Shown here: piece by piece, positions 1-64,000 of the stretch
Layout of the letters: the number at the start of each line of letters is the position of its first letter
Position numbering within the stretch: the first letter of the stretch is position 1
Source of the DNA: an uncultured Syntrophaceae bacterium
GTDB taxonomy: Bacteria > Desulfobacterota > BSN033 > UBA1163
Direction: 5' to 3'
Assembly (NCBI GenBank): GCA_964390545.1
Contig: CAYMJV010000001.1
Location: forward strand, 30,282-94,281
DNA: 64,000 nt
Notes under the pieces: generated by a model
Databases searched by the model: none
What the model was told of the DNA's origin: nothing
Seen by the model: the letters and a program-made list of their open reading frames with translations, nothing else
Translations under genes and position numbers: made by a program

Positions 1-711
1 AAGAAACCGCTGGATGACATCCGAATCAGGCAAGCCATCTGTCATGCCATCAATATCGATGAGGTGATGAAATTTCTGGGACCCGATGTGACCGAAAAGC
101 TTGTCTCCCCCATCCCAATAAATTACCTGGGCGGAACAGACAAAGTCCCCAGATATGAATTCAACCCGGAGAAGGCGAAAAAACTTATGGCAGACGCTGG
201 ATATCCTAAGGGGTTCGAAATGTCCATGGTGATCACAGAGATGTCGGATTACCGTCGACCCATGGAACAAGTTCAGGAGCAACTCCGAAGGGTCGGGATC
301 AACTTAAAAATGGACGTCATTGCCCATTCCGCCTTCCACGACCAGATCCGGAAGGATGTCAATCCTCTGGTTCTCTATGTCTGTGCCCGCTTTCCAACCG
401 CAGACCCCATGCTCACCCAGTTCTATTATTCTAAGTCGATCGTCGGAACACCCACAGCGATCACCAATTTCTCCCACTATAATAAGATTGACGATTTGAT
501 TGAAAAGGCAAGGGTTGAAATCGATTCGAAAAAACAGAAGGCTCTCTGGGCAGAGGCGCAGAGGAAGATCATTGAAGATGCGGTCGCTCTTCCCCTCTGT
601 ATCACCAAGTTCGTCTTTGCAAGGAAGACCTATGCGGACCTTGGATACGAGATGAGATCCACATTGACCTTGGTCACCACCATCAAAGAGACGACAGACG
701 TTCGTAAATAA
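1..711 (+). CDS. ABC transporter substrate-binding protein, family 5 (Dpp/Opp/Nik-like), C-terminal part; gene starts upstream of window
   Basis: Open frame runs from base 1 in the same frame as ORF 64..711. The translation has the SBP_bac_5 C-terminal character. Two Dpp-type permease genes follow. Confidence 0.75.
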   Translation, partial: KKPLDDIRIRQAICHAINIDEVMKFLGPDVTEKLVSPIPINYLGGTDKVPRYEFNPEKAKKLMADAGYPKGFEMSMVITEMSDYRRPMEQVQEQLRRVGINLKMDVIAHSAFHDQIRKDVNPLVLYVCARFPTADPMLTQFYYSKSIVGTPTAITNFSHYNKIDDLIEKARVEIDSKKQKALWAEAQRKIIEDAVALPLCITKFVFARKTYADLGYEMRSTLTLVTTIKETTDVRK

Positions 712-783
712 TCAGTCTAAGCGTATCCAACGGGGCACCTCTCGAGAAATGGGGTGCCCCGTAACTATTTTTGGGAAAGAAGG

Positions 784-1725
784 ATGCTCAAGTACGCTAT
801 CCGCAGAATGATCTTTGTCCTCCCCACCCTTTGGGCAGTAGTCACTTTTGTCTTCTTCCTGATTCGTATCGTTCCAGGTGGTCCTGCTGTGGCAGCTCTC
901 GGATCGTACGCTACTGAAGAATCGATACGAGAACTTGAAAAACAGATGGGGCTCAATAGGCCAATTCTTATCCAATATGGCACCTTCCTAAAGGACCTGT
1001 GCCAAGGAGATCTGGGAAAATCTTTAATTACAAGAAGACCAATTTCTTCCGAGATTGTCAGAGCCTTGCCCTATACATTGGATCTGGCCATTGGAGGAAT
1101 GATTATCGGAATTCTTTTTGGAATCCCAACAGGCATCATCACCGCATTAAGGAGAAATCGTCCTCCAGACTATATTGGTAGAATTCTCTCCCTGGTAGGC
1201 ATCTCCATGCCGGAGTTTTACCTTGGTATCTTACTGATGTATATTCTTGCCATCAAACTCCCTCTCTTTCCCGTTTTGGGAGGGGGAGATCTCAGCAATC
1301 TGAGTAGCCGGCTGTATCATCTGTTTCTTCCAGCTCTTACCCTAGGGATCATCATGACAGCTTTTATCAGTCGAATGGTGCGCTCCTCCATGTTGAATGT
1401 GCTCAGAGAAGATTACGTGAGAACTGCCAGGGCAAAAGGGCTTCATGAGAGGGTGGTGATTTACAAGCATGCACTCCGAAATGCCCTCATTCCCACGGTG
1501 ACCGTGATTGGAATCTATATGAGTATTTTAATGGGCGGGTCGGTTCTGACAGAGATCATCTTCAGCCGTCCTGGACTGGGAAAGATGATGGTCTTTGCAG
1601 TGAAAGACCGCGATTACATCGCCCTCCAATCCGTAATCATCATCTTTTCGGCCTTCGTCTTTATTTTTAACCTTATCACCGACTTGCTTTATAGCATCAT
1701 CGATCCGAGGATCGAATATCATTAA
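784..1725 (+). CDS. ABC transporter permease, DppB/OppB-like
   Basis: N-terminus MLKYAIRRMIFVLPTLWAVVTFVFFLIRIVPGGP is typical of DppB. RBS GAAAGAAGG lies before the ATG at 784. Binding-protein-dependent transport signature present. Confidence 0.85.
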   Translation: MLKYAIRRMIFVLPTLWAVVTFVFFLIRIVPGGPAVAALGSYATEESIRELEKQMGLNRPILIQYGTFLKDLCQGDLGKSLITRRPISSEIVRALPYTLDLAIGGMIIGILFGIPTGIITALRRNRPPDYIGRILSLVGISMPEFYLGILLMYILAIKLPLFPVLGGGDLSNLSSRLYHLFLPALTLGIIMTAFISRMVRSSMLNVLREDYVRTARAKGLHERVVIYKHALRNALIPTVTVIGIYMSILMGGSVLTEIIFSRPGLGKMMVFAVKDRDYIALQSVIIIFSAFVFIFNLITDLLYSIIDPRIEYH

Positions 1726-1733
1726 ATAGTGCC

Positions 1734-2582
1734 ATGGCAACAATTAGCCAAAGAGCCATTCTTCTCAGGACCTTTAAAACTAATAAGACCTCTGTGGTCG
1801 GATTGATCTTGGCTTTTTGTGTTGTCATGATTGCTCTGACTGCTTCTTGGATTTCTCCTTATGACCCCATTTCACAGGACATGGATATTCAGCATGCCCC
1901 TCCAAGCTGGGCACATCCTTTTGGCGCAGATAGTTATGGACGGGATCAGCTTTCAAGAATCCTCTGGGGCTCTCGTGTTTCCCTTGTGGTGGGCATCCTC
2001 TCTGTCCTTTTCGCCATGGCAGCAGGCATTCCCCTTGGGATGATCGGAGGCTATAAAGGAGGGAGGATTGACAACCTCGTTCTCCGTTTTATTGACATCT
2101 TCATGTCATTCCCCATTGTGATCCTGGGACTTCTGGTCTTGGCCATCATGGGTCCAGGTCTGATCAAGATCGTCATTGCCATCGGTGTTGCCCTCACACC
2201 CCGGATCGCACGTTTGGCTCGTGGATCAACCCTTTCTATTAAGGGGAAAGAGTTCATAGAGGCAGCTCGAGCCGTGGGCCAAAACGATACTAAGATTATG
2301 ATCATTCATGTCCTGCCCAATATTTCTGGAGAAATCTTGGTGATGGGAACCCTCTGGATTGCTACGGCCATCATCGTTGAAGCAAGCCTCAGCTTTATTG
2401 GACTAGGTGTCCGACCTCCAACCCCCAGTTGGGGAGCTATGATCCGTGACGGTCTGGATCAGCTCACCAATGCTCCATGGCTTTCCATCTTTCCTGGCCT
2501 TGCCATCTTCATCTCTGTCTTCTCATTCAACCTCATCGCTGACGGCCTTCGCGATATTTCGGATCCAAAATTGAGAGGCTAA
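1734..2582 (+). CDS. ABC transporter permease, DppC/OppC-like
   Basis: Translation has OppC-type N-terminal and EAA-loop motifs (WAHPFGADSYGRDQLSRILWGSR; EAARAVGQ) and sits in tandem with the DppB-like gene. Confidence 0.85.
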   Translation: MATISQRAILLRTFKTNKTSVVGLILAFCVVMIALTASWISPYDPISQDMDIQHAPPSWAHPFGADSYGRDQLSRILWGSRVSLVVGILSVLFAMAAGIPLGMIGGYKGGRIDNLVLRFIDIFMSFPIVILGLLVLAIMGPGLIKIVIAIGVALTPRIARLARGSTLSIKGKEFIEAARAVGQNDTKIMIIHVLPNISGEILVMGTLWIATAIIVEASLSFIGLGVRPPTPSWGAMIRDGLDQLTNAPWLSIFPGLAIFISVFSFNLIADGLRDISDPKLRG

Positions 2583-2754
2583 TAATTGCCCGAAGTCCCG
2601 CCTTGCGGGATTAGCCCGGAGTTCTTAGCAATAAATCGTTACAAATTGATTTAGGTCATAACCTAGTTCAATGGATTTCTTGACAAGCCGGCGACTAGTT
2701 TATGTAATCCTATAAAATTGTCATGACTTTTTTATAGTCATATGAAAATGATTT

Positions 2755-3060
2755 ATGCGCTATCTTACCCCTGAAATTAATCGATTTTTTGTTGAAGAGG
2801 CCAAGATGGCCTTCATTGCCGGCCCGAGGCAAGTAGGCAAAACAACGCTGGCCAAGCATCTCCTATCTCAAGTCGGGATGGAGGCGTTTTATTTCATGAG
2901 TTTCTGCTCGCGCCGAGATGACAGGGCGAATGGCAAAGCCCACGAGAGATGGTTGGATTTTGGAATGCGCCTGCCTGCCGCAGGCAGGGATTGCGGAATT
3001 CGAAGTTCGGTGCAATTAAGCCTTGACCTCGGAAAATACCCCTTATTTCGCCATTCTTAA
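2755..3060 (+). pseudogene. Remnant of an AAA+ ATPase (COG1373/DUF4143-type), N-terminal ~55 aa only
   Basis: Walker A AGPRQVGKTTLAK after a short N-terminus. Homology is lost after about residue 55, at the GC-rich palindrome at 2970-2988. Full-length family members are about 400 aa. Confidence 0.4.
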
Positions 3061-3212
3061 CTTTCTTAATTGAAAAGGAGATTCCAGTTTCAAGAAAGAA
3101 TTAAGGGAAGTTCTCGGAGATTACTTCCTGAAATTCACAACCGGCCATTTTAGGGAAGCATGCTTGATTTGAAACGGTAATCCTCAATGATCTTTATAAA
3201 ATGCCAGTAATA

Positions 3213-3349
3213 CCCCGACCGAAAGGTCGGGGATGTAAGGGCTGTCCACCGAAGGTGGACAAAGAAATCTGTTAAGAAATGATAAGGTAACCAAAGGTTA
3301 CAAGGTTCGTTTTTTAAATTCCCAAAATGCCCTGATCGGAAGATCAGGG
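3213..3349. repeat. Array of four short GC-stem hairpins with purine loops (ccccgacc-GAAA-ggtcgggg; gtccacc-GAA-ggtggac; ggtaacc-AAA-ggttac; ccctgatc-GGAA-gatcaggg) in the leader of the amino-acid ABC operon
   Basis: Inverted repeats read directly at 3213-3232, 3244-3260, 3286-3302 and 3330-3349. Confidence 0.6.
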
Positions 3350-3435
3350 TACTCTCTTGACATTCAACTTCCGTTTTAATATATTCAACTCATCACAAAG
3401 CAAGTTCTTATGATTGATTAAAAAGGAGGAATACG

Positions 3436-4335
3436 ATGAAAAAGTTTTTTTTCACAGCGTTAGCGGTTGTTTGGATGCTTTCTTTCATTGCTGGACCAAC
3501 CCTGGCTGACCAGACCATGGATCAGATCGAGAAGACCGGAAAGATCAAAATAGGTTTCAGGGAGGATTCTATCCCCTTTGCTTTCATAGACCCGAGGGTG
3601 GGAAAGCAGATAGGTTTCTCCGTGGACATGGCCCAGCTCCTTGCTGAAAACCTCTCCAAACACTTTGGCAAGAAGATCGAGATTGAGCCAGTTACCATTA
3701 CCACAAAGACCCGTATCCCCATGATCACCAACGGAACTATTGATGTGGAGATGGGATCCACGACATACACGCAGGAACGGGAAGATGTGGTGGACTTCAG
3801 CCTGACTTTCTTCTTCTCCGAGACGGCCTTTCTTGTACCCAAGAATAGTCCTATCAAGACCAAAAAAGATCTGACCGGTAAACGGCTGGGGGGCGCTCAG
3901 GGAACGACGAACCTCAAAGCCATGGAGGATCAAACCAAGGCCGGAGAGTACAAACCAAAAGAGATCGTCACCGTTGAGGGACATGCCCAAGGATTCCTCA
4001 GTCTCAAAACCGGTAAAATCGATGCTTACGCCACAGATCGAAGCCTTCTGATGGGTCTTGCTTCCAAAGACGAAAATCCGGGCGCCTGGCGGACAACGGA
4101 TTTTGCCATCGCCTATGAGCCTTACGGGTATATGATGCGAGAGGGCAATTCGGATTTCAGGGATTTCGTCAACAATACCATCCTTTCGGCGATCAAGACT
4201 GGTAAATTCTATGAGCTTTATGACAAGTGGATGGGACCCAAAGGACAGACCCCGATTCCCATGTCTCAGGCTTACAAAGACTACCTGAAACTCATTGTCT
4301 ACCCCATGAAGGACGATTGGTGGAAGAAGCAATAA
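3436..4335 (+). CDS. Polar amino acid ABC transporter substrate-binding protein (SBP family 3, GlnH/GltI-like), secreted
   Basis: Signal peptide followed by a family-3 SBP signature (IKIGFREDSIPFAF; GTTNLKAMED; GKIDAYATD). RBS AAAGGAGGA lies before the ATG. Confidence 0.85.
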   Translation: MKKFFFTALAVVWMLSFIAGPTLADQTMDQIEKTGKIKIGFREDSIPFAFIDPRVGKQIGFSVDMAQLLAENLSKHFGKKIEIEPVTITTKTRIPMITNGTIDVEMGSTTYTQEREDVVDFSLTFFFSETAFLVPKNSPIKTKKDLTGKRLGGAQGTTNLKAMEDQTKAGEYKPKEIVTVEGHAQGFLSLKTGKIDAYATDRSLLMGLASKDENPGAWRTTDFAIAYEPYGYMMREGNSDFRDFVNNTILSAIKTGKFYELYDKWMGPKGQTPIPMSQAYKDYLKLIVYPMKDDWWKKQ

Positions 4336-4446
4336 GAACAGTCATCCCAAGACAAGAGGCCGAGCGTTCAGGATGTTTGCCTCAGTCATATGAGGAGACG
4401 CCGGCCTCGACAGACTCTTATGCTGTGGGTGCTCCCCGCTCTTGCG

Positions 4447-4469
4447 AAAAGGCCGGAATCCGGCCTTTT
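4447..4469 (+). terminator. Intra-operon rho-independent-type hairpin (AAAA-GGCCGG-aat-CCGGCC-TTTT) between the binding-protein and permease genes
   Basis: Perfect 6-bp GC stem with a 3-nt loop, flanked by an A-run and a T-run. This is the common attenuator position after SBP genes. Confidence 0.55.
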
Positions 4470-4527
4470 CGCCTTCCCCGGGTATTGAAAGAGGTTTGAT
4501 TGTCAATTGTAAGAGGAATAATAAGGA

Positions 4528-5244
4528 ATGGGACTTGCATATAAGTTTGACTGGAGCGTGCTGTGGCGCGAGCCTTACGGAGAATGGATGCTGCAGGGGA
4601 TATGGCTGACTTTGCAGTTGGGGCTTCTCGCATGGATCATTGCTCTTTTTCTGGGAATCTTTGTCGGCACGATGCGTGCTGCGCCATGGAAGCTGTTGCG
4701 CCGGGTGAGCACGATCTACGTGGAAATCTTTCGGAATGTTCCCTTCATTGTCCAGCTCTTCTTCTGGTTCTATGCCGGTCCCATGATCTTCGGCAAGACC
4801 CTTCAGTTCAAGATCAACGCCATCTCCGGGTTGAATTATTACGCTGCGGTTGTCGGCTTGGGGCTTTACACGGCAAGCCGCGTGGCTGAGCACGTGAGGG
4901 CCGGGTTTGCCTCCATCGGCCAAGGTCAATACCAGGCAGCTCTGTCCACGGGCATGAGTCAGTGGCAGATGTACTGGCACGTCATGATTCCCCATGCGCT
5001 GCGCCTTATCCTTCCACCCCTTACGACGGAATTCCTCACGATCTTCAAGAACTCTTCGGTGGCCATGACCATCGGTGTGGCCGAGACCACTTTCATGAGC
5101 TACAAGATCGATTCGGATACATTCCACGGGTTGGAGGCTACGACGGGAGCCATGTTTGTCTACCTTGTCCTGGGAATGGCGGTGGTAAAGACCATGAGTT
5201 ACATTGAGAAAAAATACCGGATTCATGGACTGGTAGGCAGATAA
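4528..5244 (+). CDS. Amino acid ABC transporter permease (HisM/GltJ family)
   Basis: Multi-TM protein with an EAA-like loop (QYQAALSTGMSQWQ) in the operon. Confidence 0.8.
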   Translation: MGLAYKFDWSVLWREPYGEWMLQGIWLTLQLGLLAWIIALFLGIFVGTMRAAPWKLLRRVSTIYVEIFRNVPFIVQLFFWFYAGPMIFGKTLQFKINAISGLNYYAAVVGLGLYTASRVAEHVRAGFASIGQGQYQAALSTGMSQWQMYWHVMIPHALRLILPPLTTEFLTIFKNSSVAMTIGVAETTFMSYKIDSDTFHGLEATTGAMFVYLVLGMAVVKTMSYIEKKYRIHGLVGR

Positions 5245-5245
5245 T

Positions 5246-5902
5246 TTGTTTGATGCGATCATCAACAACCTTTCCTACCTTTTGAAGGGATTCCTGACAA
5301 ACCTTGAATTGGCGATCTGCGCTCTTGCAGGAGGAATCTTCTTGGGTATCTTGGTGGGTCTGGGGCGGATCTCCAAGAACCGTTGGGTGTATCACAGTGT
5401 AACCCTTTACGTGAACTTTATCCGAAATATCCCCCTCATCCTGGTTATCTTCTGGTTCTACTTTATCATGCCCATCCTAGTCGGTAGGCCCCTGAATCCT
5501 TTCATCTCTGCGGCCATTTCCTTTGTGGTCTTTGAAGCGACCTATTTCGGAGAGATCTGCAGGGCAGGCTTTCAGTCCATCAGCCGTGATCTGGTAAGCG
5601 CTGCTTACTCAACAGCCCTTACTTACACTCAGACAGCTCGTTACATCCTCGTGCCCATCGCCATCCGGCGGATGCTCCCCAGCATGATCACTCAAAGCAT
5701 CATCACCTTTCAGGATACCAGCCTGGCTTATGTCATCGGACTTCAGGAGTTAGTTCGTAGAACCACCATCGTCGACAGTATGGAGGTGCGCTCCATCCAG
5801 CTTTACAGCTTCGTTGCCGCGCTTTTCTTTGTCATCTGTTTTGTCGGTTCTCGCATCAGCCGTTACTATGAGATTAAGAGTCGAGAGGCCAATATCCTAT
5901 GA
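5246..5902 (+). CDS. Amino acid ABC transporter permease (HisQ/GltK family); probable TTG start
   Basis: Multi-TM protein with the [23 protein letters not shown] motif. The start overlaps the upstream stop codon. Confidence 0.75.
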
Positions 5903-6624
5903 TAGAAATCAAGAACGTGAGCAAGTGGTACGGTGACCTCCAAGTCCTGAACGGCATCAACGAGACCATCGACCGGGGCCAAACCGTAGTCATCTGTGGC
6001 CCCAGCGGTTCCGGAAAGAGTACGCTCCTTCGGTGCATCAACGGCCTGGAGCCTTACCAGAAGGGTGAGATCACCGTGGAGGGTATCTCATTAAGCGACC
6101 CCAAAACGAACCTTTACAAGGTGCGCCGGAAGATCGGCATGGTCTTTCAGAAGTTCGAGCTTTACCCCCATATGACGGTCCTGCACAACATTACCCTGGC
6201 TCCCATGAAGGTACTGAAAAAGTCGAAGAAAGAAGCTGAAAAGAGGGCTATTGCACTTCTTGAACGTGTAGGCATTCCTGAAAAAGCGATGGAATACCCG
6301 GCGAACCTCTCCGGCGGGCAGCAGCAGCGGGTGGCTATTGCCCGCAGCCTAGCTATGGATCCGGGCTACATGCTCTTTGATGAACCCACCTCTGCTTTGG
6401 ACCCTGAAATGATCAAGGAGGTGCTCGATGTCATGATCGACCTGGCCAAAGAAGGGATGACCATGATCGTGGTCACCCACGAGATGGGCTTTGCCCGCGA
6501 AGTGGCCGATGAGATCATCTTTATTGATGAAGGCAAAATCGTCGAAAGGGGAACGGACGAGAGTTTTTTTGCAAACCCCAAGAGCGAACGCACAAAGGCA
6601 TTCCTCAGTCAGATCCTGGTCTGA
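5899..6624 (+). CDS. Amino acid ABC transporter ATP-binding protein (GlnQ family)
   Basis: Walker [13 protein letters not shown] signature LSGGQQQR and Walker [12 protein letters not shown]. Coding sequence overlaps the upstream gene by 4 nt. Confidence 0.9.
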
Positions 6625-6649
6625 GGCCCGGCTGAAAGGGGAGGGGAAG

Positions 6650-7372
6650 TTGGCAGAGAAGGTCATCGGCATACTCGGCGGCATGGGGCCGGAGGCAACC
6701 TTGGACTGTTTTGAAAAAATCATAAGGAATACCCCGGCCGGAAAGGATCAAGACCATCTGCGGGTCATTATTGATTCAAACTCCAAGGCGCCTGACCGAA
6801 CAGCAGCCATTCTCGGTAAAGGGGCTTCTCCACTGCCGCTGTTGGTTCAAGGATGCAGGACGCTGCAACAGGCGGGCGCCGATTTCATCATCATGCCCTG
6901 TGTGTCGGCTCATTTTTACCAAGAGGAGATGCGACAACAGATAACCCTTCCCTTTGTCTCTATTTTTGACGTTGTGGCCGAGACCATTTCCCATGATCAT
7001 CCGGAAATCAAAGTGGTGGGGTTGCTGGGTACCACCGGTACGGTTCGCAGCGGTCTTTTTCAAAAAAGACTGAGAGAGGATGGAATCGAGACCATTGTTT
7101 GCGAGGATAAGATCCAGGAACGGGTCATGGCCGCCATCTACGATATCAAGAGCAGTCAGGCGGATCGGCCGCGAGAGGCAATTACGGATGATCTTGTTGC
7201 TGCCGCCCAAAGCCTCATCTTCCGGGGAGCCCTGGGGATTGTGGCCGGCTGCACAGAGATTCCTCTTGCTTTGAGTCAACGCGACCTGTCTGTTCCCTAT
7301 TTTGACGTCCTTCTTCTTCTTGCCCGTGCGGCCATCCGCCTGGCCGGAAAAGAGCCTCTTTCTCTGCGATAA
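6650..7372 (+). CDS. Aspartate/glutamate racemase-family protein (aspartate racemase-like); TTG start after GGGAGGGGAAG
   Basis: N-terminal IGILGGMGPEAT motif, a central cysteine (PCVSAH) and a second catalytic region GCTE identify the Asp/Glu racemase family. Confidence 0.7.
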   Translation: MAEKVIGILGGMGPEATLDCFEKIIRNTPAGKDQDHLRVIIDSNSKAPDRTAAILGKGASPLPLLVQGCRTLQQAGADFIIMPCVSAHFYQEEMRQQITLPFVSIFDVVAETISHDHPEIKVVGLLGTTGTVRSGLFQKRLREDGIETIVCEDKIQERVMAAIYDIKSSQADRPREAITDDLVAAAQSLIFRGALGIVAGCTEIPLALSQRDLSVPYFDVLLLLARAAIRLAGKEPLSLR

Positions 7373-7589
7373 AGACCGTGTATTTTCATGAGTTCAATAA
7401 AGAGCAACCGAATCGCGCGCAGCCAGCTGGAAGGGCAAAAGCAGGGTTACGGCTGTGTTCAATCTTGAGAGGACAGGATGTCTATGACTGTCGAACAACT
7501 GGAGTGAGCCTTAAGTTAAGTGTATGAATGACAATATGGTGATGGGCGAAGTGCCTGTCTTATGATTTAGAAGAATGCAAGGAGGAAAA

Positions 7590-8594
7590 ATGGACCTCAG
7601 TCGTTTTCCACGTCGACGTTATACCGAAGGACAAACACCTATTGAAAAACTTTCCCGCTTTTCCAAACAACTGGACGGCCCCACGATTTACATGAAAAGG
7701 GATGATCTTTTGGGACTTGCGGCAGGGGGCAACAAGACCCGCAAGCTGGAGTTTGTGGTTGCAGATGCCATCACAAAAGGCGCTGATACGCTCATCACCT
7801 GTGGAGCAGTCCAGTCCAACCACTGCCGCCTGACTCTTGCCGCAGCCGTCAAGGAGGGGCTCAAGTGCAGGCTGATTCTGGAAGAACGGGTGCCTAAGAG
7901 TTACAATCTTCAGGCCAGCGGCAACAACTTCCTGTTTCAATTGATGGGAGTGGAGAAAATCAAGGTCGTGCCGGGCGGTTCGGATATGATGAAAGAGATG
8001 CAGACTGAGGCCGATGAAGTGGCAGCTGCCGGCCGCAAAGCATATATCATCCCCGGGGGAGCTTCCAATAGCCTCGGCGCTTTGGGATATGTGGCCTGTG
8101 CTGAGGAGATCTTGAATCAGATCTTTGAAAAGGGCCTGAGGATCCACCGCGTGGTCTGTGCCAGCGGCAGTGCAGGGACCCATGCCGGCCTCGTTACGGG
8201 CTTTTGCGGTACCAACAGCAATATCCCGGTGGTCGGAATCAACGTCAGCCGCACCAAGGAAGCTCAGGAAGAACTCGTCTACGGGTTGGTCCAGAAAACC
8301 GCGGAGCATGTCGGTGTTGAGGGAAAGATCCCCAGGGAAGCGGTGCTCTGTTTCGGGGATTACGTTGGAGCGGGGTACTCCCTCCCCACCCCCGGCATGA
8401 CCGAGGCGGTTAAACTGCTGGCACGTACCGAAGCGATCCTGCTGGATCCGGTCTATACCGGCAAGACCATGGCTGGAATGATCGACCTTGTCCGCAAGGG
8501 GTATTTCAAAAAGGACGAAAACATCCTTTTCGTCCACACCGGCGGATCACCGGCCCTTTATGCTTATAGGGAAACCTTTCTGAGCGAAGTTTAA
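7590..8594 (+). CDS. PLP-dependent D-cysteine desulfhydrase / ACC deaminase-family enzyme
   Basis: GGNKTRKLE lysine motif and overall DcyD/ACC-deaminase fold signature. RBS AGGAGG lies 5 nt before the ATG. Confidence 0.75.
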   Translation: MDLSRFPRRRYTEGQTPIEKLSRFSKQLDGPTIYMKRDDLLGLAAGGNKTRKLEFVVADAITKGADTLITCGAVQSNHCRLTLAAAVKEGLKCRLILEERVPKSYNLQASGNNFLFQLMGVEKIKVVPGGSDMMKEMQTEADEVAAAGRKAYIIPGGASNSLGALGYVACAEEILNQIFEKGLRIHRVVCASGSAGTHAGLVTGFCGTNSNIPVVGINVSRTKEAQEELVYGLVQKTAEHVGVEGKIPREAVLCFGDYVGAGYSLPTPGMTEAVKLLARTEAILLDPVYTGKTMAGMIDLVRKGYFKKDENILFVHTGGSPALYAYRETFLSEV

Positions 8595-9137
8595 ACCCAA
8601 CCTCTTCCTAGACCAAAGGGGTCATTGGTAACGATGCACTTCGATTATTCAGATTCTCAGAGAATAGGCAGGAAATGCCTCCCCACCAAACCTCCATCGT
8701 GACGAGGGTTCTTTGGACCCAATCAACTTATCATGGCTGTGGGAGGCAGGGAACACACTACAAAAAGGATTCAATGACCCAGGTGAAACTCAAGTCCTCC
8801 TGCCTCTTCCTCCTGAATGGCTTAACCCATTCATATGCTATTTATAACATACTCGCAGAGTAGGAGGTTAAGTTCGCAACCCCCTTTTTCGAGGACTCCT
8901 TCCTGTAATTTTTGGTTTACATTTTTGTCCCACCATACAATCTTTCAAGTGATAATCCTTGATTCTTGTTGACCTTTTCATTCCAAAGTGGTAGCCTCTT
9001 ATCAAATCATACGACCTTAATCAACCTTCCAATTCAACCTCAACCTTTTGGTATTAGTTATGAAATGGAGTTTTCAGAAGCGGCCACTATGAAACCTTCA
9101 ATACCCCTTGGTGCATTTGGTTAAAAGGAGGATCCTT

Positions 9138-9467
9138 ATGGTAGATAAACTTCATAAGTTGAGGTCGATGCTACTAATAATCATCATTCCCATTTTATTC
9201 TCATGTGCCTCTGCTGAATACTACGACAACCGGGGACTTGATTACTATTTTAAAGGCCAATACGATCAGGCGATCTCTGATTACACCAAGGCTCTTGAGA
9301 TAAATCCGAGGTTTGCTGAGGCCTACAACAATCGGGGGATTGCCTATTTTGAGAAGAGAGAATACGACAAGTCTTCGGAGGATGTGAAAAAGGCACTAGA
9401 TTTAGGTTACCAAGTTCACCCTAAGGTTTTTGAAGAACTTCGTAAGGCTTCAGGAAGGCAAAATTGA
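9138..9467 (+). CDS. Small TPR-repeat lipoprotein
   Basis: Lipobox LFSC after the signal peptide. Two to three TPR units (AISDYTKALEINPRFAEAYNNRGIAYF). RBS AGGAGG before the ATG at 9138. Confidence 0.6.
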   Translation: MVDKLHKLRSMLLIIIIPILFSCASAEYYDNRGLDYYFKGQYDQAISDYTKALEINPRFAEAYNNRGIAYFEKREYDKSSEDVKKALDLGYQVHPKVFEELRKASGRQN

Positions 9468-9666
9468 GGGAAAAGGCATTAACGCTTTCAACCCGCAATC
9501 CTCAAGTTATGATATGGTGTAAATCTGACTCTTTGTAGGTGCTATCAACAACGACGTGAAAGTTCGGAGACATAAAAAAAGTAGGTTAAAGGTTGAGGTT
9601 AAGGCTTAGGCTGAGTCAAGGCTTTTGCTCTTGCCTCCAACCTTCGACCTCTAACCTCTGGCGGGA

Positions 9667-10635
9667 TCACAGATGGCAGGCCACATAATGGCCATTTCCA
9701 ATGTCGGTTAATGGAGGGATGGTTTCCTCACATTCCTTCTTTCGGTGTGGGCAACGGGTGTGAAAATGACAACCCGGAGGAGGACGCATAGGGCTCGGGA
9801 CATCTCCTTCCAGGATGATCCTCTTCTTGGTGATGTTGGGATCGGGCACAGGAATCGCAGAAAGGAGCGCCACCGTATAGGGATGGACAGGTGAGGTGTA
9901 GAGCTCTTTGTCTCTTGCGAGCTCCACAATTCTCCCCAGGTACATCACTGCAATCCGATCACAGATATGTTCTACAACAGCAAGATCATGGGCAATGATG
10001 ATATAAGAAAGTTTGAATTCCTTCTGGATATCCTCCAAGAGGTTGATCACCTGGGCTTGGATCGAGACATCGAGAGCGGACACAGGTTCATCCCCGATGA
10101 TCAGTTTCGGGTTGAGAGCAAGGGCCCTGGCAATTCCAATCCTCTGTCTCTGACCACCGCTGAACTCATGGGGGTAACGTCGGGCGTGCTCGGGGCTGAG
10201 ACCGACTTTCTGGAGAAGATAGGCAATGCGTTCCTTCCTCTCTTTCTTGCCGGCAATGTTGAAGACATCCAAGGGCTCTCCGATAATCTGCTCCACTGTT
10301 CTCCGGGGGTCGAGTGAAGCATAAGGGTCCTGAAAAACAATCTGCATATCTCTCCGGATCGAACGCATCTCCTTGTGGTCAAGTTTGCAGACATCCTTCC
10401 CTTCGAAGAGTATTTCTCCCTCGGTAGGCTCAATCAACCTCAAAATGGCTCGGGCAGTGGTCGACTTTCCGCAACCGCTTTCTCCCACTAATCCAAAACT
10501 CTCTCCTTCGTTGAGAAAGAAGTTTACTCCATCCACGGCATAGACATAGCCAATGGCCTTGGAGAAGATTCCTCCCTTGATAGGGAAGTACTTCTTAAGA
10601 TTTCTTACTTCAAGTAAAGGTTCTGTCATCATCAA
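9667..10635 (-). CDS. Oligopeptide/dipeptide-type ABC transporter ATP-binding protein (OppF/DppF-like)
   Basis: Walker [18 protein letters not shown] signature and an Opp-type C-terminal Cys-rich extension. Confidence 0.85.
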   Translation of the reverse strand: MMMTEPLLEVRNLKKYFPIKGGIFSKAIGYVYAVDGVNFFLNEGESFGLVGESGCGKSTTARAILRLIEPTEGEILFEGKDVCKLDHKEMRSIRRDMQIVFQDPYASLDPRRTVEQIIGEPLDVFNIAGKKERKERIAYLLQKVGLSPEHARRYPHEFSGGQRQRIGIARALALNPKLIIGDEPVSALDVSIQAQVINLLEDIQKEFKLSYIIIAHDLAVVEHICDRIAVMYLGRIVELARDKELYTSPVHPYTVALLSAIPVPDPNITKKRIILEGDVPSPMRPPPGCHFHTRCPHRKKECEETIPPLTDIGNGHYVACHL

Positions 10636-10672
10636 TTATCAATGGTCAATGATCAATGGTCATTGGTAAATG

Positions 10673-11665
10673 TTAAGTTTTGAGCTCTGTGAGCCAGCAA
10701 GAGCTGAAATGACCTGTTTCGATTTCTTTGAGCTGAGGCTCTTTCTCTTTGCAGATGTCCATCACGGAGGGGCATCTTGTTGAAAATTTACAACCTGAAG
10801 GAAGTTCGTAGAGACCGGGAACGACCCCTGGTATCTCATTCAAGCGAACTTTTCCACGACGGATCTTATCCCCTAAAATTGGGATGGATTTGAGCAGACC
10901 CATAGTGTAGGGATGTTGGGGGTTTCCAAAAAGGGTTTTCGTCTCTGCCTCTTCCACAATCTTACCTGCATACATGACGATGACCCGTTTTACCGTCTCT
11001 GCGATCACCCCTAAGTTGTGTGTGATGAGGATGATGGCCATTCCCAGTTCCTCTTTCAGTTTGTTCATCAGGTCGAGAATCTGAGCCTGAATGGTTACAT
11101 CCAGCGCCGTCGTCGGTTCATCAGCAATCAGGATCTCCGGATTACAAGCAAGGGCCATGGCGATCATCACCCTCTGTCTCATCCCGCCGCTCAACTCATG
11201 GGGGTAACGCTCCACGCATCTCTCTGGGGAGGCAATATTGACCAGTCTAAGCATCTCGATACTTTTTTCGAGGGCCTCTTTCTTAGATAAGCCCTGATGC
11301 AATCGGAAAGTCTCCTGAATTTGATTTCCGACTGTAAAGACGGGATTGAGGGAGGTCATGGGTTCCTGGAAGATCATCGAAATTCGATTTCCCCGAATCT
11401 TTCTCATCTCATCCTCTGAAAGTTCCAAGAGATTTCTCCCTTTAAACAGAATTTCCCCACCCACGACTTTACCTGGAGGAACTGGGATGAGGCGAAGGAT
11501 CGACAGAGCCGTGACGCTCTTCCCACATCCGGATTCCCCCACCACACCTAAAGGTTCCCCTTTAGCCAGTTGGTAGCTAATACCATCAACGGCCTTTGCA
11601 ACGCCTTCATAGGTGAAGAAGTAGGTCTTCAGATCCTTAATTTCAAGAATGGCCTGGTCATTCAT
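10673..11665 (-). CDS. Oligopeptide/dipeptide-type ABC transporter ATP-binding protein (OppD/DppD-like)
   Basis: Walker [18 protein letters not shown] signature and an Opp C-terminal domain. The start is ambiguous; an alternative ATG lies at 11701. Confidence 0.8.
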
Positions 11666-11724
11666 GCCAAACGAATTCCCCTTCCAGAAATGCGGTTTCA
11701 AAATAGTCTAAGTTTCGCCGATTT

Positions 11725-13752
11725 TCAAATGTTATTTTCTCGCGATGTTTGGGATAGGCCATCTGAATACATCCTGGGATTTCCCATCCCCTGGGCGATG
11801 ATCACTTTCTCAATGAAGATGGAATCTCCCCCAGGGGTAGTAGCCCAGCTCTCTTTCTCGTCGAAGAAGACTTCCACTTCTTCAGCCCCCGCCTCCTTTG
11901 CTTTTTGGAGAGTAATTTCGCGAAGACGCTTCTTCCCTTCCTCGGTTGCCTCTCCAAGATCATTGTAGAAGGCCATCCTTGAGGAGGGGTAGAGGCGAAA
12001 TCCTCTCTCGAAGGGTTTGATGAGGAGTTCTTCTTTGATGACGATGGCACTCGTAATGGCGCCTACCGCATTGGCGACCCCGGCATAAAATGGAATCACT
12101 GCCTGAGTGCCCAGCTTCTCAGCCACAGAAGGAAGAAAGGCATGGGCAGGCGCTCCAATCCCGATGATCTTATCTCTGAGGTTCACTTTAAACTGAATGC
12201 CCTCGATCGATGCTCCCCGGCGAAAAGATTGGTCTAAGAAAAGGCGGGAGAACTCGCATTCATCCAATCCCTTTTTTGAGTCGATCGATTCGGACAGAAT
12301 GAGTTCAAGGATCTGAAGGCCCATGGTCCGATCCATGGTCTCTTCCAATTTCTGAATGAGGGTGGAAAGTTCAACCCTCGATCGATCACAGAGAATACGG
12401 ATTCCCCGCTCCGCAGCCTCTCTGTCCCAGGCCTGGAAAATCCCTGTTACGTGGAGGATGTCAGTTGGAGTAAGTCCACTCTTCTGAATCAGGTTACGCC
12501 TTTCTAAATAGGAGACTCTCCTCTGCACTTCGGCCGGGGACCGACCTGTTGGTCTAAATAGTTGAAACAGGGAGAGGGGTTTATCCGTCACCTCTGAAAG
12601 GATCTCCTCTGTGAGGTGATCCAGTCCATTTTCTGTCCTTCTTCCTATCCGAATCCAAAACTCCGCATCATTTCTCCAAGAAGGAAGGCTTCGGTCCTCA
12701 TAAATCCGTATCAATTCTTCATGAATGTTTGCATGACAGTACCCTAAATAAGAAAGAGGAATGACCCTCTTCGGTCCGACCCGCAGATCCCCTCCGTCAT
12801 CAATCGTGATCTGGCTGTCCCCTCCAAGGGCAATGGTCCGCATATCGATCGCAATGACGTTTGTCTGCCAGTTCCCAACCCTTGCCCCCTTTGGATTAAG
12901 CCGAGGAAGTCCACCTCTGAGCAGGGCGATATCCGTGGTCGTCCCTCCGATATCCGTAATCACTGCATTCTGAGTTTCTCCAGATTGCTCCAGTAAGTAT
13001 TTGGCTCCAATCACACTTGCAGCAGGTCCCGATAGGATCGTCTCAATAGGTCGATCCTGGATAACAGATTCGCTCATCAGGCTTCCATCTCCCTTCACGA
13101 TCATCAGAGGTGCAGCGATGTTCTCTCTTCGAAATTCGCGTTTCACAGAATCAATCAATTGATGGATGATGGGGATGAGATGGGCATTGAGGATGGCAGT
13201 GGTGGCCCGTTTGACGGCATCCAATTGGAGGGAGATTTCGTGGCCACAGACAACCGGTTTCCCTATCTTCTCTTGAATGAGACGCTTTACACGAAGTTCA
13301 TGATCTGGATTCCGAACGCTGAAATAGCCGCAGACGGCATAAGCCTCGATTTCGTCTTTTGTCTTGTGCAAGACTGCTTTCACCCGATCAAGATCCAACG
13401 GTTCCTTCTCTTCACCCTGCACGGTATGTCCCCCAGGGATTAAAACAACTTCTTCTTTCAGCCCGGACGGGCATTCATCAGGCCCATAGCCGATGAGGAT
13501 ACCACAGACTCTGCGCCTCACCCCCTCTACGATGGAGTTGGTAGCTAAAGTGGTAGATAGGGAAACCAACGAAATCTTGGGGAAGTAGATTCTGTCCAAA
13601 CGTTTAAGAACATCATCGATACCCTTAGAGAGATCATCTTTGGTGGTAGGTGCCTTTGCAAAGGAGAGAACTTTTCTCTCACTGAGATCAATGAGAACTG
13701 CATCAGTATTGGTTCCTCCAACATCGATGCCCAGCCCGATATTTGAACTCAT
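11725..13752 (-). CDS. Hydantoinase/oxoprolinase-family (HyuA-like, ASKHA fold) protein
   Basis: N-terminus LGIDVGGTNTDAVLID is the hydantoinase_A N-terminal motif, and the 675 aa length fits A-type subunits. No B-subunit gene is adjacent. Confidence 0.75.
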   Translation of the reverse strand: MSSNIGLGIDVGGTNTDAVLIDLSERKVLSFAKAPTTKDDLSKGIDDVLKRLDRIYFPKISLVSLSTTLATNSIVEGVRRRVCGILIGYGPDECPSGLKEEVVLIPGGHTVQGEEKEPLDLDRVKAVLHKTKDEIEAYAVCGYFSVRNPDHELRVKRLIQEKIGKPVVCGHEISLQLDAVKRATTAILNAHLIPIIHQLIDSVKREFRRENIAAPLMIVKGDGSLMSESVIQDRPIETILSGPAASVIGAKYLLEQSGETQNAVITDIGGTTTDIALLRGGLPRLNPKGARVGNWQTNVIAIDMRTIALGGDSQITIDDGGDLRVGPKRVIPLSYLGYCHANIHEELIRIYEDRSLPSWRNDAEFWIRIGRRTENGLDHLTEEILSEVTDKPLSLFQLFRPTGRSPAEVQRRVSYLERRNLIQKSGLTPTDILHVTGIFQAWDREAAERGIRILCDRSRVELSTLIQKLEETMDRTMGLQILELILSESIDSKKGLDECEFSRLFLDQSFRRGASIEGIQFKVNLRDKIIGIGAPAHAFLPSVAEKLGTQAVIPFYAGVANAVGAITSAIVIKEELLIKPFERGFRLYPSSRMAFYNDLGEATEEGKKRLREITLQKAKEAGAEEVEVFFDEKESWATTPGGDSIFIEKVIIAQGMGNPRMYSDGLSQTSRENNI

Positions 13753-13862
13753 TTCGAAGACTCCAGCAAAAAAGATAGCGACATAACGAAATTACATCTC
13801 TATAGGCAACTCTTTTCTCTATCGATGGGATAGGATATCTAGTCCAACAGGGAAGATTCTAT

Positions 13863-14501
13863 CTACCCCCGACCAATCAATTCCCGGGCCTTTTCCACAG
13901 CACTTGCCGCCTCTGGGGCATAAGCATCTGCCCCGACATCCTTAGCAAATTTCTCAGTCACAGGTGCTCCTCCCACCATCACTTTCACCCTGCCTCGAAC
14001 CCCTGCCTCAACGAGAGATTCAATGACTTCCTTCATCTTCGGCATCGTTGTCGTCAGAAGGGAGGAGAGGCCCAAGATGTTCGGTCGATTCATTTTCACT
14101 GCCTCAACAAATCTCTCTGAAGGAACATCAATTCCCAGATCGATTACCTGAAATCCCGCTCCTTCCATCAACATTCCCACTAAATTCTTGCCAATATCAT
14201 GAAGATCCCCTTTGACGGCACCCAGAACAATCTTCCCGGCAAGCTTTACCCCTGTCTCAATCAATTTCGGACGCAATATATCCATTCCGGCCTGCATCGC
14301 CCTAGCCGAGATCAGGACCTCCGGCATGAAGAATTCATCTCTGCGAAATTTCTCTCCGACCACATCCATTCCGGCAACAAGTCCATTGCTCAGAATCTTT
14401 GACGGGGGAACATTCGCATTCAGTGCTTCCTGGACCAATTTGGGCATTTCCTGGTAATTTCCTTTCTGAAGCTCTTCAGAGATCTTTTGCAGCAGTTCCA
14501 T
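13863..14501 (-). CDS. Cobalamin-binding corrinoid protein (MtmC/MttC/MtgC-like)
   Basis: B12-binding DxHxxG motif (GDLHDIGKN) with the C-terminal Rossmann-like B12 domain. A preceding helical cap domain is present. RBS AAAGGAGAGG lies before the ATG at 14501. Confidence 0.8.
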   Translation of the reverse strand: MELLQKISEELQKGNYQEMPKLVQEALNANVPPSKILSNGLVAGMDVVGEKFRRDEFFMPEVLISARAMQAGMDILRPKLIETGVKLAGKIVLGAVKGDLHDIGKNLVGMLMEGAGFQVIDLGIDVPSERFVEAVKMNRPNILGLSSLLTTTMPKMKEVIESLVEAGVRGRVKVMVGGAPVTEKFAKDVGADAYAPEAASAVEKARELIGRG

Positions 14502-14607
14502 CTCTTCCTCTCCTTTTCGCATTAGATTGTATTACCCTGGATCCTTGATTATTGAGACCACTACGCTCCTGAACACTATAGGCAGAGCATAACAAATCTT
14601 ATTAACA

Positions 14608-16044
14608 CTACGGTCTTATTTCCGGAAACATCTTCTTCAACTGATCATTTAACTCTTTCGGTAGGCCCAACGGCTTGTGATCCCTGAGGATCGCCTTGGC
14701 GATCGCTCTGGCCTTTTCCTCCACAGAGGCTCTTCCCGATTTCTCCCAATTGACCCTTAGTTGCCGGTCGCTCAATTTAGGGGTAAAGTGTTCCCTGCGC
14801 ATCCATTGTACCGTGTGATGATCACACAGAAAATTTCCACCGGGACCCACTCTACGGTAAGCATCCAGAGCAATGGTCTCTTCCGAAACTTCAATCCCTC
14901 GGACAGCTCTCATGACCATCCCTATGATCTCGTCATCGATTACATACTGTTTATAGCTGGCAGTGCTTGCAAACTCCACCAATCCAGCCGCATCATGGAT
15001 GAAATTGGAACCCGAGAGGGCCACCAGCACATTGGTGATCGCTTTTTCATAGCCATTTTGGGTATCTACGATCTTGGAGTCAGACATTCCAGCCGTCGTA
15101 TAATTAGGCAGATTCACATACTGGGCCATGGCGGCTGCCCCTGCATTAATTAATCCCATTTCCACCGATCCGCTCACATAGCCCATCGTCTTTAAATCCG
15201 TGGAGGTGGCTGTGCAGGCATAGAGGACCGGGGTACCAGGGTTAACCAGTTGCGTGAGCACAACGCCACTTAAAGTCTCAGCATGGAGACCGGTGAGAAG
15301 GCCTGCGATCGTCACCGGTGCGGTTGCACCCGTCAGAGGCTCTGCTGGAATGGCAACGGGCATCCCAGCCCGAGCAATGTGACAGAGGATATCGCCATAG
15401 AGATCATCAATCTTAAGAGGGCTGACCACACAGGTGATGAACGAGATGAACGGCCTCTCCCTTAAGGCTTTGGGGCTTCCTGCAATGATCTCCCCCATCT
15501 TGATGATATCGAGAGTTCCTTTAAGCGTGTAGATCCCTCCCATGAGGTGTTTTGAGCAGTTCAGGATCGATGAGTGAAATCGATTGATGTCCACCTCCTG
15601 AGGCGGAAGCTCATTGGGATAAACGGGAAGAACCATAAAATGGATATTTTCCAAGGCATCACACAAGCGTGCAATATCCCGCACATCCTTCAAAAGGGTT
15701 GGACGTTTCTCATTGGTTTCGAGATCGATCACATTCAGGACCGTCCCTCCTGTTCCGAGATAGACATTCTTTCCTTCACAATAGAGGTCATGCTTCTCTT
15801 CCCTGCCACAAAGGACAACTTTCTTTGGTGCTTTATCGATTGTATCCTCGACCATTGATCTCGATAATTTAACGAGTTTCTTTGAAGTGTCGCATCCCGC
15901 CCCATGTTTCTGAAACGCTTCGAAAGCTAACTTGCTATGAACTTCCACCCCAATTTCCGAGAGAAGGGTAAGGGCAGATTCGTGAATTTTGCGAATGCCT
16001 TCATTCGTCAGAGGTCGGTATTGACCACCAGCGATCGGTTTCAT
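14608..16044 (-). CDS. MttB-superfamily methyltransferase (non-pyrrolysine; substrate:corrinoid methyltransferase), copy 1
   Basis: MttB-family blocks (YLGTGG, DLETNEKRP, LCDALENIHF). Uninterrupted ORF with no in-frame TAG. RBS AAAGGAG lies before the ATG at 16044. Confidence 0.8.
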   Translation of the reverse strand: MKPIAGGQYRPLTNEGIRKIHESALTLLSEIGVEVHSKLAFEAFQKHGAGCDTSKKLVKLSRSMVEDTIDKAPKKVVLCGREEKHDLYCEGKNVYLGTGGTVLNVIDLETNEKRPTLLKDVRDIARLCDALENIHFMVLPVYPNELPPQEVDINRFHSSILNCSKHLMGGIYTLKGTLDIIKMGEIIAGSPKALRERPFISFITCVVSPLKIDDLYGDILCHIARAGMPVAIPAEPLTGATAPVTIAGLLTGLHAETLSGVVLTQLVNPGTPVLYACTATSTDLKTMGYVSGSVEMGLINAGAAAMAQYVNLPNYTTAGMSDSKIVDTQNGYEKAITNVLVALSGSNFIHDAAGLVEFASTASYKQYVIDDEIIGMVMRAVRGIEVSEETIALDAYRRVGPGGNFLCDHHTVQWMRREHFTPKLSDRQLRVNWEKSGRASVEEKARAIAKAILRDHKPLGLPKELNDQLKKMFPEIRP

Positions 16045-16108
16045 TTTTTCTCCTTTCTTTTTGTGCACCCCTAATGCCGAAGAGAATCCTCTTGATGGGT
16101 CTCTTCTC

Positions 16109-17545
16109 TTAGAGCCGTATATCAAACCGCTTCCGGATCTCCTGGTCGGTTTCTACATCAAGTCCTTTGGGCAAGTGGGTTTTAAGTATTTCCCTCGCCT
16201 TCCTTCGGGCCCTTTCGCGACCGTCAAGAGATCCTGAATTTTCCCAGGTCTCCCTAGTCTGACGGTCTCCGAGCGTTTGTCGAAAATATTCCTGTCTCAT
16301 AAATTTGATAGTATGCATGGAAGAAAGGAAGTTCCCAGAAGGTCCCACTTCTCGAAGGGCCTCCAATCCCAAGGTCTCGCTGTCAATCTGGATCCCTTTG
16401 AGGAGACGGAGGGCCATCCCGATGATCTCATCGTCAATCACAAACTGCTCGTAAGCAACCGCTCTCATTGATTCCAACATACCGGCGGCATGGTGAATGT
16501 AATTTGAGCCTGCCAATACACAGAGGCAGACCGAGTACGCCTTCTCATAACCTGCCTGGATATCAGGGAGCTTCGATTCGGTAAGGCCAGCGGAATTATA
16601 ATTGGGAACTTGAATCGATTGAGCCATTTGAGAGATTGCTGCATTCATCAATCCAAACTCGATGCCTCCTCCCACATAACCCATTGTTTTTAAATCGGCC
16701 ATGGAAGGGATGGCACCATAGAGAACCGGAGAACCAGGGTTCGCCAGTTGTGTAAAAACGATTCCAGACAGTTGTTCAGCATGCACCTGAGCTAACGTCC
16801 CGGCCAATGTGACTGGAGAGGTTGAACCTGCCATAGGAGCTGAAGAGAGAGCTACCGGGATCTTATTTCTTATAATTTCTAGTAAGACTCGGGTTGTTTC
16901 TGTCGCAAAATGTAAAGGGCTGATCATCCAACTTGTGACAAAGGAGATAATCGGTCTCTTCACTAAGGCCTCTTTCCCTCCTGCGATCATCTGGGCCATT
17001 TCGATCACATCTCTGGCTGTTTGAACAGATTGGGCAGCTGCCATGACATGTTTGGTCGTATTAGAAAGGGAGGCATAAAACTGGTTGATGTCCATCACCT
17101 CTTTAGGAATGTCCTGAGGAATACAGGGTCGAAGGTAGAAATGGACGTTCTCCAATGCATCGACAAGCTTTGCAAGCTGTCCGATATCTTTTAACACTCC
17201 GGGCCTTGCCTTTCCTGTTCCCAAATCGAGGATAGTCAACGCAGCCCCCCCTGTTCCCAAATAGACCCTCTTATCTTCAAGGATCAGATCATTCTTTTCT
17301 TCTTGACCTGCCATCAAGAATTTGTGAGGAACAAGTTTCAGGCCCTCTTCAACAAGTGATGCCGGGATGCGAACGATCACTCCTTCGATCTTTGCCCCAT
17401 GTTTCTTAAAAACCTGCAGGGCTTCTTCTAACTCCACCTTGACCCCAATCTCTTCAAGAATTTTGAGAGACGTTTGATGAATTTTATTAACGTCTTGTTC
17501 GTTTAAAGGCCTAAACTGTCCTCCCACTAACGCTTTCACATTCAT
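16109..17545 (-). CDS. MttB-superfamily methyltransferase (non-pyrrolysine), copy 2 (paralogue of copy 1)
   Basis: Same blocks as copy 1 (YLGTGGAALTILDLGTGKARP; LVDALENVHF). The two copies are about 45% identical by eye. No in-frame TAG. Confidence 0.8.
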   Translation of the reverse strand: MNVKALVGGQFRPLNEQDVNKIHQTSLKILEEIGVKVELEEALQVFKKHGAKIEGVIVRIPASLVEEGLKLVPHKFLMAGQEEKNDLILEDKRVYLGTGGAALTILDLGTGKARPGVLKDIGQLAKLVDALENVHFYLRPCIPQDIPKEVMDINQFYASLSNTTKHVMAAAQSVQTARDVIEMAQMIAGGKEALVKRPIISFVTSWMISPLHFATETTRVLLEIIRNKIPVALSSAPMAGSTSPVTLAGTLAQVHAEQLSGIVFTQLANPGSPVLYGAIPSMADLKTMGYVGGGIEFGLMNAAISQMAQSIQVPNYNSAGLTESKLPDIQAGYEKAYSVCLCVLAGSNYIHHAAGMLESMRAVAYEQFVIDDEIIGMALRLLKGIQIDSETLGLEALREVGPSGNFLSSMHTIKFMRQEYFRQTLGDRQTRETWENSGSLDGRERARRKAREILKTHLPKGLDVETDQEIRKRFDIRL

Positions 17546-17586
17546 CCTCCTGCAGATTTAATATGATAGACCATATCATATTTTTT

Positions 17587-18924
17587 CTATTTCAAAAATT
17601 TGATCAGATCTTTAATATGGTAATCTTCAAAATTCTTGACTATTCCAATTAACGTATGGATCTGTTTTTCGCTTAATATGTTCTTGGTAATGTTAATAAA
17701 CTTATCTTCTAATTCCTGCTCAGATAAAGGATAATCAAAATCCCCTCTGGCGGAAATCAAACCCGAATGATATTCCTTTCCCTGATTCGTAATCATCTCT
17801 ATTTCAGCCATGCACTGCTCAGGAAACCTCTTCTGTATCTTCGGATCCTCAATGAGGGAAATCTTCTTCATCAATTGAAGGATCTCTTTTTTATTAAAAT
17901 ATCTTTCTTCCAAATATTTGGGTATAAATTCTTTGTAAATGGCTGCAACAGCAACGGGATAGACAACATTATATTCTGCATTTTCTAAACTGGTTGGTGG
18001 TGTTGAATAAAGGCTTACAGCCTCAGAAATAGTTTTGACGTTGATGCTAGAGATTTCCTTATAAGTCAAATTTTCTTGCTCCATTATTTTCAATACGCCA
18101 TCAATGGCCGGGTGGGCCCATCTGCAGCAAGGATACCTCTTGAAATAAACCTTCATTATTTTATACTTTTTACCTAAGGTAAAAACATCTTTATTTCTTT
18201 TTGAATCCCCTAAAAGGCTGGGACTTCCCGTAAAACCTTTTTGAGCCAAGAAGGCAGCACTGGTTCCAACCATCGCTCCCCAGGCTATTCCATCTTTCGG
18301 TGCCATAGCAGGATGTTCTACGGCTCGAATCTCAGGGACAAGCGGGGCATAAGCCTCGGCAATGCCAAGGGCATTCTTCGTCTCCAATTCAGAAAGACCT
18401 AACAATTTTGCAGCCCCTGCAGCTGAACCGATGGCACCCCAAGAGCCTGAGCCATGATAAAAGCCATAATGGGAGTGCAAAATTTCACCGGCCCGAATCC
18501 CAATTTCATAACCGAGGATTAAGGCCTCAAGTAGCTGTTTCCCAGTGGCTCCTATCTTTTCTGAAACGGCTAAGATCGTAGGGAAAACAGCGGTTCCTGG
18601 ATGCCCTTTCACTTTCCGGTAACCATCATCAATGTCCAGGGCATTGGCGATAAATCCATTAATTAAAGAGGCCGCAACACAGGATAATTTTTTATTAGCC
18701 CTAATGATTGTGGCTTCTCTTGAACCGTTCACCTCTCGAGAAGAAAAATCGGACAAAATCTTTGCGCCTTTAACTTCAGCTCCTGCTAAACTCGCACCCA
18801 CTAAATCTAATAGGCATATTTTTGCTTGTCTTAATATTTTTGGTGGAACATCTCTAAATTTCAGAGTATGAATGAATTTTACTGCATATTCATTGCCATC
18901 CATTTTTTTACAAAACACCTCCAT
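17587..18924 (-). CDS. MmgE/PrpD-family protein (2-methylcitrate dehydratase superfamily)
   Basis: Length of about 445 aa and PrpD-type N-terminal helical-domain motifs. An alternative start lies at 18903. Confidence 0.65.
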   Translation of the reverse strand: MEVFCKKMDGNEYAVKFIHTLKFRDVPPKILRQAKICLLDLVGASLAGAEVKGAKILSDFSSREVNGSREATIIRANKKLSCVAASLINGFIANALDIDDGYRKVKGHPGTAVFPTILAVSEKIGATGKQLLEALILGYEIGIRAGEILHSHYGFYHGSGSWGAIGSAAGAAKLLGLSELETKNALGIAEAYAPLVPEIRAVEHPAMAPKDGIAWGAMVGTSAAFLAQKGFTGSPSLLGDSKRNKDVFTLGKKYKIMKVYFKRYPCCRWAHPAIDGVLKIMEQENLTYKEISSINVKTISEAVSLYSTPPTSLENAEYNVVYPVAVAAIYKEFIPKYLEERYFNKKEILQLMKKISLIEDPKIQKRFPEQCMAEIEMITNQGKEYHSGLISARGDFDYPLSEQELEDKFINITKNILSEKQIHTLIGIVKNFEDYHIKDLIKFLK

Positions 18925-18984
18925 TTTAAGAATTAGCTTTTCTCCGTGCTGTAGAAATATTGATGGTCCTCAAATCCCTGCAAT

Positions 18985-19839
18985 TTAGGCTCCTCGAAGT
19001 TTAGGATCAGTAATATCACGAATCCCATCTCCAAGCATGTTAAAAGAGAGGATGGTGATGAGAATACTTAACCCTGAAAAAATAGAGATCCAGGGAGCAT
19101 TGATGAGCACATCCACACCCTCCCGAGTCATATTTCCCCAAGTCGGCGTAGGCGGTTGAACGCCTAATCCGATAAATGCCAGATTGGCCTCGAGTCGAAT
19201 GGCTTCCCCTACCCAAAGTGTACTGGCAACAAACAGGTCACCAAAGATATTGGGGAATATATGGTAGACAAGAATCCTGGGTGTGCCTGCCCCTACGGCT
19301 TTGGCGGCAACCACATATTCGCTTTCTTTCAGCGATAAGATAATTCCATGAGCTAAGCGGGCGAACCTTGGAACCATGACAATGCCGATCGTAATAATCA
19401 GGTTTAAAAGATTAGCCCCCAAGGCAGCCGTCACAGCGATCGCTAGGATGAGATCAGGAAAACACATGACGACATCAATTGATCTCATGATCAGGCTCTC
19501 TGGTTTTCCGCCATAATAGCCGGCGATCATGCCCATCATCGTTCCCAGCAGCATCCCCAGTAGAACGGAAGCACTCCCGATCAGAAGTGATACCCGGCTG
19601 CCCCAAATAATTCTTGAAAGAACATCTCGACCAAAATCATCCGTCCCTAACCAGTGTTCAGAACTGCTCCCGGCCAAACGATAAAAAGGATCCTGTTTCA
19701 AGGGATCGAATGGTGAAATCCAGGGAGCCAAAATGGCAACAGAAATGATGCATAGAGCAATGACACCACCGGCGAGAGCAGTTTTATTCCTTGAAAAAGT
19801 GAACCATAACCTTTGACTTTGAGAGATCTCTTTCGTCAT
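18985..19839 (-). CDS. ABC transporter permease, OppC/DppC-like
   Basis: Close paralogue of the 1734..2582 product (WLGTDDFGRDVLSRIIWGSR). Confidence 0.85.
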   Translation of the reverse strand: MTKEISQSQRLWFTFSRNKTALAGGVIALCIISVAILAPWISPFDPLKQDPFYRLAGSSSEHWLGTDDFGRDVLSRIIWGSRVSLLIGSASVLLGMLLGTMMGMIAGYYGGKPESLIMRSIDVVMCFPDLILAIAVTAALGANLLNLIITIGIVMVPRFARLAHGIILSLKESEYVVAAKAVGAGTPRILVYHIFPNIFGDLFVASTLWVGEAIRLEANLAFIGLGVQPPTPTWGNMTREGVDVLINAPWISIFSGLSILITILSFNMLGDGIRDITDPKLRGA

Positions 19840-19869
19840 TCCTTGCTCTTCGGCTGAATTCCTATATGG

Positions 19870-20811
19870 CTAACGATACTGAATTCGAGGATCGATTAAA
19901 CCGTAGATCAAGTCTGTCATCAGGTTCAAGATCACAACAATCACCGAATAAAACACCATGACCGATTGAAGGGTTGTATAATCTCTCTGTTTGATGGTCC
20001 CCACCATGAGGCTCCCTAAACCCGGTCTGGAAAAGACAATTTCAGTCATTACGGATGAACCGATGAGCACCACAGCATAAACCCCTCCAAGGGCAACAAT
20101 CGGAATCAGCGCATTGCGTAAGGCATGCTTGAAAAGGACCACCTGTTCTGAGATCCCTTTTGACCGGGCGGTACGGATGTAATCTTCCCGCAGGATATTC
20201 AGTAGAGAAGACCGGGTCATTCGAGTGACGTAGGCCGTCATAATTAACCCGAGGGAGAGGGCTGGCAGAAAAAGATGACGGAGGTTACTCGATAGACTCG
20301 AAAGATCGCCTCCTCCCACGACGGGAAAAAGTCTGAATTTAATCGAGAAGACCAACATCAAAAGAATCCCTAAATAAAAAGCGGGAATCGAAAGACCTGT
20401 CAATGAAAATATTCGATTGAAATAATCAATAAAACTATTCCTTCGAACTGCCGCTGGGATCCCTAAAGGAATTCCAAAAAGAAACCCGAGCAATATGGCG
20501 CTAAAGGTCAATTCCAAGGTATAAGGAAGGACTTTTAGGAGTTGAGTACCCACTGGGTAACCAGTAATGATGGAAGTCCCGAGTTTCCCCTGGCAGAGGT
20601 TACCAAGAAATCGGAGGTATTGAAGCCAAAGCGGCGCATTGAGCCCCATCTTTTCTCGGAGGGCATTCACAGTCTCCTTGCTTGCATAATCTCCAAGGGC
20701 TGCCACCGCAGGATCACCGGGTAGTACTCGTACAACAATAAAAACCAAAGTTAAAACAACAAGAAGAATGGGAATGCTTTGGAGGATTCTACGGACTACA
20801 TAATTAAACAT
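19870..20811 (-). CDS. ABC transporter permease, OppB/DppB-like
   Basis: Paralogue of the 784..1725 product (VLPGDPAVAALGDYASKE). Confidence 0.85.
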   Translation of the reverse strand: MFNYVVRRILQSIPILLVVLTLVFIVVRVLPGDPAVAALGDYASKETVNALREKMGLNAPLWLQYLRFLGNLCQGKLGTSIITGYPVGTQLLKVLPYTLELTFSAILLGFLFGIPLGIPAAVRRNSFIDYFNRIFSLTGLSIPAFYLGILLMLVFSIKFRLFPVVGGGDLSSLSSNLRHLFLPALSLGLIMTAYVTRMTRSSLLNILREDYIRTARSKGISEQVVLFKHALRNALIPIVALGGVYAVVLIGSSVMTEIVFSRPGLGSLMVGTIKQRDYTTLQSVMVFYSVIVVILNLMTDLIYGLIDPRIQYR

Positions 20812-20911
20812 AAATTGAATGCCCTAAGAGAAACTCACCCCATCCCTGAAAGGAAAAGGGATGGGGTGAGTGGAAATGAAGTAGAAGGGATCAAATCTTT
20901 AGATCCTTATA

Positions 20912-22531
20912 TTATTTGGCCAAAATTCTCGTTTTTTCTGTGATTTGAGAAGAATAAGTTTCCCAACTCCACTCAAGCGGATGCCCCAAGTCTACGTAAG
21001 ACTTCATTGGAAAATTATACATTAAACGAATAATCGGCACAGTCGCAACATCTCTAAGAACTTTAATCTGGGCTTCTTTCCAGAGGGCATTCTGCTTCGC
21101 AGAATTAAGTTCCCACCTTGCCTTTTCGATAAGGTCATCAATACCAGCATAATGAGAAAAATTCGTATCAGGTTTTTTACCCGTTACGACGGTTGACTCG
21201 GAATAATAGAAACGGGTAAGAAAAACATCCACATTAGGTCGCCAGGCCGCATAATAGACGATTGGACTCGCATCTTGACGGATTAAGCTGTGGAAGGAAG
21301 AATGGTCGACGACTTTCAACTCCATATCAATTCCAACCTTTTTAAGTTGGGCCTGGATCGCAATCATTGGTTTTCTGTAACTACTCTCCATTTCGCTAAT
21401 AATGACTTCTGTTTTAAAGCCGTTGGGGTAGCCGGCTTCAGCCAGAAGTTTTTTTGCTTCCCCTATATTGTTTTCGTAGACCACCCCTGCCTTAAGCGCA
21501 TCTTCTTTGGTTAAAGCACCAGGAGAAGGGGGAGCTAGCGCCGCAGAATAAATCGGGGCGGCTAAACTTTTTCCCATAAAAGCAGCCACTTCCTCGCGGG
21601 AAATGGCATAAGAAACTGCTTTTCGAACTTTCACATCGTCAAAGGGTTTCTTTGTCATGTTGAAATAGAGCATTTGTGTTTCACAAGGACCGAAACCTTT
21701 GATGGTCACATCCTGAAAGGTCCCGACCTTTTCTACCCACTTCTCCTCTTTTAGCCCCTCGATGATTTGTAACTCCCCTGTCTGAAGTCCGAATTCTCGG
21801 GAACTGACACTGGCCATATATCGAATGACGAGTTGTTTTATAATGGGAGCCCCTCTAAAATATTTATTATTCGCCACAAGAGCTGTCTTCTGCCGGGGTT
21901 CATAGGACTCAAACATGAATGGACCTGTTCCAACTGGATGGGTTTTTGCCCACTCGTCACCCTTTTCTTCAATTGCTTTCTTGGAAACAATAAATCCACC
22001 AGCATAGTTGGCAACCTTGGCTAAAAAAAGGGTTTCGGAGATCGGCCTCTCTATCGTAATTTTAACTGTATAGGGATCAACCGCTTCAAAGTCCATTCCA
22101 ACATATTCACCAGCATAGGATGAACGCTTCGGATCAGCAGCACGTTTCAAGGAATAAACAACGTCTCCAGAAGTCAGTTCATGTCCATTTGGATAACCTG
22201 GAAATGGATGAAAATAGACTCCCTTCCGAAGAGCAAAGGTCCAGACTTTACCATCTTTTGAAACTTTCCATGATTTAGCCAAATCTGGCTCAACTTTTAC
22301 TTGACTCCCAGGAGGATATCGAACAAGACCATTAAAAATCGGATCAACAGTACTTCGATCGACTGTTGTAGCTGATCGATGAGGATCAAGCGTTTGGACA
22401 TCTCCAGCATCAAAAGCAATATTTATTACTTGCTCTTTTGCTAACTTTTCAGCAGCTCCTACACCAATAACGTTGATGAATCCGACCATGAAAATAGCTG
22501 TCATTAAAAAAAGAAAAATTCTCTTTCTCAT
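20912..22531 (-). CDS. ABC transporter substrate-binding protein, family 5 (OppA/DppA/NikA-like), secreted
   Basis: Signal peptide plus the SBP_bac_5 signature. Its C-terminal half is homologous to the partial SBP at 1..711. RBS AAAGGAGGAGG lies before the ATG at 22531. Confidence 0.85.
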   Translation of the reverse strand: MRKRIFLFLMTAIFMVGFINVIGVGAAEKLAKEQVINIAFDAGDVQTLDPHRSATTVDRSTVDPIFNGLVRYPPGSQVKVEPDLAKSWKVSKDGKVWTFALRKGVYFHPFPGYPNGHELTSGDVVYSLKRAADPKRSSYAGEYVGMDFEAVDPYTVKITIERPISETLFLAKVANYAGGFIVSKKAIEEKGDEWAKTHPVGTGPFMFESYEPRQKTALVANNKYFRGAPIIKQLVIRYMASVSSREFGLQTGELQIIEGLKEEKWVEKVGTFQDVTIKGFGPCETQMLYFNMTKKPFDDVKVRKAVSYAISREEVAAFMGKSLAAPIYSAALAPPSPGALTKEDALKAGVVYENNIGEAKKLLAEAGYPNGFKTEVIISEMESSYRKPMIAIQAQLKKVGIDMELKVVDHSSFHSLIRQDASPIVYYAAWRPNVDVFLTRFYYSESTVVTGKKPDTNFSHYAGIDDLIEKARWELNSAKQNALWKEAQIKVLRDVATVPIIRLMYNFPMKSYVDLGHPLEWSWETYSSQITEKTRILAK

Positions 22532-22752
22532 TTTTCCTCCTCCTTTCGAAAGATAAAGTTCCCCCTCCAATTTTTCAGCACCCATCCCTTAGAAAGCCCT
22601 TCATGAAGCCTTTCAACGATTATACCTTAATGAAGGTGAATTACAAATGAAACAGATCACGAAGTTTAGTAATCCGTTGAAGGCGTAATCCCCCCGTCCC
22701 CTATAGAGGAGATCGCGCCCAACAGAATTGAACTCGTCAAAATCTGCCTCCA

Positions 22753-23652
22753 TCATTTGATGAGATTCAAACTCTTTAGGAAATCACGGGCCACTTCCTC
22801 TGCTGGCTGCTTCTTACCATCGACTGTATAGTTTAAAGTAGCCATCGTTATATCACTGATTTTCCCAGCCAACTTGTTTAGGATATCGGCCACTTGAGGA
22901 CCCTTAGCAAGGAGATCATCTCTAACGACTGGGGCAGCATAATAGGGAGGAAAGAACTTAAGATCATCCTCCAAGACAACTAAGTTGAATGCCGGGATAC
23001 GGCCATCGGTTGCGAACCCCGAGATCACATCCACTTGATTTTCTGCGATCGCCTTATAGACCAGTCCAGGGTCCATTCCCTTCTGGTCTTTAAATTTAAG
23101 GTCATAAAATTTTGTGAGCCCTGGGACTCCATCGGGTCTTGCCAAGAACTCAATGGTAGCTCCGAAGATGAGGTCTTTTGCATAGGGCTTCAAGTCAGAG
23201 ACCTTTTTAGCCTTCAGGCGATCTGCATCGGCTTTTCGCATCACGATGCAATAAGTATTGTTAAATCCCCAAGATTTCAGCCAAGTTAATTTAAACTTCT
23301 CCTCATACTCTTTTTTTACAATCTGGTAGGCCTCATCAGGATCTTTCACTGCCGGCTTTTTGAGAATGGCAGTTAGGCCGGTTCCGGTATACTCAACGTA
23401 GACATTGATATCTCCACGGACAATGGCCTCATGACATATGACTGTTCCTCCCAAACCTATCTTCCGGTCCACCTTGAAACCATTGTTCTCCATCAAAAGG
23501 GCTACCATATTTCCTACTATGGTCTGTTCTGTAAAGCCTTTTGATCCAACAATGATCACGGGTTTCTCCTGTCCCTTTGCTTCCTGAAAAAAGGCAGGAA
23601 TCAAAGCCACAAATACCACTGCCATCACTAGAACCATTCCAATTCTTCTCAT
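22753..23652 (-). CDS. Glycine betaine/choline/proline-betaine-type ABC transporter substrate-binding protein (OpuAC/ProX-like)
   Basis: Signal peptide, and the OpuAC-fold family is recognisable (VGSKGFTEQTIVGNM...YTGTG). Confidence 0.75.
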   Translation of the reverse strand: MRRIGMVLVMAVVFVALIPAFFQEAKGQEKPVIIVGSKGFTEQTIVGNMVALLMENNGFKVDRKIGLGGTVICHEAIVRGDINVYVEYTGTGLTAILKKPAVKDPDEAYQIVKKEYEEKFKLTWLKSWGFNNTYCIVMRKADADRLKAKKVSDLKPYAKDLIFGATIEFLARPDGVPGLTKFYDLKFKDQKGMDPGLVYKAIAENQVDVISGFATDGRIPAFNLVVLEDDLKFFPPYYAAPVVRDDLLAKGPQVADILNKLAGKISDITMATLNYTVDGKKQPAEEVARDFLKSLNLIK

Positions 23653-23683
23653 TTTACTCCCTCCTTTTTGTAATCGAAAACAT

Positions 23684-24319
23684 CTATTGAGTAGTAGATC
23701 CTTTTCTTAACCGCCTCTCCGCAACCCCTAAGAGCATGTCTGCACCAATGGCTAATATTGCTGTTGGTATGGACCCAGCGAGAAGAAGGTTCGTGTCTGC
23801 CATCACGATTCCTTGAAAGATCAGATCGCCTAATCCTCCGGCCCCGATCAAAGCAGCCAATGTGGCTATACTGATACTCAATACTGTCGCCGTTCTAATG
23901 CCAGCCATGATCACCGGAAAAGATAAAGGAAGCTCAACCAGGGTGAGGATCTGTCGGTCTTTCATTCCTATTCCCCTGCCTGCTTCGATGAGCGAACGAT
24001 CCACGTTTATAATCCCAGAATAGGTGTTGTTGATGATCGGAAGCACACCTCGGAGAACTAAGGCAAAAACAGCTGGTTTCAAACCAATCCCAAGAAGGGG
24101 GATCACCAGCCCGAGGATAGCAAGGCTTGGAATTGTCTGGCCAATGTTTGCTGAATTGACCACCACGTGTGCAATTTTTCGATACCGTGTGATGAGAATT
24201 CCCAGGGGGATGGCAATGACCACCGAGAGGAAAATAGCGATGGCGCTCACCTCCATGTGCCGTAGAGCAGAAAGAAGGATGACTTCCCTCTTCTCAAAAA
24301 GATAGAACAAAAACTCCAT
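23684..24319 (-). CDS. Osmoprotectant/quaternary-amine ABC transporter permease (OpuBB/OpuCB-like)
   Basis: Permease of about 210 aa with 5-6 TM segments, typical of OpuB/C permeases. Confidence 0.75.
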   Translation of the reverse strand: MEFLFYLFEKREVILLSALRHMEVSAIAIFLSVVIAIPLGILITRYRKIAHVVVNSANIGQTIPSLAILGLVIPLLGIGLKPAVFALVLRGVLPIINNTYSGIINVDRSLIEAGRGIGMKDRQILTLVELPLSFPVIMAGIRTATVLSISIATLAALIGAGGLGDLIFQGIVMADTNLLLAGSIPTAILAIGADMLLGVAERRLRKGSTTQ

Positions 24320-24363
24320 TTCACCTCCTTTCGGATTTCAATGTTTTGTCCAACCCCTTAAGA

Positions 24364-25020
24364 TTAATGGCGCAAACCTGAAGGCGTCAAAAATCTTTCT
24401 AACAGGACAAAGAAATAGTCTGTACCTATAGCGAGCAAGATAACTGGAACCGCCCCTGCAATGATCTGTTCGGTGTAAACACTGGCAATCCCTCTGAAGA
24501 TTAACCAGCCCAATCCTCCAGCTCCAATATAAGCGGCAATGGTGGCTGTACCAATGTTCATGACCGCGGCGGTTCGAATACCAGCCATGATGACCGGAAG
24601 AGCCAAGGGAAGTTCCACCATCCTTAAGAACTGCCAACTACTCATCCCCATGCCCTTTCCTGCCTCGATCACAGCCCGATCGATTTGAGTAATTCCCACA
24701 TAGGTATTCCGAATCAAAGCCAGTTGTCCGTAGAGTATTAATGCGATCACAGCCGGTTTCACCCCAATCCCGATAAAAGGAATGAGCATTCCAAAAAGGG
24801 CAAGGCTCGGGATCGTATAGATGACGCCAGCAATCCCAATCACTGGGGTCACAAGTTTTCTTATTCGTGTGATCGATATTCCAATAGCGACTCCAATGAT
24901 GGTCGAGATAATCACAGCCATCATCGCAACCTCAATATGTTCCAAAGTGAGTTTAAAGATCAATCCCAAATTCTTGATAAAGTAGTGGAGGATACTCAAG
25001 AGGCTCCCTCCTGATTCCAT
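24364..25020 (-). CDS. Osmoprotectant/quaternary-amine ABC transporter permease (second permease)
   Basis: Paralogue of the 23684..24319 product. Confidence 0.75.
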   Translation of the reverse strand: MESGGSLLSILHYFIKNLGLIFKLTLEHIEVAMMAVIISTIIGVAIGISITRIRKLVTPVIGIAGVIYTIPSLALFGMLIPFIGIGVKPAVIALILYGQLALIRNTYVGITQIDRAVIEAGKGMGMSSWQFLRMVELPLALPVIMAGIRTAAVMNIGTATIAAYIGAGGLGWLIFRGIASVYTEQIIAGAVPVILLAIGTDYFFVLLERFLTPSGLRH

Positions 25021-26132
25021 CCTTCTGAAGAGAAGAAACAGGCAAAATGGGTCATCGTCACAATTCCTTTTAGTCGTTCTTCCTCATCGACTACGGGCAA
25101 CCAAACTACCCCTTTTCTTAACATTAATTCTAAAGTCGGCCTGATCTCTTCTTCTGCTTTCACGGTAGGAATATCTTGATCCATCAATTCTTTCACACTT
25201 CCCTGGTTTCGGTCTGTGAGAAGCTCAAATCGAATCACCCCTCGAAAGACCTCATGGTCATCCACAACCAGAAGGATATCGCTCTTTCTCTCCTCCATCA
25301 CTCTTTTTGCTTCGGCAACCCCGCTTCTTTCTGTAATATGATTCAATGCTGGCACCATAATGTCTGAGATCTTCAATAGTTTCATAAGCTTTAATCCACA
25401 GTCTTTGCCCACGAAATCCTTCACAAACTCATCAGCCGGTTCTCCCATGATCTTCTTTGAGGTGTCAAATTGTACAATCTTTCCAGTTCTCATCACAGCA
25501 ATCCGATCACCCAACTTGATCGCCTCATCGATATCGTGAGTGACAAAGAGAATGGTTTTCTTGATCTTTAAGCGAAGTCTCAAAAACTCATCCTGCAATT
25601 GAGCCCTCGTAATCGGATCAAGAGCTCCGAACGGTTCATCCATCAAGATCACAGGAGGGTCTGCCGCCAATCCCCGGGCAACCCCTACCCGCTGCCTCTG
25701 GCCACCTGAAAGTTGATGAGGATAGCGATCTTTGAAAGCTGATGGTTCAAGGTCTACAAGCCTTAGAAGCTCATCGACCCGCGTCCCCTGGGTAGTGATA
25801 GACCAACCGATCAGTCGAGGAACAAGAGAAATATTCTGTGCTACTGTCATATGAGGGAAAAGACCTACGTCCTGGATCACATAACCAATGCTACGCCGAA
25901 GAGCGATCACATCGATCTTGGAGGTGTCTTTTCCATTCAAGTAGATGTTTCCATCGGTGGGCTGCTCTAAACGGTTTAAGAGTTTGATGGTCGTCGTTTT
26001 TCCGCATCCCGAAGGACCCAAGAATACGTCACATTCCCCTTCATAGATCTCGAAGCTCAAATCGTCAACGGCCTTCGTGCCCCCCGGAAAAACCTTGCTC
26101 ACTCTGTTAAATCTGATAATCGTACGAGTCAC
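24996..26132 (-). CDS. Glycine-betaine-type ABC transporter ATP-binding protein with C-terminal CBS domains (OpuAA/ProV/OpuCA-like)
   Basis: Walker [18 protein letters not shown] signature and a C-terminal CBS pair. Confidence 0.85.
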
Positions 26133-26312
26133 CTGATTTGGATCCTCCAGCCTATTCTATACTAAATTTTTGATTGTTTGACAAGATTCTCATACCATTC
26201 GAGATAGAAGGAAAACAAGTATTGTTCTAAACTTGTTCGGGCAATCGATCAAAGCCAAACAGAAATTGAGCGGGCGGACTGAAAAGGAGAAAGGTGATTC
26301 GTTGTTAGGGAA

Positions 26313-27398
26313 TTAGGACGATTTACCGCTCAAGAAGTAATGTCTCAATTCTTCTAGACCCAATTCAGCCAACTTAAGGTTTTCCAGAGTGCGGCCCTTG
26401 GCATAAAAATCAGTATCATTGACCACTGAAGCAAGGTGAATCATCGCCTCATAGGTGGGCACCGATATCCCTGCTTTCCGAGCTAACGAAACTGTGAGAC
26501 AGGCTCCCATCGGTATATCTTCTGTGACATAGCGATCTTGCATGCTAAAGGGTCCTTGGCTTGAGGCTATCGCGAATTGTTCCACGGTCATGTTGAAAGA
26601 ATCCCAAAAAATCTGGTCATAGGTATAAGGCTGATACCCAAATGCTTTAAATAGGGCTGACCGCTCCTTATCCATGCTGTAAATGACCTTCTTCACCGAA
26701 GGCGTAAGGCCTTCTTTGTACATCCAGAATTCCCCTTTTGAGTATTCTATTCTTCCCATGTTGAGTAAGGCACCTACCGGATGGACGATGATATTGACGT
26801 TGTATAAGGCAGGTTCCAATACACTGACTGCGGGCTGAACCACATCAGCGTAAGTTCCAGACAAAGCCTTCAAGACAGACTGGGTATCTGTGGCTGGAAA
26901 GGCTGCCAATAACATCCGGGGACCATCGATCCTGTGGATGTTGACTGTTCCCGGGCCATGCAGACGACGACAGCAATACGGAAACGTCACCCCCTCCGCC
27001 AGAAAAACCCGACGATTCATGCCCATCTCATCCCATACTTTTCGAAATACGAGCGTCCCTCCACTTCCAGGCCACAATACGACGGTTTGGCCATCCGACA
27101 AATGAGGAATCAACTCCTTCGCTACCCGTTCATGTGTTAGGGCTTGTGTCGTTACCATAATCAGGTCTGCGCCCTGAACCGCTTCTGATAGATCCAAGGT
27201 TGCTAGTGCCACCTTCGCAAAACCTGTCCTTGCGATTCCAGTAACGTGAATTCCACCTTGAACAATAACGGGCTTTATGTTCTCAGCGTATTCCGGAAAT
27301 TCGAATAGTCGGCATCGGTGCCCTGCCAAAGTCATGTCGCCTGCCATTGCGGAACCACCATTCCCAGCTCCAATAATACAGATCTCTTTAGACCTCAT
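26313..27398 (-). CDS. NAD(P)-dependent opine dehydrogenase-family protein (octopine/nopaline DH family)
   Basis: N-terminal Rossmann motif ICIIGAGNGGSAMAG and overall Octopine_DH architecture. RBS GGGAGG lies before the ATG at 27398. Confidence 0.6.
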   Translation of the reverse strand: MRSKEICIIGAGNGGSAMAGDMTLAGHRCRLFEFPEYAENIKPVIVQGGIHVTGIARTGFAKVALATLDLSEAVQGADLIMVTTQALTHERVAKELIPHLSDGQTVVLWPGSGGTLVFRKVWDEMGMNRRVFLAEGVTFPYCCRRLHGPGTVNIHRIDGPRMLLAAFPATDTQSVLKALSGTYADVVQPAVSVLEPALYNVNIIVHPVGALLNMGRIEYSKGEFWMYKEGLTPSVKKVIYSMDKERSALFKAFGYQPYTYDQIFWDSFNMTVEQFAIASSQGPFSMQDRYVTEDIPMGACLTVSLARKAGISVPTYEAMIHLASVVNDTDFYAKGRTLENLKLAELGLEELRHYFLSGKSS

Positions 27399-27557
27399 CT
27401 TTTCCTCCCTACTAGATAAATAAAGACTGCCCGACAAATTTTCTAAATCTTAACAATTTGAATCTTGTTCGGCAACTTCTTAGATAGTGGGGATAAAACC
27501 ATTTTCATTCTAACTAAATTGTGTTATGTAGACTTTATTATTTGGGAGATATCATCT

Positions 27558-28889
27558 ATGAAACATTTCTTTGATGCCTACCGACAAAAAACGCCCCTTT
27601 CAGAAAATCTCTTTAAGCGTTCCAGGGAAGTGATGCCAGGAGGAGTATCTCACAATTTTCATTACTTTCCGCCCTACCCCTTCTTTGTAAAAAAAGGAAA
27701 GGGATCTAAGATCTGGGATGTGGATGGAAATGAATATGTGGACCTCTGGATGGGCCATTATACGCATATTCTGGGCCATCACCCCGATGTCATTGTCGAA
27801 GCGGTCCAACGGCAGGCGAAAGAAGGAATCCATTGGGGTATTGTTTTTGAGAAACAGGTAGCGTGGGCAGAACTCATTCGGGATCTCGTTCCCTGTGCAG
27901 AAATGGTCCGTTTCTGTTGTTCCGGGACAGAAGCAACAATGTATGCCGTGCGCCTCGCGCGTGCCTTCACAGGCAAGAAAATCATATTAAAGATGGCTGG
28001 TGGATGGCATGGAGCCAGTTCAGACCTCTCCTTAGGGATTAAGATGCCCTATGATAAGGAAGAGAGCCTCGGTCTTTTTCCCGAACTTCAGCAGAATACA
28101 AAAGTGATCTATTTCAATGATATCCAAAAGTCCCTCGAGGTCATTCAACAAACCAAGAAGAACCTGGCGGGTATTATTCTTGAACCTGCCATGGGCGAAG
28201 GGGGATTTGTTCCCGCAACGAACGACTATCTGAAAATGCTGCGTTCCGAGACAGAAAGACTGGGCGCGCTTCTCATCTTTGATGAAGTCATTACGGGATT
28301 TCGAGTCGCCCTGGGTGGAGCCCAGGAAAGATTTGGCATTCTCCCAGACTTAACCACCTTGGGAAAGATTACGGGTGGAGGATTTCCCGTTGGCGCGCTG
28401 GTTGGAAAAAGGGAGATCCTCGAAAAAACCTCCCCCGAATTAAAAGGCAACAAGTGGGAAAGAATTCTGATCGGCGGCGGTACATTCTCTTCGCATCCTT
28501 TTACGGCAGCAGCAGGATTGGCAATGTTAGGATATTTAAAGGATCATGCGGAAGAGGTTTATCCCGCTTTAGAAGCCCAAGGGGAGAAAGTACGAAAGGG
28601 GGTTCAAGAGAGTCTCCTTCGGGAAGGGGTCGATGCTGTTGTCACGGGAATCGGTTCACTCTTCCAGACCCATTTCCCTTTACAAAAAAAGGTGGCACTG
28701 AATTCTCCCCATTCAATCAACCAACTCACCGATGTAGAGAAAAGAGAAGTTGAATTTCGCATCAGAATGTTGACCAAAGGTGTCCATGTGATGCACGGCG
28801 GTGGCGGACTGTCGATTGCTCACTCGGATAAGGATATTGAGAAGATCATTGAAACAGCGAGGGAAGTAGCAAGAGAAATGAAAGGTTAA
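27558..28889 (+). CDS. Class III (PLP) aminotransferase, glutamate-1-semialdehyde aminomutase-like
   Basis: HemL-like class III fold motifs (SGTEATM, FDEVITGFR, PLP Lys region LTTLGKITGGG). Confidence 0.75.
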   Translation: MKHFFDAYRQKTPLSENLFKRSREVMPGGVSHNFHYFPPYPFFVKKGKGSKIWDVDGNEYVDLWMGHYTHILGHHPDVIVEAVQRQAKEGIHWGIVFEKQVAWAELIRDLVPCAEMVRFCCSGTEATMYAVRLARAFTGKKIILKMAGGWHGASSDLSLGIKMPYDKEESLGLFPELQQNTKVIYFNDIQKSLEVIQQTKKNLAGIILEPAMGEGGFVPATNDYLKMLRSETERLGALLIFDEVITGFRVALGGAQERFGILPDLTTLGKITGGGFPVGALVGKREILEKTSPELKGNKWERILIGGGTFSSHPFTAAAGLAMLGYLKDHAEEVYPALEAQGEKVRKGVQESLLREGVDAVVTGIGSLFQTHFPLQKKVALNSPHSINQLTDVEKREVEFRIRMLTKGVHVMHGGGGLSIAHSDKDIEKIIETAREVAREMKG

Positions 28890-28953
28890 GGTTGAGGGTA
28901 AGGTTAAGGGTTTGAAGCAAAGAGGAGGTTTTAATTTAAAGAGACGTACGGCC

Positions 28954-29607
28954 ATGGCGAAGGAGACTGAAAACATCGGTGTAATTGTCGTCGATGTCCA
29001 GGGCGACTTCACAAGATTCAAAAACGGCTCCTTGGCTGTGGAGGGGACGGACGAGGCCTTTGTCAAGTCAGTGGAAGAGAATACGAAGAAGTTGAAATCA
29101 GCGGGTTTCCCGGTTTATGCCACCCAGGACTGGCATCCCGCGAATCATGCTTCTTTCTTTGCCAACCATAAAGGGAAAAAGGCCTTTGATGTCATTAAGC
29201 TTCACGGAAAGGATCAGGTCCTCTGGCCCCCTCACTGCGTTCAGAAAACTCCTGGAGCAGAGGTTTTGTTGGATAACAAATTATTCAAGGCCGTCGTGAA
29301 AAAGGGAATGGATCCGCAGTATGATAGTTATTCTGGTTTCCAGGATGATGGTGGCAAAAAGACCGAGATGGACGGTATTCTTAAAAAAGATGGAATCAAA
29401 AAAGTGGTCGTCTATGGAATTGCCACTGATTACTGTGTGAGGGCTACTGCAATGGATGCCGCTGCAGCAGGTTACAAGGTCATCATGATTAAGAATTTGA
29501 GCCGTGGAGTGGCACCTGAGACTTCTCAAAAAGCCGTCGACGAGATGAAAGCCAAAGGGGTCGTTATCCTCGACGATCTGGATCTACAAAAGATCAAAAC
29601 CAATTAG
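28954..29607 (+). CDS. pncA: Nicotinamidase/pyrazinamidase (PncA-like isochorismatase-family hydrolase)
   Basis: VVDVQGDF, TQDWHPANHASF, LWPPHCVQ and catalytic IATDYCV match PncA closely. Start is uncertain because the RBS is weak. Confidence 0.7.
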   Translation: MAKETENIGVIVVDVQGDFTRFKNGSLAVEGTDEAFVKSVEENTKKLKSAGFPVYATQDWHPANHASFFANHKGKKAFDVIKLHGKDQVLWPPHCVQKTPGAEVLLDNKLFKAVVKKGMDPQYDSYSGFQDDGGKKTEMDGILKKDGIKKVVVYGIATDYCVRATAMDAAAAGYKVIMIKNLSRGVAPETSQKAVDEMKAKGVVILDDLDLQKIKTN

Positions 29608-29921
29608 ATTCCCACAATAAGGGGATTTTCATATTTCTATATCCTATAGAAATGTGAGCGGCCCCTTATTGTGCTAGCAAGTCATGGGAGCATCTTATAG
29701 ACGAGGGTATGCACTCCGAAATTGCCCGCCTGATCAACAGCCAGAACCTGAAGCTTCACTTCTTCGAAACCTGCTGGAGGGAAAGTCTTACATTGAAATA
29801 AGGTCGGTTGTCCTGCATAGGTGAGTTTGAATTTACCTAAAATCTGATCTCCATGAATCCATTGTCCCCATATCTCCAACTTATTTGAATCCCAGAGACC
29901 TCCGGGAGTGAACGGGCATCC

Positions 29922-30470
29922 TCAGAGCATTCGGACTTCTGCCTTTATCGTTAATTCCTCTCCCTTTTTTAGAACCTCTTTAGGAGAAGGATTCAAAATA
30001 TGAACAATCAATCCATCCAGTTCAATGATCACCCCTTCACCCAGGATATGCTTTCCAGGGATGAGGGTGAGGGTCTTTGACCCTTTTTGAATCGACTGGG
30101 GATAGGCAAGAGGAGCCTCGGTATAAATCTCAATCTGAGTGGGTCGGTCTAAGGGAATCTCGGCCTGGAAAGAGGCCGCGCCTGAAGTCCCATATATCGT
30201 CTCCCCTCTTTGCCGGGGCCGAACCATGATTCTTTCGGTATCGCCCGTTCCTCCCTCCTGTTTGCCCTGAGCAAGGATCTCTCCAGTCTCGAGATTCCTA
30301 ATTCGAACAAAGGCACCCCCTACGCCTGAACCAATAACTTTGGAATCCTTTGCAACCACTCGGACAATAATTTTTGTCGGAACCTTTTCAGCAGAATAAG
30401 ATGGGGATGTGAATAGAAAGATGATATGAGCTAAAATGAGAAAGAACGGCACAAATCTTCGGATTGTCAT
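29922..30470 (-). CDS. Secreted hypothetical protein (signal peptide, Gly/Ser/Thr-rich)
   Basis: ORF with an N-terminal signal sequence. No recognisable family. Confidence 0.5.
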   Translation of the reverse strand: MTIRRFVPFFLILAHIIFLFTSPSYSAEKVPTKIIVRVVAKDSKVIGSGVGGAFVRIRNLETGEILAQGKQEGGTGDTERIMVRPRQRGETIYGTSGAASFQAEIPLDRPTQIEIYTEAPLAYPQSIQKGSKTLTLIPGKHILGEGVIIELDGLIVHILNPSPKEVLKKGEELTIKAEVRML

Positions 30471-30591
30471 TGTTCACCTACTCACTTTTAACCTATCTCC
30501 CATATAGCATTCTGCATTCTGCCTTCTGCTTTCTGCCTCCGACCTCTAACGTTCTTGCTAATACAAAAGCATTTTGCTCCATGACGATTCT

Positions 30592-30647
30592 GTAGGGCAT
30601 GATCCCCGATCATGCCATCAGCGGTGCGTTCGGGGAACGCACCCTAC
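30592..30647. repeat. REP/BIME-like pair of inverted GTAG-headed palindromic units immediately 3' of hemY
   Basis: GTAGGGCATGATCCCCGATCATGCC and the inverted GGTGCGTTCGGGGAACGCACCCTAC. The same units occur in swapped orientation at 47769-47848. Confidence 0.7.
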
Positions 30648-30670
30648 GGATCTTCCACCCTCTAACCTCC

Positions 30671-32173
30671 TTAGTAGTACCGTTTCTCCTCAGCGTGGTC
30701 CTCGGCAAGGTCGATGCCCCACTCACCGAGGATCTTCGAGACGGCCCGCTCTCCGCTCTCGATGCAGTTCGGTACGCCTACACCCCTGTAGCTACCACCG
30801 GCGAGCGCAAGACCGGGGATCTGGGCACTGTGATCCTCGATCATTGTCACACGGTCAAGGTGTCCAAGTGTATACTGGGGCATGCCAAGCTGCCACCGAA
30901 ACACACGCGAGAAGAGCGGCTTTGCAAACGGGTTGAGACCCAGGATGTCACGGAACTCGGCAAGTACCGTCTGCACGAGTTCCTCGTCCGAGCGTTTCAA
31001 AATCTCCTGATTGTGCGGACCTCCGACAAAACCGCGCAGCAACACCTTTCCCGCCGGTGCCCGACCCGGCCACTTGGTAGAAGAATAAGTAGCCGCCATG
31101 AGCGCACGGCCCTCCACAAGGGGGCATAGAACTCCGAAGGCATTCAGATTGAAACCGACCTCGTTCTCGTTGAAGGCGATCGAGATTGTCGCTGAGGAAG
31201 AGGCCGGTATGTTTGTCAGTGCGTCTGCGATGGCCCGGTCGTGCCGACGAATGAGCGGTTCGGCAGCCCATGACTCCGTTGCAATGATCACGGCGTTGCC
31301 TTCGATGGCAGAACCGTCGGAGGTCGAAGCACGCCATCCACCTCCGGAGGTTCGTTGGAGTGAGCTGATAGATACGCCCGTGCGCATGCGCTCACGACCT
31401 GCGGCATCGGCCATGCTGTCCGTGAGTTGCTGCATTCCTTTCACAAACGAGGTGAAGAAGGTACGAGGCTTCTCGCCTGGCTTCGCCGGGTACTTACGCC
31501 GCATCTCCTCCACCTTACGGCGGATTGCGATGAAGGCCTTCAACAGAGACCCATAATTTTGCTCCATCTCAAGGAGACGCGGGAAGGTTGCAGCAAGCGA
31601 CATCTGTTTCGGATCGGACGCATGTACGCCTCCCACGAGAGGCTCGGCCAGGCGATCCAGGCATTCGCGACCCATCCGCCGGACCACGAAGCTTTCGAGT
31701 GTCTCGTCATTCACCTCGCCGGGTGTGACCTTCTTTGGCGGGATCAGGAGGTCCATGGCCATCCTGATTTTCCCAGACCACGAGAAGAGGCCGGTCGTAG
31801 CAAAAGGCACGAACTTTGTGGGCGCGAACATCATGACACCATCCGGCATCTGATGAAGTTTGCCTCGAGACAGGATCCACGTCCGTCTCCGGGAGTCGTC
31901 GGTCGGCAACTCGTCATCGAAGATCCCCGTTAGCTTCGCGATACGGTGACAAGCTGGTTTTTCAGTCAAGAAACAATCCGGCCCACCGTCGACGATGAAG
32001 CTGCTCTCCTCCGAAGGATCCATAACGACCTCGGTCTGGATCTTTCCACCGAGGCGACGGTCTTTTTCCAGCAGAACGAACTCGACGTCGTGGCCCTCGG
32101 AAGCGGCACGGGTGATTTTATAAGCTGCGCCGAGCCCGGCAACGCCGCCACCGACAATAATGATCCGTTTCAT
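30671..32173 (-). CDS. hemY: Protoporphyrinogen/coproporphyrinogen III oxidase (HemY/CgoX family, FAD-dependent)
   Basis: N-terminal FAD motif IIIVGGGVAGLGAAY. Family length of about 500 aa. Lies in a hemE-hemH-hemY arrangement. GC content is far above its flanks. Confidence 0.8.
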   Translation of the reverse strand: MKRIIIVGGGVAGLGAAYKITRAASEGHDVEFVLLEKDRRLGGKIQTEVVMDPSEESSFIVDGGPDCFLTEKPACHRIAKLTGIFDDELPTDDSRRRTWILSRGKLHQMPDGVMMFAPTKFVPFATTGLFSWSGKIRMAMDLLIPPKKVTPGEVNDETLESFVVRRMGRECLDRLAEPLVGGVHASDPKQMSLAATFPRLLEMEQNYGSLLKAFIAIRRKVEEMRRKYPAKPGEKPRTFFTSFVKGMQQLTDSMADAAGRERMRTGVSISSLQRTSGGGWRASTSDGSAIEGNAVIIATESWAAEPLIRRHDRAIADALTNIPASSSATISIAFNENEVGFNLNAFGVLCPLVEGRALMAATYSSTKWPGRAPAGKVLLRGFVGGPHNQEILKRSDEELVQTVLAEFRDILGLNPFAKPLFSRVFRWQLGMPQYTLGHLDRVTMIEDHSAQIPGLALAGGSYRGVGVPNCIESGERAVSKILGEWGIDLAEDHAEEKRYY

Positions 32174-32223
32174 AAGGATTCCCCGCCCCTCCAATCTTTT
32201 TCCCTGCCTACCGCAGGCAGGTT

Positions 32224-33150
32224 TCAGGGCAGAGGGGATATATTAAGGATATGCTCTTCCACGATCACTGAAAGGGCCTCGATGAATTTTTCAGAATAAT
32301 TGAGAGAGGTGGTCCGCTTCAATTTTATTCCTAAGGATTTTGCTTTCTCCCGATAGACGATATCGATATCGTAAAGAATCTCAATATGGTCTGAAACAAA
32401 CCCAATCGGGACGATGAGAACCCTTTGGACTCCCTCTTTAGATAGATTCGTCAGGACAGACTCCACATCCGGACCGACCCACTCTTCTGGCCCGCCTCCT
32501 TTGCTCTGAAAAGCCATCCTCCAGACTCGATGCTCAAGCCCGTCGGCAACTCCTTGAATGCTTGCTTCGATCTCCCTTACATAGGGATCTTTCTCGACGA
32601 TTGATTTTGGAAGACTGTGAGCCGTGAAGAGGAGCTGAACTCTCTTTCTCTCCTCTGGAGTGAATCCTGTCAGCCCTTCACGGACCTTCTCCCGAATGGC
32701 TTCAAGGAAAAGGGGGTGCATGTGCCACCCCACTACAAAAGAAACCTTTAACACCTCTCCGATATTTTTCTGGACCCGCTTCACCTCTTCAATATAGGCC
32801 CCCGTGCTCTCACGGGATTGGAACGGGGCCATGGGAATAGCAACCACCTCCATGATCCCATCCCGCAGAATCTCGTTCATCGTCTCTTCAATCATGGGAT
32901 GGCCATAACGCATTCCCACATAGGATTTGAATGAATGACCTTTCTCGCTCAACCTCTTTTCTAATCCCTTGGCCTGTCCCTGGGTGATCTTAAGAAGGGG
33001 CGAAGCCCCTCCGATCAACCGATAACGCTCCTTAACCCTTTCCAGTTGCTCTGCAGAAGGTTTTCGACCTCTGAAAAGGCGCGTTAAGAAGGGCTCAACT
33101 TCGGCAAGGGAGTGAGGCCCTCCAAAGGCCAAAAGGAGGAGAGCTTTCAT
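32224..33150 (-). CDS. hemH: Ferrochelatase (HemH/CpfC)
   Basis: Ferrochelatase motifs (LLLAFGGP, RYGHPMIEE, FTAHSLP). Confidence 0.85.
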   Translation of the reverse strand: MKALLLLAFGGPHSLAEVEPFLTRLFRGRKPSAEQLERVKERYRLIGGASPLLKITQGQAKGLEKRLSEKGHSFKSYVGMRYGHPMIEETMNEILRDGIMEVVAIPMAPFQSRESTGAYIEEVKRVQKNIGEVLKVSFVVGWHMHPLFLEAIREKVREGLTGFTPEERKRVQLLFTAHSLPKSIVEKDPYVREIEASIQGVADGLEHRVWRMAFQSKGGGPEEWVGPDVESVLTNLSKEGVQRVLIVPIGFVSDHIEILYDIDIVYREKAKSLGIKLKRTTSLNYSEKFIEALSVIVEEHILNISPLP

Positions 33151-33178
33151 AACCGACTTCCAACTCCAAACGAGATAT

Positions 33179-33219
33179 AATTCCCTCTCCCTCGCCTACG
33201 GGGGAGAGGGAATTTTTTG
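33179..33219. repeat. G-rich palindrome (AATTCCCTCTCCC-tcgcctacg-GGGGAGAGGGAATT) plus T-run between hemE and hemH; member of the CCCTC..GAGGG palindrome family
   Basis: Perfect 13-bp arms read directly, followed by TTTTTT. Confidence 0.6.
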
Positions 33220-33229
33220 AGGAGTTTTA

Positions 33230-34297
33230 TTAATGGGAAGATTTTGCGCTATACTCATGAACCGACTCAACCAACGCAGCTACATTTTCGACCGGTGTGT
33301 TAGGAAGGATTCCATGTCCGAGATTGAAGATGTGACCAGATCGACCTCCAACACGATCAAGAATTCTCTTAACCTCCTTCTTAATCAGATCCACCGATCC
33401 AACCAAAATAACGGGATCGAGGTTTCCCTGGATGGCCACCTCATACCCTAACCGTGCCCATGCCTCTCCAATATCCATCCGCCAATCCACTCCAATCACG
33501 TCCCCGCCTGCCCGCTTCATCAACTCCAGAAGAGTCGAGTTGGAAGTGGCGAAGTGAATGAGAGGAATACTCTTATCGATACCGTCGATCACCCTCTTCG
33601 AATAAGGAAGAACATATTCCTCATAATCAGTTGGACTCAAACAACCTACCCAGGAATCAAAGAGCTGAACGGCTTGCACACCAGCGCGAATCTGTGCGTT
33701 AAGGCAGCGGATCAATACATCTGAAATCTTATTCATTAAGGCATCCCATGAAGGCCGGTTTTGATACATCAACCCTTTGGTGAGAATATAATTTCTTGAA
33801 TGGCCTCCTTCGATGATGTAGCTGGCGAGGGTGAAGGGAGCGCCAGAGAACCCAATCAGTGGAATTTTTCCTTCCAACTCTTTCCGCACCATTCGAATCG
33901 CTTTCACCAGAAAAGGGACTTCTTCTTCCGGCTCAATGACTCTCAGCTTCTCAATATCTTTCATCCCCCTGACCGGGTGATGGAAAACAGGACCCTCCCC
34001 CTTTGCAAATTCAAACTCCACTCCCATGGGTTCCAGGGGGATCAGGATATCTGAAAAGATAATGGCTGCATCGAGTTTGAATTTCTCAATGGGTTGGAGC
34101 GTCACCTGGGCGGCTATCTCAGGATTCTTACACATCTCCAGAAAAGAATATTTCTTTCGCAGGGTACGGTACTCCTTCATGTAGCGCCCTGCCTGACGCA
34201 TCAGCCAGATGGGTGTGTATTCGGTGGGTTGCCTATGACAAGCCATTAAAAAAGGGTAGTGGTTTTCAGTTTTTGTCATATTCAGTAGCGTCGGCAT
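33230..34297 (-). CDS. hemE: Uroporphyrinogen decarboxylase
   Basis: PIWLMRQAGRYMKEYR is the canonical HemE N-terminal motif. The true start may be the internal ATG at about 34279. Confidence 0.85.
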   Translation of the reverse strand: MPTLLNMTKTENHYPFLMACHRQPTEYTPIWLMRQAGRYMKEYRTLRKKYSFLEMCKNPEIAAQVTLQPIEKFKLDAAIIFSDILIPLEPMGVEFEFAKGEGPVFHHPVRGMKDIEKLRVIEPEEEVPFLVKAIRMVRKELEGKIPLIGFSGAPFTLASYIIEGGHSRNYILTKGLMYQNRPSWDALMNKISDVLIRCLNAQIRAGVQAVQLFDSWVGCLSPTDYEEYVLPYSKRVIDGIDKSIPLIHFATSNSTLLELMKRAGGDVIGVDWRMDIGEAWARLGYEVAIQGNLDPVILVGSVDLIKKEVKRILDRVGGRSGHIFNLGHGILPNTPVENVAALVESVHEYSAKSSH

Positions 34298-34375
34298 TTA
34301 TTGCCGACGAACTCCCGTGCCTAATTCGCCCTCAGTAAATGAGGGCGCTACACAATAGCTCGCAATGACATATAA

Positions 34376-35878
34376 TCACCTGGTCCCCTTTCCCCAATCC
34401 CTTAGGAACTGGATTAACAACCTCACTCCTACTCCAGTGCCTCCCTTTGGAATATAGGGTCTCTCTTTTTCAATAGAGGCCGGACCCGCAATATCGAGAT
34501 GGACCCACGGAATCTTCTCTACGAATTTGCTCAAGAAAATGCCCCCAATGATCGCACCTGCAGCCCGGGTTCCCACATTTCTAAAATCTGCCACATCGCT
34601 CTTCAAATATTCAAAGTATTCATCCCAGAGGGGGAGTCTCCAGACCTTCTCCCCTGTTTTTTCTGAAGCCTCTTCGATCCGTTTCAAAAGAGATGCATCA
34701 TTACCTAAAAGACCAATCACATAATCTCCAAGGGCGATCACGCACGCTCCGGTCAGAGTCGCAAGATCAATGATCGCCTTCGGCTGGTATCGAAGACTAT
34801 AGGTCAAGGCATCGGAAAGAATGAGCCTTCCTTCGGCATCAGTGCTGATAACCTCTACCGTCTGACCTGATAGGGTCTTTAAAACATCTCCGGGCTTATA
34901 AGCCTTTCCGCTTGGAAGGTTTTCTGTCGCCGGGATGATCCCTACCAGATGAAGGGGAATCTGAAGCCTGGAAGCAGCTTGCATCATGGCCAACACCGCT
35001 GCAGCCCCTGACATATCATCCTTCATCCGTTCCATTCCTTCCGAGGGTTTAATCGAAATCCCGCCGCTGTCGAAAGTGATTCCCTTACCTATCAAAGCGA
35101 TGGTGTCGAACCCTTTGTTCTTATTATGTTCGAGGATGATGAACTTTCCAGGTTCTTGGCTTCCCTTGGCCACAGCAGTAAAGGCTCCCATCCCCATGGC
35201 CTCTGCCTGACTCACTTCTAAAACCTGAAGCTCCATGCCATGGTCCTTTGCAATCTGCTGAGCCTTTTCGGAGAGTAAAGTCGGGGTGACTTTATTGCTG
35301 GGACCATTGACCAGGTCCCTTGCCCCGCAAACCGCTTCTGCAATAATTCTGCCTGTCCCCACTCCGTTATTAAGCGATTTCAATTCGACGGCTGTCTCTC
35401 CAAGGATGATTCCCTCTTCGATCTCCTTGATCTTCTCCCTCTCCAGGGTTTTATACTCATTGTATTGGTAGACTCCAAGGAGAAGCCCTGCGACAAAGGC
35501 CTCGGCAAGTTCTTCTTCTGCAAGCCGATCAAACTTCTTGATTTGGAAGGCAAACTGTTTTATTCCTGCATCCCGGAGGTACTGTCCAGCCTTCGAAGAA
35601 GCTCCCCGCCATTTTTCTAAATCGAATTCTCCTCTCTTCCCCAGACCGGTCAGCAACACTCTCTTCGCAGGAAAAGCCCCCTGGGTGTAGAAAAGCTTCC
35701 GTTCAAATAACTCCCCCTTGAAATCTCCCTGGTTCATCAGACTGGAGATAAAACCCTTCCATTCCAGGTCCACATTTTTTATAGGACCTTCCAGAGGCTC
35801 GGGAAATTCAAAAGAAAAGAGAATCAGAAGTTCACAGGGAAATTTTTCAGCCTTTCCTTTTTCTACTCGGATCTGCAT
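34376..35878 (-). CDS. pepA: Leucyl aminopeptidase (M17 family)
   Basis: M17 catalytic-domain motifs (NTDAEGRL, GKGITFDSGG). Confidence 0.85.
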   Translation of the reverse strand: MQIRVEKGKAEKFPCELLILFSFEFPEPLEGPIKNVDLEWKGFISSLMNQGDFKGELFERKLFYTQGAFPAKRVLLTGLGKRGEFDLEKWRGASSKAGQYLRDAGIKQFAFQIKKFDRLAEEELAEAFVAGLLLGVYQYNEYKTLEREKIKEIEEGIILGETAVELKSLNNGVGTGRIIAEAVCGARDLVNGPSNKVTPTLLSEKAQQIAKDHGMELQVLEVSQAEAMGMGAFTAVAKGSQEPGKFIILEHNKNKGFDTIALIGKGITFDSGGISIKPSEGMERMKDDMSGAAAVLAMMQAASRLQIPLHLVGIIPATENLPSGKAYKPGDVLKTLSGQTVEVISTDAEGRLILSDALTYSLRYQPKAIIDLATLTGACVIALGDYVIGLLGNDASLLKRIEEASEKTGEKVWRLPLWDEYFEYLKSDVADFRNVGTRAAGAIIGGIFLSKFVEKIPWVHLDIAGPASIEKERPYIPKGGTGVGVRLLIQFLRDWGKGTR

Positions 35879-35899
35879 AGGTCCCCCTAAATTCAAAAT

Positions 35900-36082
35900 C
35901 CCCCTCACCTTTATCCTCTCCCCTCAGAGACTGTGTCGTAATGTCATTCTGAGGCGTTAGCCGAAGAATCTCTGTTTTCTAACTTATTGATTCTATGAGA
36001 TTCTTCACTTCGTTCAGAATGACAAGCATGGCATTTCCCTCATTGCGACACACTCTCTCAGGGGAGAGGGGTGGGTGAGGGG
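35900..36082. mobile_element. MITE-like element: G-rich terminal inverted repeats (CCCCCTCACC...CCTCTCCCCTCAGAGA / TCTCAGGGGAGAGGGGTGGGTGAGGGG) enclosing a ~120-nt core with its own inner inverted repeats
   Basis: The arms are reverse complements of each other. Solo-palindrome versions of the same arms occur at 59088-59136 and 61368-61416. A core fragment (GTTCAGAATGACA) recurs at about 47925. Confidence 0.5.
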
Positions 36083-36093
36083 CAATCAATTTC

Positions 36094-37302
36094 TTACTCT
36101 CTTTCCTTCAACTTCGATACAGTGATCGAACGGCTCTCTTCCAGACTCGAGAACTCCTTCACCTTTTTCATTAACAGAGAATCCCATTTTCCCCGCTCGA
36201 TCACTCTGGAGAGCATCCAGGGATTTAAATCGGAAACCTCCATCCACTTCCCTGCTTTTTTGATCAACTCGTCCAGCACCCTCCGCCTCTGGTCCCCCTT
36301 CAAAGGATACTTCTGTTTCGTCTCGATCTTGATCTTTGCCACATGATCACTTCCATAGACGGCCTCGAGTTCTTCCCGCTGGGCGTAGGCATAGAGGGCT
36401 TCTTCAAGCTTCGCCAATTCGGCATCGATCTCTTCATTCAAGAGTCTTTTTCTCTCCTTCATCGCCACATATCGGTTGACTAAAGTGACCCCTTCTTCAT
36501 TCATATATTCATTCAACGGAAGGGCTTCAACCATGACCAGATGTTTCCGTTTCGGACAGAACCCCTGATAATCGCACCAATTGCAAAGAGGCCCTTCTTT
36601 GGGAAGAAATTGCCTGTCCGACTCAATCTCCTGAATGAGGTCCATGGTCTCCCGGCGGAGCTGCTGGAGTTCTTCAGGATTCCTTGAAGAAGTAATTTCG
36701 GTATCGAAGGCGAGGTAGTGCCATACCAATCTGATTTCCAGGATATCCTTCCATTTTCCTTCCACTCCCATGTGATAGAAGGCAAGTTGACGATCGGAAT
36801 CCACATCTTCCTGGGTGGGAAGCCGACTGGAAGTTTTGTAGTCATGGATTTCAAGGACAGAATGATCTGAAAGGGCCAAGCGATCGATAAAACCCCGGAT
36901 CCAGTAGCCCTTTTCTTCGTCCAGGGGGAAGTAAATATTCTCTTCAAGACCTAATGTCTTACCCTGATCAAATGGATAATAGCGTTTGTAATATTCCGTG
37001 ATGCATTTCTCCCCCAGACGGCGGTAATCTTCGGCAGTGTAATCCTTGCGGATGATCTGAATCATTTCTTCATTCCAGTTCTTCTCCCAGTCCCGACGGT
37101 AGTAGTCGAGAATCTCCTCCAGCGTATTCAGTTTGGTCACTTTCAGATCGCGGTAGAGCTTTTCCAGCGCTTCGTGAACCCTTGAACCCATGAAGGCTTC
37201 AATCCCCTCTGTTTCGATTTTGATTTTATCAATATATGCAAGTTTATACTGGTGGGGGCATGTCTCATAGGTGGATAGCTGCGAGTGAGAGTAGGTTGGC
37301 AT
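36094..37302 (-). CDS. PD-(D/E)XK nuclease-superfamily protein, Cas4/RecB-like with 4-Cys Fe-S cluster ligands and C-terminal coiled-coil extension
   Basis: N-terminal Cys (TCPHQY), an IHDYKTS D-x-K motif and a C-terminal CNWCDYQGFC cluster. Stand-alone gene. Confidence 0.6.
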   Translation of the reverse strand: MPTYSHSQLSTYETCPHQYKLAYIDKIKIETEGIEAFMGSRVHEALEKLYRDLKVTKLNTLEEILDYYRRDWEKNWNEEMIQIIRKDYTAEDYRRLGEKCITEYYKRYYPFDQGKTLGLEENIYFPLDEEKGYWIRGFIDRLALSDHSVLEIHDYKTSSRLPTQEDVDSDRQLAFYHMGVEGKWKDILEIRLVWHYLAFDTEITSSRNPEELQQLRRETMDLIQEIESDRQFLPKEGPLCNWCDYQGFCPKRKHLVMVEALPLNEYMNEEGVTLVNRYVAMKERKRLLNEEIDAELAKLEEALYAYAQREELEAVYGSDHVAKIKIETKQKYPLKGDQRRRVLDELIKKAGKWMEVSDLNPWMLSRVIERGKWDSLLMKKVKEFSSLEESRSITVSKLKERE

Positions 37303-37463
37303 TATTCACCCCCTTTTCGAATACTAAATAGGCTGTCTACCCATTGCTGCGAATTTATTATTATTTTTAACAAGAAAAAGAGGTTCTGTCAAAAGATGAA
37401 AATGGTGTTAACCCTAAATTCTTCTTGAAAATATTAGGTTCGATGTGATACGAGGTTTAAAGA

Positions 37464-38177
37464 ATGAACTTAAAAAGGGAACTGGAAAACTTGCAAAAAG
37501 TTGTAATCCAATGCCGCAAATGCCCCAGACTTGTCGCTTACCTTAAAGAAGTGTCAAAAAATAAACCCAAGAGATTTCGCGATTGGGATTACTGGGGGAA
37601 ACCCCTTCCGAGTTTTGGCGATCCAAATGCCCGAGTTCTCATTATCGGGCTTGCTCCGGCAGCCAATGGCGGAAATAGGACAGGACGGATGTTTACAGGA
37701 GACCGGAGTGGAGAATGGCTGTTTGGTGCTCTTCATCAATTTGGCTTTGCCAATCAGCCAAATTCCGCTCGGAGGGATGACGATTTTGCTTTGCATGATT
37801 GTTATATTACGGCGACGATTCGTTGCGCCCCACCGGACAACAAACCCTTACCGGAAGAAATAGAGAACTGCAGACCTTATTTTTTAAAGGAACTCGATCT
37901 TTTGAAAAATGTGAGGGACTTAGTTCCCTTGGGCCAGATCGCTTTCACACAGACTTTGAAATCCCTGAGGTTACGAGGAGTCGAAATTCCTTCACTAAAA
38001 TTTGGACATGGAAAGACCTTTTCGCTTCGAACTCCGAACTCCGTAGGGAACGCAGATCTGCGTTCCCTACGGACTTTAATTACGACCTACCATCCAAGCC
38101 AACAAAATACCCAGACTGGAAGACTGACCAGACCGATGTTTCATAAGATCTTTAGAATGCTACAAAAGAGATTATAG
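37464..38177 (+). CDS. Uracil-DNA glycosylase, family 4 (Fe-S type)
   Basis: CRKCPRL Fe-S motif, GLAPAANGGNRTGRMFTGD active-site loop and a C-terminal H motif. Confidence 0.8.
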   Translation: MNLKRELENLQKVVIQCRKCPRLVAYLKEVSKNKPKRFRDWDYWGKPLPSFGDPNARVLIIGLAPAANGGNRTGRMFTGDRSGEWLFGALHQFGFANQPNSARRDDDFALHDCYITATIRCAPPDNKPLPEEIENCRPYFLKELDLLKNVRDLVPLGQIAFTQTLKSLRLRGVEIPSLKFGHGKTFSLRTPNSVGNADLRSLRTLITTYHPSQQNTQTGRLTRPMFHKIFRMLQKRL

Positions 38178-38285
38178 GTTATAGGTGGTAGGTTGAGAGC
38201 GAAAGCTATGAGTTCGGAGCCGACAGTCTAATAGTCGATTGGTCTATTAGTCGGATAGTCGGAAACTATAAGACTACGAGACTAA

Positions 38286-38570
38286 ATGATTTTTATGGTT
38301 ATACAGATTCCCATCGAGGACTGGATCGATCTTCATACCTTCTCACCCAAGGAGATCCCCTATCTCTTAGAAGATTATCTTACGGAATGCCAGAAGAAAG
38401 GTTTTACTGAAGTCCGAATCATCCACGGGAAGGGAAAAGGGGTTCAACGAAATATCGTCCATTCCTTCTTAACCAAAAGCCCTCTTGTCGAATCATTCCG
38501 GGACGCCCCTCTCGAAGCAGGTTCCTGGGGCGCCACGATTGCCGTCCTGAAGAAGCAAGTTTCAGATTAA
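38286..38570 (+). CDS. Smr-domain protein (small MutS-related nicking endonuclease domain)
   Basis: IDLHTF...IIHGKGKG matches the Smr DLHG/HGKG signature. Confidence 0.6.
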   Translation: MIFMVIQIPIEDWIDLHTFSPKEIPYLLEDYLTECQKKGFTEVRIIHGKGKGVQRNIVHSFLTKSPLVESFRDAPLEAGSWGATIAVLKKQVSD

Positions 38571-38579
38571 AATATTTAC

Positions 38580-38608
38580 TTGACAAGAATAGTTCTAATG
38601 TGATAATT
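38580..38608 (+). promoter_or_regulatory. Sigma70-type promoter of the perR operon (TTGACA -17 nt- TGATAATT) with a Fur/PerR-box-like AT palindrome (GATAATTATTTCA) overlapping -10
   Basis: Consensus -35 and extended -10 elements with a 17-nt spacer. RBS AGGAGG at 38621 and ATG at 38631. Confidence 0.55.
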
Positions 38609-38630
38609 ATTTCATTCATCAGGAGGCTGA

Positions 38631-39032
38631 ATGGAAAAATATCGAGACTCCGGATTGAAATTAACGCCTCAAAGGCTTGCCATTCTGGAATACCTCGATG
38701 GAAATAAAGAGCACCCTTCGGCAGAAGATATCTATAGAGCAGTCTCAAAAAAATTTCCGACCATGTCGTTAGCGACGGTGTATAATACGTTGATGACCCT
38801 AAAGCAGCGAGGACTTGTAAAAGAACTTACCATGGATCCTCTTAGAATGCGTTTTGATCCTCAACCCACCCCCCACCATCACCTCATCTGTATGGACTGC
38901 CGAAAGATCATCGATATTCACATCCGGTTAAGGGTCAACTTGCCAGAAATGGAACAGGAAGGATTCGAAATCGTAGGCAACCATATTGAATTTTACGGTC
39001 GGTGTCCAAAATGCAAGAATAAGAAACATTAA
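38631..39032 (+). CDS. perR: Fur-family transcriptional regulator, PerR-like
   Basis: Fur-family HTH and metal sites (HHHLICMDC...CPKC). Assigned as PerR because peroxide-stress genes follow. Confidence 0.75.
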   Translation: MEKYRDSGLKLTPQRLAILEYLDGNKEHPSAEDIYRAVSKKFPTMSLATVYNTLMTLKQRGLVKELTMDPLRMRFDPQPTPHHHLICMDCRKIIDIHIRLRVNLPEMEQEGFEIVGNHIEFYGRCPKCKNKKH

Positions 39033-39075
39033 GTCATTCAATTCCAATAATAAAAATTAAGGGAGGAAAAGGACG

Positions 39076-39573
39076 ATGGCAAAGTCAGAACAATTTTTAA
39101 AAGAGGCCTTTGCAGGAGAATCACAGGCGAACAGGAAGTATTTGGCTTTCGCAGCTAAGGCCGATCAGGAGGGCCATCCTCAGGCGGCCCGACTCTTTCG
39201 AGCTGCGGCAGAGGCAGAAACCGTTCACGCCCATAATCATTTAAGAACCCTTGGGGGCATCAAGAGCACCAAAGAAAACCTCCAAGAGGCCATTGCGGGT
39301 GAAACCCATGAGTTCAAGAAGATGTATCCGGAAATGATCGACGCGGCCAAAGCTGAGGCAAACAAGGCAGCAGAAAGAAGCTTTAACTTTGCGAATGAAG
39401 TTGAGAAAATTCACGCCCAGCTCTATCAGAAGCTTCTTGATGGTTTGGGAAAGTCTAAGGAAAACTATCCCTACTATGTCTGCCCCGTATGCGGATTCAC
39501 GGCGGAGAAGGCAGCTCCGGGAGTCTGCCCTGTTTGTGGAACCAAAGGGGAGATGTTCAAAAAGATCGAATAA
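39076..39573 (+). CDS. rbr: Rubrerythrin (di-iron ferritin-like domain + C-terminal rubredoxin-like CxxC-x12-CxxC)
   Basis: ExxH di-iron motifs and the C-terminal CPVCG...CPVCG rubredoxin domain. Confidence 0.85.
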   Translation: MAKSEQFLKEAFAGESQANRKYLAFAAKADQEGHPQAARLFRAAAEAETVHAHNHLRTLGGIKSTKENLQEAIAGETHEFKKMYPEMIDAAKAEANKAAERSFNFANEVEKIHAQLYQKLLDGLGKSKENYPYYVCPVCGFTAEKAAPGVCPVCGTKGEMFKKIE

Positions 39574-39620
39574 TGAGAGGACAGTCAGATGAGGAATGCA
39601 TAAAGAAGAAAGGGGGTTTT

Positions 39621-40136
39621 ATGAGTGAACGAAAAGGGCTAGTAACGTTCATGGGGAATCCATTGACCTTGATTGGAAATGAGGTGAAAGTTGGAGAATC
39701 AGCGCCCGACTTCGTCGTCCTGGACAACAACCTCTCACCGGTCAAACTTTCTTCCTTTCGTGGGAAAATATGTGTGCTCTCATCTGTCCCTTCTCTTGAT
39801 ACTCCAGTCTGTGACATGGAGACAAGGAAGTTCAACGAGGAGGCTGGACGGTTAGGAAAGGACATCGCCATCCTGACCATCAGTATGGATCTGCCCTTTG
39901 CGCAGAAGCGCTGGTGCGCCGCAGCTGGAGTGAATCAGGTCCAAACTCTATCGGATCACCGCGAGGCTTCTTTTGGAAACTCCTTTGGGGTTCTGATCAA
40001 GGAGCTCAGATTGCTTGCAAGAGCGGTCTTCCTCATAGACCGAAAGGGAGTGATCCAGTATGTTCAGCTCGTGAAAGAGGTCTCAAGGGAACCAGACTAC
40101 GAGGCGGTATTCAACGCACTAAAAAAACTGCAATAA
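39621..40136 (+). CDS. tpx: Thiol peroxidase (Tpx, atypical 2-Cys peroxiredoxin)
   Basis: SVPSLDTPVC peroxidatic Cys motif and a resolving Cys (CAA). Confidence 0.8.
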   Translation: MSERKGLVTFMGNPLTLIGNEVKVGESAPDFVVLDNNLSPVKLSSFRGKICVLSSVPSLDTPVCDMETRKFNEEAGRLGKDIAILTISMDLPFAQKRWCAAAGVNQVQTLSDHREASFGNSFGVLIKELRLLARAVFLIDRKGVIQYVQLVKEVSREPDYEAVFNALKKLQ

Positions 40137-40149
40137 ACGGGGGAAAAAG

Positions 40150-40725
40150 ATGAAGAGAAAGTTAATGCCATTCGCTTTGATGGCCGTTCTTTTCTTAACG
40201 GTCAGTTCATCCATCCACGCGGCTGACAAGCCTCCACAGAAGGGGGAATCGCTTCCTGTCATTAACCTTCCTATTCCAAAGAGCCCTGCTGAGAAGAGCT
40301 ATCTGGGGCTTACTGGAGTAGGATCTTTCAAAATACCCCAGATCAAGGCCAAGGCGGTGATCATTGAGATTTTTAGCATGTACTGCCCCTACTGTCAGAA
40401 GGATGCACCCGGAATCAACGAACTCTACACTCTTATTGAAAATGATCCCGACCTCAAGGGGAAAATAAAACTACTAGGTATCGGGGCTGGAAATACGCCC
40501 TTCGAAGTGGGCGTCTACAAAAAAACTTACGCGGTTCCCTTCCCCCTCTTCCCGGATCAGGATTTCACGATTCACAAGGCCTGTGGAGAGGTAAGAACCC
40601 CATACTTCATCGTTGTTAAAATCAACGAGGACGGGAGCCATCTGATTGTTCACTCTCAGTTGGGGGAATACCCAGGGGCAAAACCATTCCTGGAATTAGT
40701 CCTCAAATCTTCAGGCCTTCAATAG
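40150..40725 (+). CDS. Secreted thioredoxin-fold thiol:disulfide oxidoreductase (TlpA/ResA-like)
   Basis: Signal peptide and a CPYC active site within a thioredoxin fold. Confidence 0.7.
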   Translation: MKRKLMPFALMAVLFLTVSSSIHAADKPPQKGESLPVINLPIPKSPAEKSYLGLTGVGSFKIPQIKAKAVIIEIFSMYCPYCQKDAPGINELYTLIENDPDLKGKIKLLGIGAGNTPFEVGVYKKTYAVPFPLFPDQDFTIHKACGEVRTPYFIVVKINEDGSHLIVHSQLGEYPGAKPFLELVLKSSGLQ

Positions 40726-40737
40726 GAGGAGGATGCC

Positions 40738-41346
40738 ATGAAAAAGAGAAGAGCCTTTCATCTCACATGGGTTATCGGGGCCCTCTCTCTCTGTGCCTTT
40801 ATCCCCATGGTCTACGCCATCTCAGACGCCTTCAAGCAGAATATTTATAACGTCGGGACGCTCAAACCGGTCGACAGTATCCTGAAGGTGAAGGCAGGAG
40901 ACCGCGCTCCCGATTTTACCCTCCCGTCCATCTCTGAAGAAAAAGTTTCCCTGAACCAGTACCGGGGGAAGAAGAATGTGGTTCTCTCCTTTGTACCTGC
41001 AGCGTGGACACCGGTCTGTTCAGATCAGTGGCCAGGGTACAATATCGTAAAGGACATCTTCGACGAGAATAATGCCATCCTGCTAGGCATTACGGTGGAC
41101 AACATCCCTACCCTCTATGCATGGACCAATCAAATGGGTAAATTGTGGTTTCCCGTACTCTCCGACTTCTGGCCGCATGGAGCCGTTGCCCAAAAATATG
41201 GGGTGTTAAGATCGAACGGCGTTTCTGAAAGAGCTTTGTTTGTGATTGATAAAAAGGGGATCGTTCGTTACATCAACGTCAATGACATTAACAAGAGACC
41301 CTCTCTAGAAGATCTTATCAATGCGTTAGAAAAGCTAAATAAGTAG
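40738..41346 (+). CDS. Peroxiredoxin (AhpC/TSA-PrxQ/BCP-like), exported
   Basis: Signal/TM N-terminus and the FVPAAWTPVCS peroxidatic motif. Confidence 0.75.
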   Translation: MKKRRAFHLTWVIGALSLCAFIPMVYAISDAFKQNIYNVGTLKPVDSILKVKAGDRAPDFTLPSISEEKVSLNQYRGKKNVVLSFVPAAWTPVCSDQWPGYNIVKDIFDENNAILLGITVDNIPTLYAWTNQMGKLWFPVLSDFWPHGAVAQKYGVLRSNGVSERALFVIDKKGIVRYINVNDINKRPSLEDLINALEKLNK

Positions 41347-41404
41347 AACAATGGCCTATGGGCGGGAAGCTTCACATTTGAAATTTGTCACTTGGCATTG
41401 ATTC

Positions 41405-41881
41405 TCAAATCTGAATTATGTCGCCTTCGATACTCTCACCAATATGTAAGATACCGAGAGTTGGTCCCTGGATAAAAGAACGGGTTGGGGAGCCTGGGTT
41501 GAAGAAGTAAATGTTTTTCACCTGATGATGGGCTGGCGTATGGGTATGACCATAAACGATCGCATCAACGTCGTCAAACTCATCTCTTACTCTTGACTCC
41601 ATTCCAAAGGGAGACCCTCCTCCATGGACCAAACCAATTTTGAATGTACCGATTTCAATAACCCTCTTCCGTGGGAAAGCCTTTCGGATTTCCGGGGGAT
41701 CCATATTCCCGAAGACTGCGATCAGTTCCTTCTGACTTGAGAGATACTCGGCCACGCTCAGATCGACAAAATCACCGGTGTGGAATATCTTTTCCACATC
41801 CTTAAAATGGGACTCGATCCATTTCTTAAACTCGGAATGGGGTTCCCTCAAATGGGTATCTGAAAGAACTCCGATCTTCAT
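41405..41881 (-). CDS. Metallophosphoesterase (YfcE/MJ0936-like)
   Basis: MPP metallophosphoesterase motifs (GVLSDTH, HTGDF, GNMD, GHTH). Confidence 0.75.
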   Translation of the reverse strand: MKIGVLSDTHLREPHSEFKKWIESHFKDVEKIFHTGDFVDLSVAEYLSSQKELIAVFGNMDPPEIRKAFPRKRVIEIGTFKIGLVHGGGSPFGMESRVRDEFDDVDAIVYGHTHTPAHHQVKNIYFFNPGSPTRSFIQGPTLGILHIGESIEGDIIQI

Positions 41882-41896
41882 GGCACGCCTCGTCAA

Positions 41897-41940
41897 ATCC
41901 CCCTTCCTCCCCCTTTACTAAAGGGGGAAAGAGGGGGATT
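41897..41940. repeat. G-rich palindrome (TCCCCCTTCCTCCCCC..GGGGGAAAGAGGGGGA) with flanking T-run; bidirectional terminator-like, same family as 33179 and 56875
   Basis: Inverted repeat read directly, between convergently and divergently arranged genes. Confidence 0.5.
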
Positions 41941-41942
41941 AT

Positions 41943-42881
41943 TTATTTTGTTAGTTCTACTACCGAATAATAAATTCCCACGGCCACTTTTCTCATAAAC
42001 TCGAAATCAAGGGTCTCCATCGTATCAGAAGGAAGATGGTAATTCGGGTTTCTCAAAAAAGCCGTATCCGTAACCAGCAGCGCTGGGAAGCCCCGATCCC
42101 AGAATGGACTGTGGTCGCTCGACCTCACTTCCTCCATGCCTGCCCCATTTCCAGGGACAAGAAGAAATTCAGATGGAAGCTGGGGGATCCGGGCTTTAAA
42201 AGTCCGGCGGACGACTTCTAATAATGCCTTCGAATTCTCATTCCCAACAATCCCGATGAAATCTCCCACGGCGGGATAATACTTAGGATCCATATAGGGG
42301 GGATAATCCTGCCTCGGCCCGGTGAAACCGACCATTTCCAGGGAGATCATCCCGTGTATCTTTTCCCCCCCTCTTCTCGCCCTCTCCGCATAATGAAGGC
42401 TACCCACATATCCATATTCCTCGAGACCAAACGCGATCAGTTTCAAAGTCGATCCCAAGGAAATCTTCTGAATATTTCTCGCCACCTCAAGAAGGACGGC
42501 GATAGCACTCGCATTGTCGTCCGCCCCTGGAGATCCTGGAACGGTGTCATAATGGGCTCCAAGAATCACCACCCGATCCGGCGAGGTTTTCCCTCTCTTC
42601 ACCGCCAGAATATTCTTATGGGTTTTCCCCTCCCACTGGAATGAATCTTCTTCGACCTCCAGCCCAATCCTTGAAAGCTCCCTCTGAATGTATTGGGCCA
42701 CCTGCTCTAATTCGGGATGTCGATCGTAGGGATTTCGATCAAAATGGATATTCCGTACATGGTCTTTGAGATTCTCTATCGAAATACGATCCATCATGGC
42801 AGAATATCTCTCATCCTGCACCAGTAGGAAAAGAAGAAAAAGCAGAAGGATGAATAGGAATGATACAAATCGAATACCCAT
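41943..42881 (-). CDS. M28-family aminopeptidase, secreted
   Basis: Signal peptide and M28 zinc-ligand blocks (GAHYD, DNASA, EEYG). Confidence 0.75.
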   Translation of the reverse strand: MGIRFVSFLFILLLFLLFLLVQDERYSAMMDRISIENLKDHVRNIHFDRNPYDRHPELEQVAQYIQRELSRIGLEVEEDSFQWEGKTHKNILAVKRGKTSPDRVVILGAHYDTVPGSPGADDNASAIAVLLEVARNIQKISLGSTLKLIAFGLEEYGYVGSLHYAERARRGGEKIHGMISLEMVGFTGPRQDYPPYMDPKYYPAVGDFIGIVGNENSKALLEVVRRTFKARIPQLPSEFLLVPGNGAGMEEVRSSDHSPFWDRGFPALLVTDTAFLRNPNYHLPSDTMETLDFEFMRKVAVGIYYSVVELTK

Positions 42882-42996
42882 GATGAGACATGAATGAAAG
42901 CATGTTATTGAAAAATGAATCGTCTGTCAATTGGGGGGCCTCTTAATTCCTTTCCTTTTTAAAACGATTTGATTTATAATTTTTGTAGGAATTCAG

Positions 42997-43458
42997 ATGG
43001 CTATCGGTCGTAAGAAGAAGGCTCTTGTCCATATTGCTAAAGAAGACCTTCATCTTGAGGATGAATCTTATCGCCAGATCCTAAAGGGAGTGGCAGGGGT
43101 GGAAAGTTCAACTCAACTCACTGTCGAGGGTTTTGAGAAAGTGATGAGACGGTTCGAGGAGATGGGATTTAAGGGCCTCCTCCCCTCTCCTCAACATCCC
43201 GTACCCAAAGGCCGGCTCATCCCTTCGGGCAGTCCGCAGGGTTTTGAAGGAATCACAACGAGTCAACAAGACTTCGTCCACTACCTCTTAGAGAGGCTGG
43301 GCTGGGATCAAGGCCACTACCATGCCTTCTGCCAGCGGATCATCAAAAAACTCGACCCCATGACCAAGCGGGATGGTCAGAAGATCATCATCGGTCTGAT
43401 GGCCATTTTAAGAAAGAGGGCGATTCAAGAAAGGGGGAAGAAGGGGAACCATAGATGA
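42997..43458 (+). CDS. DUF1018 / phage Mu GemA (gp16)-like protein
   Basis: KKALVHIAKEDLHLEDESYRQIL, an FEEMGF region and a C-terminal W...R pattern parallel Mu GemA. Stop overlaps the next start (ATGA). Confidence 0.6.
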   Translation: MAIGRKKKALVHIAKEDLHLEDESYRQILKGVAGVESSTQLTVEGFEKVMRRFEEMGFKGLLPSPQHPVPKGRLIPSGSPQGFEGITTSQQDFVHYLLERLGWDQGHYHAFCQRIIKKLDPMTKRDGQKIIIGLMAILRKRAIQERGKKGNHR

Positions 43459-44237
43459 AAACATATATAAAGGCTGGTTTGGCGGTTCTTCTGCTCATTG
43501 CTTTGGTGCTTTTCGCCGTCAGCAAAGAAACCCCACCTCCTTTTGTTGAAATGGAGGTGAAGGGGGTGAGGATGGATGTTCTGGGACAGAACCCGGTCGT
43601 CATCCTTGCAGATAAGGAGGGGAGGAAGGCTCTCCCCATCTGGATAGGCCTTCTTGAAGCCAACGCGATCGAAAGGGAGTTGAAGAGCGTCACGACCTCC
43701 AGACCCATGACCCATGACCTTCTCCACTCTGTCTTGGAGCAGGTGCGTGCGAAGGTAAAGGAGGTGAAGATCGTCGACCTGAAGGATCACACTTACTATG
43801 CAAAGCTTTTTCTCATCGTCAATAAAGAACTGATCGAACTCGATGCCCGACCCAGCGATGCCATCATCATGGCTCTAAAATCGAAGGCTCCGGTTTATGT
43901 CGCGGCAAAAATCGTCGATGATCAGGGCGTCCTTCTTACCAAGAAGGAGGCCCTTGGAGAACGCCATGGCATCCGAGTCCAGGAACTCACTCCTTCGCTC
44001 GCTTCCCACTTCAACTTCAAGGGCGAAAAAGGAGTTCTTGTTTCAGAAGTCGTTTCGGGCAGCGCTTCTGAGGCTTCGGGGATTAAAGCTGGAGATATTA
44101 TTACGAAGGTTCATTTGAAAGAGGTCGGGAGTGTTCAAGAATTTGAAGAGACCTTCGATGCACTCAAGGCGGAGAGTTCAATCAGCATCTCCCTTTTCAG
44201 GGATGACAGATTCCAAGAAATAAATCTTAAACCTTAG
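43455..44237 (+). CDS. Membrane-anchored bifunctional nuclease (BFN/DUF151) domain fused to a C-terminal PDZ domain
   Basis: N-terminal TM anchor, DUF151 blocks (PVVILAD..ALPIWIG..EA.AI; RPMTHDL; DARPSDAI) and a C-terminal PDZ (GIKAGDIITKV). Confidence 0.6.
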   Translation: MKTYIKAGLAVLLLIALVLFAVSKETPPPFVEMEVKGVRMDVLGQNPVVILADKEGRKALPIWIGLLEANAIERELKSVTTSRPMTHDLLHSVLEQVRAKVKEVKIVDLKDHTYYAKLFLIVNKELIELDARPSDAIIMALKSKAPVYVAAKIVDDQGVLLTKKEALGERHGIRVQELTPSLASHFNFKGEKGVLVSEVVSGSASEASGIKAGDIITKVHLKEVGSVQEFEETFDALKAESSISISLFRDDRFQEINLKP

Positions 44238-44470
44238 CCTTCCTCTTTTCCTCGGTGAAGGGATCTCAGCGAGCAATACCGCTCCGCCTCGGATCGAGGA
44301 GGTGACGAGAAACCTTCAACAGAGCTCTGAAAAACTACTTTTCGCTCTCTTGATTACACAGATTTCAAAATAGGATTACACGGATTTTTTTGTTTCAATG
44401 AATTCCCTGTCGGTGTAATCGGTCCCTAATCAGTGTAATCAGAGATTTCTCGACTTATCCAGAAATCTCT

Positions 44471-44884
44471 TCAATTCAGCATCTTCTTAATGATAGGGAC
44501 CTTGAAAAAGGCAACGCCTTCCTCCTTCAGAATGACTTCCTCTTCGGTAGTGGCCGTTCCCTTTATATTTCTCTTTTCTGCCTCACCCGAATGTATTTTG
44601 AGAGCCTCCTTGTAGAAGTCAGCCCCCACATCCTCAAAATGCTTGTCAATATAGTCAGTAATCACCTGAAGGGCCTGTTGAGCGCGCTGAGAATCGAATT
44701 CTTCCTCCTTCTTCCCACCATCCCTCTTTATCATAAAAGGAGAAAAAGCCCTTTCAATCTGATGGTCGCTGCAGACGGGGCAGCTCACCATGCAGGAGGC
44801 TATTTTTTCCTCACAGGAAGCGCTGTCCTTAAACCAGCATTCAAATTTATGTCCGTTCGAACAGAAAAGATCGAAAGCAATCAT
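44471..44884 (-). CDS. DUF1178-like zinc-ribbon protein
   Basis: N-terminal CxxGHxFExWF and CPxC motifs. Confidence 0.5.
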   Translation of the reverse strand: MIAFDLFCSNGHKFECWFKDSASCEEKIASCMVSCPVCSDHQIERAFSPFMIKRDGGKKEEEFDSQRAQQALQVITDYIDKHFEDVGADFYKEALKIHSGEAEKRNIKGTATTEEEVILKEEGVAFFKVPIIKKMLN

Positions 44885-44955
44885 TTTATACCCCAAAATA
44901 GATTAACATCTTGATACGACTTTGGCAACTTGTTTCTGAACATGAAGAGCCTTTC

Positions 44956-46170
44956 TTACTTCGTTCTCTTACTGAAAGCGGTTAAAGTAAAGCAGAGGAG
45001 AAACCCAACCAACGAAGAAAGAAGAGTTAACAGAAAAGAACCCGTTAGATCTCTTAGAGTCCCTCCCAACGTTGTTCCCAAGAATTGCCCGATGCCATGA
45101 ATCAGGGTGACCAGACCGTAGACCGAGGCCCTTTTTTCACCCACCTGATCTCCAATGGACGCGGCAATAATGGCAACGGTGCCTAAAAAAGTGAACCCGA
45201 ATAGAAAGGTAGAAACCCCCAGAAGAAAAACCTGATGGAAACAGAGAGGGAGAATCAGGGCTAATGAAATGACTCCGTTATTCCAGAGAAGGGCTCTTCT
45301 CCTTCCCAGTCGGTCTGAAAGAAATCCCCAGACCAATCCACTCACCATGCACATCCATCCAAAAATGGCCCAGAGGCTCCCAGCGGTTTTTTCGGGAATA
45401 TGAATCTCCTCGATCATATAGGCCACAAAATAGGTCGTATAGATGTTATAGGCAAATCCAAAGATGAAATAGATGATAAAGATGGCTTTAAGAGTGAATT
45501 CATCTCCCCTCCTCCCGGGAGCCATGGCTTTCCTTTCTTCATCAGGGGTTGAAGAAAGGATGGAGATCTCCCCAGGCTTTTCTTTCAAGAATATCCATCC
45601 CCCAATGGCTACCGTAAGAGTGGTCAAGGCGAGAAGGAACCAACATTGTCTCCATGCCTCCTGACCCAGACGGGACAAAAGATAAGGAAGCAAAAGGCCC
45701 GTGACGATAATACCAAGACCTGTTCCTCCGGTAAGGACCCCAACGGCCCTTCCTAGCCTTCGCTCTTCAAACCATGCCATGGGAAGAGTCGTCATGGAAA
45801 TGTGAACCCCTCCACCCCCTGCTCCCATGGTAAAGGTGAAGAAAAGAAGAGGAAAGAACCCTAACAATCGGCCGATGAAGAACATGGAGAGTGCCCCACA
45901 CAAAAGAGAGCCGATCACAATCCTTTTCGGCCCGAACCGCGTTGCCAACACCCCCCCAATCAGAGAAAAAAGAAGGTAGCCCAGCAGAATTCCTCCGCTG
46001 AGGAGTCCCATCTGAATATAATTGAAATCAAGGGACTCTCTCATACTGGGGAGAAGCATCGGATAGGCAAAACGACCAAACCCCAATCCCGCCATTTTGA
46101 CAAGGACGCCCACTCCCACAATGACCCAGCCGTAATGGAAAGTTTTCATTGTCGACAACAGTAATTCCAT
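44956..46170 (-). CDS. MFS transporter
   Basis: Twelve predicted TM segments and an MFS loop motif (GRRRAL). Confidence 0.75.
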   Translation of the reverse strand: MELLLSTMKTFHYGWVIVGVGVLVKMAGLGFGRFAYPMLLPSMRESLDFNYIQMGLLSGGILLGYLLFSLIGGVLATRFGPKRIVIGSLLCGALSMFFIGRLLGFFPLLFFTFTMGAGGGGVHISMTTLPMAWFEERRLGRAVGVLTGGTGLGIIVTGLLLPYLLSRLGQEAWRQCWFLLALTTLTVAIGGWIFLKEKPGEISILSSTPDEERKAMAPGRRGDEFTLKAIFIIYFIFGFAYNIYTTYFVAYMIEEIHIPEKTAGSLWAIFGWMCMVSGLVWGFLSDRLGRRRALLWNNGVISLALILPLCFHQVFLLGVSTFLFGFTFLGTVAIIAASIGDQVGEKRASVYGLVTLIHGIGQFLGTTLGGTLRDLTGSFLLTLLSSLVGFLLCFTLTAFSKRTK

Positions 46171-46210
46171 CTCTTGACGAAGTCAATCATTTTTGATATC
46201 AATAGCTTTG

Positions 46211-46756
46211 ATGACAGCTAAAATCAATATCGGCAAGTCAACGTTAGAAGTGGTCCAGGGCGACATTACCTTTCAGGATACGGAGGCTATTGGGAACGCT
46301 GCCAATTCGGCTTTGGCAGGAGGAGGGGGAGTCGATGGCGCGATTCACCGCGCAGGTGGCCCCTCCCTGATGGCTGAGCTAAAAGCTAAATATAAGGATT
46401 GTCCGACAGGATCGGCTGTGATTACGGGGGGTGGGAATCTCAAAGCGAAATATGTGATCCATGCCGTTGGTCCAAGGTATTCCGGGTCTCCCAAAGATGC
46501 GGCGCTTCTTGGTGCTGCCTATCGAGAGAGTTTGGAGTTGTGCTCACGACAGAACATTTCCTCGATTGCCTTTCCTTCTATCAGCACCGGGGTTTATGGA
46601 TACCCGGTGGAAGAAGCCTCCCGGATTGCATTAAATACGGTTGCGAACTATTTGGAGAGACATCAAGACATTAAACTCACCCGGTTCGTCCTCTTCGATT
46701 TAAGAACCTACCAAACGTATGTAGCTGCGTTGAAAGAATTAGTCCTGCCCGAATGA
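46211..46756 (+). CDS. Macro-domain protein (ADP-ribose / O-acetyl-ADP-ribose hydrolase, YmdB-like)
   Basis: GDIT...NAANSAL..GGGVDGAIH...HAVGP macro signature. Confidence 0.8.
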   Translation: MTAKINIGKSTLEVVQGDITFQDTEAIGNAANSALAGGGGVDGAIHRAGGPSLMAELKAKYKDCPTGSAVITGGGNLKAKYVIHAVGPRYSGSPKDAALLGAAYRESLELCSRQNISSIAFPSISTGVYGYPVEEASRIALNTVANYLERHQDIKLTRFVLFDLRTYQTYVAALKELVLPE

Positions 46757-46769
46757 AATAGGGCAATTC

Positions 46770-47744
46770 TTAAAGAGGCAGGTCCACACCCATCCCCTTT
46801 GCTTTCGCCAGTTGATAAATCCGGATCGCTGTGGCCATGTCATCCAGGGCAAGGCCCAGGTTGATGCTCATGGCCCGCTCTTTAGAAGATTCACGGCCGG
46901 GCTTAAGACCCGCCACAATCTCTCCAAGGTCGGCATAAGGCTCTGGTGTCTCTTTGAAGTAGCCTTCCTGCCTGTAGTAACGCATCTGCATGAGGTCATC
47001 GGTAGCAAGTTTATTGATTTGACGGATTGCTCCCCCCTTCCAGTAGGAGTCAAAATCTACAGGAGAGGCAAAGGCTCCATCTGCAAGCCACCCCGGTTCG
47101 ATGAGGGGTTTCGGATGTTTAAGAATGGGACCGCTGGTCACCACAAGGTCTAGGCCTTGCACTGCTTCAGTCAGTCTTTTCACCGGCTCAATATCCAGGT
47201 TCAGGGCTTTGCTCATTTCCGTTGCATACTGCTCGGCTATTTCAGGGTAGAGATCGTACGCCTTCACTTTCTTAATCTTGAAGAGACAGGTTAGGGCTTC
47301 AAGATTGCTGCGGCCTTGCACTCCGCAAGCCACAATCCCGACCGTGGTACTATCAGGACGGGCGAGGTACTTGGCTGCCACGGCCGTGGCTGCACCTGTT
47401 CGCTTGGCCGTAATCCAGGTGCAGTCCATGATGGTGATGGGTATGCCTGTTTCTGGGTCGTTCAGCAAGAGGAGCCCAGTGATATAGGGAAGACCTTTTC
47501 TTTGATTGTCCGGGTAACCCGACACCCATTTCATGCCTGCTGATTGGAGGTTGGGGATATAGGCAGGCATAGCGTGGATAAAGGCGTCAGGACGGGTATG
47601 GATGCCTGGTTTGGGTGGCATCTCTGTACGGCCGGCACCCTTCTCTTTAAACATCGCTTCCAATGCATCGATGATTTCACGCATGGGAAGGGCAATCGTT
47701 TCTACATCTTTACGTGAAAGGTATAGAACGGATCCTAGTTTCAT
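46770..47744 (-). CDS. Ornithine cyclodeaminase / mu-crystallin-family protein
   Basis: NAD Rossmann motif GIVACGVQG in the OCD fold. The ORF-track 5' extension overlaps the REP pair, so the ATG at 47744 is preferred. Confidence 0.7.
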   Translation of the reverse strand: MKLGSVLYLSRKDVETIALPMREIIDALEAMFKEKGAGRTEMPPKPGIHTRPDAFIHAMPAYIPNLQSAGMKWVSGYPDNQRKGLPYITGLLLLNDPETGIPITIMDCTWITAKRTGAATAVAAKYLARPDSTTVGIVACGVQGRSNLEALTCLFKIKKVKAYDLYPEIAEQYATEMSKALNLDIEPVKRLTEAVQGLDLVVTSGPILKHPKPLIEPGWLADGAFASPVDFDSYWKGGAIRQINKLATDDLMQMRYYRQEGYFKETPEPYADLGEIVAGLKPGRESSKERAMSINLGLALDDMATAIRIYQLAKAKGMGVDLPL

Positions 47745-47768
47745 ATCTTTTTTATCCTGATCAGATAT

Positions 47769-47848
47769 GTAGGGTGCGTTCCCCGAACGCACCATCATGG
47801 TGAGCTCTTGTTAAACTATTTAAGGCGTGCTCGGGGATCACGCCCTAC
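47769..47848. repeat. REP/BIME-like pair: GTAGGGTGCGTTCCCCGAACGCACC, a ~30-nt spacer, then inverted GGCGTGCTCGGGGATCACGCCCTAC
   Basis: Reverse-complement relationship to the units at 30592-30647, verified by eye. Confidence 0.7.
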
Positions 47849-47957
47849 AGCCTTGGATTCTGCCGAAAAGGGAGGCTAAAGCTTTCCCTCCCAATGTTTA
47901 TTTTTCAATGAGTTTCTGAAACAAGTTCAGAATGACAGATGGTAAAGTTAATGTTCT

Positions 47958-48518
47958 TTATTCCAAGATCTTCTTCAGGGCCTCGTCGGTCTTTCGTCCC
48001 CTCGGCCCATCTCCAGGAAGGTAGAGCATGACTCCTTTTCCGCTCCTTAAGGGAATGACCTCTATCTTTCCCTCTGAGGCCATTTTGCTGGTAAATTCAA
48101 TCGGGTCTTTGTTGAAATGTTTCCGGAAGGCATCATTTAACCCGCTGAAGACACTGTGGATACCCCGGTAAGGTTCTTTCCTCAATTTCTTTATCCCTTC
48201 GATGATGAACTCCTCTTCAGAAAGAGAGGAGGCTTGACCCCCGCCGATCAACCGGATGATCTCTTCTGCAGAAGGCCTTTGAGGAGCATCTCCAGGAAGA
48301 AAGAGCATCACCCCTCCTTTAAAAGCCCTCGTCTCAATCTTGCCCTCCTTGGCGAGTCTGGAGGTCGCCTCCACGGGATTAGTTCCGAAATACTTTCGAA
48401 AGGCTTCGTTGAACCCGCTGTAGACGCTGTGGATCCCCCGAAAGGGGTCCTTTCTCAATTTCTTGATCGCCTGGGTAACAAATTCTTCTTCGGTCAGTCT
48501 TTTTTCTTCGTCCGCCAT
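47958..48518 (-). CDS. Hypothetical protein made of two tandem ~90-aa repeats (EEEF..KKLRK.P.RGIHSV.SG.N.AFRK.F...P.E.TS..A.EGKIE......G.GVML.LPGD)
   Basis: Internal duplication obvious in the translation. No known family. Confidence 0.5.
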   Translation of the reverse strand: MADEEKRLTEEEFVTQAIKKLRKDPFRGIHSVYSGFNEAFRKYFGTNPVEATSRLAKEGKIETRAFKGGVMLFLPGDAPQRPSAEEIIRLIGGGQASSLSEEEFIIEGIKKLRKEPYRGIHSVFSGLNDAFRKHFNKDPIEFTSKMASEGKIEVIPLRSGKGVMLYLPGDGPRGRKTDEALKKILE

Positions 48519-48673
48519 GGGGCTCCCTCCTCCCAAATCAACACTTCGACTCCCCGGCCTGAAGGCCTGGGCTTGCCCTCGGCCTGAGACTTCGGCGTGA
48601 GCTCAGTCGAACGCTCGGGTCGAAGGCTCAGGGTTGACCCTGAGCGCCGCCGAATGGGTCAACCCTTTAGGTT

Positions 48674-49885
48674 CTACGATTCCTTCGGCTTTTTTAAATC
48701 GAATCCTTCTTTTAAAAGGGAATCCTTTAACTCCTTCACATCGACCTTCTTTTCAATGGCATTGAGAATCTCTGCCCTCCCCTTTGTCTCCCCGAGAAGG
48801 ATACAGCCCACGACCTTATCTTCTTTGAAAGTGATCTTACAATAAGTACATTTCTCGAGGTCACTCCTTACGACACAATCCAGCTTCTTTTCGGCATCGA
48901 TCTCACCGGCAGCCGTGAGGTCAATCCCCACTACCTTCAAGGTATTTGAAACGACCGTTCCTTCGTAGATGGCCTTTCCCCCAGCCATATTGATCCCGGC
49001 AACCTCTCCCTGCCGTTGGGCTGCTGGCCAGATCCCGTAAACGCGACCTCGATGCTCTGCCACATCTCCAGCAGCAAAGATCCCTTCGGTCTTTGTCTTT
49101 AATTGGTCGTCAACGAGAATTCCATTCTTCATCTCTAAACCCATTTCCTTGGCCAGCTGGATGTTAGGCCTAACTCCGGCCGAGATGATCACCATCTGAC
49201 CTTCAACAACCCTACCATCTTTAAGCCGTAATCCCTCTACTTTCTCTTTTCCCAGAATTTCATCTGATTGGCCATTGAGGAAGAAGGAAAAACCCATCTC
49301 CTCCATCTTTTTTTGTAATATCTGAGCTCCCGCTTCATCCATCTGCCTAGGAAGGATTCGCGGATTATGTTCAATAACGGCGACCTTTACCTCTCGCTTC
49401 AACAAAGCCCCCCCCGTCTCCAATCCGACGAGCCCCCCTCCAATCAGGATGGCCTGCTTCACCTTGGCCGAAAACTCCTTCATCTCGAGGGCATCTTTCA
49501 TGGTCCGCAGAGTGAAGACGCCCTTTTTCTCCACCCCTTTAATGGGGGGTACAAAGGCACTGCCCCCCGTAGCCACGAGAAGCATGTCATACGGATAGGT
49601 CTTCCTCTTCTTGCTGAGAACCTCTCTCTTGTCGGACCGGATCTCTCCGATCGGCTCCTCCAAATGGATGGAGATCTCCTTGCTCTCGTAGTACTCCTTC
49701 GTATGGATGGTGATGTCTTTAAGGCTCACCTCCCCTGCCACGTACTCTGGGAATCGAACACGATAATAAAAAGGATAAGCCTCTTCCGTAAAGATGTGTA
49801 TCTCCCCTTTTGGATCGGTCTCCCTGATCTTAATGGCTGCCCTTGCCCCTGCCGCACCATTCCCGACGATAAGATATCGTTTCAC
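48674..49885 (-). CDS. FAD-dependent pyridine nucleotide-disulfide oxidoreductase (rubredoxin reductase/NADH oxidase-like)
   Basis: Two Rossmann motifs (LIVGNGAAG; ILIGGGLVGLE) and an FAD C-terminal motif GDVA. Confidence 0.75.
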   Translation of the reverse strand: MKRYLIVGNGAAGARAAIKIRETDPKGEIHIFTEEAYPFYYRVRFPEYVAGEVSLKDITIHTKEYYESKEISIHLEEPIGEIRSDKREVLSKKRKTYPYDMLLVATGGSAFVPPIKGVEKKGVFTLRTMKDALEMKEFSAKVKQAILIGGGLVGLETGGALLKREVKVAVIEHNPRILPRQMDEAGAQILQKKMEEMGFSFFLNGQSDEILGKEKVEGLRLKDGRVVEGQMVIISAGVRPNIQLAKEMGLEMKNGILVDDQLKTKTEGIFAAGDVAEHRGRVYGIWPAAQRQGEVAGINMAGGKAIYEGTVVSNTLKVVGIDLTAAGEIDAEKKLDCVVRSDLEKCTYCKITFKEDKVVGCILLGETKGRAEILNAIEKKVDVKELKDSLLKEGFDLKKPKES

Positions 49886-50162
49886 TCTTCTTCTCCCCTG
49901 TATCTAAATTTGTTGATCCACTGCTGGAACATAAATTGGCTAGAGCAGTCCCTTCACCCTATTTCGTTGATCCGTTCGGTCGGCCGAAGCCGTTCGGCTG
50001 AGCTCACGGCTGAAGGCAAGCTAGCAGTCGAGAGGTTTACCCCGTTAGAAAGCCCCGCTGCTTGCAGCGGGGATGAAGGTAATTTTGCCATGGGAGCGAG
50101 CACAGGGTTTAATGCCCCGCGTGAGCCTTCCCGTTAGAAGGCCAAAGGTCTTCTAACGGGGT

Positions 50163-51284
50163 TTACTTGATTCCATCACGGAGTTCCCGGGCGAGGAGGT
50201 CAACCGTCCCTCGCGTTCCTCCTGCCAATTTCTGCTTCCACTCTCCGTCCGTCTCAAACCGTGTTTCTCCGATCCGATCGCCCCAGGGTTTGATCGCTTC
50301 CCGGATGCCGAAGTAGTCGAAAGAATCTTTCTTTAACTCTTTTGATCGAGCCATCACATCGGGGCTCACCCGTATGAAGGCACGGAGGGCGGCTCCGGTC
50401 TTGATGCTGTATTTCCGCCCGGCCCAGGCCTTTGGGAAAATTGCCAGAATGGCCTTAAAATAGTTCAAAAAGAATCGCTTTCCATTCTGCTCGAATTCCT
50501 TGAACCGATTCGCTCCTCCCAGCTTCTCGATATTGCCAAAAAGATCCACCATCTCTTCTGCCAAGGAAGCCTGGGAGACTCGGCCCTTTCCCACACCCAA
50601 TATTTTAATCTCTCTGTGCAGAGGAGAGCTTTCCTCTTCGTTGAGAGTACGGATGATATCATGGGCTAAGGCCTGATACGAATCAGCGTAAAGCCTTCGA
50701 CCGGCTAACGAGATGAGGTGGGAGGGGTTGAGCCGCGTATGCTTGGCATTGATGGTCACAAAAAGCTCAACTGTCTGCCGAGCATCCAACGTATCGAAGA
50801 GAACGGCTGGGACGTCGATCTCCAAATCTGTTTCCATCTGAGCACTGAGGGCGAGGAGGCGATGTTGACCATCGAGACATCGAAGGATTCCCGGCTCTTC
50901 GGGAATCTGAAGCATCCCTAGGTTGGGATTCTTCCCTATCGGGGAGAAGCTAAGCTTCTTTTCCGTGATCATGATCACGGCCCCTGGTATGGCAGGTAGA
51001 TTCTGGGACTCTTTACAATCCAGATAGTACTGGACCAATTCTCGGATCTTCTTTCGAATCATCGGCCTCTGGAAGGCCGCCTCGCTCTGCCCGATCCGCT
51101 TCTCCAGCACCTCCCAGTTGATGGCAGAGGTTTTGGTCGGTTTCCTCTTTTTCGTCTCCTCCTCCGCGCCTGAATAACTTAAAACTTCAAATTGAACCAA
51201 TTTCTGAATATCCCCGGAGGTAAAAGAGGTTTGATAAAAATCGACTCCGAATTGCCTCACCTTATGGGCTGGAACGGTAATCAT
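50163..51284 (-). CDS. DGQHR-domain protein (DndB-like, ParB/Srx-fold)
   Basis: Literal DGQHR motif (ILRCLDGQHRLLAL). A size of about 370 aa matches DndB/DpdB-like proteins. No dndACDE genes are adjacent. Confidence 0.65.
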   Translation of the reverse strand: MITVPAHKVRQFGVDFYQTSFTSGDIQKLVQFEVLSYSGAEEETKKRKPTKTSAINWEVLEKRIGQSEAAFQRPMIRKKIRELVQYYLDCKESQNLPAIPGAVIMITEKKLSFSPIGKNPNLGMLQIPEEPGILRCLDGQHRLLALSAQMETDLEIDVPAVLFDTLDARQTVELFVTINAKHTRLNPSHLISLAGRRLYADSYQALAHDIIRTLNEEESSPLHREIKILGVGKGRVSQASLAEEMVDLFGNIEKLGGANRFKEFEQNGKRFFLNYFKAILAIFPKAWAGRKYSIKTGAALRAFIRVSPDVMARSKELKKDSFDYFGIREAIKPWGDRIGETRFETDGEWKQKLAGGTRGTVDLLARELRDGIK

Positions 51285-51377
51285 GAAGAACCACCTCCCT
51301 TTTTCTATCTACATCTCCAGCAATTAAGAATGGTTTCGGTGCTTTAGGAGATATGATAAATTGAGTCTATACGCTGT

Positions 51378-51400
51378 GCGCATAGCGCTAAGCGCTTAGC
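51378..51400. promoter_or_regulatory. Palindromic candidate operator (GCGCATAGCGC / GCTAAGCGCTTAGC) ~90-115 nt upstream of the DGQHR gene
   Basis: Perfect 14-nt palindrome read directly, in the 5' region of the minus-strand gene. Confidence 0.3.
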
Positions 51401-51984
51401 CTAGTAATACATAGATACCAAAATTCCCCTTCCTAAACAAGCGAATTCTATTGCTCTTTGAACCCCCTCAGTTATGGGTTCTGGGGTAGAGAATTCGACA
51501 GGAATACCTCCGAAAATCTTATCAAGCGGACGATATTATTTTTTGCTAAGGGCAACAGCTGCTACCATTTCGTGGCTGGTTAAATGGGTTTAGATCGCGA
51601 TCCGACGATCAGCGAGCAGAGGATTCCGCCCTGCCTGCCGGCAGGCAGGTATAAGATTTTCTCCGGCATCCCTGCCAAATTCTGAAAAGTTCGTGTGTGT
51701 AACTGAGGGATTACTGCCCTTTTCTGGACATGGGCACCGGCATGGATTCCCTTTCCTTTTTATTGATACTTCGACGGCACCAAACCTCGACCTTTAGGAC
51801 AGGGTCAAAGACGCCGCTCAGTATCAACCCTGAGCAAACCCCGGGTGCTTGTCCTGAGCGCAGTCGAAGGATTAGACCGGGGATAGTCGAAAGGTTGATT
51901 TTGGAATATCCCTCTGGTAAGTTAAAATAAGTGTTACCAATCCAATCTGAGGAAACCCAAATCAAACATGCAGGGAGACTTACC

Positions 51985-52389
51985 ATGAAAAAGAAGCTAC
52001 TTTTAGGATGCCTCGTCATCTTTTTGGGAATGGGAATGTTTGTTTCGCGGGTACTGTCAGCCGATGCTGCGAGAATGACCAAGGATGAACTCAAAGCCTT
52101 ATTTGGGAATCCCGATTTGATTCTATTGGATGTCCGTTCCGGGAGCGATTGGAAGGATAGCGATTTGAAAATTCAAGGGGCCATTCGAGAAGAACCCGGG
52201 CAAATCAAATCCTGGTCTAAGAAGTACTCCAAGGAGAAGATCATCGTTCTCTACTGCGCCTGACCCAATGAAGGAACGAGTGCCCGGGTGGCACAACAAC
52301 TGATCAAAATGGGATATCCCAAAGTCTATGCCCTAAAGGGTGGCTGGGTGGAATGGTCTAAAAATAATTATCCAGTGGAGAAAAAATAG
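51985..52389 (+). CDS. Periplasmic (lipoprotein-signal) single-domain rhodanese with in-frame TGA at 52261-52263 in the active-site loop (YCA-TGA-PNEGTS): candidate selenoprotein, or a pseudogene
   Basis: RBS GGGAG before the ATG. Rhodanese motifs occur before the TGA (LLDVRSGSDW; IIVLYC). The frame is perfectly conserved after it (SARVAQQLIKMGYPKVYALKGGWVEW) to TAG 52387. A GUGCC-CGGGU-GGCAC hairpin lies 16 nt downstream. Confidence 0.55.
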
Positions 52390-52400
52390 AGTCGAAGCGT

Positions 52401-53228
52401 ATGTGGTTTCGATCTCCAATTGTCCTCAATGCGGGAACTCCGTTTCACATCCCGACAGAACAGTCCATCGATATTGCGTTAACCCTTGCGATGGCGGACC
52501 TGAAGGCAAAGTTCATCGATGCTGAAAGGGGGGCGGTCCGTTACAAGTCTATTCGTGGCTCTGAGGAGTTTGAACGTTATAAGGATCTGACAAGGGGATT
52601 ACGGTCCTTCGATCTTCGCTCTGTCAAAGACCGTGGACCGAGGCTCGCCTTCTGGACCAATATTTATAACACGGCCGTGATTCACGGTGTGATTGAACTG
52701 GGGCTGGAACGCTCTGTTAAGGAGTATCCTGGATTTTTCGATCGGATCACTTATGAGATAGGGGGATCTCGTTTTTCTCTTAATGAAATGGAGCATGGTC
52801 TCCTCCGTGGCAACCGGAGACACCCCTATCGGGTCCTGAAACCTTTCCGTGAAAGAGACCCGCGCCTCGAATTCGCCATTGTCCCCCTGGATCCAAGAAT
52901 CCATTTCGCTCTGGTCTGTGGGGCCAGGTCGTGTCCGCCCATCGGTTTTTATGAAGCTGAACAGATCGATTTCCAGCTTGGGCTGGCGGCCATGAGCTTT
53001 ATCAATAGCCCTCAGGTCAAGATCCTCCCCGAAGAGAAGACTGTTTTCATTTCGATGATTTTTAAATGGTATAAGATTGATTTTGGAGGGAGTGACAGAG
53101 CACTGCTCGACACTCTTTTGAACTACCTTGATGAGGGGAAGGATAAGGCCTTCCTTGAGGAGAATAGAAATCAGATCAGAATCCGGTATCAGCCTTATGA
53201 CTGGAATTTGAATCAATCGGAGAGATGA
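52401..53228 (+). CDS. DUF547-family protein
   Basis: LAFWTNIYNTAVIHG block typical of DUF547. Confidence 0.55.
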   Translation: MWFRSPIVLNAGTPFHIPTEQSIDIALTLAMADLKAKFIDAERGAVRYKSIRGSEEFERYKDLTRGLRSFDLRSVKDRGPRLAFWTNIYNTAVIHGVIELGLERSVKEYPGFFDRITYEIGGSRFSLNEMEHGLLRGNRRHPYRVLKPFRERDPRLEFAIVPLDPRIHFALVCGARSCPPIGFYEAEQIDFQLGLAAMSFINSPQVKILPEEKTVFISMIFKWYKIDFGGSDRALLDTLLNYLDEGKDKAFLEENRNQIRIRYQPYDWNLNQSER

Positions 53229-53245
53229 TTTCAGGAAGAGAGAGA

Positions 53246-54232
53246 TCAGTACCTAAATAAAGCGGCTCCCCAAGTGAACCCCGCACCAAAGGAACTCGTC
53301 AGAATCAGGTCTCCCCTTTGAATCTTCCCGCTTCGCACACCTTCGTCCAGGGCCGTCGGGATCGAAGCAGCTGAAGTATTACCGTACTTGTGAACAGTGA
53401 TGATCACCTTCTCTTTGGGGATTCTCAAACGCTTGGCCACTGTATCCATAATTCGAATATTTGCTTGATGAGGGATGAACCAGTCTATTTCATTACTGGT
53501 GACTCCTGCTGATTTCATCGCCTTGAGCGCTGAGTCCACCATGATCCGAACCGCATACTTGAAGACTTCGTTCCCCTGCATCTTTAAGTATTGAAGACCT
53601 TCTTCCAGCATCTTTAGGGAAGCAGGGATGCGTGATCCGCCTCCAGGCACGTGGATGAGGCTCCAAAGATCGCCATCCGATTCGATATCGATGTTGAAAA
53701 TCTCTCCATCTCCATGTCGATTTGAATGACCCAGGACGACCGCCCCTGCTCCGTCACCAAAAAGGACGCAAGTCGCCCTGTCCTTGAAATCGATCCGATT
53801 GGAAATGATTTCTCCCCCAATAACAAGGGCATAGTGGTAGGAGCCGTCCTGCATGAACTTCTGAGCTACGGCAAGACCGTAGATGAACCCCGGACAGGCT
53901 GCATTGACATCGAACGCCACGGCTTTCTTGGCCCCCAATCGATGCTGGATAATACAGGCGGCCGACGGGCTCACCATATCTGCCGTGGAAGTCCCAACGA
54001 TGATCATATCCAATTTTTCAGGGGAAATTCCGGCCATCTCCAGAGCCTTCTCTGAGGCCCCCGTGGCCAAATCGGAAAGGGCCTGTCCTGGTTCGATCAT
54101 TCGGCGTGTATGAATTCCGGTACGGGTAACGATCCATTCGTCGGTCGTATTCACGATCTTTTCAAAATATGAATTAGGAATGACTCGTTCAGGGACATAA
54201 GAGCCTGTTCCCATGATGCCTACCTTTTTCAT
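53246..54232 (-). CDS. fabH: 3-oxoacyl-ACP synthase III
   Basis: KAS III motifs (ACPGF active-site Cys, H/N region, C-terminal GFGAGFTWGA). Confidence 0.85.
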   Translation of the reverse strand: MKKVGIMGTGSYVPERVIPNSYFEKIVNTTDEWIVTRTGIHTRRMIEPGQALSDLATGASEKALEMAGISPEKLDMIIVGTSTADMVSPSAACIIQHRLGAKKAVAFDVNAACPGFIYGLAVAQKFMQDGSYHYALVIGGEIISNRIDFKDRATCVLFGDGAGAVVLGHSNRHGDGEIFNIDIESDGDLWSLIHVPGGGSRIPASLKMLEEGLQYLKMQGNEVFKYAVRIMVDSALKAMKSAGVTSNEIDWFIPHQANIRIMDTVAKRLRIPKEKVIITVHKYGNTSAASIPTALDEGVRSGKIQRGDLILTSSFGAGFTWGAALFRY

Positions 54233-54525
54233 CCGATCTCTTTCCTCCGGAGACAGTGAGATTTTCGAGAAACGACATCCATTCTATCGCCCATACACGG
54301 CTGTGACGGAGGCAGACTCGATCACCTTCCCCTCGATGGTCTTCTTAAAAACGAAGCGGGAGGTATTCACCCCAACGTCCAGTTTCTCCAAAAGGATTCG
54401 AAGTAATGAAAGTAAGAACTTCGCGGGAAGGTCCGCTGAGCTCCCCGCCTTTTTGGCGGGGGTGAAGGCAGACAACGTGAAAGGTCTCTACCTTACCCCG
54501 AAAACTCAGACTTTGGGGAGGAGTT

Positions 54526-54813
54526 TTACAATGCAATGCGATTGAGGAGCGTGATCCCCGCATGATAGCAACAGCATGCACTATCGAAACTATTATCGAA
54601 GACCCTCTTCTTCCCATCCTGAAAGAGGATTCGAACGTAACAAAGCCCGCCGGGCAAATCAGAAGACCAGGTCTCGATCACAACCCCACCTCCCCAAGAT
54701 TTGAACTTTTTATGATAGACTTTATCCCCTACCCTAAGATAGGTGTGTCTTTCAATGTTAGACTTTATTTCCGAAAGACCCTGCGTCTTTCTTTGAGGAA
54801 GAAGTTCTCTCAA
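54526..54813 (-). CDS. Small hypothetical protein (possibly DUF3553-like)
   Basis: ORF only. The GDKVYHKKFKSWGGGVVIE motif resembles small conserved proteins. Confidence 0.25.
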   Translation of the reverse strand: MRELLPQRKTQGLSEIKSNIERHTYLRVGDKVYHKKFKSWGGGVVIETWSSDLPGGLCYVRILFQDGKKRVFDNSFDSACCCYHAGITLLNRIAL

Positions 54814-54891
54814 TTATTTTCCTCCTGCCGGGAGTATATCCCGTTCACCCCCTTTCCGCAAGCAGAATTTAATCAATCCCCGCCGGGAGCT

Positions 54892-55782
54892 TCATTTGTC
54901 TTCCCTCTTTCTCTCCCATCTCCGATGGATCCAAATCCATTGATCAGGATACTGAAGGATCATCGATTCAAGCACACGGGTAAAGCGTTGCATATTGATC
55001 TCTACATCTTTATTCATATCTCCTGTAAGGACCAGTTCAATCGGATCTTTGACCAATAGACGATGCTTTTGAAATCCATTGCGAATCATGAAGACCGGTA
55101 CCACCGGAGCACCGCTTCTGATGGCCATCACTGCCAGGCCAGGGGTGGTCGGTGCCTTTTTCCCGAAGAATTCAACCCAGACGGCTCTGCTTCGTTTGGC
55201 CCTCTGATCAATCATGATTCCAACCAGCCGGTTTTCTGAAAGGGCATGAACCACTTTCTGGGTTGCATTTTCAGGAGAAATGAGGTGGAGACCTGCTTTA
55301 TCTCTGATCTCTGCAATGAAGCGATACAATCGCTCATTCCGTTTAATGGGTTTGGCAACGGCCAGGACCGGATTCCCGATTACCTTCGCCATGAACCCCA
55401 TCAATTCCCAATTCCCAAAGTGGCCAATGAGCAGAAGACCCCCTTTCTTCTTCTCTAGAAGTTTCAGTGCCTCTTCGAGCCCCTCCACGCTCACCTTTCT
55501 TTTATAGGTCTCCGTATCCATCCCCAGAATCCGGAAAAACTCAATGACCATCATCCCCATGTGCTGGAAGTTCCTTTTAGCAATGGACCGTCTCTCCTCT
55601 TCGGATTTCTCCTGACCGAACGCAATGCGTAGATTCTGAAGGGCCACGTTGCGATGTTCCCAATCTAAATAGTAAGCGGCATTTCCCATCTGTCTCCCCA
55701 CCCAGAGAGCAAAACTCTCAGGGAAAAGATTGATGAGAAAGCTGAATCCCTTGAGAAGTAAGTATATGAAATAGCCAACCAT
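54892..55782 (-). CDS. Lipid A biosynthesis acyltransferase (LpxL/HtrB/LpxM family)
   Basis: HtrB-family length, N-terminal TM and an HxxxxD-type region (IGHFGNWE). Confidence 0.75.
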   Translation of the reverse strand: MVGYFIYLLLKGFSFLINLFPESFALWVGRQMGNAAYYLDWEHRNVALQNLRIAFGQEKSEEERRSIAKRNFQHMGMMVIEFFRILGMDTETYKRKVSVEGLEEALKLLEKKKGGLLLIGHFGNWELMGFMAKVIGNPVLAVAKPIKRNERLYRFIAEIRDKAGLHLISPENATQKVVHALSENRLVGIMIDQRAKRSRAVWVEFFGKKAPTTPGLAVMAIRSGAPVVPVFMIRNGFQKHRLLVKDPIELVLTGDMNKDVEINMQRFTRVLESMILQYPDQWIWIHRRWERKREDK

Positions 55783-55850
55783 TTTCTATTTCAGATTTCG
55801 GATTGAATAATTCTCAATTCGAAATTCCGCACCCCGCATTCCGTATTTGA

Positions 55851-56029
55851 TTACTCTTCTCCTTTATAAGGCAGGGCTTCATCGATCAACATGACAGGGA
55901 TATCATCTTTGATCTGGTAGACAAGGCGACAAGATTTGCAGATCAGTCCGTCTCCTGCCCTGTTTAAGAAAATCTCCCCCTTACATTTAGGACACGCTAA
56001 AATCTCCAAGAGTTCTTTGCTGAGAGCCA
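55851..56029 (-). CDS. Trm112/YcaR-like small zinc-ribbon protein (DUF343)
   Basis: Not in the ORF track because it is under 60 aa. Minus-strand translation is MALSKELLEILACPKCKGEIFLNRAGDGLICKSCRLVYQIKDDIPVMLIDEALPYKGEE. It is typical next to lpx/kds genes. Confidence 0.6.
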
Positions 56030-56274
56030 TCTTTTATCCTCCCTGGTTACGAGATAAAAAGGCCTGGTTTAGAGGCTAGGGTAACCACGCCCGTTTTGTC
56101 CAACGGTTCGGGTTTGCCAACGTTTCTCGTTGTCGAAGCCCGTATCGGCACTCGTCAATCGATAGTGGATATTCGAGCTTCATTTTGTACGGGCTTCCTG
56201 CTTCGATTCCAGCGTCGTCACCCATAACTATTCGACTATCCACTTAAACGGGCTTCATAACCGTGGCCCATCGT

Positions 56275-56862
56275 TTATTTGAAACCCATTCCTTCTCGCT
56301 GAAGGATCCACTGAACGGCCTCGTAGAGATCCGATGCAACATGATCCGGCTTCACCTTCCATTGATCTCTGCAATATTCCCATTCCCCTTTTCCATATCC
56401 CGTGAGGACCAGAATCCCCTTGGCTCCGATCCGACGGGCAAATTCAAGCTCAGCACCTCGATCTCCGATAACATAGCTCTTTGAACAATCGACATCCAAC
56501 TCCTTCACTGCTGTTTCGACCAATCCTGTGTCCGGCTTCCGACACCGGCACTTTTGTCGATAGGGGGGTGCTCCCGCATCCGGATGATGGGGACAGTAAT
56601 AGATGCCATCCAGGCGGGCCCCCTCTTTTCTTAAAAGGTCTTCCATCCGTTGGTGCACCAGATGAAGAAGCGATTCCGAGAAATAACCTCTCGCCACTCC
56701 GGATTGGTTGGTGGTGACAACAGCCTTGAACCCATGCTCGTTCAATAACCGAATGGCCTCCCCCACCCTGGGAAGGAGGACAAATCGATCCAGGTGGTTG
56801 ACATACCCTACCTCTTCATTGAGGGTTCCATCACGATCAAGAAAAACTGCCCTATTTGCCAT
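56275..56862 (-). CDS. gmhB: D,D-heptose 1,7-bisphosphate phosphatase (HAD-IIIA)
   Basis: FLDRDGTLN HAD motif I, a zinc-binding CxH...CxC region and GDR motif III. Confidence 0.8.
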   Translation of the reverse strand: MANRAVFLDRDGTLNEEVGYVNHLDRFVLLPRVGEAIRLLNEHGFKAVVTTNQSGVARGYFSESLLHLVHQRMEDLLRKEGARLDGIYYCPHHPDAGAPPYRQKCRCRKPDTGLVETAVKELDVDCSKSYVIGDRGAELEFARRIGAKGILVLTGYGKGEWEYCRDQWKVKPDHVASDLYEAVQWILQREGMGFK

Positions 56863-56954
56863 GAACTCCTAATAATCCCCTCCAACCCCCCTTTAGCAAA
56901 GGGGGGAGAGGGGGGATTTCTCCTTATCTCCTCATCTCCCCATCTCCCTATCTC

Positions 56955-57749
56955 TCATTCGATAAATCGGCTCAATTCAAAACGGTCAGGGGGAGTGAAT
57001 CGCAAAAAAGACCGATGGGTCCGCCAGTCCCCCACATTGAAATAGCGGCATCTCCTCCCATCGAACCATTCTTCTTCGTCTTCTGGAAAATGGGAATGAC
57101 CGAGGATGACGATTTCAAATCCCTCCATGAACTTCCGATGAGCGAAGGCCTTAAAACCCGGAGGCGGATGAGAAGGTTGTCCCATGTGGTACTTCTGGTA
57201 GCTCATCTGGCTTAGCCATTGGGCGACGTGGCGGGAGAGTCGCGGACCTGCCCATTGCATGAGACCATAGGTCCACCGGTTCTTCAGCACCCTTCGAAAA
57301 GCTCGATACTTCCACTGTTTTGGATTGGATAAATCCCCGTGGCCAATGAACGTTTTCCTTCCTCCCAACCATTCCTCACTTCCAGCGGGATGAACCTCCA
57401 CCTCTATCTGAAATTGTTCTGAGAAGATGGAATCGAGAAAAAAATCGTGATTCCCCTCAAAATATTTAATATGGATGCCATGGCGGGAGAGGATTTGAAG
57501 CCTTTCAAGGACAGGGAGATACTCGGTAAAGGGAAAAAAGTTCTCCTTTGATGGAACTTTCTTAAAACCAAAGAAGAACTCGAAGAGATCGCCCAAGATC
57601 ACCAGATGGCTCATTTGTTCCCTTTCCAGATCCAGGAATCTGAGAAAGGGCTCCATCTCTTCACGATCCCTTCCGGTGAAATGGGCGTCTGAAACAAAAA
57701 TCCAGTCCTTTCCGGAACGGGTCAACAGGAAGTCCTTACCTCCCCACAC
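56955..57749 (-). CDS. UDP-2,3-diacylglucosamine diphosphatase-like metallophosphoesterase (LpxH family)
   Basis: DAHF, GDLFEFF and GNHD motifs. The start is uncertain because it overlaps ugd. Confidence 0.65.
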   Translation of the reverse strand: MWGGKDFLLTRSGKDWIFVSDAHFTGRDREEMEPFLRFLDLEREQMSHLVILGDLFEFFFGFKKVPSKENFFPFTEYLPVLERLQILSRHGIHIKYFEGNHDFFLDSIFSEQFQIEVEVHPAGSEEWLGGRKTFIGHGDLSNPKQWKYRAFRRVLKNRWTYGLMQWAGPRLSRHVAQWLSQMSYQKYHMGQPSHPPPGFKAFAHRKFMEGFEIVILGHSHFPEDEEEWFDGRRCRYFNVGDWRTHRSFLRFTPPDRFELSRFIE

Positions 57750-59031
57750 CGCAATAATTGAAACCCAATCGCTTCATCTGATCCGGGTCATAGACATTTC
57801 TGAGATCGATGAAAATTGGCGTTTTTAGCAGCGTTTTGATACGTTGGAGATCGAGTCGCCGAAATTGGTTCCACTCCGTTGCAAGAACCAGGGCATCAGA
57901 TCCTTTGGCCACATCGTAGGGGTCCCTCCCATACTCCACCTCAGGGAGAACGGCTTTGGCCTCATCAATGGCCGCTGGGTCAAAGGCTTTCACCTTAGCC
58001 CCCATGGCTAACAGATCTCCGATGATGACCATCGAGCTCGATTCCCTGATATCATCCGTATTGGGCTTGAAGGAGAGACCTAAAATGCCGATGGTCTTTC
58101 CTCGAAGGTCCCCCACTTTCTCTTGGATCTTCACCACCATTCTCTTCTTCTGTTCTTCATTGACCCGGATGACAGAGTCCAGTATTTTGAAAGAATATCC
58201 CCTTTCCTGAGCCATCCGCGATAAGGCACGGGTGTCTTTCGGGAAACAGGAACCACCATAACCCGGACCCGGATGGAGAAACTTCTTCCCAATCCTTCCA
58301 TCCAAGCCCATGGCCCTGGCCACATGGTGCACATCAGCCCCCATCCTTTCACAGAGATTGGCAATCTCGTTGATGAAACTCACCTTGGTTGCCAAGAAGG
58401 CGTTGGCGGCGTACTTGATCATCTCGGCTGTCTCAAGACCGGTAATCACGAAGGGCGTCTCAATGAGATAGAGGGCACTGTAAATATCTTTCATGATGGC
58501 GATGGCCTGCTCACTCTCGGCACCGATGGTCACTCGATCAGGCCGCATGAAATCTTCAATGGCGGACCCTTCTCGCTGAAATTCAGGATTGGAGACAATG
58601 TCAAAAGCAATGGGTTGAGTCTGATGGTCTTGGATCAGCTTTTTCAGGCGACGGGCCGTTCCCACAGGAACTGTGGACTTGATGACGATCACCTTGTAGC
58701 CATTCATCGATCGGCCGATCTGTTTAGCCACCTCCTCCGCGGCCTGAAGGTCTGCGGACCCGTCCTCATGGGAAGGAGTGCCCACCGCGATGAAAACGAC
58801 CAGACTCGATTTGACTCCCTCTTCGATGCTGGTGGAGAAGGAAAGCCTTCCCTCCCTCATATTCTTGACGACCAAACCCTCCAGCCCGGGTTCGTAAATG
58901 GGAATGGTCCCCTGCTTGAGAAGATTAATCTTCACTTGATCATTATCCACACAGATCAAGCTCATCCCAAATTCAGCCAAACAAGCCCCTGTTACTAACC
59001 CCACATAACCCGTTCCGATGACACAAATATT
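57736..59031 (-). CDS. ugd: UDP-glucose 6-dehydrogenase / nucleotide-sugar dehydrogenase
   Basis: N-terminal GTGYVGL Rossmann motif, catalytic GGSCFPKD and family length. Confidence 0.85.
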   Translation of the reverse strand, partial: NICVIGTGYVGLVTGACLAEFGMSLICVDNDQVKINLLKQGTIPIYEPGLEGLVVKNMREGRLSFSTSIEEGVKSSLVVFIAVGTPSHEDGSADLQAAEEVAKQIGRSMNGYKVIVIKSTVPVGTARRLKKLIQDHQTQPIAFDIVSNPEFQREGSAIEDFMRPDRVTIGAESEQAIAIMKDIYSALYLIETPFVITGLETAEMIKYAANAFLATKVSFINEIANLCERMGADVHHVARAMGLDGRIGKKFLHPGPGYGGSCFPKDTRALSRMAQERGYSFKILDSVIRVNEEQKKRMVVKIQEKVGDLRGKTIGILGLSFKPNTDDIRESSSMVIIGDLLAMGAKVKAFDPAAIDEAKAVLPEVEYGRDPYDVAKGSDALVLATEWNQFRRLDLQRIKTLLKTPIFIDLRNVYDPDQMKRLGFNYCGVGR

Positions 59032-59054
59032 CATCATTTACTCCGTTTCTTGGA

Positions 59055-59178
59055 CTAATACAAACGCATTTATTTTTTGACATGAGGCCCCCTCACCCTC
59101 CCCTCTCCCCGTTGGGGAGAGGGATGGGGTGAGGGGCGAATCCGTTGAGGGTAATGAGATTTAACGCGTTTGTATTAG
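59055..59178. mobile_element. MITE-like element: 13-bp perfect TIRs (CTAATACAAACGC / GCGTTTGTATTAG) enclosing the 46-nt G-rich palindrome CCCCTCACCCTCCCCTCTCCCC-gtt-GGGGAGAGGGATGGGGTGAGGGG
   Basis: Both inverted repeats read directly. A near-identical palindrome at 61368-61416 has different AT-rich inverted flanks. Confidence 0.5.
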
Positions 59179-59224
59179 ATGAAATGTATAATGGGTTTAT
59201 GAAAATTGCAAGATAAAAAGACCT

Positions 59225-60088
59225 TCAGGCCCGCTCTGAGTAGGACGAAAGATAATCTTTCAGGGCTTCCACCCATGGCCTCAAGGTCAACCCCGTTTCT
59301 CGTTTCAACTTCTCGGTATCCAAAACGGAGTAAGCAGGGCGGACAGCCGAGTAGGCTAGTTCTTTGGAGGAAATGGGAACGACCTTTACCCCTTCTATCC
59401 CCGATAGTTTTAAAATCGTTCGAGCGTAGTGATACCAGGTACAGGAATCACTGTTAGCGACATTAAAAATCCCCCGGGCCTTCCGCTCAATCAGAAGGGC
59501 AATCGCCTGGGATAGATCGAGGGTGTAGGTAGGTGAGCCAACCTGGTCATTGACGACCGAGAGCACGTCTTTCTCTCTGGCCTGGCGCAGGATGGAGGCA
59601 ACAAAATTTTTCCCATACTTCCCATAGAGCCACTGGGTCCGGACGATTAGAGCATCCTTCACCAGTTCCTGTACATATTGTTCCCCCTTCCATTTGGAGC
59701 GACCATAGACATTGAGGGGATTGGGAGGATCCTCCTCGAGATAGGGGCTCCCTTTTCTCCCATCGAAGATGTAGTCCGTGCTGAGGGTGACGACTTTTGC
59801 TCCGCATGTCGCCGCCCCTAAGGCCACATGCTTCATCCCCTCCGCATTGGTGGCGAAGGCTTTCTTTTCATTCAATTCACATCCGTCCACATCGGTATAC
59901 GCCGCCAAATGGAAGATCACGCCAGGCTCGAGATTTCTGATCTGGGTGACCGTGCTTCTTTCTTCCCGGATATCGATCTCTTCCACATCCCATCCAGTGA
60001 TCTCATCCTTGGGGAAAGAGGACCGGAGCGTTTCGACCAGGTCTCTTCCCAACATCCCTTTGGCGCCAATCACTAAGATCCTTTTCAT
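59225..60088 (-). CDS. rmlD: dTDP-4-dehydrorhamnose reductase
   Basis: RmlD signature (ILVIGAKGMLG; STDYIFDG; YGRSK). Confidence 0.85.
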   Translation of the reverse strand: MKRILVIGAKGMLGRDLVETLRSSFPKDEITGWDVEEIDIREERSTVTQIRNLEPGVIFHLAAYTDVDGCELNEKKAFATNAEGMKHVALGAATCGAKVVTLSTDYIFDGRKGSPYLEEDPPNPLNVYGRSKWKGEQYVQELVKDALIVRTQWLYGKYGKNFVASILRQAREKDVLSVVNDQVGSPTYTLDLSQAIALLIERKARGIFNVANSDSCTWYHYARTILKLSGIEGVKVVPISSKELAYSAVRPAYSVLDTEKLKRETGLTLRPWVEALKDYLSSYSERA

Positions 60089-60295
60089 TTCCACGATGAA
60101 TCTAGGATATCATCCTGTTGTTTACGTGTGCAGATGGTTCCCTTGGAAAATAAATCCGAAGCACGAAATCCGAATTTCGAAACAATATCAAAATAACAAA
60201 TTCAAATGTCCCAAACTTTTCTTGAGTTTTGAACATTGGAGATTCGGATTTGTTTCGAACTTCGATATTCGAATTTCGGATTTAAGAGGAATGCC

Positions 60296-61312
60296 TTACC
60301 TATTTCCATACATCCGCTCGTAATACTGAAGGTATTCCCCTGTCTTGATCTTCCTCCACCATTCCTGATGAGTCCTGTACCACTCAACGGTCAGGTGAAC
60401 CCCTTCTTCAAAAGAGACGGTGGGCTTCCATCCCAGTTCTCTCTCGATTTTGGAGAAATCCATCGCATATCTTCGGTCGTGGCCTGGGCGGTCCTTTACA
60501 AACCGGATGAGAGAATGAGGTTTACTGAGCTGGTCCAAAACCGTCTTCACCACTTCCAAATTCGGCTTTTCACTCCGACCTCCTATGTTGTAAACTTCCC
60601 CGTCTTTCCCACGGTGAAGAACCCTATCCAATGCCCGACAGTGATCCTCTACATAGATCCAGTCCCTGACATTCATCCCGTCTCCATAAATGGGAAGTTC
60701 CTTATCTTCAATCGCATTTGAGATCAATAGAGGAATGAGTTTTTCTGGAAATTGATAGGGCCCATAATTATTGGAACATCGTGTGATGGAAGCGGGGAGG
60801 CCATACGTGTGATAGTAGGCCCTGACTAACATATCCGCAGCAGTCTTGCTGGCCGAGTAGGGGCTGTTGGGTGCGAGAGGGGTTTCTTCAGTAAAGGCCC
60901 CTGTCTCCCCAAGGGACCCATAGACTTCGTCCGTCGAGATATGGACGATCCGGATCTTCTGTTTTGGGAAAACCTTCCGGACCGCTTCCAAAAGCACAAA
61001 CGTGCCAAAGACATTTGTCTTCATAAAGGTACTGGGGTCTTCGATCGATCGATCAACATGGGATTCAGCCGCAAAGTTGACGATGGCATCCACCCCCTCC
61101 CGGATGATCGCTTCCATCTGGGGCGCCTCAGCAATATCCGTCTTGATGAAACGGTACCGAGGGGAAGAAGCAAGATCGGCGAGGTTCTCCAAATTCCCGG
61201 CATAGGTTAATTTGTCCACATTGAGGATGGAATAACTTGGATAACCCTTTAAAATATAACGAACGAAATTACTCCCAATGAACCCACAACCACCTGTTAC
61301 TAAGATCTTCAT
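60296..61312 (-). CDS. rmlB: dTDP-glucose 4,6-dehydratase
   Basis: TGGCGFIGSN, YSASK and overall RmlB length and signature. Confidence 0.9.
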   Translation of the reverse strand: MKILVTGGCGFIGSNFVRYILKGYPSYSILNVDKLTYAGNLENLADLASSPRYRFIKTDIAEAPQMEAIIREGVDAIVNFAAESHVDRSIEDPSTFMKTNVFGTFVLLEAVRKVFPKQKIRIVHISTDEVYGSLGETGAFTEETPLAPNSPYSASKTAADMLVRAYYHTYGLPASITRCSNNYGPYQFPEKLIPLLISNAIEDKELPIYGDGMNVRDWIYVEDHCRALDRVLHRGKDGEVYNIGGRSEKPNLEVVKTVLDQLSKPHSLIRFVKDRPGHDRRYAMDFSKIERELGWKPTVSFEEGVHLTVEWYRTHQEWWRKIKTGEYLQYYERMYGNR

Positions 61313-61367
61313 TGCTCGCTCCCACTCATTTCAAAATTCCAAATCCCAAATAAATTCCAAACTTTAA

Positions 61368-61416
61368 ATTCAAATGACCCCCTCACCCCACCCTCTCCCC
61401 TTTGGGGAGAGGGCAA
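61368..61416. repeat. G-rich 46-nt palindrome (CCCCTCACCCCACCCTCTCCCC-ttt-GGGGAGAGGGCAAGGGTGAGGGG) with AT-rich inverted flanks (AAATTCCAAAC / GTTTGGAATTT) between rmlC and rmlB
   Basis: Read directly. Paralogue of the element at 59088-59136. Confidence 0.6.
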
Positions 61417-61463
61417 GGGTGAGGGGATTTTCAATTTACTGTTTGGAATTTGGTGCTTCTATT

Positions 61464-61919
61464 TCATCCATCTTTCCTCGACCAATCATAGGGGATATCT
61501 GTTTCGTGGGGAGGAAGGCGGTATTCATCCGGTGTGCGATAGGCATAGACCTCTGTTGGGATGTTGATGATGATGGCTTCCTCCTCGCTGATGCATTTCC
61601 ACCCGTGGTAGATTCCATGGGGCACTTGAACCAACAACGAGTTATGGACTCCGATGAAGAACTCATTGACTTCTCTTTTGGTTGGAGAGTTTTCCCGCGG
61701 ATCGTAAAGCACCAGCTTGATCATTCCCTGGACGGCAACGATGTGATCTGTCTGGACTTTGTGATAATGCCAGGCCTTCACGACCTGAGGATAGGTCGTC
61801 GTGATATAGATCTGTCCAAACTTTAGAAAAAGTTCATCGTCTGCCCTGAGGATCTCCATCACTCGTCCCCGCTCATCGGGAATCACCTTCAATGATTTCG
61901 TTCTTACACCATGTATCAT
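61464..61919 (-). CDS. rmlC: dTDP-4-dehydrorhamnose 3,5-epimerase
   Basis: RmlC cupin motifs (RGxM; HYH; VPxGxxHGW). RBS GGAGG lies before the ATG at 61919. Confidence 0.85.
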   Translation of the reverse strand: MIHGVRTKSLKVIPDERGRVMEILRADDELFLKFGQIYITTTYPQVVKAWHYHKVQTDHIVAVQGMIKLVLYDPRENSPTKREVNEFFIGVHNSLLVQVPHGIYHGWKCISEEEAIIINIPTEVYAYRTPDEYRLPPHETDIPYDWSRKDG

Positions 61920-62082
61920 TGCCTTGCCTCCATTCGTGCGATCTAAAATAAATCCGTCAACTAAATTCCAAATGTCTAAGTTCAAATGTCAAATCAAATC
62001 CCAATTTCAAATGTCAAAAGTTTCGTAACTTCAAACTTTGACATTCATTTGTCATTTGGATTTTGTCATTTGACATTATCTT

Positions 62083-62811
62083 TCATGGATTGTTGGCTCC
62101 TGTCTGGGCGACCAATTGGTTTGCCCGGAGAAGGGAGTCAAATGTTCCTGCGTCGGTCCACCATCCCTCTAAGATATCCCAGGTCATCAATCCCTTTTCA
62201 ATATACTGATTGTTCACATCCGTAATCTCTAACTCCCCCCGGCCGGAAGGTTTGAGGGTTTTGATGATATCGAAAACCGCTGCATCATAGAAATAGATTC
62301 CGATCACCGCATAGGGAGATTTTGGAACCTTCGGCTTCTCCTCCACCCGGACCACCCGATCTCCTTTCAACTCCGGAACTCCAAATCGCTGGGGGTCAGG
62401 AACCTCCTTGAGCAGGATCTTCGCCCCGCCTTTCTGCTTGCGAAACGCCTTTGCAGCCTTTTGGACATTCTTTTCAATAAGATTATCTCCCAAGACGACG
62501 CAGATCCTGTCCCCCGCGGCGAAGAATTCTGCTAAATTCAGGGCCTCGGCAATCCCGCCCTCTCCCTCTTGATAGGTGTAGTTGATGTGTTTGAGACCAA
62601 ATTCCTTTCCATTCCCTAATAACTTTAGAAAATCACCGGCACTATTTCCACCGGTGACGATGAGGATATCGTCAATCCCTGCGTTGATGAGGGTCTGAAT
62701 GGGATAGTAAATCATCGGCTTCTCATAGACTGGCAGGAGATGTTTATTGGTCACCTTTGTCAATGGATAGAGTCGGGTCCCTAACCCCCCTGCCAAAATG
62801 ACTCCCTTCAT
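62083..62811 (-). CDS. rmlA: Glucose-1-phosphate thymidylyltransferase (short form)
   Basis: MKGVILAGGLGTRLYPLT and the rest of the nucleotidyltransferase signature. Lies in rmlACBD order. Confidence 0.8.
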   Translation of the reverse strand: MKGVILAGGLGTRLYPLTKVTNKHLLPVYEKPMIYYPIQTLINAGIDDILIVTGGNSAGDFLKLLGNGKEFGLKHINYTYQEGEGGIAEALNLAEFFAAGDRICVVLGDNLIEKNVQKAAKAFRKQKGGAKILLKEVPDPQRFGVPELKGDRVVRVEEKPKVPKSPYAVIGIYFYDAAVFDIIKTLKPSGRGELEITDVNNQYIEKGLMTWDILEGWWTDAGTFDSLLRANQLVAQTGANNP

Positions 62812-62852
62812 TTTCTTCTCCTCCTGTCCCTCTGTGTTCATCAGAGGAATTT

Positions 62853-64000
62853 TTAAAAACCCAACGCATAGGGTTTAAGGCCATACGCACCCAAATTGAG
62901 CAATTGGAGGTAGACCTGGACCTTGAGTTCCTTTTCCTGAGTCCCGTCGGGAGATCTGCCCCTATCCTCCACGGCAAGGCCTAGGGTCCAACACTGGGCC
63001 TTGTATTCCAATCCATAGACATTCTCCACCTTCCAATGATCCACTAAGTTATATCGCATTGAGCCAAAAAGATGCAATGGGTCAATCGTCCTCACCCTTG
63101 CAGCGAGATTGATCTCTTTAACGCTGTCTTTAGTATATCGATATTGAACCTGAATCGCATCGTTTCTCCGGTCTTTCCCCGTGATCAAAAAATTGAATAC
63201 TTCAAAATTCCCACGATAAGGGCTGAACCCAGCATCCCATTGGGCAGATAGGAAGGGACTGAAATTCCACCAAAGTTCTGCTTGAATATTTGAAAAATAT
63301 CTTCCCTTGCCTTTAGAGTCTCTTTCGTAAGGATCTCCCAAGCTGTAACTCTGGAAGATATCCAACCGGGCATATTCATAGGGAGCTGTTTCTTTTTCTT
63401 GCTTGACCTGTTTTCCCAAAAGGCGCTGAACAATTCCATAGGTGATCTTATTAGAATACGGGAGCCGGTCCACTTCGTCGAAGACTGGCAGGTCGTTCTG
63501 GTTCACCCGGGGGCTGTAAAGATAGCCGATTTTGGGTTCGACCGTGTGCATCCATTTATTCACTTTGAAGAAATCGGATATTTTTGAATTCTCCCCCCAG
63601 TCAAAGACCCGGTAGAATTCAGTGGACGCCTCCGCACCTGCTTCAAAGGTCTCTCTCGATTCCCATGGATCAAATCGGTCCGCCCGATCATGAGTGGGTC
63701 GATAAAGCGTTTCCCTTCCTCCCACATGGGGTTCCATTTTCAAAACATCGAAGACCCTCACCGGGTATGAAATACTTGGAAAAAAATCCCACCGGTGAGC
63801 ATTGACACCCCTCTCCCGCCAGAAGTTGTTATAGCTGGATGTCAAGTCATAGAAGAGAGGGGTCTTCCAAAGAGACTGAGGATGAGCAAAAAAACCGATC
63901 TGGGGAAGCTTCTGAATGGTTTCATCGTTGCTTTCTTTTGACAGATCATCGAAAACTGCTGTGTTCATCAAAAGACTGTATCGATCCCAGTTCTTCCCTC
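62853..64000 (-). CDS. lptD: LPS-assembly protein LptD, C-terminal beta-barrel part (gene continues beyond window end)
   Basis: Beta-barrel character with alternating aromatics and a C-terminal ...YALGF. The ORF-track start at 63971 is just the first Met; family length is over 700 aa. Confidence 0.55.
   Translation of the reverse strand, partial: GKNWDRYSLLMNTAVFDDLSKESNDETIQKLPQIGFFAHPQSLWKTPLFYDLTSSYNNFWRERGVNAHRWDFFPSISYPVRVFDVLKMEPHVGGRETLYRPTHDRADRFDPWESRETFEAGAEASTEFYRVFDWGENSKISDFFKVNKWMHTVEPKIGYLYSPRVNQNDLPVFDEVDRLPYSNKITYGIVQRLLGKQVKQEKETAPYEYARLDIFQSYSLGDPYERDSKGKGRYFSNIQAELWWNFSPFLSAQWDAGFSPYRGNFEVFNFLITGKDRRNDAIQVQYRYTKDSVKEINLAARVRTIDPLHLFGSMRYNLVDHWKVENVYGLEYKAQCWTLGLAVEDRGRSPDGTQEKELKVQVYLQLLNLGAYGLKPYALGF

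Follow-up and report, generated by a model that had tools for sequence, protein, structure and literature searches.

Whether an in-frame TGA in a gene for a rhodanese-like protein ends that gene or is read through as selenocysteine (Sec) is the question raised by positions 51985..52389 (+) of the 64,000-nucleotide stretch of DNA analyzed here (the window). Direct reading bore out the layout on which the original prediction of a Sec-containing sulfurtransferase had been built: the open reading frame (ORF) runs from an ATG (51985-51987) through the residues IIVLYCA to a TGA (52261..52263) and then continues for 41 sense codons (PNEGTSARVAQQLIKMGYPKVYALKGGWVEWSKNNYPVEKK) to a TAG (52387..52389). 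Read through the TGA, with the TAG as its true stop codon, the gene would encode an exported, single-domain rhodanese of 134 residues, with Sec at position 93 and with Cys91 (TGC, 52255..52257) as the first position of a CxU motif. The GUGCC-CGGGU-GGCAC stem-loop that had been placed 16 nt after the UGA was recovered by RNA folding as a bacterial SECIS-type hairpin (52280..52294, +), consisting of a 5-bp stem (52280-52284 with 52290-52294) and a 5-nt loop, CGGGU (52285-52289). On the same strand, a Shine-Dalgarno-like AGGGAG (51972..51977) was read 7 nt 5' of the ATG, and its GGAG core was invariant in an alignment of six loci. Further upstream, a consensus scan matched TTGGAA and TAAAAT separated by a 16-nt spacer (51901..51928, +; 9/12 matches). 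The number of such promoter-like sites in the region was not above that in shuffles, and this one lies within a block, TTGATTTTGG..CTCTGG.TAAGTT, kept in five related loci; it might conceivably serve as a promoter.

For profile searches, the U of the window protein was written as C. The protein matched the NCBIfam equivalog-level family NF041203 (rhodanese_LYCAU, "rhodanese-related (seleno)protein") with 181.9 bits (cutoff 115; E 3.3e-54), spanning protein residues 13-134 and positions 4-126 of the 126 in the profile. It also matched Pfam Rhodanese (PF00581; E 2.3e-15) across residues 32-126, a span that includes the TGA. The L-Y-C-A-U motif, after which NF041203 is named, is present in the window gene, the U being supplied by the in-frame TGA. 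NF041203 appears as the "Rhodanese-like form 3, CxU" selenoprotein in Table 1 of a 2026 review, in which Thermodesulfobacteriota are among the most selenoprotein-rich taxa (PMC13188914). Rhodanese-related sulfurtransferases were counted among the selenoproteins of the Sargasso Sea survey (PMC1088965). The Olavius algarvensis delta-1 symbiont was rich in them, and a UxU form was described there too (PMC1976440). Owing to the full-length match above the cutoff and the listing in the 2026 review, the gene is a member of an already known selenoprotein family, as the original prediction had proposed. The rhodanese gene was a correct catch and is a routine member, adding nothing new on a family known in the literature since 2005, for which NCBIfam has a curated model.

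A protein database search identified 111 homologues, approximately 85 of which end exactly at ...LYCA, being either 91-93 residues long or N-terminally extended. These homologues are 52-95% identical to the window protein, and their ends imply that gene callers stopped at the same codon in each. Among full-length homologues, the residue at the TGA site was Trp, Cys, Ser (in many) or, rarely, Gln or Asp. Trp was found in six (P0001, P0005, P0019, P0037, P0057, and P0072), reflecting callers that read TGA as Trp. Another six (P0052, P0059, P0063, P0066, P0073, and P0092) carry Cys at the site, giving C-A-C, and locus L078 has TGC at the Sec codon; the alignment of Cys-containing orthologues with the TGA that had been put forward as a check therefore turned out in favor of Sec.

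At the DNA level, 22 genome and 80 metagenome loci were fetched, originating from Thermodesulfobacteriota or 'delta proteobacterium' metagenome-assembled genomes (MAGs), two Nitrospirota MAGs, and others, and the codon could be located in 101 of them. TGA occupied the homologous codon in 83 of the 101, across a range of 47-97% identity; the others had TCA (Ser; n = 14), TGC, TCC, TTA, or ACA (n = 1 each). Cys91 is nearly invariant in the family, Ser-type homologues included, and its codon in the 83 TGA-bearing loci was TGT in 42, TGC in 37, and TGA in 4. These last four (L017, at 3247-3255 of its sequence, L041, L046, and L065) read LY-U-A-U, one hairpin serving a pair of Sec codons spaced 6 nt apart.

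When a single 76-nt sequence was folded, the hairpin formed with ordinary stability (z = 0.44 versus shuffles), and its significance therefore rests solely on comparison with related loci. With 77 distinct TGA-bearing sequences aligned, RNAalifold predicted one helix only, which was the 5-bp helix at the position first proposed, and standard pairs were found in 99.7% of its cells. At the second pair, 65 sequences had UA, 10 had CG, and 2 had UG, while the fifth was CG in 74, UA in 2, and AU in 1, so that 2 pairs account for 13 compensatory cells. The double changes fall on third codon positions and are synonymous: AGU to AGC (Ser) with GCA to GCG (Ala), and GCC to GCU or GCA with GUG to GUA or ACU. 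In 500 column shuffles, neither the observed covariation score nor the observed paired fraction was ever reached (statistics that are inflated by kinship among the sequences), and sliding the 3' arm lowered pairing to 19-60%. The stem is short (5 bp) and lies over the conserved codons S-A-x-V-A, part of its conservation being protein constraint. Among the 18 homologues that lack the TGA, pairing falls to 56% of cells and the full stem is present in one; as it is missing in the other 17, the hairpin tracks the TGA and not the protein sequence alone. Position 2 of the loop is an invariant G, in line with bacterial SECIS elements, which are described in the literature as carrying a conserved G in a small apical loop (PMC1088965). 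A search with Rfam returned no SECIS family in the whole window at the gathering threshold or in 52200-52400 at a permissive threshold, where only chance matches (E > 3) were seen. With a hairpin that covaries, follows the TGA, and is mostly lost in Ser and Cys homologues, the SECIS reading of the original prediction was upheld. The comparative set, comprising 83 TGA loci, Ser/Cys variants without the hairpin, and UxU variants, provides a clean covariation-supported SECIS for the family.

Had the TGA arisen by a recent nonsense mutation, the alternative considered when the locus was first noticed, the gene would be dead at codon 93 and its downstream 41 codons would be decaying. Such a pseudogene would be consistent with a lone in-frame stop in one sequence and with the extra defects in a few related loci: L004 (3001-3402) contains an additional in-frame stop (KI-stop-GA), and in L079 (3262-3336) the frame is shifted by 2 nt inserted into the hairpin loop, each possibly a pseudogene or an assembly error. 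However, the TGA-bearing loci are too diverged to be copies of one recent pseudogene, and exactly 41 open codons follow the TGA in 77 of the 80 with enough sequence. Mean identity to the window was 71% over the 41 downstream residues versus 63% over 67 upstream residues, and non-consensus bases occurred at frequencies of 0.13, 0.13, and 0.355 at codon positions 1, 2, and 3, respectively. On the strength of this third-position excess, the downstream identity, and the retention of the 41 codons, the downstream frame is judged to be translated and under purifying selection. A pseudogene is thereby excluded, and the probability left to a nonsense mutation is negligible. Equally negligible is the chance that the TGA was created by a sequencing or assembly error, such as a misread TGC or TGT; one base away from a Cys codon would suffice, yet the same TGA recurs in independent assemblies from many samples, including the near-identical contigs L023-L026 (93-97% identity).

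The UGA could also be read as Trp, Cys, or Gly, by a near-cognate or suppressor tRNA or under an alternative code, or the 92-residue fragment could be the main product. Such decoding would agree with the Trp in the six caller translations listed above and with the Sec machinery not being seen in the window, where selA, selB, and selD were not found among the approximately 40 ORFs scanned with NCBIfam and no tRNA, including tRNA-Sec (selC), was found in the 64 kb; the fragment is favored insofar as Sec insertion efficiency is never 100%. In opposition to this, TGA behaves as a normal stop in this DNA and among the orthologues. It ends 19 of the 56 window ORFs of at least 150 residues, including the neighboring DUF547, fabH, lpxL, and rmlD genes, whose family profiles end at their TGA stop, and the terminal stops of the TGA-bearing loci were TGA in 41, TAA in 24, and TAG in 14 (n = 79). 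UGA is therefore not generally reassigned, and neither code 4 nor code 25 reassignment is indicated. Also contrary to non-Sec decoding are the covarying hairpin at SECIS distance with its invariant loop G and its full stem in just 1 of 18 non-TGA homologues, the aligned Cys, which is the classical Sec/Cys signature, and the curation of the family as a selenoprotein, while in the fragment a third of the fold would be missing, along with the active-site loop. We regard these outcomes, taken together, as very unlikely. It is instead highly probable, given the conserved UGA, the Cys homologues, the selected downstream frame, and the covarying hairpin that tracks the TGA, that UGA 52261-52263 is a genuine, SECIS-dependent Sec codon in an exported rhodanese belonging to NF041203. 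The locus should be annotated as one 134-residue selenoprotein; standard gene callers stop at 92 residues, as in the approximately 85 truncated homologues. Its source organism can be marked as Sec-decoding, and other TGA-interrupted ORFs of that organism deserve the same treatment.

One such ORF was found 22 kb away by a scan for other in-frame TGAs in the window. This second candidate selenoprotein gene (30470-29682, -) starts at an ATG near 30470, has its TGA at 29924-29922, and ends at a stop at 29684-29682. It encodes a signal peptide and 182 residues to ...AEVRML, followed by U-G-C-P-F-T-P-G-G-L-W-D, with 79 further conserved codons after the TGA. The great majority of the best 120 database homologues (n = 118) end at ...EVRML or a close variant. 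In five related loci, the TGA is retained together with the frame that follows it and with a CCCGG-AGGUCU-CUGGG hairpin located 15 nt past the UGA. Cys falls on the TGA in 90 of 92 full-length distant homologues (31-51% identity), within an invariant C-G-C motif. No Pfam or NCBIfam family was matched by the second protein or by 33 of its Cys homologues. A confident structural model (pLDDT 90.7) has two Ig-like beta-sandwich domains with just generic structural neighbors, and the gene is downstream of hemE-hemH-hemY both here and in related contigs. Selenoproteins with a UGC motif are listed solely in the DUF1573 and TlpA-type families (PMC13188914), neither of which was matched by this protein. 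The second gene may thus represent a selenoprotein family not yet catalogued, and it is a more novel lead than the rhodanese. As a further conserved-TGA gene in the window, it also lends indirect, independent support to the view that the organism reads UGA as Sec.

Other candidates for recoding in the window were rejected. The upstream or fused frames of 3460-5274 (-) and 47958-48752 (-) look noncoding on translation, and read-through past the TGA of rmlD, lpxL, lpxH, pepA, and DUF547 was discounted, as their family profiles already end at the TGA. Two Rfam PYLIS_3 matches on the minus strand (14988-15087 and 16486-16585; 56.7 and 43.4 bits) sit within two full-length MttB-family ORFs of 505 and 478 residues (genes 13863-17545), which adjoin genes for an MtgC-like corrinoid protein and a ProV-type betaine ABC transporter. 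Internal TAG codons are absent from the two ORFs, whose scores of 465.6 and 458.3 fall short of the trimeth_pyl cutoff of 525; the matches were set aside as coding homology rather than a pyrrolysine signal, and the ORFs look like non-pyrrolysine, glycine-betaine-type methyltransferases. At 6491-8594 (+), adjoining amino-acid and peptide ABC transporter genes, are genes whose products match the profiles of cysteate racemase CuyB (237.5 bits versus a cutoff of 190) and D-cysteate sulfo-lyase CuyA (546.5 bits versus 450). By these profile matches, this region is a predicted organosulfonate-degrading, sulfite-releasing module of the same organism.

The N-terminus of the rhodanese carries a predicted signal peptide for signal peptidase I (51985..52062, +; MKKKLLLGCLVIFLGMGMFVSRVLSA followed by DA, identified by sequence pattern). 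It begins with MKKK and continues through a hydrophobic core to VLSA, with the cut before DA and the conserved PRMTKDELK thereafter, and this type, with a basic n-region, a hydrophobic core, and a small-residue c-region, is conserved across homologues. It thus looks like an ordinary signal-peptidase-I signal on a protein that is probably exported. The lipoprotein-type signal peptide originally suggested was not substantiated: a lipobox Cys is typically at residues 15-35, whereas the sole lipobox-like Cys (LLGC) is residue 9, precedes the hydrophobic core, and is shared only by the closest relatives, others having V, T, A, or L there.

The active-site loop had likewise been described as two residues longer than the classical one, a claim that presupposes Cys91 as the nucleophile and is doubtful, as the alignments disagree. 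Ungapped HMMER alignments to 6mxv, obtained for both of its domains in a PDB sequence search and for domain 2 with the family profile, set U-PNEGT-SA on C-GGGFR-SA, placing Sec at the catalytic Cys in a loop of standard length and U+17 on the Gly of the G-Y motif. In alignments to GlpE (by hhalign), to YnjE, and to domain 1 of 6mxv, it is Cys91 that matches the catalytic Cys, at the cost of a 2-residue insertion. The PDB sequence matches were to 6mxv (E 3.8e-17) and 1qxn (E 3.8e-4), reaching 7.8e-24 and 1.6e-6, respectively, with the family profile. An AlphaFold model of the Cys homologue P0052, which is 52% identical to the window protein, had a pLDDT of 88.1 and matched solved rhodaneses with a Foldseek probability of 1.0; in it, a strand (90-94) leads into C95-A96-C97-P-N-D and a helix begins at residue 101. 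As the ungapped register needs no indel and U is found at that site in UxxG/UxxS rhodaneses, Sec93 is the somewhat likelier loop nucleophile. Both positions 91 and 93 appear to matter, given the near invariance of Cys91, in Ser-type homologues too, and the existence of UxU variants.

In the bacterial Sec pathway, the complex of SelB-GTP-Sec-tRNA(Sec) is recruited by the SECIS. Acting as such an element, the hairpin at 52280-52294 would recruit the complex at the UGA, Sec would be inserted, and translation would carry on for 41 codons to the TAG. The signal peptide would send the product out of the cytoplasm, and the active-site loop of its single rhodanese domain would carry Cys-Ala-Sec. There, Sec could take a sulfane sulfur or selenium atom as an Se-S(H) or Se-Se(H) adduct, and Cys91 could form a selenenylsulfide with it, resolving or protecting it. 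In an anaerobic bacterium of Thermodesulfobacteriota type, its likely role would be to transfer sulfur in the periplasm or to handle thiosulfate, polysulfide, or persulfide in redox reactions. A periplasmic sulfur carrier such as Sud would then be the closest analogue in function. Substrate, export, and chemistry are in each case predicted.

The rhodanese gene is followed, 11 nt after its stop and on the same strand, by a DUF547 gene (52401..53228, +; Pfam PF04784, E 6.2e-35) without a signal peptide, and the two are probably on one transcript. Of 72 TGA loci, 23 have a DUF547 gene directly downstream in the same orientation, versus 0 of 13 non-TGA (Ser- or Cys-type) loci, and the pairing is therefore lineage-specific synteny rather than a family-wide feature; no link between DUF547 and rhodanese was found in the searched literature. 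A more far-reaching and rather improbable proposal, which bears on function and not on identity, joins these elements. In it, Sec93 is the nucleophile and Cys91 its resolving partner in an exported carrier that forms a selenenylsulfide, conveys sulfane sulfur or selenium, and in this lineage is partnered with the cotranscribed DUF547 protein and, separately, the gene at 30470-29682 represents an uncatalogued selenoprotein family. If true, the rhodanese family would be a sulfur/selenium carrier rather than an ordinary sulfurtransferase.

Upstream and on the opposite strand is a DGQHR/DndB-like gene (start 51284, minus). Approximately 130-170 nt upstream of that start, a block at 51411-51458 (ATAGATACCAAAATT..CCTAAACAAGCGAATTCTATTG) was nearly invariant in six loci, the flanking intergenic sequence being otherwise diverged. 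Next to it is an intergenic insertion of approximately 440 nt (51460-51900), common to the near-identical contigs L023 and L024 and absent in L025, L027, L028, and L001. The insertion includes a 20-nt perfect palindrome (51630-51649; CCTGCCTGCCGGCAGGCAGG), and an 83-nt piece of it is present elsewhere in L001 too (90% identity). It may be the remnant of a small mobile or repeat element.

Compared with other NF041203 proteins, the window gene has the same L-Y-C-A-U motif, a single rhodanese domain, equal length, and a SECIS hairpin after the UGA. There is no structural difference, and the gene is another member, from an uncultured Thermodesulfobacteriota-like organism, in whose lineage a DUF547 gene comes next (23/72 loci). 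The UxU form of the Olavius algarvensis delta-1 symbiont apparently shares both the family and the motif position but differs from the window gene, which has Cys (TGC) first and a single Sec (PMC1976440). Rhodanese forms 1, 2, and 4 (UxxS, UxxG) and TsoB (NF045694, UxxxxU) resemble the window protein in their rhodanese fold and in carrying Sec in the active-site loop, but they have other motifs and a different domain architecture and lack a Cys two residues before the Sec; to TsoB, the window protein gave a weak, partial match (33.9 bits, E 9.1e-09) below the cutoff of 805. Sud of Wolinella succinogenes (1qxn), GlpE (1gmx), and the Francisella protein 6mxv compare with the window protein in the single rhodanese domain but have a Cys nucleophile and no CxU motif, and identity to them is just 16-29%. 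Sud is a periplasmic polysulfide-sulfur transferase that is exported to the periplasm, and the window protein may resemble it in function as well.
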